23,892 nucleotides of DNA, taken from Chthoniobacteraceae bacterium. Its GTDB lineage: Bacteria; Verrucomicrobiota; Verrucomicrobiia; Chthoniobacterales; Chthoniobacteraceae. The position numbers were made by a program, and so were the translations under genes. Positions within the stretch are counted from its first letter, which is position 1. Every line of letters begins with the position of its first letter. This document shows positions 1-23,892 of this stretch, in pieces. The notes under the pieces were generated by a model. The model had not been told where the DNA came from. It was given only the letters and a program-made list of their open reading frames with translations, and ran no database searches. Location of the stretch: NCBI GenBank assembly GCA_031409655.1, contig JANNXQ010000253.1, forward strand, positions 1 through 23,892, read 5' to 3'.

Positions 1-105
1 GGGAGCGCCGCCGTCCCGTGCGGCAACGTTCCCACTCGCGCAGCGCAAATTTGAATAGGCGCTTCGCGCAATGCGTTGATTGCCGCACGGGACGGCGGCG
101 CTCCC
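1..105. repeat. REP/REPIN-like doublet: perfect 26-bp inverted repeat (1-26 / 80-105) just past the lactate permease stop
   Basis: gggagcgccgccgtcccgtgcggcaa (1-26) is the exact reverse complement of ttgccgcacgggacggcggcgctccc (80-105). Each arm has an internal gccgc...gcggc palindrome. The left arm may be clipped by the window edge. Confidence 0.8.
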
Positions 106-108
106 GGA

Positions 109-1788
109 TCACCGCGGGATCACCCACGGGAAGACATACGCCTGGAGCATCACTAGCCCGCCCATGAGTACCGCGAGCGCGAGGCTGTGCCAGAAGACCG
201 CACGCAGGATGTCCCCCGTGCGCGGGCTCTCCCCTGCCCCGCTCGTCGCCGCACCCGCGACCACGATGCTCTGCGCGTCGATCATCTTCCCCATCACCCC
301 GCCGGAGCTGTTCGCCGCCGCGGTCAGGATCGGTGAAAGCCCGAGCTGCTCCGCGCTGACTTTCTGCAAGTTGCCGAAGAGCACATTTGAAGCAGTATCG
401 CTCCCCGTGAGCGCCACGCCCAGCCAGCCGAGCAGCGGCGAAAAGAAAGGGAACCACCAACCGGTGTGCGCAAAGGCGATCCCCATCGTCGTATCCGAGC
501 CGGAGAACCGCGTGGTGAATCCGAGCGCCAGCATCAGCATGATCGTGAGTAAGGAAACCCGCACCCGCCAGAGCACTCGCCCATAGAGTTGCACCAAGGC
601 GACAGGCCGCAACCCCAGTGCCAATCCCCCCACGACGCCCGCGAGCAAGAGCGCGGACCCCGCGGCGGTCAGCCAGTTGAAAACGAATTCGGCCTTCTCC
701 GCCTCCGCGTGCGCGACCACCGGCGGCACGCGTTCGATCCCGAGGTGCAGCAGCGGCACGGGAAACTTCGGTGCCGAGATCGAGTTCAGCGCGTTCTTGA
801 GTGCCGGGATACTCCAGAGGATGACGAAGACGCTGAGCAGCAGCCACGGCAGTAAGGCCCGGAAAGTCGAAGGTCCGCGTTCGATGTTCAGTGTTCGATG
901 TTCGATGTTCGATGTTTTCACCACACCATCCGCGGCAACATCGAACGTCGAACTTCGAACATCGAACGTCGAACCAACGGGCCGCCACACCCGGAGTAGC
1001 AGCGCGAGCGCGCCCATTGCCGCCAGCGCGCTGGCCTGATCGACCAGCCACGGACCGTGAAAATTACTCACCAAGAACTGCGTGATCGCAAAGCTCACCC
1101 CGGTGACGAGACACGCGGGCCAGACTTCGCGCATCCCGCGCCAGCCGACCTGCGCGGCCACGAGCCAGAAAGGGATCAGACACGAAAAGATCGGCAACTG
1201 CCGCCCGACCATCTTGCTCAGAGCAAAGACATCGAGCCCTGTGACCGTGCTCAGCGTCGTGAGCGGGATCCCCAGCGAACCAAACGCCACCGGCGCCGTA
1301 TTCCCGATCAGCGCCAGCTTCGCCGCCTCCAGCGGCTTAAAGCCCAGGCCCACGAGCATCGCCCCGGAGATCGCCACTGGCGCGCCGAAACCCGCGCAGC
1401 CTTCGATGAATGCGCCGAAACAAAACGCAATTAGCAGCGCCTGGATGCGTCGATCGCCGGACAAGGCCGCGATGCGTCGCTTCAGCACCTCAAAGCCACC
1501 GGTCGTCACCGACAGCTCATAGATGAAGATCGCGTTCAGGACGATCCAGCCAATCGGGAAGAGCCCAAATGCCGCGCCATACCCAGCGGAGGCCAGGGCC
1601 AGCGGAGCCGGCATCTGAAAGACAAACACCGCAATCCCCAGAGCGCTCACTAATCCTGCCAGCGCCGCCCAATGCGCCCGCACGTGCGCAAACCCGAGCA
1701 ACCCGAGCAGCAACACCACCGGCAGCGACGCAACGATCGCGGAAAGGAAGACGCCGCCGAGCGGGTCGTAAGTCTGGGGCCAGGGCAC
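109..1788 (-). CDS. lctP: L-lactate permease (LctP/LldP/GlcA family)
   Basis: 559-aa polytopic membrane protein. Family motifs: N-terminal WxQxYDPLG, LLIAFCFGAFIEGCAGFGAPVAI, NTAPVAFGSLGIP, GWLGVALTGSDTASNVLFGNLQ, NSSGGVMGKMIDAQSIVVA. Confidence 0.93.
   Translation of the reverse strand: MPWPQTYDPLGGVFLSAIVASLPVVLLLGLLGFAHVRAHWAALAGLVSALGIAVFVFQMPAPLALASAGYGAAFGLFPIGWIVLNAIFIYELSVTTGGFEVLKRRIAALSGDRRIQALLIAFCFGAFIEGCAGFGAPVAISGAMLVGLGFKPLEAAKLALIGNTAPVAFGSLGIPLTTLSTVTGLDVFALSKMVGRQLPIFSCLIPFWLVAAQVGWRGMREVWPACLVTGVSFAITQFLVSNFHGPWLVDQASALAAMGALALLLRVWRPVGSTFDVRSSTFDVAADGVVKTSNIEHRTLNIERGPSTFRALLPWLLLSVFVILWSIPALKNALNSISAPKFPVPLLHLGIERVPPVVAHAEAEKAEFVFNWLTAAGSALLLAGVVGGLALGLRPVALVQLYGRVLWRVRVSLLTIMLMLALGFTTRFSGSDTTMGIAFAHTGWWFPFFSPLLGWLGVALTGSDTASNVLFGNLQKVSAEQLGLSPILTAAANSSGGVMGKMIDAQSIVVAGAATSGAGESPRTGDILRAVFWHSLALAVLMGGLVMLQAYVFPWVIPR
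879..974. repeat. Heptamer-repeat palindrome (GTTCGAT)n-spacer-(AACRTCG)n, in frame inside lctP
   Basis: 879-916: five GTTCGAT-type units plus GTT. 917-936: 20-bp spacer. 937-974: five AACRTCG-type units plus AAC. Total 96 bp = 32 codons. Confidence 0.9.
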
Positions 1789-2162
1789 GGGCGTAGGAGG
1801 CAGGAGTGGAGCGCCGGATTAGGGCCACTTTCCGCCGCCCCGTCCAGCCTCTCCTCGCAGCGCCCCTATGGCAGCCCGCCGGCGCTCCTCCCCGTCATCA
1901 CCGGAGGACTCCCAGCTCTCCGGCGTCGATCGCAGGGTGCGCATTTCGCAGATTCGCGCGGAAGATCGTTCACCAATTCTCCGAAGGAACCCGACCCTAT
2001 CCGCCTTGCTTGATGGTTCCTGAGCATGGGCCTTTTCAGCAAAGATAATTATTGCTCGCCGTTTTCGGATTAGCTTATGTGTTCCAAAGAGCTTCCGGGA
2101 CACCACCCCGGGACGCTGCCAAACCGGAAACCGCTACGCTAAAAATGTTCGGAGGAGAATGT

Positions 2163-4355
2163 ATGAAATCGTTCCCAAAACGCCTCTCGGTCTGCGGGCT
2201 CCTGCTCGCCCTCCCATTCGCAGGTTGCAAGCCAAAGCCCGTCATCAGCACCGACACGCTCGACGACAAACGGGACGGGCGACCACCAGAAAAGTTTGCG
2301 GAGGTCGTCGCTGATGTCTTCGAGGGCATGGATGCGGGTGCGACCCTCACTGGGGACGAAATCAAAGGGCGCAACTCGTGGAACCTCTGGACCGCCGGCA
2401 ACGAGCAATTCTGGGATAAGATGGCCCGCGAAGGTTTCGGCCTGTTCGACCTTCTCAAGACCATCGACTCGCGCAAACGCGCGCACCGGCTCGAGGAATT
2501 AGGGCTCATCAATCAGCCGGACTTTAAGACCGCCGCGAAGCCGGACCAATACGGCCTCTGGATCGACGAAGGCACCGAGCCCACCGGCATCGACCCGGCG
2601 GTCTATGGTCGCCCGACCGGCGTGATGGGCTTCCGGTTATTCGACAATCCAGACTTTACCGGGGCCGCCGTCGAGAAGTGGAAGCAGCACCTCGATCCCG
2701 CCACGGGCGAGGCAAAGAAGTTTTACGACGACGCGGACTTCGCGGCACAGAAGGATCTCGTGCGCCCGTATCGGGTCGGCGTGTCCTGCGGCGCCTGCCA
2801 CATCGCCTATCACCCCTGTTTCCCGCCGGAGAATCCTGCCGAGCCGAAGTACGAGAACCTCGCGTCGGCCATCGGCAATCAATACATCCGCGAAGGCCGC
2901 ACCTTTGCCCCGAACGTGCGCAAAGGCGGATTTTTCTACGAGATGACCGAGGCGCAGCCGCGCGGCACGTCGGACACCTCCCGCATCGCCACGGATAACA
3001 TCAATAACCCAAACACGATCAATGCGATCTTCATGCTCACCGAGCGGGAGAAGCTTCAGGTCGAGGAAGAAGTTGCGGGCGGCGCGCTTAATTTTCCCGG
3101 CAACACGCCGAAGATGAAAGTGGCGCACATCTTGAAGGACGGCGCGGATTCGATCGGCATCCCCGGCGCGACGATCCGGGTCTTCGTGAATATCGGGATG
3201 TATCACCAGCACTGGCTCCAGCAGCACAATGCGCTGATCGGACTGATCCCCCAGAAGCCCTTCGACATCGCCACCGCCCGGAAACATTCCGTCTTCTGGC
3301 TGGCGACCGAACAAAAGCTCCCGAACATCCGCGACTTCTTCCGCAAGATTCAGCCTTACCGGCTCGAAGATGCCGTCGAAAAAGGGAAGCCTGACGGCAG
3401 AAGTTACATCACTGCGGATGAGGAAAAGATGAAGCGCGGGAAAGTCGCCTTTGCCGAGAACTGCGCGACCTGCCACTCGAGCAAGCAGCCGCCGGAAGGC
3501 GTGGATAAGGAGGATTGGTTCCGGGAGCAAATCCTCACCACCGACTTCCGGAAAGATAACTTCTTCTCCGATGAACGGCGTTACCCGCTCACGAAGATCC
3601 AAACCAACGCCGGCCGCGCCCTCGGCACCAATGCCATGGCCGGACACGTCTGGGATAACTTCTCGTCGAAGACTTACAAGGAACTGCCCGCGGTCGGCAC
3701 GATCAAAGTCTGGAACCCTTACACTAACGCCGAGGAAGACTTTAAGCCGCAAGGCGGCGGCCCCGGCTATTATCGCACTCCGTCGCTCATCAGCATCTGG
3801 TCATCCGCGCCCTTCCTGCACAACAACACCCTCGGCGAGGAAACCATCGACCCCTCCATCGCCGGTCGCATGAAGGCCTTTGAGGACGCCGCGGAGAAAC
3901 TGCTCTGGCCGGAGAGGCGCAAAGACAAGGATTCCATCTGGCGCACCAAAAACGACTGCCAGATCCAGCTCCAGGCCTCGCGCCTGCCGTCCAAGGTCGT
4001 GGCGGTCTTGCGCGCCGGAGGTCACATCGAGGAAGACCCGGATGGTGCCGAGTTTTTCCGCGTCGGCCACATTCCGCAAGGCACGCCGATCAACCTGCTC
4101 GGAAACGTGGACCCGAAGGCCGACCACTTGGCTATGGCGAAGCTCTTCATCAAGCTGAAAGTCACTCTCGCAAAGATCAAGGCCGGGGGCCTCGACGGCG
4201 ATGCCGCGAAAGAGGAACTGAAAAGGAACGTCGCTCCGGCCCTCCTCAAGGTCAGCAAGTGTCCGGACCTGGTCACCGATCGCGGCCACACCTTTGGCCG
4301 CGATCTTCCGGACAACGACAAACGCGCACTCATCGAATACCTGAAAACCCTCTAA
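2163..4355 (+). CDS. Lipoprotein di-heme c cytochrome, RoxA/MauG-like family
   Basis: GGAGGA at 2151-2156 precedes ATG 2163. Lipoprotein signal MKSFPKRLSVCGLLLALPFAG-C. Two CxxCH motifs (CGACH ~2787, CATCH ~3462), YYRTPSLISIWSSAPFLHNN, and C-terminal GHTFG...DKRALIEYLKTL. Confidence 0.8.
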   Translation: MKSFPKRLSVCGLLLALPFAGCKPKPVISTDTLDDKRDGRPPEKFAEVVADVFEGMDAGATLTGDEIKGRNSWNLWTAGNEQFWDKMAREGFGLFDLLKTIDSRKRAHRLEELGLINQPDFKTAAKPDQYGLWIDEGTEPTGIDPAVYGRPTGVMGFRLFDNPDFTGAAVEKWKQHLDPATGEAKKFYDDADFAAQKDLVRPYRVGVSCGACHIAYHPCFPPENPAEPKYENLASAIGNQYIREGRTFAPNVRKGGFFYEMTEAQPRGTSDTSRIATDNINNPNTINAIFMLTEREKLQVEEEVAGGALNFPGNTPKMKVAHILKDGADSIGIPGATIRVFVNIGMYHQHWLQQHNALIGLIPQKPFDIATARKHSVFWLATEQKLPNIRDFFRKIQPYRLEDAVEKGKPDGRSYITADEEKMKRGKVAFAENCATCHSSKQPPEGVDKEDWFREQILTTDFRKDNFFSDERRYPLTKIQTNAGRALGTNAMAGHVWDNFSSKTYKELPAVGTIKVWNPYTNAEEDFKPQGGGPGYYRTPSLISIWSSAPFLHNNTLGEETIDPSIAGRMKAFEDAAEKLLWPERRKDKDSIWRTKNDCQIQLQASRLPSKVVAVLRAGGHIEEDPDGAEFFRVGHIPQGTPINLLGNVDPKADHLAMAKLFIKLKVTLAKIKAGGLDGDAAKEELKRNVAPALLKVSKCPDLVTDRGHTFGRDLPDNDKRALIEYLKTL

Positions 4356-4367
4356 CCCACCCCACCC

Positions 4368-4817
4368 ATGCCAACCACACCTGCTCTCAATCCCGAAGCC
4401 TTCCTCAAAATGTCGGGCGCGGAACTCGACGAGATCTTCCGGCAAAGCTCTGCCGGTAACATTCCCGACGGGGAAGGCGAAGGCACCGCCATCATCGCTC
4501 CTGGGACCGCGGTCTCCGATGCGATCGCAAAGTTCGTGCATCTCTTTAACTGGAAAGGGAAAGTCTTCGATGCGGCCCAGGGAGAACTCCGCAACCGGAT
4601 CCTTCCGCTCGGACACAAAGCCATCGTCGCTAAGGTCTATAAGGACGGAAGCTGGTTTGATCAGAAGGAGTGCATCGTCCTCGACTATTCAAAGACCTCC
4701 CTGCTCGCCAAATGGATCCGGGACGAAATCCGCGAAGTGGCGCCCGGCATCTATCTGGGCATCGTTTTCTGGGGAAAGAAGAAGCTGATCCACTTCGCTC
4801 TGGAGTTCCCTCACTAA
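4368..4817 (+). CDS. Conserved hypothetical protein (WKGKVF...IVLDYS...IRDEIREVAPGIYLG type)
   Basis: 149-aa ORF with protein-like composition, 12 bp after the upstream stop and 28 bp before the next gene. No signal peptide and no CxxCH. Confidence 0.8.
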   Translation: MPTTPALNPEAFLKMSGAELDEIFRQSSAGNIPDGEGEGTAIIAPGTAVSDAIAKFVHLFNWKGKVFDAAQGELRNRILPLGHKAIVAKVYKDGSWFDQKECIVLDYSKTSLLAKWIRDEIREVAPGIYLGIVFWGKKKLIHFALEFPH

Positions 4818-4845
4818 CAGTCCCGCCGGTTACTCCCGCCCTGCC

Positions 4846-6636
4846 ATGATGGATCGCCGCCCGCTCATCGAATGGGTGCCGGCGCGCTGGCGCGGGCCGC
4901 TGGCGATTGCCATCGGGATCGGGGCGACGGTCAGCTTGTACTTCCTCGGGCGGCTGTATCGCGATCAACCGGTGACTTACGCGACACCGGAGGAGCACTT
5001 CAAATATGGCTCGACTGGCGGGGAGCGGCTCTCGGGCTTCCCTTACTGGATCTGGCAGGTGCTGCCCGCGCTTTTCCCGGAGTATCTGCCGGGCGGAAAG
5101 TATCTGCCGGAGACGCCGTATGCGCCGATGGGTTTCATCTACGAATCGGGCAAGGCACTGCCCATCGGCGTCTCGCAGCGCAATGTGCAGGGGATGGACC
5201 GCGTCTTCCTGAATTGTGCGGTCTGCCACGTGGGCACCTGGCGCGCAAAGCCAGAGCATAAGCCCAACGTCGTGCTCGGCATGGGCGCGAATACGGTCGA
5301 TCTCCAGCAGTTCGAACGGTTCCTTTTCCAGTGCGTGACCGACGAGCGCTTCACGCCGAATCGCATTCTTACCGCGATCGAGACGATCGGCGGAAAGCTG
5401 GATCGGTTTGACGAGGAAGCGCTGCGCAATCTCGGCGTCTATCTGATGCGTGACCGCGTGCTCCTTCTGCGCGACCGCTTCAGCTTCATGGATCGCGAGC
5501 CGGACTCCGGGCCGGGGCGCGTCGATACCTTTAATCCGCCCAAGGTGCTGATGAACTTCCCCATGCACAAAGTCCCGGAGCGCGAGTGGGTGGGAAATTG
5601 CGACCTGCCTTCGATCTGGCTCCAGCGTCCGCGCGAAGGCATGTGGCTGCACTGGGACGGGAATTGCAACCGGGTGCAGGAGCGCAACCGCAGCGCGGCC
5701 TTTGGCACCGGCGCACAGCCGCCGTCGCTCGATCGCCCGCTCATGAAACGCGTCGAGAACTTCATCATGGACGCCACCCCGCCCGCATTTCCCTTCCCCA
5801 TCGACCAAACCAAAGCAGCGCGCGGCGAGCCGCTCTATGGAAAGCATTGCGCGAGCTGCCACGGAAAAAACGGACGCGACTTCGCGGGCGAGTTCGTCGG
5901 CAAAGTAACACCGATCGACGCACCCAAGCTCCGCACCGATCGGTGGCGGCTCGACAGTTACACCCACGAACTCGCCGCCGGACAAAACCAGCTCTACGCC
6001 GAATACGGCGACGAACGCTTTTCCCACTTCCGCAAAACCTTCGGCTACGCCAATGCCCCGCTCGACGGCATCTGGCTGCGCGCGCCCTATCTGCACAATG
6101 GCTCCGTGCCGACGCTGCGCGACTTACTGGAGCCAGCCGCGCAACGCCCGAAAGTCTTCCATCGCAGCTACGACGTCTTCGACCCCGTGCGGGTCGGCTG
6201 GGTCTCGGACGTGGCGGTAGAGCCCACCGCCTCCGCAAAGACAAATCCCCAGCTCGCTGGTCGTCGTTACTTTCGCTTCGACACCCGCGCGATCCCCGGG
6301 GAGCAGACCGGCGCCTTTGCGAAAGTCACTGCGATCGATGCAGCGGCGCGCGTCATCACGCTCGACCGTCCGCTCACCCGCGAAACGATCATCGTGAAGG
6401 TGACGGACGCCGCCGGAAAGGTGCTGCTCTGGGACATCCCCGTCGCACACAGCGCCAACGGGGAAATGACGATCACCCTCGCCGAGTTACCCCCCGAACT
6501 CACCGTGGGCTGCGGCCTCGACTACAGCACGCCGCGCGAGCGCAACGAGGGTAACAGCAACCAAGGCCACGAGTACGGCACGGACCTCCCAGCCGAAGAC
6601 AAGGACGCCATCGTGGAGTTCCTGAAGACTTTCTGA
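4846..6636 (+). CDS. Membrane-anchored di-heme c cytochrome, RoxA-like
   Basis: N-terminal TM helix, HFKYGSTG, CAVCH and CASCH heme motifs, YANAPLDGIWLRAPYLHNGSVPTL, GNSNQGHEYG...AIVEFLKTF. Confidence 0.85.
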   Translation: MMDRRPLIEWVPARWRGPLAIAIGIGATVSLYFLGRLYRDQPVTYATPEEHFKYGSTGGERLSGFPYWIWQVLPALFPEYLPGGKYLPETPYAPMGFIYESGKALPIGVSQRNVQGMDRVFLNCAVCHVGTWRAKPEHKPNVVLGMGANTVDLQQFERFLFQCVTDERFTPNRILTAIETIGGKLDRFDEEALRNLGVYLMRDRVLLLRDRFSFMDREPDSGPGRVDTFNPPKVLMNFPMHKVPEREWVGNCDLPSIWLQRPREGMWLHWDGNCNRVQERNRSAAFGTGAQPPSLDRPLMKRVENFIMDATPPAFPFPIDQTKAARGEPLYGKHCASCHGKNGRDFAGEFVGKVTPIDAPKLRTDRWRLDSYTHELAAGQNQLYAEYGDERFSHFRKTFGYANAPLDGIWLRAPYLHNGSVPTLRDLLEPAAQRPKVFHRSYDVFDPVRVGWVSDVAVEPTASAKTNPQLAGRRYFRFDTRAIPGEQTGAFAKVTAIDAAARVITLDRPLTRETIIVKVTDAAGKVLLWDIPVAHSANGEMTITLAELPPELTVGCGLDYSTPRERNEGNSNQGHEYGTDLPAEDKDAIVEFLKTF

Positions 6637-6640
6637 CCCC

Positions 6641-8137
6641 ATGAACACGACCGCCAATCGCCGCTGGAGACTCGCCACCGCCGTCCTGGTCGCCGTCCTC
6701 GCCATCGTCGGCATCTTCACCTGGTGGGAGCTTTTCCGCGTGGTGCCGCAGGACGATGCGATCCTCAAAGACGCGGCGATGAAATTCAAATACGGCTCGC
6801 TCGGCTCCGAGGGCGACCGCGGGCTCCCGTATCTCATCTGGCTGGTACTGCCGCGCGTCTTTCCCGATCTGCTGCCCGGCCCCGGCGGTTACAAGGCCTT
6901 CGGTGTCGTCTGGGAGGAAGGCCAGGAAATGCCCGTGGGCTTTTCCAAAAAGACCATCGGCGTCTTCCCGCGCGTCACGAATAACTGCGCGCTCTGCCAC
7001 GCCACCACCTGGCGCGAAAGCGAGGACAGCCCGATCCACGTCCAGATCGCCGGCGGCGCGCACACCACGGATGTCCAGGGCATGATCCGCTTTCTCTCCC
7101 GCGCCGCGCAGGATCCGCGCTTCAGCGCCGCGACGCTCATGCCCGAGATCGAGCAGGTGAGCAGCAATGCCTACGGCAATGGCGGCCTCTCCTGGCTCGA
7201 CCGGCAGATCTATCGTTACCTGCTCATCCCTTTCACCCGCATGGGCCTGCGCGAGCAGCAGCGGCTCTTTGCCTGGATGGAGCATGAACCGAACGGGACG
7301 AAGAAACCCGACTGGGGCCCCGGGCGCGACGATCCGATGAACCTCACGAAGTACTTCACGACGCAACTGCCCGTGGACGCAACCGTGGGCCAGGCGGACT
7401 TCCCTTCCATCTGGAATCTCAAGGTGCGGCGCGGACCGGGGCTCTTGCTAAATTGGAGCGGCGACACGCCATCCACGCTCTCGGTGCTCATGGATTCGGC
7501 GCTCGGACTCGGCGCGCCACCGCAGCCGTGGTTCGTGGAGCGCATGCACGAACTCGACGCCTGGCTCGGCGAATTTCCGCCGCCGAAATATCCCTTTCCC
7601 ATCGACCCGGCGCTCGTCGCGCAAGGCCAGCCGCTCTACGCGCAATACTGCGCCGAGTGCCATGACGTCGGCGCGAAATACACGAACAAGATCATCCCGC
7701 TCGCCGAGATCGGCACCGACCGCGAGCGCATGCTTTCCTGGAATGGAGAAGCCGCGAAGGAAGCGAATCGCCGGGTGCGCGAGATGGGCATCGACCGCCC
7801 GCCGATGATCGAAACGAACCCGACCGGCTATCAATCGCCGCCGCTCGATGGCCTCTGGCTGCGCGCCCCCTATCTGCATCACGGCACCGTGCCCACGCTC
7901 TGGGACTTACTGCTGGCGGAGGAAAAGCGACCGCAGCAGTTCCATCGCGGCTACGATGTCTTCGATCCGGTGAAGGTGGGCTTTGAATCCGACACGCCGA
8001 TGGCGCGCCGCCGCGGCTTCCTCCTCGACACCACGCAGCGCGGCAATGGCAACGGCGGCCACAGTGGCGCGAGATACGGCACAGAACTCAGCGACCCGCA
8101 GAGGCGCGCGCTCGTGGAGTACCTGAAGACGCTATGA
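6641..8137 (+). CDS. Membrane-anchored di-heme c cytochrome, RoxA-like (paralog of 4846-6636)
   Basis: N-terminal TM helix, KFKYGSLG, CALCH and CAECH, YQSPPLDGLWLRAPYLHHGTVPTL, GNGNGGH...ALVEYLKTL. Starts 4 bp after the previous stop. Confidence 0.85.
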   Translation: MNTTANRRWRLATAVLVAVLAIVGIFTWWELFRVVPQDDAILKDAAMKFKYGSLGSEGDRGLPYLIWLVLPRVFPDLLPGPGGYKAFGVVWEEGQEMPVGFSKKTIGVFPRVTNNCALCHATTWRESEDSPIHVQIAGGAHTTDVQGMIRFLSRAAQDPRFSAATLMPEIEQVSSNAYGNGGLSWLDRQIYRYLLIPFTRMGLREQQRLFAWMEHEPNGTKKPDWGPGRDDPMNLTKYFTTQLPVDATVGQADFPSIWNLKVRRGPGLLLNWSGDTPSTLSVLMDSALGLGAPPQPWFVERMHELDAWLGEFPPPKYPFPIDPALVAQGQPLYAQYCAECHDVGAKYTNKIIPLAEIGTDRERMLSWNGEAAKEANRRVREMGIDRPPMIETNPTGYQSPPLDGLWLRAPYLHHGTVPTLWDLLLAEEKRPQQFHRGYDVFDPVKVGFESDTPMARRRGFLLDTTQRGNGNGGHSGARYGTELSDPQRRALVEYLKTL

Positions 8138-8183
8138 AAGCGGCGCGGCAGATCCGCCCGATCGGGATACTCGCTTCCCCGCG

Positions 8184-10601
8184 ATGAATACGGCCGACCG
8201 TCCCTCACTCACTCCGCGTTGGCTGGGTCTGTCAGCCGCAATCCTCGGGATGGCACTGGTCCTCACGGCACTGGTCCTGTGGAGTGGCGCGGACTCGTGG
8301 CGCGGGTGGCTGGCCTGGGCGGGCGCAGGCGCGCTCATTGCCCTCGGGAATTGGCTCGAGCGGCTCTCCGAGGCGCTCCGCGACTTTGGCCGCATCGTCC
8401 TTGGCGGCGGGCTCGCCACGCTTTACGCCGTCACCTTCGCCGCTCATCACCACGGCTCGTTTTTTCTTTTGCGAGGGTGGTTCCTTGCGTTACTCGCCCT
8501 CGCCTTCATCGGCGAAGTTATCACGCGCTGCGCGGCCCGGCGCAACTCGACGAAACTCGCCGCCGTCGCTTTCGCGCTCGCCGGCTTCGGGGCGGCGCTC
8601 CAGCCCTTCGCGTCCTCCTACCTCGGATCCGCCGTCGTGCTCGCCGCGGCGGCCGGTTGGTTCGTCGTGCGCTCAGGTGGCAACATCGTCGCGTGGCTCA
8701 CGCTCGCGATCGCCTACGCTGGCTTCCTCGTCTGGTGGCCCTTTGACGATGGCCGCCTCGACGCCGACCGCTACCTCGAGCTGCACGAATACTTCGAGAC
8801 CCTCTGCGCCTTCGGCCTCGTCTGGCTACTCTTCGCCCGGACTAGCTCCCTCGCCCGTTTCGAACCCAGCCATCGCCTCGCCTTCAGCACGCTGAACAAC
8901 CTCCTCTTCTTCGGCCTCGGCGTACTCATCGTCCCACCGGCCCATCCGGATTGGCATTGGAAATCCACCCTCATCTTCGGCGTCGTACTCCTCGTGGCCG
9001 GTGTACTCACTCGCCCCGCGGACATCCGCCGCAGTTACTTCGTACAAGGTGGACTCCTCGCCGTCCTCGGCATCGTCAGCGCGCTCACCGGACGCGAACT
9101 CGCCGCCCTGCTCGCCGTCGCCAGCGCCTTCTGCGTCCTCACCGTCACGCGCCGCGAAGACTGGCTCCGGCGCGATCTCGCCTTTGCCGCCGCCTTGCTC
9201 ACCGTCGCCGCCGTCTGGATGCCCCTCCGCGAGCACGCGGAAAACGGCCTCCGCCTTGGCGCCCTCACCGGCGGCGTGCTCCTTTTCAATGCCTGCTCGA
9301 TCAGTTCCCGCCGCGACCTCTGGGCACGCTGGGCCGTCGCCGTCTTCACCGCCCTCGGCCTCGGCGTCTGGATGGCCACCACGCTGCACTTCACACCCGA
9401 GACCCAGCGCGCGCCGGTCCTCGCGTTCGAAGGCGTCCTGCTCACCGCTTCCTTCGCCACCCTCGCCGTCTTCGAGATCCCCTGGCTCGCCAAAGCCTTC
9501 TCCCTCGGCGCGCTCGTCGTCTGGTTTCTACAGCTCGAGGCTTTCGTCCGTCCGTGGTGGCATCCCGTCGTCCTCGTCCTCGCCACCATCGCCGTCAGCG
9601 CTTGGTGGCAAACGCGCGGACGCTCGCTGCTTCCCGCGTGGGAACTCGGTCTGGTGCAAGCCATCGCCGCCGCTGCCAGCGTCCTTATCGCCCTCCTCTG
9701 GATTGATGGACGCCTCGCCAGCCAACCCGCCGCTCTCCTCGCCATGAGCGTGCTCGCCCTCGTCGCCCTGCTCTTTTCCATCGCCCTGCGCGACCTCTTC
9801 CTCACCGCCTTCAGCCAGCTCTTCACCATCACCGCGATCGGCGAATTCATCGGTCAACACACCACCGCCCCCCTCCCCGGCGCCCTCGCCGCGCTGGCCC
9901 CCATCGTCGCCCTGCCCATCCTCGCCCGCCTCATTCCCCAGCCTTTTAAAAACACCGAATGGGAGAAACCCATCCGCTGGGTCGCCGCCCTCTACGGCAT
10001 CATCGCCGCCGCCCTCTTCGTCGTCTGGGTCCTGCATTACCTCAGCCCCCCAAACCGCATCCCCGCCCTCGCCCTTGCCGCCATCTTCCTCCTCATCTGG
10101 AGCGTCGTCGTCCAGCCCGCTGGCCCCCTGCTCGCCAGCCTCGTCTGCGCGAGCGGCGCCCTGCTCGCCCTGTGGCTCGGCTGGATCGGCAGCGAAGGCT
10201 TCCTGCTGCGGCACCTCTTTAGCCTCATCCTCCTGCTCGGCTTCGGAGTCATCGGCCGCCGCACCTGCCTGCTGCCCGTCATGCTGCAAAAGATCGGCAC
10301 CCTCATCGGCCTCGCCAGCGTCGTCCATTGGGTCACCCTCTGGGCACCCGTCCACTTCGCCGCCGTCCCGCTCGCCGTCGTCTGGTCCGTCGTCGCCGTC
10401 ATCATCTTTGCCCTCGGTTGGTGGCTGGACGAACCCCTCTACCGCGCCCTCGCCTGGACCCTCCTCGCCACCGCACTCGCCCGCGTCCTCTGGCTGGAAA
10501 GTCACGCCACCGCGCCCTTCCGCCTCGGCCTGCTCGCCATCGGCGCCGCCACCCTCCTCGCCGCCGCCAGCTACGCCCGCCGCTCAGCGCCCGCGACGTG
10601 A
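8184..10601 (+). CDS. Large polytopic membrane protein, DUF2339-like
   Basis: 805 aa, hydrophobic helices along almost the whole length. GRIVLGGGLATLYAVTFAAH and the C-terminal LYRALAWTLL...RV segment resemble DUF2339 proteins. Confidence 0.65.
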   Translation: MNTADRPSLTPRWLGLSAAILGMALVLTALVLWSGADSWRGWLAWAGAGALIALGNWLERLSEALRDFGRIVLGGGLATLYAVTFAAHHHGSFFLLRGWFLALLALAFIGEVITRCAARRNSTKLAAVAFALAGFGAALQPFASSYLGSAVVLAAAAGWFVVRSGGNIVAWLTLAIAYAGFLVWWPFDDGRLDADRYLELHEYFETLCAFGLVWLLFARTSSLARFEPSHRLAFSTLNNLLFFGLGVLIVPPAHPDWHWKSTLIFGVVLLVAGVLTRPADIRRSYFVQGGLLAVLGIVSALTGRELAALLAVASAFCVLTVTRREDWLRRDLAFAAALLTVAAVWMPLREHAENGLRLGALTGGVLLFNACSISSRRDLWARWAVAVFTALGLGVWMATTLHFTPETQRAPVLAFEGVLLTASFATLAVFEIPWLAKAFSLGALVVWFLQLEAFVRPWWHPVVLVLATIAVSAWWQTRGRSLLPAWELGLVQAIAAAASVLIALLWIDGRLASQPAALLAMSVLALVALLFSIALRDLFLTAFSQLFTITAIGEFIGQHTTAPLPGALAALAPIVALPILARLIPQPFKNTEWEKPIRWVAALYGIIAAALFVVWVLHYLSPPNRIPALALAAIFLLIWSVVVQPAGPLLASLVCASGALLALWLGWIGSEGFLLRHLFSLILLLGFGVIGRRTCLLPVMLQKIGTLIGLASVVHWVTLWAPVHFAAVPLAVVWSVVAVIIFALGWWLDEPLYRALAWTLLATALARVLWLESHATAPFRLGLLAIGAATLLAAASYARRSAPAT

Positions 10602-10730
10602 CACCCGCCCGCGCGCACTACCCAGGCAGCCCCGCCCGCGCGTCGCGGCGGAGCGGGGACGGCGACTCGTGAATAGGGATCAGTGAATCGTGGAGCGTGG
10701 CTCCGTTCGGACGAGGCCGGTGGGGAAGAT

Positions 10731-10841
10731 AACATCGAACGTCGAACGTCGAACATCGAACGAGCCCCCAAGCGCTGCACGCAAGTGCGGCTCCCGCGGC
10801 TGTATTCGATGTTCGATGTTCGATGTTCGACGTTCGACGTT
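10731..10841. repeat. Intergenic heptamer-repeat palindrome (AACRTCG)n-spacer-(TTCGAYG)n
   Basis: 10731-10761: four AACRTCG units plus AAC. About 43-bp spacer. 10805-10841: five TTCGAYG units plus TT. Same unit as 879-974, located between convergent genes. Confidence 0.9.
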
Positions 10842-10850
10842 CTCCCTGCC

Positions 10851-11375
10851 TCAAGGCGCCAGCGTCACCTTCACCACATCCGTCCAATCCCCATTCGGCG
10901 TGCCTTTATCCCAATAACGCGCACGATACTCGCGCACCTCGGGCTTCGTGGGATCGAGCAGCGGGCGCTGATCCACATACGGACTCTCCGTGTCGATACC
11001 GAGAAACTCCCACGCGCCCCCATTCCGGCGGGCCTCGGCGAAGATGCCCTGGTGACCGTACTTCGTAAACTCCAACTGCCCGCACTGGCACTCGGGCCCC
11101 TGGATCGCCACCGCCTTCAAGCCCGGCACCGGATGCGACGCCCCGCCGCCCGTAGGCACGATGCCGAGATCCAGGCCCAGCGCCTCCGTGTAGCTGCTGC
11201 TGTCCTTGATCTCACGCACGAGATTAAAGAGGCGGGTGAGCGTCCCCGGCGGCACCGGCACCACCCCGGCAGGCAGCGTCGGCGCAGTGAAAATGGGGAG
11301 CGCCATCGCCTCCGATCCGGTGCCCCCCAGCACTTCATCCACCGCCATGGTGCTGGCCGGGCCAAAGGCGCGTAG
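10851..11375 (-). pseudogene. Probably 5'-truncated hypothetical gene (helical region plus C-terminal beta/FN3-like domain)
   Basis: Protein-like sequence runs from LRAFGPAST through WEFLGIDTESPYVDQRPLL...EVREYRARY...WTDVVKVT to the stop at 10851. Upstream of 11375 the frame enters an inverted-repeat-bounded segment with no convincing start. Confidence 0.55.
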
Positions 11376-11550
11376 CCGGAGGGCGTGCTTGGAGAAGAGG
11401 ACCCCTCCTTCATACGCGGGTCGAAGGCCATCCACGAACACGCGGTCGGCATCGCGCGTCGGCTAGCAGCGCAGCCCCTGGACCGCCAAGGGGCAGGTTT
11501 AAGAATCGAGCCCGACCGGCCAGCCCATTCCGTGAAATCCCTCCGGCCAC
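11372..11550. mobile_element. Putative ~180-bp non-autonomous (REPIN/MITE-like) element with GTAG-led terminal inverted repeats
   Basis: gtagccggaggg (11372-11383) and ccctccggccac (11539-11550) match as reverse complements at 11/12 positions. GTAG is the hallmark tetranucleotide of one REP class. Confidence 0.4.
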
Positions 11551-11562
11551 TCGCCGCCCGAA

Positions 11563-12576
11563 TTACCTCCGCCGTCGCCGGGTGGAAAAGATCGCCGCTC
11601 CGAGGCCGGCAAGCACCGCGCCGCTCGGCTCGGGAACCGTGGCCACGCGAAACCCCTGGTAGGGCTGCGTAGAGACTCCGCCATCCCCGGGTCGGGCGGT
11701 CGAGCGCAATCCAGCCGACGTGTCGCCCCATCCTCCGCCACGACTGACGTAGAATTGCGACTGCGTCACAGTTCCCGTGTATTCGGACAGGTTCCCGGCC
11801 TGATCAAAGGTGCCGTAGTAACTTGAAGCCGCCAAAAAGGCTCCGACCAGAGTCGTCGCGATATTAGGCTGAGCAGTTGAGTTTGAGATCGCAAAGCCCC
11901 CGTTGAATCCGTTATCGAGTCCGTCGTCGCGGTAAAAGTTTGCACTGTTCGTATCGGTCGCACTGCCATTGCGGCTCCTCGGCGCGGTATCAGAGCGCGT
12001 CGGGTAGAGCCAGTAGTCGTCCGCCGGCCCCGTCGGACTCGGGTCATAGTAGGCGGCCTTGTACCACTCGTTTTCTGTGGGAATCCACCACCGGGCGTCA
12101 GCGTTTCTTTGAAAGATCCCACTGTTGGCTCCCAACAAAGTGTACGCCCCGTCCTCCGTGGTCGCGGCGTTCTGGAGCCCGGCGGGCTGCCCATTGTGGA
12201 GCCAGTTCACAAACCGGGCTGCATCAAACCACGTCACATACGCGACCGGCCGGTTTACATCGCCGGTCACCGAGTATTGATAGCTGCCGGCGAGACCGCT
12301 CTGCACAATTTCTTCATCGAAACCCAATGCCCGGTCGTAAAGGCCGTGGGTATCCGAAGCCGCGACGGCGTTCAGGAATTCCCCATACTGGCCCAGCGTC
12401 ACTTCGAACTTCCCGATCGAGTAGGCGTAGCTCACCGAGCCATAGAGGTTCCCAGTTCCGGGGTCCGGCGGGTTATTGGCATCGCCGACGAGCACCACGG
12501 GAAGATTGAGGCCCAAGGCGGTTGCGAGAGCAGCACTACAAGCGCCGAGGGTTGCCAACAGTGGGGAGAACTTCAT
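11563..12576 (-). CDS. Formylglycine-generating-enzyme (SUMF1/FGE-sulfatase) fold protein with PEP-CTERM sorting signal
   Basis: Signal peptide MKFSPLLATLGAC..., IGKFEVTLGQYGEFLN, PVAYVTWFDAARFVNWL, IPTENEWYKAAYY, YGTFDQAGNLSEY, GFRV, then VPEPS-hydrophobic-RRRRR. Alternative start at 12615. Confidence 0.88.
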   Translation of the reverse strand: MKFSPLLATLGACSAALATALGLNLPVVLVGDANNPPDPGTGNLYGSVSYAYSIGKFEVTLGQYGEFLNAVAASDTHGLYDRALGFDEEIVQSGLAGSYQYSVTGDVNRPVAYVTWFDAARFVNWLHNGQPAGLQNAATTEDGAYTLLGANSGIFQRNADARWWIPTENEWYKAAYYDPSPTGPADDYWLYPTRSDTAPRSRNGSATDTNSANFYRDDGLDNGFNGGFAISNSTAQPNIATTLVGAFLAASSYYGTFDQAGNLSEYTGTVTQSQFYVSRGGGWGDTSAGLRSTARPGDGGVSTQPYQGFRVATVPEPSGAVLAGLGAAIFSTRRRRR

Positions 12577-12668
12577 CGGGAGAAATGATCGCTGGAGCGT
12601 CGCACTAGCGGCCATGGAGACCGCCGGACTTCACTCCGGTAAGCATTGTGAGAACTCTGGCGATTCCG

Positions 12669-12839
12669 TCAATGGCAAAACCGCCCCTCACGGCCCAGGG
12701 CCGGATACTCCTCCAGCACATCGGCAATCTCGTCCCCAGCGCCGAGAAACTCGAGGACGGTCTGCACGGCTATCCGCGTGCCCGCGATGACGGGGCGACC
12801 ATTGCAGATGGTGGGATCAATGAGAATGCGCTCTTCCAT
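12669..12839 (-). pseudogene. DUF433-family (VapB45-like antitoxin) gene, C-terminally truncated; absent from the ORF track
   Basis: Manual translation gives MEERILIDPTICNGRPVIAGTRIAVQTVLEFLGAGDEIADVLEEYPALGREGRFCH* (56 aa), matching the DUF433 pattern IDPxICxGxPxIxGTRI...YPxL. The usual final helix and a downstream toxin gene are missing. Confidence 0.75.
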
Positions 12840-12899
12840 GCGCAGACGGTGCCACAGCGCAGCGACTCCGCCAAGTGTGGAGGCAGGCGGCGCGGCGGC

Positions 12900-14510
12900 C
12901 TACTGCGCGGTGAGCGCCGCGCGTTCGTTGTCGAGCGCGCCGGTTTTTTCCAGGAAGTAATCGTAGCCACCCGGATAGGGCATCACCTTGCCGCCGGTGA
13001 CGTGCAGCGTTTTCGTGGCAAGCTTGCGGATGAAATGCACGTCGTGGGAAATGAAGACTAACGTGCCCTCATAATGCTCCAGCGCGAGGATCAGGGACTC
13101 GACGGTGTGGATGTCGAGATGAGTAGTGGGCTCGTCCATCAGGAGTAAGTTCGGCGGATCGACGAGGAACTTGATCAGGTTCAGCCGCGTCTTCTCGCCG
13201 CCACTGAGGATCTCGGTCTTCTTGTAGATTTCCTCTTTGCGAAAGAGGAAGGAGCCGAGGATGCCGCGGGCTTCGTTTTCACTGAGTTCGCCGTTGGCGG
13301 CCATTACTTCCTGGAGCACGGTCTTCGCGGGATCGAGAGTGGCGGAGCGGTGCTGGCTGAAGTAACCGATCTTCGCATTGAGCCCCGGGGTGCGTTTGCC
13401 TTTCTGGAACTGCAGTTCGTCGGCGAGGATCTTGAGCAGGGTGGACTTCCCGGCGCCATTCGGACCCACGAGCACGGTGCGTTCGCCGCGCTCGATGTCG
13501 AGGTCGAGGCTGCGATAGACGACATTATCGCCGTAGGCCATGTGGATGCCTTCGAGCGCCATGACGCGCTGCCCGCTGCGCACGGGTTGTGGGATATTAA
13601 AGCGGAAGGGTTTCTTCGGCGGCAGGGGCTTTTCAATCAGCTCCATGCGCTCGATCTGCTTGAGTTTGCTCATGGCCTGCGAGGCCTTTGATGCGACTTG
13701 GCGGAAGCGGTCGTAGAACTCGCGGAGATTGGCGATTTCCTTCTGCTGATTTTTGTAAGCGGCCTCCTGGCGGATGTACGCGGCCTCGCGCTGTTCGAGG
13801 AAGGCGGTGTAGTTGCCGGCGTACTCGAGGAGTTTGCGCTCGTTGATCTCGTACACTTTTTCGACGATCTCATCCATGAACTCGCGATCGTGGGAAATGA
13901 GGAGGACGGCGCCGGAGTAGTTCTTGAGATACTTTTGCAGCCAGAGCAGCGAGAGCAGGTCGAGGTGATTGGTGGGCTCGTCGAGCATCAGCAGATCGGG
14001 CTCCATGACGAGGAGGCGGGCCAGGTGGGCGCGCATCACCCAGCCGCCGCTCATCTCTTTCGCGGGACGCGCGAAGTCGGACTCGCGATAGCCGAGACCG
14101 CCGAGCATTTTCTTGGCGCGGGCTTCCACCTGCGGGTCGCTCAGGGCTTCGTGTTTGGCGTGTGCTTCGAGATACTCGGGGCCGTCCACCTGACCCGCCT
14201 GCTCGAGGGCGTGCAGCTTGGCCTCCAGCGCCGGCAGCTCGCCCGCGCGGCCAGTGGCCACGTCGAGCACGGTCTCCGCACCCACGGGTTCGGACTCCTG
14301 CGGGAGGTAACCGATCATGGTCCAGGCATCGCGCTCCACGGTGCCGGAGTCGGGCTCCTCTTTCTTCAGGACGATGTTGAAGAGGGTGGACTTGCCGGCA
14401 CCATTCGGCCCCACGAGGGCGACGCGTTCGCCGTAGTTCACCTGGATGGCGGCGTCTTCAAAGAGGACGCGGCCGCCGTGGGATTTTTTGAGATTGCGGA
14501 TCGTGAGCAT
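12900..14510 (-). CDS. ABC-F family ribosome-associated ATPase (YheS/YbiT/Uup-like)
   Basis: Two NBDs (GPNGAGKST twice; MSGGW and LSGGE signatures; LMLDEPTNHLD and LLMDEPTTHLD) joined by a GNY...helical linker. No TM domain. Confidence 0.93.
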   Translation of the reverse strand: MLTIRNLKKSHGGRVLFEDAAIQVNYGERVALVGPNGAGKSTLFNIVLKKEEPDSGTVERDAWTMIGYLPQESEPVGAETVLDVATGRAGELPALEAKLHALEQAGQVDGPEYLEAHAKHEALSDPQVEARAKKMLGGLGYRESDFARPAKEMSGGWVMRAHLARLLVMEPDLLMLDEPTNHLDLLSLLWLQKYLKNYSGAVLLISHDREFMDEIVEKVYEINERKLLEYAGNYTAFLEQREAAYIRQEAAYKNQQKEIANLREFYDRFRQVASKASQAMSKLKQIERMELIEKPLPPKKPFRFNIPQPVRSGQRVMALEGIHMAYGDNVVYRSLDLDIERGERTVLVGPNGAGKSTLLKILADELQFQKGKRTPGLNAKIGYFSQHRSATLDPAKTVLQEVMAANGELSENEARGILGSFLFRKEEIYKKTEILSGGEKTRLNLIKFLVDPPNLLLMDEPTTHLDIHTVESLILALEHYEGTLVFISHDVHFIRKLATKTLHVTGGKVMPYPGGYDYFLEKTGALDNERAALTAQ

Positions 14511-14711
14511 GGGAAAGCGGGGCGGGACAGTGCGAGAGGATCAGGCAAAGCTCAAGGACCGACCTTCGGCGGGGTCGGGCGTCCAGCCGAGAGAGCGCGT
14601 GCCCGAAGCCGCGCGATGTCCTGTTTCCCACAAAAAATCTCCACCGCCGCCCCTCGCGGACTTGCCGTCGCTTGGTTCTCTTTCACACTCTCCCTCGCTC
14701 CATCCCTCGCC

Positions 14712-17700
14712 ATGAAGAAACTCGTCCCTCTCTTGCTCCTACTCGCCCTCTGCGTCACCGGCACCGCCGCGCCGCGTCCGATTCGCGTGCTTTTCCTCGG
14801 GCATGAATCCGAACATCACCCGAGCGCGACGTATCTGCCTTTCCTGATGGAGACGAATGGACGCGAGGCGATCTACTTCGATTACTTCACCCAACCCGAT
14901 TGCCTGAACGCGGCGACCCTCGCGCATTACGACGCGGTAATGCTTTACGCAAACCACGGTAAGATGAAGCCGGAGCAGTTCGACGCACTGAATACCTTCG
15001 TGGAAAGCGGGCATGGCTTCCTGCCGATCCACTGCGCCAGTGCGTGCTTCGGGAATGAGCCGCGCTTCAGCGCGCTGGTCGGCGGTCGCTTTGCGTCGCA
15101 CAAGACGGGGACTTTCAAGACGACCTTCGTCGATCAGTCGCACCCCATCCTCGCGGGAGTGAATGAGTATGAAACGTGGGATGAGACTTACGTGCATGAT
15201 CAGCTTAACACGCAGGGCCGCAAGTTACTCGCGGAGCGGGTGGAGGGGGAACATCGCGAGCCCTGGACTTGGGTGCGCGAGCAGGGCAAAGGTCGGGTCT
15301 TTTACACGGCGAGCGGTCACGACGAGCGGACGTGGAAGAACCCGGACTTTCAGTGCATGCTGCGCAACGCGATCGTCTGGAGCGTGGGGGATACGGTGCG
15401 CGGGGAGTGGGAGAAGTTCCTCAGCTCGCGCGAGCCCGAGGTGCGGGAAAAGAATCCGAACGTGGCCAACTACGAGAAGCGCCCGGAGCCGCTCACTTTC
15501 CAGCAACCCTACAATGTGAAGGGGGCGATGGAACGCACGCAGGTCCCGGCGGATTGCCGCTTGGAGCTCTTCGCCAGCGAGCCGGACATCACGAAGCCAA
15601 TCGCCTTCGCCTGGGATGAACGCGGGCGCCTGTGGGTGGCCGAGACGCGCGACTATCCGCACGGCGTGGTGGAAGGCGGCGAAGGCAACGACGACATCAA
15701 GATTTGCGAAGACACGGACGGCGATGGGCGCGCGGATAAGTTCACGGTTTTTGCCGATAAGCTGAACATCCCGACCGGCCTCGTCTTTGCGCGCGGCGGG
15801 GTGATCGTCTCGCAGCCGCCACGCTTTGTCTTCCTCAAGGACTCAAACGGCGACGATAAGGCGGACGTGCGCGAGGTGATCATCGATGCGTGGGGCGTGC
15901 GCGACACCCACGCGCAGGCGAGTAACCTGCACTACGGCTACGATAACTGGCTCTATGGGTGCGTCGGTTACTCGGGCTTTGAGCGGATGGTGGATGGGAG
16001 GAAGCAGCAGTTCGCGATGGGCACGTATCGCTTTAAGGCGGATGGGTCGGCGCTGGAGTTCCTGCATCAGTTCACGAATAACTCCTGGGCGCACAGCGCG
16101 AACGACGCGGGCGATCAATTTGGCGGCACGGCGAATGGCGCGCCGATCTTCTACTGCGGCATCCCGAAGACCGCGGCTCCGGCGGGCATGAACATCATGA
16201 CGGCGAAGAAGATCAATGTGGTGGAACTGGCGCACGCGATCACGCCGAACTACCGGCAGGTGGACGTGCTGGGTTGCTACACCGCGGCGGCGGGCTCGGC
16301 CTTCATCGAGTCGAAGAACCTGCCCGCGCGTTTCCAGGGCAAGGCGATGGTCTGCGAACCGACGATGAAACTCGTGGCGCTGATGGACGTGCGTCCAAAC
16401 GGCGCGGGCTACGTGGCGCAGGATGGGATGAATATTTTCGCGAGCAGCGATGAGTGGACCTCGCCGGTCTATGCAGAAGTCGGCCCCGATGGCGCGGTCT
16501 GGATCGCCGACTGGCAGAACTTCATCATCCAGCACAACCCGACGCCGAGCCCCGAACGGGGTGGTTACAAGGCGGAGACGGGTGTTGGCGGCGCGCACGT
16601 GAACGAACTGCGCGACCACGCACGCGGCCGCATCTATCGCGTGATCGCCAAGAACGCGAAGGTGGTGAAGAAGTCGCTCGCCGGAGCGAAAGCGCCAGAG
16701 CTCGTCGCCGCGCTGAATGACGACATCCAATCCTGGCGTCTGCTCGCGCAGAAGAATCTCGTGGAAGGCCGGGTGACGGACGCGACCGATTCGCTGAAGA
16801 CGCTGGTGCTCGCGAATGACGGAACCATCGGATCTGTCCACGCGCTCTGGGCGCTGCACGGCCTCGGCACTCTCGACGAAGCGACGCACAAGGCCGCGCT
16901 CCTCGCGAAGGACGCGCGGCTCCGCCGCAACGCGATCCGCGCCCTGGACGCCGACGCCCGGTCGCAGGCGCTCTACTTCGGCGCGGGGGTCTTTGCCGAT
17001 CCTGATCTCAACACGCGGCTCGCGGCTTTCGTGAAGCTCGCAAGTTTCCCCACTACCCCGGAAATCCAAACGCTCATCGGCAAACTCGTCGCCGATCCTC
17101 TGGTGCGGAAGGACGAGTGGCTGAGCGACGCCGCGAAGCTGCTCGGGAAGAAACATGGCACGGGCACTTTCAAGGAAGGCCCCAACCTTCTCACCAATGC
17201 CAGCCTCGAAGACCTCGACGCGAACGGCCTGCCGGTGGGTTGGAAGCGCCGCGACTACGGCGGCCCGGCGCACAAGAAGGGCAACGCTGGCGCCGAATGG
17301 CAGATCGTAAGCGAAGCGCACAGCGGGAAGAGCGCCCTGCGCTGCATCACGCGCGACGAAGCGGACACGAGCCTCCATCAAAACGTGGCGATCAAACCGC
17401 ACACGACCTATCGCCTGAGCGGCTGGGTGAAGTCGCACGGCCTCCGGGGCAAGGTGAGTTTCAACGATCACCTCGGCCGCGCCGAGACCGACAAACTCAC
17501 CGCACGCGAGTCCGGCTGGGTCGAGGTCGAGACGATCTTCGACAGCAAGGAGAAGGCGACCGCGAGCATCAACATTCTGCACGTCGCGAAAGGCGACGGT
17601 TACTTCGACGACGTGAAGCTCGCCGAGTTGCAGCCCGTCGATGCCGCCCCCGAACAAGCGCTCACTGGCCTCGCGAAACGCGGCGAAGAGATCTTCTGGA

Positions 17701-17948
17701 AACACCCGGTCGCTGCCTGCTTCAACTGCCACATGCTCGGGGGAAAAGGCAGCACCGTCGGCCCGCCGCTCGATGGCATCGCTGGCCGCAAAGATGCCAC
17801 CTACCTCATCCAGTCGCTGCTCGAACCGAACGCCAAGCTCGCCGAAGGCTTTGAGAAGCTCGGTGTTTCGCCAATGCCACCCATGAACCTGATCCTCAAG
17901 CCGCAGGAACTCGCGGACGTGCAGGCCTTCATCCTGGGCCTGAAGTAG
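14712..17948 (+). CDS. PVC-type heme-binding protein: ThuA-like domain, dehydrogenase-like propeller, HEAT repeats, CBM4/9-like domain, C-terminal cytochrome c
   Basis: Signal peptide MKKLVPLLLLLALC from ATG 14712. WVREQGKGRVFYTASGHD (ThuA), LELFASEPDITKPIAFAWDERGRLWVAET, EDTDGDGRADKFTVFAD, GPDGAVWIADW, PNLLTNASLE, CFNCH...VGPPLDGI...MPPM. Confidence 0.88.
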   Translation: MKKLVPLLLLLALCVTGTAAPRPIRVLFLGHESEHHPSATYLPFLMETNGREAIYFDYFTQPDCLNAATLAHYDAVMLYANHGKMKPEQFDALNTFVESGHGFLPIHCASACFGNEPRFSALVGGRFASHKTGTFKTTFVDQSHPILAGVNEYETWDETYVHDQLNTQGRKLLAERVEGEHREPWTWVREQGKGRVFYTASGHDERTWKNPDFQCMLRNAIVWSVGDTVRGEWEKFLSSREPEVREKNPNVANYEKRPEPLTFQQPYNVKGAMERTQVPADCRLELFASEPDITKPIAFAWDERGRLWVAETRDYPHGVVEGGEGNDDIKICEDTDGDGRADKFTVFADKLNIPTGLVFARGGVIVSQPPRFVFLKDSNGDDKADVREVIIDAWGVRDTHAQASNLHYGYDNWLYGCVGYSGFERMVDGRKQQFAMGTYRFKADGSALEFLHQFTNNSWAHSANDAGDQFGGTANGAPIFYCGIPKTAAPAGMNIMTAKKINVVELAHAITPNYRQVDVLGCYTAAAGSAFIESKNLPARFQGKAMVCEPTMKLVALMDVRPNGAGYVAQDGMNIFASSDEWTSPVYAEVGPDGAVWIADWQNFIIQHNPTPSPERGGYKAETGVGGAHVNELRDHARGRIYRVIAKNAKVVKKSLAGAKAPELVAALNDDIQSWRLLAQKNLVEGRVTDATDSLKTLVLANDGTIGSVHALWALHGLGTLDEATHKAALLAKDARLRRNAIRALDADARSQALYFGAGVFADPDLNTRLAAFVKLASFPTTPEIQTLIGKLVADPLVRKDEWLSDAAKLLGKKHGTGTFKEGPNLLTNASLEDLDANGLPVGWKRRDYGGPAHKKGNAGAEWQIVSEAHSGKSALRCITRDEADTSLHQNVAIKPHTTYRLSGWVKSHGLRGKVSFNDHLGRAETDKLTARESGWVEVETIFDSKEKATASINILHVAKGDGYFDDVKLAELQPVDAAPEQALTGLAKRGEEIFWKHPVAACFNCHMLGGKGSTVGPPLDGIAGRKDATYLIQSLLEPNAKLAEGFEKLGVSPMPPMNLILKPQELADVQAFILGLK

Positions 17949-17967
17949 TCGGTCAGGATTTGAAAAC

Positions 17968-18837
17968 TTAGTTGGTAATCCACCCAACGCAGCCCCAGAA
18001 GGTGGCGGTGAGATGGCTGGCGGCCCAACCGGAAAAGGCTTCAACATTCCAACGCAGTGCTTTGGCGAATGAAAGCATGGTGATCGTTTCATCCGCGACG
18101 ATGAGGAAACCCGAGATAAGCGCGAGATTCACGAGATAGATCACCACGAGGGAAAAGAAGGTGCCGTGCGAACGCAGATCACTCTGGCCTTTCGGAATCA
18201 TCCAGCAGGTGAAGCTGAAGTGGAATCCCCACGTAAGTCCGATGAGCAGGAAGATCCACTGCGTTGCCGGCACCCAGAGGAATTTCGCGTGAATGCTGGT
18301 GAGGTCGTAGAAAATGCCGACGAAGGCGAAGACCGCGATGACCGCAAAGGTGTAGATCGGGTAAAAGTAAGGCGCGAGGGCGATCCAGAAGTTACTCTTG
18401 TTCGTCAGGATGAAGCCGCCATCCGCGGAGTGCTCGAACTTACTCACCCGCCCGCCGAGCAGCCACACCCAGACCGCGTGGGAAAGCTCGTGCCCGAAGA
18501 CGTAAGCCCGCACCGGCTCCGGTCGTCCGTAGGCCCAGATGCTCCCGAAAAACCAGCACGTCCACAGCGCCACGCCGAGTCCGCAGAACCAAACCTCCTC
18601 CGTGAGCCAAAGGTCGCGCTCCACTGCGGCCCGCGAAAAGGCCGCGAAGAAGGTCTTCGTGAGGAGCGCCGCGGGCACGAGCAGGAGGAGTCCCAGGTAC
18701 AATTTGAGCCACCACGTCTTCACACGCCGGGCGCAGACTTTGGTGACGAAATTCGCGACCCGGAGCACCGACATGGGCTCGCGTCGGCGACGGGGCGGAC
18801 GAAGGTTTGCGGGCTTGCGCGGAGGACGGCGTTTCAC
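17968..18837 (-). CDS. Membrane protein with HExxH motif (peptidase M50-like)
   Basis: Several TM segments, YVFGHELSHA, and a later IALAPY motif. Start uncertain: GTG 18837 or ATG 18774. Confidence 0.65.
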   Translation of the reverse strand: MKRRPPRKPANLRPPRRRREPMSVLRVANFVTKVCARRVKTWWLKLYLGLLLLVPAALLTKTFFAAFSRAAVERDLWLTEEVWFCGLGVALWTCWFFGSIWAYGRPEPVRAYVFGHELSHAVWVWLLGGRVSKFEHSADGGFILTNKSNFWIALAPYFYPIYTFAVIAVFAFVGIFYDLTSIHAKFLWVPATQWIFLLIGLTWGFHFSFTCWMIPKGQSDLRSHGTFFSLVVIYLVNLALISGFLIVADETITMLSFAKALRWNVEAFSGWAASHLTATFWGCVGWITN

Positions 18838-18972
18838 TCAGCGGGGAGCTTGCTCAGGAATCCCTGCGCACGGGAAATCTAAATCTCGCGCTAGGCATGC
18901 AGAGGCCAGGCGACGTTCCTTCCGAAAAAGAACCCGCACCGTCCACACGTCCGACAGGCTCAAGCCGAGGCG

Positions 18973-19530
18973 TCAGGCCCGGCCGAGATACCCGCCGTTC
19001 GTCGTCGAGATCTTCACCATCTCGCCCTCTTTGATGAAGAGTGGCACCGTCACGCTGAGACCCGTCTCCATGATCGCGGGCTTCTGCACATTGTTCGCGC
19101 TATCGCCGCGCACGCCGTCGGCACTTTCGGTTACCTTCAGCGTCACCTGCGCCGGCAGTTCGAGATTCGCGGCCTTCTGCTCCACATAGAGCACGTTCAC
19201 CTTGAGATTTTCCACGAGGTACATCTTCGCATCGCCGACGAAACTTTCGTCAAACGAGATCGTCTCAAATGTCTCCGGGTCCATGAAGTGGTAGCCCGTG
19301 TTGTCCTTGTAAGAATACTCAAGCTCCTTCCGCTCGACCTCCACGGAGTCCACCTTGTCCGTCGAACCAAAACGGATATCCGCGCTTTTCCCCGTGCCGA
19401 TGTAGCGAATGATGACCTGCACGAAGGCGCGCAGATTTCCCGGGGTGCGATGCATCACTTCGAGCACGATCGCGGGGTTGCCGTTGTAGCGGATACACAT
19501 GCCTTTGCGGAGATCGTTGGCGTTGGCCAT
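18973..19530 (-). CDS. efp: Elongation factor P (185 aa) with PGN loop
   Basis: MANANDLRKG, HRTPGNLRAFVQ, YHFMDPETFE, GVRGDSA, KPAIMETGLSVTVPLFIKEGE, GGYLGRA. The true start is 19530; the upstream extension in the ORF track is not EF-P-like. Confidence 0.95.
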   Translation of the reverse strand: MANANDLRKGMCIRYNGNPAIVLEVMHRTPGNLRAFVQVIIRYIGTGKSADIRFGSTDKVDSVEVERKELEYSYKDNTGYHFMDPETFETISFDESFVGDAKMYLVENLKVNVLYVEQKAANLELPAQVTLKVTESADGVRGDSANNVQKPAIMETGLSVTVPLFIKEGEMVKISTTNGGYLGRA

Positions 19531-19713
19531 TGGCGGGAGAAAGTTGGGAGTTGGGGTTGAGACTGGAGAGCCGGTTTTTCGGAAAGGGGCGGGATGATTG
19601 ACCATCCACGCCCGGCTGGCAACCCCACAGTTGCCGGCGTCACGAGGGCGGGCCGTGATCGCCCGCGAATGGCGGCGCGTCCCACCACACCGCCTCACCC
19701 GCCGGAGGAACTG

Positions 19714-20096
19714 GGCTGCAAGTGGTGCGATGCGCGCTCGTACCCACTGCGGTTCGGCCTCCGAGTCGGGGCGAGCCTCTCCAATTCCGGCAAGCCGGGC
19801 TCCGAGTGCGCGCGAGTCGGTCTCCGACTTGATGCGAGCCGCCTTCCGATGCGGTGCCGACAGCCTCACGCCCGAAAGTTTCGCCCTAGAACATGGAAAA
19901 CCCGGCTCCAAGTGCGTGCGCGCCGGGCTCCGAGTGCGTGCGAGATGGCCTCCCACCTTGCGCAGACGGCCTCCCAGTGCGCGCAAGATGTCCCTGACCG
20001 TGTGCAGGCGGGCTCCAAGTGCTTGCAAGATGCCGTTCCACCTTGTGCAGATGGGCTCCGAGTGAGCGGGCGCCGGGGTCGAAGATGTGGAAAGGG
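19714..20096 (+). repeat. Degenerate tandem array of 17-18 units of 20-22 bp (consensus ~GGCTCCRAGTGCGYGCRAGAYG)
   Basis: Unit starts read by eye: 19714, 19735, 19757, 19777, 19798, 19820, 19842, 19863, 19883, 19904, 19926, 19948, 19969, 19991, 20011, 20033, 20054, 20076. Mean period about 21.3 bp. Confidence 0.8.
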
Positions 20097-20126
20097 AGGG
20101 CATGGACCTTGCAGCGGAGGCCACGC

Positions 20127-20873
20127 ATGAATGACAGAGACATCCGCCGCTACGAACGCGCCACGCGCGTTGTCACCTTCGGCATCAGCAATGACGCCGA
20201 CTTCACTGCCGACAGTGTTGCCCGCGTCCACTTTGGCAATATAACCGCCAAACTCGCCCAACTCGACCTCGCCAAAACCGGCCAGACTCCCTCCCGCGTG
20301 AGCAAGGAAACCCTGCTCGACGCCCTCATGCTCGACTTCGACCGCCTCGCCGACACCGCCCGGTCCATCGAGAAAAAGAGTGTAGAAACCGGCTTCGCCG
20401 CCCCTTACGCCGTGCCCTCCCGCGCGGAAATCGCCATCACCACCCAGGCCGACAAACTCTGCGGCCTGCTCGAAGACCAGGACGACGACTCCGCCGCAGA
20501 AAAGACCGCCAAAGCCGCCCTCCGCGCGCGTTTCCTCGCCTTCGAGATCGACGCAAATATCTTCCAGCGCCTGCGCGACGACCGCGACGCCATCGACGAC
20601 GCCAACAACCACAACCGCAACGAAGTCAGTGACGGCATCGAAAACACCGCGCTCATCGGTCGGCTCCTCGGTGAGATCAATGACGAGGTCGGCTTCCTCA
20701 ACACCATCATGCGCAACAAATACGAGCGCCAGCCCGAGAAGCTGCGCGCCTGGGAGAGCGCCAGCCGAGTCGAGCGCGCTCCGGTGCGGGCGAAGAAGGA
20801 TAACCCGCCTGTCATCACGGTTCCAACGCCGACCCCGAGCCCCGCACCGCAGCCCGTCCTCCAGCCCGCGTAA
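20127..20873 (+). CDS. Hypothetical alpha-helical protein (248 aa) with Pro-rich tail
   Basis: GGAGG at 20116-20120 precedes ATG 20127. Sequence MNDRDIRRYERATRVVTFG...MRNKYERQPEKLRAWESASRVERAP...PTPTPSPAPQP, with strong C-ending codon bias. Confidence 0.82.
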   Translation: MNDRDIRRYERATRVVTFGISNDADFTADSVARVHFGNITAKLAQLDLAKTGQTPSRVSKETLLDALMLDFDRLADTARSIEKKSVETGFAAPYAVPSRAEIAITTQADKLCGLLEDQDDDSAAEKTAKAALRARFLAFEIDANIFQRLRDDRDAIDDANNHNRNEVSDGIENTALIGRLLGEINDEVGFLNTIMRNKYERQPEKLRAWESASRVERAPVRAKKDNPPVITVPTPTPSPAPQPVLQPA

Positions 20874-20897
20874 GCCTCGCCACCAGTTGATTCAAGA

Positions 20898-20930
20898 AAC
20901 GGCACCCGCCGAAGGGCGGCGGGTGCCGTT
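20898..20930. terminator. Perfect 14-bp stem hairpin (terminator-like or REP-like)
   Basis: aacggcacccgccg-aaggg-cggcgggtgccgtt, 24 bp after the stop at 20873. No long U tract on the + strand. Confidence 0.55.
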
Positions 20931-20945
20931 GATCGTCGAGCCATC

Positions 20946-21119
20946 GAGTTGCGCAAAGCTTCCGCTCCGCGCGGCGAAGGTCATCACTTGGAAGCTCTGG
21001 CCCGCCGCGGGTTGAAAACCGTTCACCCACGTCACGCACAAGGTGCCATGCAAGGTCGCGGTGCCCGTGACGATGAGCCGGTCGCACTGGCTGCCCGCGG
21101 TGAGGCCGCCGAGTTCGAT
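20946..21119 (-). pseudogene. Remnant of a surface-protein / autotransporter-type beta-helix cap domain
   Basis: IELGGLTAGSQCDRLIVTGTATLHGTLCVTWVNGFQPAAGQSFQVMTFAARSGSFAQL matches the IELGG...YDRLxVTGxAxLxGTLxV...GFxPxxGxxF pattern, but is only ~58 aa and lacks flanking domains. Confidence 0.65.
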
Positions 21120-21229
21120 GTCCCGCCCGGCTCCGGGAAGCTGAGCGTCCTTGCCCTTTGGGGAAAAACCGGACAGGCCCAAGGCGCGCTTGAAATCTCC
21201 CGGCGATTCCGCGCAAGTTGCGCCGTGCC

Positions 21230-21559
21230 ATGATCGACCGCACCCGCATCCTGAAATACGCGCAAGCCGTCGCGCGCGAGTTTCATCCCGAGAGAATCGT
21301 CCTCTTCGGCTCCTACGCCTACGGCACGCCCACGGAGGATTCGGACGTGGACTTGCTCGTCGTCATGCCGCACGAGGGACATCAGGCTTACCAGGCCGCG
21401 GCCATCGAACTCAAAGTGCCCGCCGGGTTTCCGCTCGACTTAATGGTTCGCTCACCGGAGCGCATCCGCAACCGGCTCGCCGCAGGCGACGGATTCGTCC
21501 GGGAGATTCTCGATCGCGGATCGTCCCTCTATGAATCCGGAAACGGCGAAGTGGGTTAG
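21230..21559 (+). CDS. Minimal nucleotidyltransferase (MNT) antitoxin
   Basis: PERIVLFGSYAYGTPTEDSDVDLLVV contains the GSx10DxD motif. 109 aa; overlaps the downstream HEPN gene. Confidence 0.88.
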   Translation: MIDRTRILKYAQAVAREFHPERIVLFGSYAYGTPTEDSDVDLLVVMPHEGHQAYQAAAIELKVPAGFPLDLMVRSPERIRNRLAAGDGFVREILDRGSSLYESGNGEVG

Positions 21560-21917
21560 CAAAGCGGAGGGCGACTTCCACCCCGCGCGCCGCGAACTGC
21601 GCGCACGCAAAGCGCCGAACTACGACGCCGCGTGCTTCCATGCGCAGCAAGGCTCCGAGAAGTATCTCAAGGCCGTGCTCATCGAGGCGCATCGGCCCTT
21701 CTCCAAGACCCACGATCTCCTCCTGTTGCTCGATGACTGCCTGCCCGTGGCGCCGCTGCTCGACGCCTTCCGGCCCTCCCTGGCGATCCTCAAGAATTTC
21801 GCGGTTCACATTCGTTATCCCGGCGACGACGCCACCCGTACGGAAGCGCGCGACGTGGTGCGCCGTGCGGAAGCGGTCCGCACCGCCGTGCGCGCACTTC
21901 TGGGGTGCGCCGGCTGA
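21531..21917 (+). CDS. HEPN domain protein
   Basis: WVSKAEGDF, ACFHAQQGSEKYLKA, KTHDL and RYPG motifs typical of PF05168-type HEPN. Paired with the MNT gene. Confidence 0.88.
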   Translation: MNPETAKWVSKAEGDFHPARRELRARKAPNYDAACFHAQQGSEKYLKAVLIEAHRPFSKTHDLLLLLDDCLPVAPLLDAFRPSLAILKNFAVHIRYPGDDATRTEARDVVRRAEAVRTAVRALLGCAG

Positions 21918-21971
21918 TCTCCCCGCGCTTTCGGAGACAGCGATATGAGTTGCAAACGCGAGGTGGCGCCA

Positions 21972-22292
21972 TGCCAAGGCCTGCGCGATGAGCAAACGGT
22001 CAAACGGATCGTCGTGATGGAACGGCTGACGCCGATGGGCGTGAACGTGCGGCACCAGGATGGGGAGCAGCAGAATATTGGAAGCATCGGGCCGGGCGGG
22101 CAACAGTTGCTCGAAGGGTTCCGGCAGAGTCAGTTTTCCCAGCGTATCCTTGATGCTGATTTCCCAAAGGGCCGCGGGGCTGACAAACAGCGTGTTCTGC
22201 GGATCCTGAATGCACGCCAGCGCCGTTGCGCTGAGCTTGCTACTGCCCGCGAAGAACCAAAGCAGCGCATGGGCGTCCAGAATCGCTTTCAC
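21972..22292 (-). pseudogene. vapC: VapC/PIN toxin, C-terminally disrupted
   Basis: ILDAHALLW, SPAALWEISIK, HDDPFDRLLIAQA. Similarity stops after residue ~107 with no LVS/TxD strand, and the frame then runs antisense through the HEPN gene. The GTG start overlaps the antitoxin TGA. Confidence 0.7.
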
Positions 22293-22504
22293 GGACGATC
22301 GTCGGCAAACTCGGCCAGCGGCGCGTCGAAATCCGCCGCTAGTTCGATGCCCGGCACGGAGCCGAATCCGGGGCGCACCGTAGCCTGCGCTGGTTGCTCG
22401 TCAGCAGCCTTGGCCTTTAGAAAGTTCAAGTAATGCCACACCTCGCGCAACAAGGGCTCCGGCTGTTGGGAGACCTCGGTGATGAGAAGTTGCTGGATTG
22501 ACAT
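22289..22504 (-). CDS. Antitoxin (DUF2281/VapB-like)
   Basis: 71 aa: PEPLLREVWHYLNFL...RPGFGS...IELAADFDAPL. GTGA overlap with the PIN gene. Confidence 0.8.
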   Translation of the reverse strand: MSIQQLLITEVSQQPEPLLREVWHYLNFLKAKAADEQPAQATVRPGFGSVPGIELAADFDAPLAEFADDRP

Positions 22505-22719
22505 GTCCGACTGCTACCCCACCACGCTTCCACTGCCAAGGCCGCGTTCGGCAGGCAACGATCCCGCCGTCGTCGGCCCTCTCTTCCGCCCGCAACGCAC
22601 TCACTCGCGGCCAGGCGGAGGAGAGTGCTCTCTTGCCCGGAGTGCTTTGGTTGGGCGATGGCAAGATCGCCCCTCCTTGGGAGCTTCAAAGCGCTCACCG
22701 GGCTCCGATCCCGGCCCAC

Positions 22720-22775
22720 GAAGCACGGCTTCTCCAGCAGGGCTTCCGTTACCAAGTCCTCAACTTGGTAACGAG
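22720..22775. repeat. REP-like half element: GAAGCnnnGCTTC hairpin plus CGTTACCAAGT-5nt-ACTTGGTAACG-AG hairpin
   Basis: 5-bp stem at 22720-22732 and a perfect 11-bp stem at 22747-22757 / 22763-22773. Confidence 0.6.
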
Positions 22776-22957
22776 GTGAATTCAGACGCCCCTTGGCGAG
22801 ACGCCCGCATATTGAATGGCGTCGGCTGGGGTGTGCCGGGCGTGGACCGGTGAGCACGTAGGGTAACGGCGCGAGAGGGCCGGTGGATTCATGGGCGGCA
22901 CACTGCGCGGACGCGATAAGTGGGCTGGTGGATTGTGGCAATGGAACCGCGACCGAC

Positions 22958-23722
22958 TTAGCGATCCGGCTTTTCGTCGAGCGGATTTCCGCGTCGCTTC
23001 CACATCCAATCGGTAGGCTTCACAGCATGGGGAAGTGGTTCTGCGTTTCGTATCGACGTTTGAGCAATCTCCTCGGCGAGTCGAATGGGCCACGCGGTTT
23101 CTTGAAAGAACGCCGGGCGCGTTTGTTGGTAATGCCTATGCCGTTCAAGGAAAAGGCGGTTGAATTCGGAGCCTGCAACGCCGAGTTCGGGATACAGGCG
23201 AATCGCCTCACGCTGCGCATCGGAAACGGTCTCGAAGGCATTCGCTGATGCAGACGGCCCGACCTGTTCATGGCGCGAACCCAAGAAGATCATCCCCATT
23301 AAAATTGCGGCAGCTATTCCCCATTTTAGCAGTCCCGATGCCTCAGGTGAGGGTGGAATCAGGTATCCGGTCCGATCAGCGAGGGCGAAGGCGGAATCGG
23401 TGGCTGCGCCAGCGGTTACGAAGTTTCCCTTCTTCACAATAACCTGATACCCGCAATGGATGCACCGCAGTGACGATTGCGCGTTGGCGCATTCGATAGG
23501 CAAGGCGCAATATGGACAATCTCCACCGTAGCCAAAGACCTGATCCTTTCGAACCATCGTCACCATCCCTGCAACCATCATTAGAGGCCCTGCTACCCAG
23601 CCGAATATGGGAATCCAGACAATGGATAACCCCAGAAGGATTAGTGCAACTCCTGCGCATCCTGAGACATTTCGCTCGATAAGCTTGATGGGCGTTGCAT
23701 TCTCCTTGGCGGAGGGTGCCAT
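22958..23722 (-). CDS. Hypothetical membrane protein with zinc ribbon
   Basis: Two N-terminal TM helices, CPYC-x13-CIHC, a third TM helix, and a soluble C-terminal domain (AQREAIRLYPELGVAGSEFN...WPIRLAEE). Visibly more AT-rich than the rest of the window. Confidence 0.7.
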   Translation of the reverse strand: MAPSAKENATPIKLIERNVSGCAGVALILLGLSIVWIPIFGWVAGPLMMVAGMVTMVRKDQVFGYGGDCPYCALPIECANAQSSLRCIHCGYQVIVKKGNFVTAGAATDSAFALADRTGYLIPPSPEASGLLKWGIAAAILMGMIFLGSRHEQVGPSASANAFETVSDAQREAIRLYPELGVAGSEFNRLFLERHRHYQQTRPAFFQETAWPIRLAEEIAQTSIRNAEPLPHAVKPTDWMWKRRGNPLDEKPDR

Positions 23723-23811
23723 GATGCCCCGTTTCTTGAGCGGAAAGCCGCACTTACTGAGCCCTCCAAAACAGCTTCACATCGGATGCCGAGTTATGTT
23801 AGTTACGGTTG

Positions 23812-23892
23812 ATGGCAAGAAGATCAACCAAAACAGTGACCGGACGCCGTGAGCGGCAAGAGAAGCGGCGCCTGAAAGCAGCTGACTTATTC
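23812..23892 (+). CDS. Possible 5' end of a DNA (cytosine-5) methyltransferase (partial, runs off the window)
   Basis: ATG 23812 opens MARRSTKTVTGRRERQEKRRLKAADLF to the window end. LKAADLF fits the start of C5-MTase motif I (xxxDLFxGxG), but the GxG part is outside the window. Confidence 0.45.
   Translation, partial: MARRSTKTVTGRRERQEKRRLKAADLF

What the first reader, a model, noticed from the sequence alone, without database searches (positions are those of the whole stretch)
19714..20873. Array of ~18 degenerate ~21-bp units joined to an orphan helical-protein gene: candidate array-plus-protein system
Seen: between divergent efp and the 248-aa ORF lies a ~380-bp array. Example units are ggctccgagtgcgcgcgagtcg (19798), ggctccaagtgcgtgcgcgccg (19904), ggctccgagtgcgtgcgagatg (19926) and ggctccaagtgcttgcaagatg (20011). 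Unit length varies from 20 to 22 bp, which breaks codon phase and argues against a protein repeat. The array ends ~20 bp before the GGAGG RBS, and the gene is closed by a 14-bp hairpin. It is not CRISPR, since there are no identical repeats with unique spacers. Inference: the mean period of ~21.3 bp is two helical turns, and two sub-motifs (CTCCRAG and GCRAG) lie roughly one turn apart. This suggests a phased binding array (iteron- or centromere-like) for the adjacent protein, or a repetitive leader RNA processed into short RNAs.
Basis: partly seen in the sequence, partly recalled or inferred. Interest (0 to 1): 0.8.

Follow-up and report, generated by a model that had tools for sequence, protein, structure and literature searches.

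The report
Phased repeat array with partner gene
The repeat array is real and non-coding, and it is one copy of a widespread, apparently undescribed pairing in which a row of 21-22-base units always points toward one family of all-helical proteins of unknown function, most likely as a docking strip on the DNA for that protein.

Summary
The array is real: 14-15 units of 21-22 bp at 19758-20075 (0 of 1000 shuffles as periodic). The 248-aa protein is not an orphan. It has hundreds of unnamed relatives, an all-helical model and no known family or fold. Of 95 non-redundant relatives, 58 have a 21/22-bp array in the 500 bp upstream, against 1 of 72 far-upstream controls, across several phyla. The units share a family motif (core GTGCRAR) found only once in this genome. 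All seven motif-matching arrays found downstream of the gene are inverted, so the motif points at the gene. In most relatives the gene's sigma-70-type promoter lies between array and gene at variable distance. That, with no RNA fold and frame-breaking spacings, argues against a leader RNA, a peptide or a fixed operator. This copy is atypical: it lacks that promoter. Two other gene families in the genome have their own arrays, with the same period but other motifs. Best reading (0.45): a polar, two-turn-phased DNA platform for the cognate protein, in an accessory module often beside defence genes. Binding is inferred, not shown. About a third of relatives, and most distant ones, lack an array.

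The parts
19758..20075 (+). Core array of 14-15 degenerate 21-22-bp units; 22- and 21-bp types alternate (43- and 85-bp higher periods); two poor units at 19861-19904
19714..19757 (+). Two weak, in-register units at the gene-distal end
   Evidence: profile scores 2.0 and 4.7
20076..20119 (+). Short array-to-gene spacer. It lacks the family's sigma-70-type promoter (motif score 0.1) and the terminal motif seen in 9 of 52 arrays; possibly two decayed units
20116..20120 (+). GGAGG ribosome-binding-site-like sequence
20127..20873 (+). Gene for the 248-aa all-helical partner protein (family A); residues 1-about 218 ordered, Pro-rich tail of low confidence
20898..20930 (.). Perfect 14-bp hairpin, 5-nt loop; T-run on the minus strand; terminator-like
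18973..19530 (-). efp: chromosomal neighbour, not part of the module
   Evidence: Pfam; four relatives' efp loci show no match to array or gene
19594..19622 (-). Sigma-70-type promoter of efp; shared synteny with relatives ends just past it
21224..21917 (+). Nucleotidyltransferase plus HEPN pair (MNT-HEPN toxin-antitoxin type): variable cargo downstream
   Evidence: Pfam
21945..22504 (-). PIN-domain gene plus VapB-like gene: second toxin-antitoxin-type pair
   Evidence: NCBIfam TA_VapB E 9e-12, below its cut-off

Best explanation
The array and the gene form a two-part accessory module. The array works as DNA: a polar row of sites, one every two helical turns, so that all sites face one side of the helix. 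The neighbouring helical protein loads on it cooperatively to build a nucleoprotein filament or wrap, which most simply limits or tunes its own expression and that of genes downstream. SHOWN: array, period, family-specific motif, fixed orientation toward the gene, promoter position, patchy multi-copy spread, defence-rich downstream neighbours. INFERRED: that the array acts as DNA, that this protein is its reader, and what the complex does. This copy has lost or replaced the usual promoter segment and may be decaying.
For: Linkage: 58 of 95 non-redundant loci (this one included) have an upstream array, against 5 of 88 downstream, 1 of 72 far upstream, 2 of 73 far downstream and 1 of 108 coding controls. 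Period: 619 of 676 spacings are 21 or 22 bp, and the period holds in two other families with different motifs. The motif follows the protein family rather than the host: the family-A profile matches arrays in Verrucomicrobiota, Acidobacteriota and Accumulibacter-like loci, finds only this locus in G000, scores 11 or less on the 20 other arrays of G000 and passes on no family-B or family-C upstream region. Array similarity rises with protein identity, rho 0.54 (kin not independent). Polarity: 6 of 93 downstream regions match on the opposite strand and 0 of 93 on the same strand; a seventh inverted array lies 3.8 kb downstream. Gene-less arrays were found only in genomes that hold the gene elsewhere (3 cases). 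Not coding: 42 of 52 arrays have frame-breaking spacings. Not structured: mean z -0.04 and +0.22. The protein keeps basic residues in helix 1 (R4, R7, R8, R14) and at the C-terminus (K198, R217, R221).
Against: No DNA-binding domain was recognised: no Pfam, NCBIfam, PHROG, PADLOC or PDB-sequence family for this protein. Median pI is 6.4 and this protein's is 5.3. 37 of 95 loci score below the array threshold upstream; about nine of these have an array elsewhere. Distant relatives mostly lack arrays: 1 of 13 scored copies in G164 and 4 of 11 in other genomes. Family C (fn3) shows no detectable homology (hhalign 0.7%) yet has the same kind of array, which could mean a shared host reader. A motif that tracks the protein is also expected from plain co-inheritance. 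The inverted cases fall in two subclades of a quick tree, so they may be only one to three events. The array-to-promoter distance is 26-332 bp, so simple operator action is unlikely.
Confidence: 0.45

Rival explanations
1. The array is transcribed, from either strand, into a repetitive RNA that the protein binds or that is cut into unit-length RNAs.
For: Fixed orientation and constant unit length are also traits of RNA arrays. Units grow more alike toward the gene in 35 of 44 upstream and 5 of 6 downstream arrays. The arginine-rich first helix could bind RNA (inference). In this copy the array runs up to the RBS with no promoter between. Subirana and Messeguer raise transcription of constant-size repeats as an alternative (PMC8161180).
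Against: The promoter lies downstream of the array (20 of 37 TTGVCA sites have a matching -10 element, shifted controls 0-3); a divergent promoter of this type occurs in 1 of 46. In L045 and L060 a terminator-like hairpin separates gene and array. No fold on either strand; no Rfam match in the array. Units are homogenised copies, and 10 tested units match the rest of the genome no better than shuffled units.
Confidence: 0.2
2. The array is an upstream control region read by a host factor (a nucleoid protein or activator), and the helical protein is only the regulated product.
For: It lies upstream of a sigma-70-type promoter in most loci. An IHF-like motif (consensus recalled) follows the last unit in 7 of 52 arrays, against a shuffle mean of 1.0 and maximum of 4. 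The unrelated family C has the same architecture.
Against: Motifs differ between families within one genome but hold across phyla within a family. Linkage survives inversion and 0.8-3.8 kb of inserted genes. There is no fixed distance to the -35 element. A sigma-54 signature fits only 5 of 22 sites.
Confidence: 0.15
3. The array is one end, or a recombination platform, of a small mobile or gene-capturing element; the protein is its architectural factor and a host recombinase supplies catalysis.
For: Patchy and multi-copy: 41 of 151 family genomes, up to 18 copies. Many unrelated insertion sites, with efp relatives empty. Restriction, toxin-antitoxin or other defence genes are the nearest downstream gene in 15 of 68 loci, against 5 of 68 upstream. 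Gene-less arrays sit between ordinary genes. Inward-pointing 22-bp sites recall Tn7 and Mu ends (recalled).
Against: No locus has arrays on both sides. No integrase or transposase travels with the gene; only one IS110 and one IS66 appear among 136 neighbours. G164 copies are diverged (median 32% identity). Nothing was found on plasmids, phages or viral contigs.
Confidence: 0.12
4. The array is a neutral satellite, made by slippage and carried along with the gene.
For: Nested 43/85-bp periods point to slippage. Arrays are often lost. At least 20 other arrays of this period lie in G000.
Against: The period stays at 21-22 bp over protein identities down to about 28% and in the probably homologous family B (hhalign 83%), while the sequence changes. 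Orientation is fixed.
Confidence: 0.08

Closest known systems
Constant-size bacterial tandem repeats of 20-23 nt (Subirana and Messeguer; PMC8161180: abstract, passages and section 3.3 read)
   Same: Non-coding, fixed 20-23-nt period, short conserved core; the authors guess that a protein polymerises on them.
   Different: Described as species-specific families with no sequence conservation; the passages read name no partner gene ('upstream' occurs 0 times). Here each array type is tied to one gene family, oriented toward it, with a motif shared across phyla. The 2020 J Bacteriol paper could not be read.
Plasmid iterons with Rep initiator (P1, F, RK2, R6K, pSC101; recalled)
   Same: Direct repeats at about two helical turns beside the gene of the presumed binding protein; an IHF-like site in a minority.
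   Different: Chromosomal, not found on plasmids; no Rep family match; GC-rich; units far more degenerate; the array can lie inverted downstream.
Type II/III partition centromeres (parC with ParR, tubC with TubR; recalled)
   Same: Tandem sites that could nucleate a protein filament.
   Different: No partition NTPase partner among nearest neighbours; the protein is 230-250 aa with no ribbon-helix-helix or HTH match.
CRISPR, TIGR and VIPR RNA arrays (bioRxiv 10.64898/2026.10.21.760802: outline, passages and section 2.3 read)
   Same: An oriented array beside one protein family, with a conservation gradient along the array.
   Different: Their periods are 60-79, 18 and 5 nt; section 2.3 names no 21-22-nt class. 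No fixed-repeat/unique-spacer alternation and no Cas match here.
Tn7 and Mu transposon ends (22-bp transposase sites; recalled)
   Same: About 22-bp oriented sites pointing inward.
   Different: No transposase; 9-24 units rather than a few; never at both ends.
NCBIfam PQLLE family (NF052641) and Pfam DUF6261
   Same: Uncharacterised proteins that may be distant kin.
   Different: Only 2 of 53 aligned members hit PQLLE, best E 0.0017; DUF6261 appears only as an Atlas neighbour at 0.87, on 32% of that cluster.

Membership tests
CRISPR-Cas | Identical repeats alternating with unique spacers, period about 60-79 nt | tested here: not met
   Periods 21/22/43/85, homogenised units
CRISPR-Cas | cas genes beside the array | tested here: not met
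   No Cas family among 136 nearest neighbours in Pfam or PADLOC; only nearest genes scanned
TIGR-Tas / VIPR | Array period of 18 nt (TIGR) or 5 nt (VIPR) | tested here: not met
   Autocorrelation over 50 arrays: lag 5 -0.007, lag 18 -0.036, lag 21 +0.178
TIGR-Tas / VIPR | Nop-domain (Tas) or Vipr fold | tested here: inconclusive
   No Pfam hit; not among listed fold-search rows
Iteron replicon | Rep initiator encoded beside the repeats | tested here: not met
   No Rep family for the protein or its neighbours
Iteron replicon | Location on a plasmid or phage replicon | tested here: not met
   Next to efp; no match in plasmids, phages or viral contigs
Iteron replicon | Origin activity | not testable with these tools
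   Needs a replication assay
Partition centromere | Adjacent ParA, ParM or TubZ NTPase | tested here: not met
   None as a recurring neighbour; one Mrp/NUBPL-type gene in 136
Partition centromere | Adaptor binds the repeats | not testable with these tools
   Needs EMSA or ChIP
Sigma-54 enhancer region | GG-N10-GC promoter | tested here: not met
   5 of 22 TTGGCA sites, against a sigma-70-type -10 in 20 of 37 sites
Constant-size 20-23-nt bacterial satellites | Non-coding tandem repeat with a fixed 20-23-nt unit | tested here: met
   652 of 676 spacings are 20-23 bp; 42 of 52 arrays break frame
Constant-size 20-23-nt bacterial satellites | Species-specific sequence, not conserved between distant taxa | tested here: not met
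   One profile matches arrays in several phyla
PQLLE family (NF052641) | Score above the family cut-off | tested here: not met
   No hit for this protein; weak hits in 2 of 53 relatives
Four-helix-bundle (23S rRNA IVP) proteins | Shared fold | tested here: inconclusive
   2rld_A Z 8.6, rmsd 3.1, 94 aligned; within the noise for helical bundles

The most novel reading that the evidence does not exclude
This is one member of an undescribed class of cognate protein-array systems. Several helical-protein families each read their own polar, two-turn-phased array and assemble on it into an ordered nucleoprotein structure that seeds, controls or moves defence islets. The array grows or is homogenised from its gene-facing end. 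This would supply the missing readers for the unexplained constant-size bacterial repeats.
Probability: 0.3. Interest if true: 0.88.

Novelty: categorically new. Interest (0 to 1): 0.7.

Why it matters
Bacterial repeats with a fixed 20-23-nt period have been catalogued without a known reader (PMC8161180). This locus names a candidate reader, a motif, an orientation rule and built-in specificity controls: families B and C in the same genome. That makes the open question testable with one purified protein and three DNA probes. If each protein reads its own array, the pairs would be a set of mutually independent DNA-scaffolding parts with a protein unlike known DNA-binding families. The tie to defence-rich islets suggests a role in how such islets are formed or controlled. 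Earlier notes of this scan describe similar pairings, so the class is not new to the scan; the inverted orientation, the family-specific motifs within one genome and the gene-less arrays are what this locus adds.

Tried and rejected
Protein repeat or leader peptide: rejected; 42 of 52 arrays break frame, although 36 of 52 keep some open frame, as expected in GC-rich DNA. Regulator of efp: rejected; 4 of 4 related efp loci compared show no match to array or gene (4 of the 5 fetched). Guide-like units: 10 units match the genome at 17-18 of 21 bases, shuffled units at 16-18. One-turn sub-period: absent family-wide. Sigma-54 promoter: 5 of 22. Rfam: nothing in the array. Fold searches: no Foldseek match at E <= 0.001 in PDB or viral models; best VIA Z 9.1, below the level trusted for helical bundles. 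Fused longer forms: none scored among 8000 candidates, which is weak evidence. Homodimer prediction: no verdict. RNA runs: none was listed, so no reads were laid. A single-protein scan of metagenomes found nothing; the alignment scan did. A second unit pattern matched 0 of 151 genomes and was uninformative. Of 9 pattern-hit loci examined, 5 were chance hits. The careful tree did not finish; the quick tree is used. Literature searches found no description of the pairing; the 2020 J Bacteriol paper was not available, and supplements were not read, including the closed ones of the bioRxiv preprint, whose cluster tables could hold this family.

Full report
OBSERVATION. Over 19714-20090 the mean identity at lags 21, 22, 42, 43, 64 and 85 is 0.380; dinucleotide shuffles give 0.277 +/- 0.010 and 0 of 1000 reach it. 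TRF finds period 43 at 19917-20064. A strict chain counts 14 units at 19777-20075 and a lenient one 17; the outermost units and two central ones are poor. The hairpin at 20898-20930 is a perfect 14-bp stem with its T-run on the minus strand. The window is contig C253 of G000; the closest named locus is from a Chthoniobacteraceae genome (L102, 69%).

THE PROTEIN. The ORF 20127-20873 encodes 248 aa. It has 186 relatives in the 90% library and 406 among 50% representatives; names, where given, are 'hypothetical' or 'uncharacterized'. Pfam gives no hit above cut-off for it and only scattered weak hits for 111 relatives. NCBIfam gives a weak PQLLE hit in 2 of 53; PHROGs (one weak hit in 53), PDB sequences and PADLOC give nothing useful. 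AlphaFold2 yields eight helices, mean pLDDT 85, with a low-confidence tail. Conserved basic residues lie in helix 1 and near the C-terminus; the middle is acidic, median pI 6.4, this protein 5.3.

THE PAIRING RECURS. From 181 loci I kept 139 with the gene start in view and 108 after removing those 90% or more identical. A period-21/22 score above 0.10 occurs in 58 of 95 upstream 500-bp windows (this locus included; 13 loci had too little DNA), 5 of 88 downstream, 1 of 72 far upstream, 2 of 73 far downstream and 1 of 108 coding windows. Hosts include Verrucomicrobiota, Acidobacteriota and Pseudomonadota. Of 676 unit spacings, 414 are 21 bp and 205 are 22 bp; 42 of 52 arrays break frame.

A FAMILY MOTIF WITH A DIRECTION. 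A 21-column profile trained on the 58 upstream arrays has a pyrimidine run, a G run and the core GTGCRAR. It passes in 47 of 100 upstream regions on the gene's strand (circular, as it was trained there), 1 of 100 on the other strand, 0 of 93 downstream regions on the gene's strand and 6 of 93 on the opposite strand; 0 of 150 random windows pass. Whole-locus scans add L076 (direct, 2 kb upstream) and L140 (inverted, 3.8 kb downstream). L071 has a downstream array that the profile does not score. So the motif points at the gene from either side, even with toxin-antitoxin or other genes in between. Flipping promoter plus gene in place would give this; the inverted loci sit in two subclades of a quick tree, so few events are involved. 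Units become more alike toward the gene in 35 of 44 upstream and 5 of 6 downstream arrays, but not in this copy (rho -0.05).

WHERE THE PROMOTER IS. A CTTGgCA-type motif scores above 8 bits within 140 bp of the start in 69 of 102 loci (log-likelihood 313, shuffled 157); this copy scores 0.1. Of 37 loci with TTGVCA, 20 have A and T at positions 2 and 6 of a -10 box 17-18 bp on, against 0-3 in shifted controls; a sigma-54 spacing fits 5 of 22; a divergent promoter of this type occurs in 1 of 46; the last unit lies 26-332 bp from the -35 box in 23 loci. The array is therefore normally outside the gene's transcript. Here only 51 bp separate it from the ATG, against 84-446 bp in the other 45 proximal upstream arrays. 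Neither strand folds better than shuffles, here (z +1.3 and +0.5) or over 52 arrays.

SPECIFICITY. The profile finds only this locus in G000. Twenty other arrays of about this period in G000 score 11 or less; I did not identify a partner for most. Two lie before other unknown genes. For family B (L189), 17 of 19 upstream regions have arrays against 0 of 20 downstream; for family C (L187, fn3 domain; 30 loci, not all matches, fetched), 20 of 27 against 0 of 30; none passes the family-A profile (loci not dereplicated). Family B is probably a distant homolog (hhalign 83%, E 1e-5, 199 columns); family C shows no detectable homology. A two-unit pattern matched 10 of 151 family genomes; it has low sensitivity and misses this copy. 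Of nine hit loci examined, four were true arrays; three of these have no gene nearby (L224, L231, L233; L231 ends about 450 bp before its contig end) and five were chance. All true arrays were in genomes among the 41 of 151 that hold the gene.

CONTEXT. The efp loci of three same-genus and one same-family genome match the window only up to 19594-19636. With my own ORF heuristic, the nearest downstream gene is restriction, toxin-antitoxin or other defence type in 12 of 68 loci by Pfam (E <= 1e-8) and 10 of 68 by PADLOC, 15 in union. The nearest upstream gene is so in 1 of 68 (E <= 1e-10) and 4 of 68 (one an ABC transporter), 5 in union; most named upstream genes are housekeeping. No relative was found in viral contigs, plasmids or phages.

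AGAINST AN OBLIGATE SYSTEM. 37 of 95 loci lack a proximal upstream array. G164 holds 18 diverged copies (median 32% identity), and only 1 of 13 scored has an array; other distant copies give 4 of 11. Kinship alone can explain why array similarity tracks protein identity (rho 0.54).

MECHANISM. Conserved period with drifting sequence, tolerance of mixed 21/22 spacing, position outside the transcript and lack of RNA structure point to DNA-level function (inference). A motif that follows the protein family across phyla and differs between families in one cell points to the neighbouring protein as reader (inference). I put the cognate DNA platform at 0.45, array RNA at 0.20, host-read control region at 0.15, mobile end at 0.12 and neutral satellite at 0.08.

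KNOWN SYSTEMS. It works like an iteron or centromere array if the best reading holds, but fails their tested features, and those of CRISPR, TIGR and VIPR. The repeat size class is in print (PMC8161180: abstract, passages and section 3.3; PMC8625621: first third). The 2026 intergenic survey names no 21-22-nt class in section 2.3. Nine searches found no description of the gene pairing. The 2020 paper by the same authors and all supplements were not seen. Iteron, centromere, Tn7/Mu and IHF features are recalled, not taken from a call. Earlier scan notes describe similar modules; they are leads, and a look-up by this sequence found none.

VERDICT. Real, widespread, apparently undescribed module; mechanism inferred. 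Interest 0.7.

Noticed in passing
window 879-974 and 10731-10842: Two gene-less intergenic pairs of inverted heptamer arrays (about five 7-bp units per arm); many similar heptamer pairs occur elsewhere in G000.
   Followed up: no
G000 C66, C256, C124, C178, C108, C75, C22, C38, C241, C86, C128, C132, C271, C69, C208 and others: About 20 further ~21-bp arrays with other motifs; for most I identified no partner gene. Those on C124, C277, C128 and C86 look alike by eye.
   Followed up: partly
L189:1132-1833 (G000 C273) and L278-L297: Family B: a probable distant homolog with its own 21/42-bp upstream arrays in 17 of 19 loci.
   Followed up: partly
L187:1453-2073 (G000 C277) and L298-L327: Family C: small protein with a C-terminal fn3 domain and upstream arrays in 20 of 27 loci.
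   Followed up: partly
L188:1313-2104 (G000 C187): A 263-aa unknown protein directly after another 21-bp array; no Pfam hit and no similarity to family A.
   Followed up: no
G164 (L246-L263): One genome with 18 highly diverged family-A-like genes, nearly all without arrays.
   Followed up: partly
G000 C45:14741-14878 (L015): A 46-codon fragment about 70% identical to the protein: a truncated second copy.
   Followed up: no
window 20892-21182 (minus strand): A 96-codon ORF with no Pfam hit that converges on the gene and ends at the hairpin; it looks like a remnant of a larger gene.
   Followed up: partly
window 4846-8137: Two tandem RoxA-like cytochrome c genes, after another cytochrome c gene at 2052-4355.
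   Followed up: no
gene-facing end of 9 of 52 arrays (e.g. L104, L108, L114); also gene-less L224, L231, L233: A short T-rich motif ending in CTGT closes the array (5' control 0, reverse control 3); absent in this window.
   Followed up: partly
L102:1-155: The closest relative with DNA has what looks like an insertion-sequence end about 55 bp before its start codon (by eye), so it too lacks the usual upstream region.
   Followed up: no
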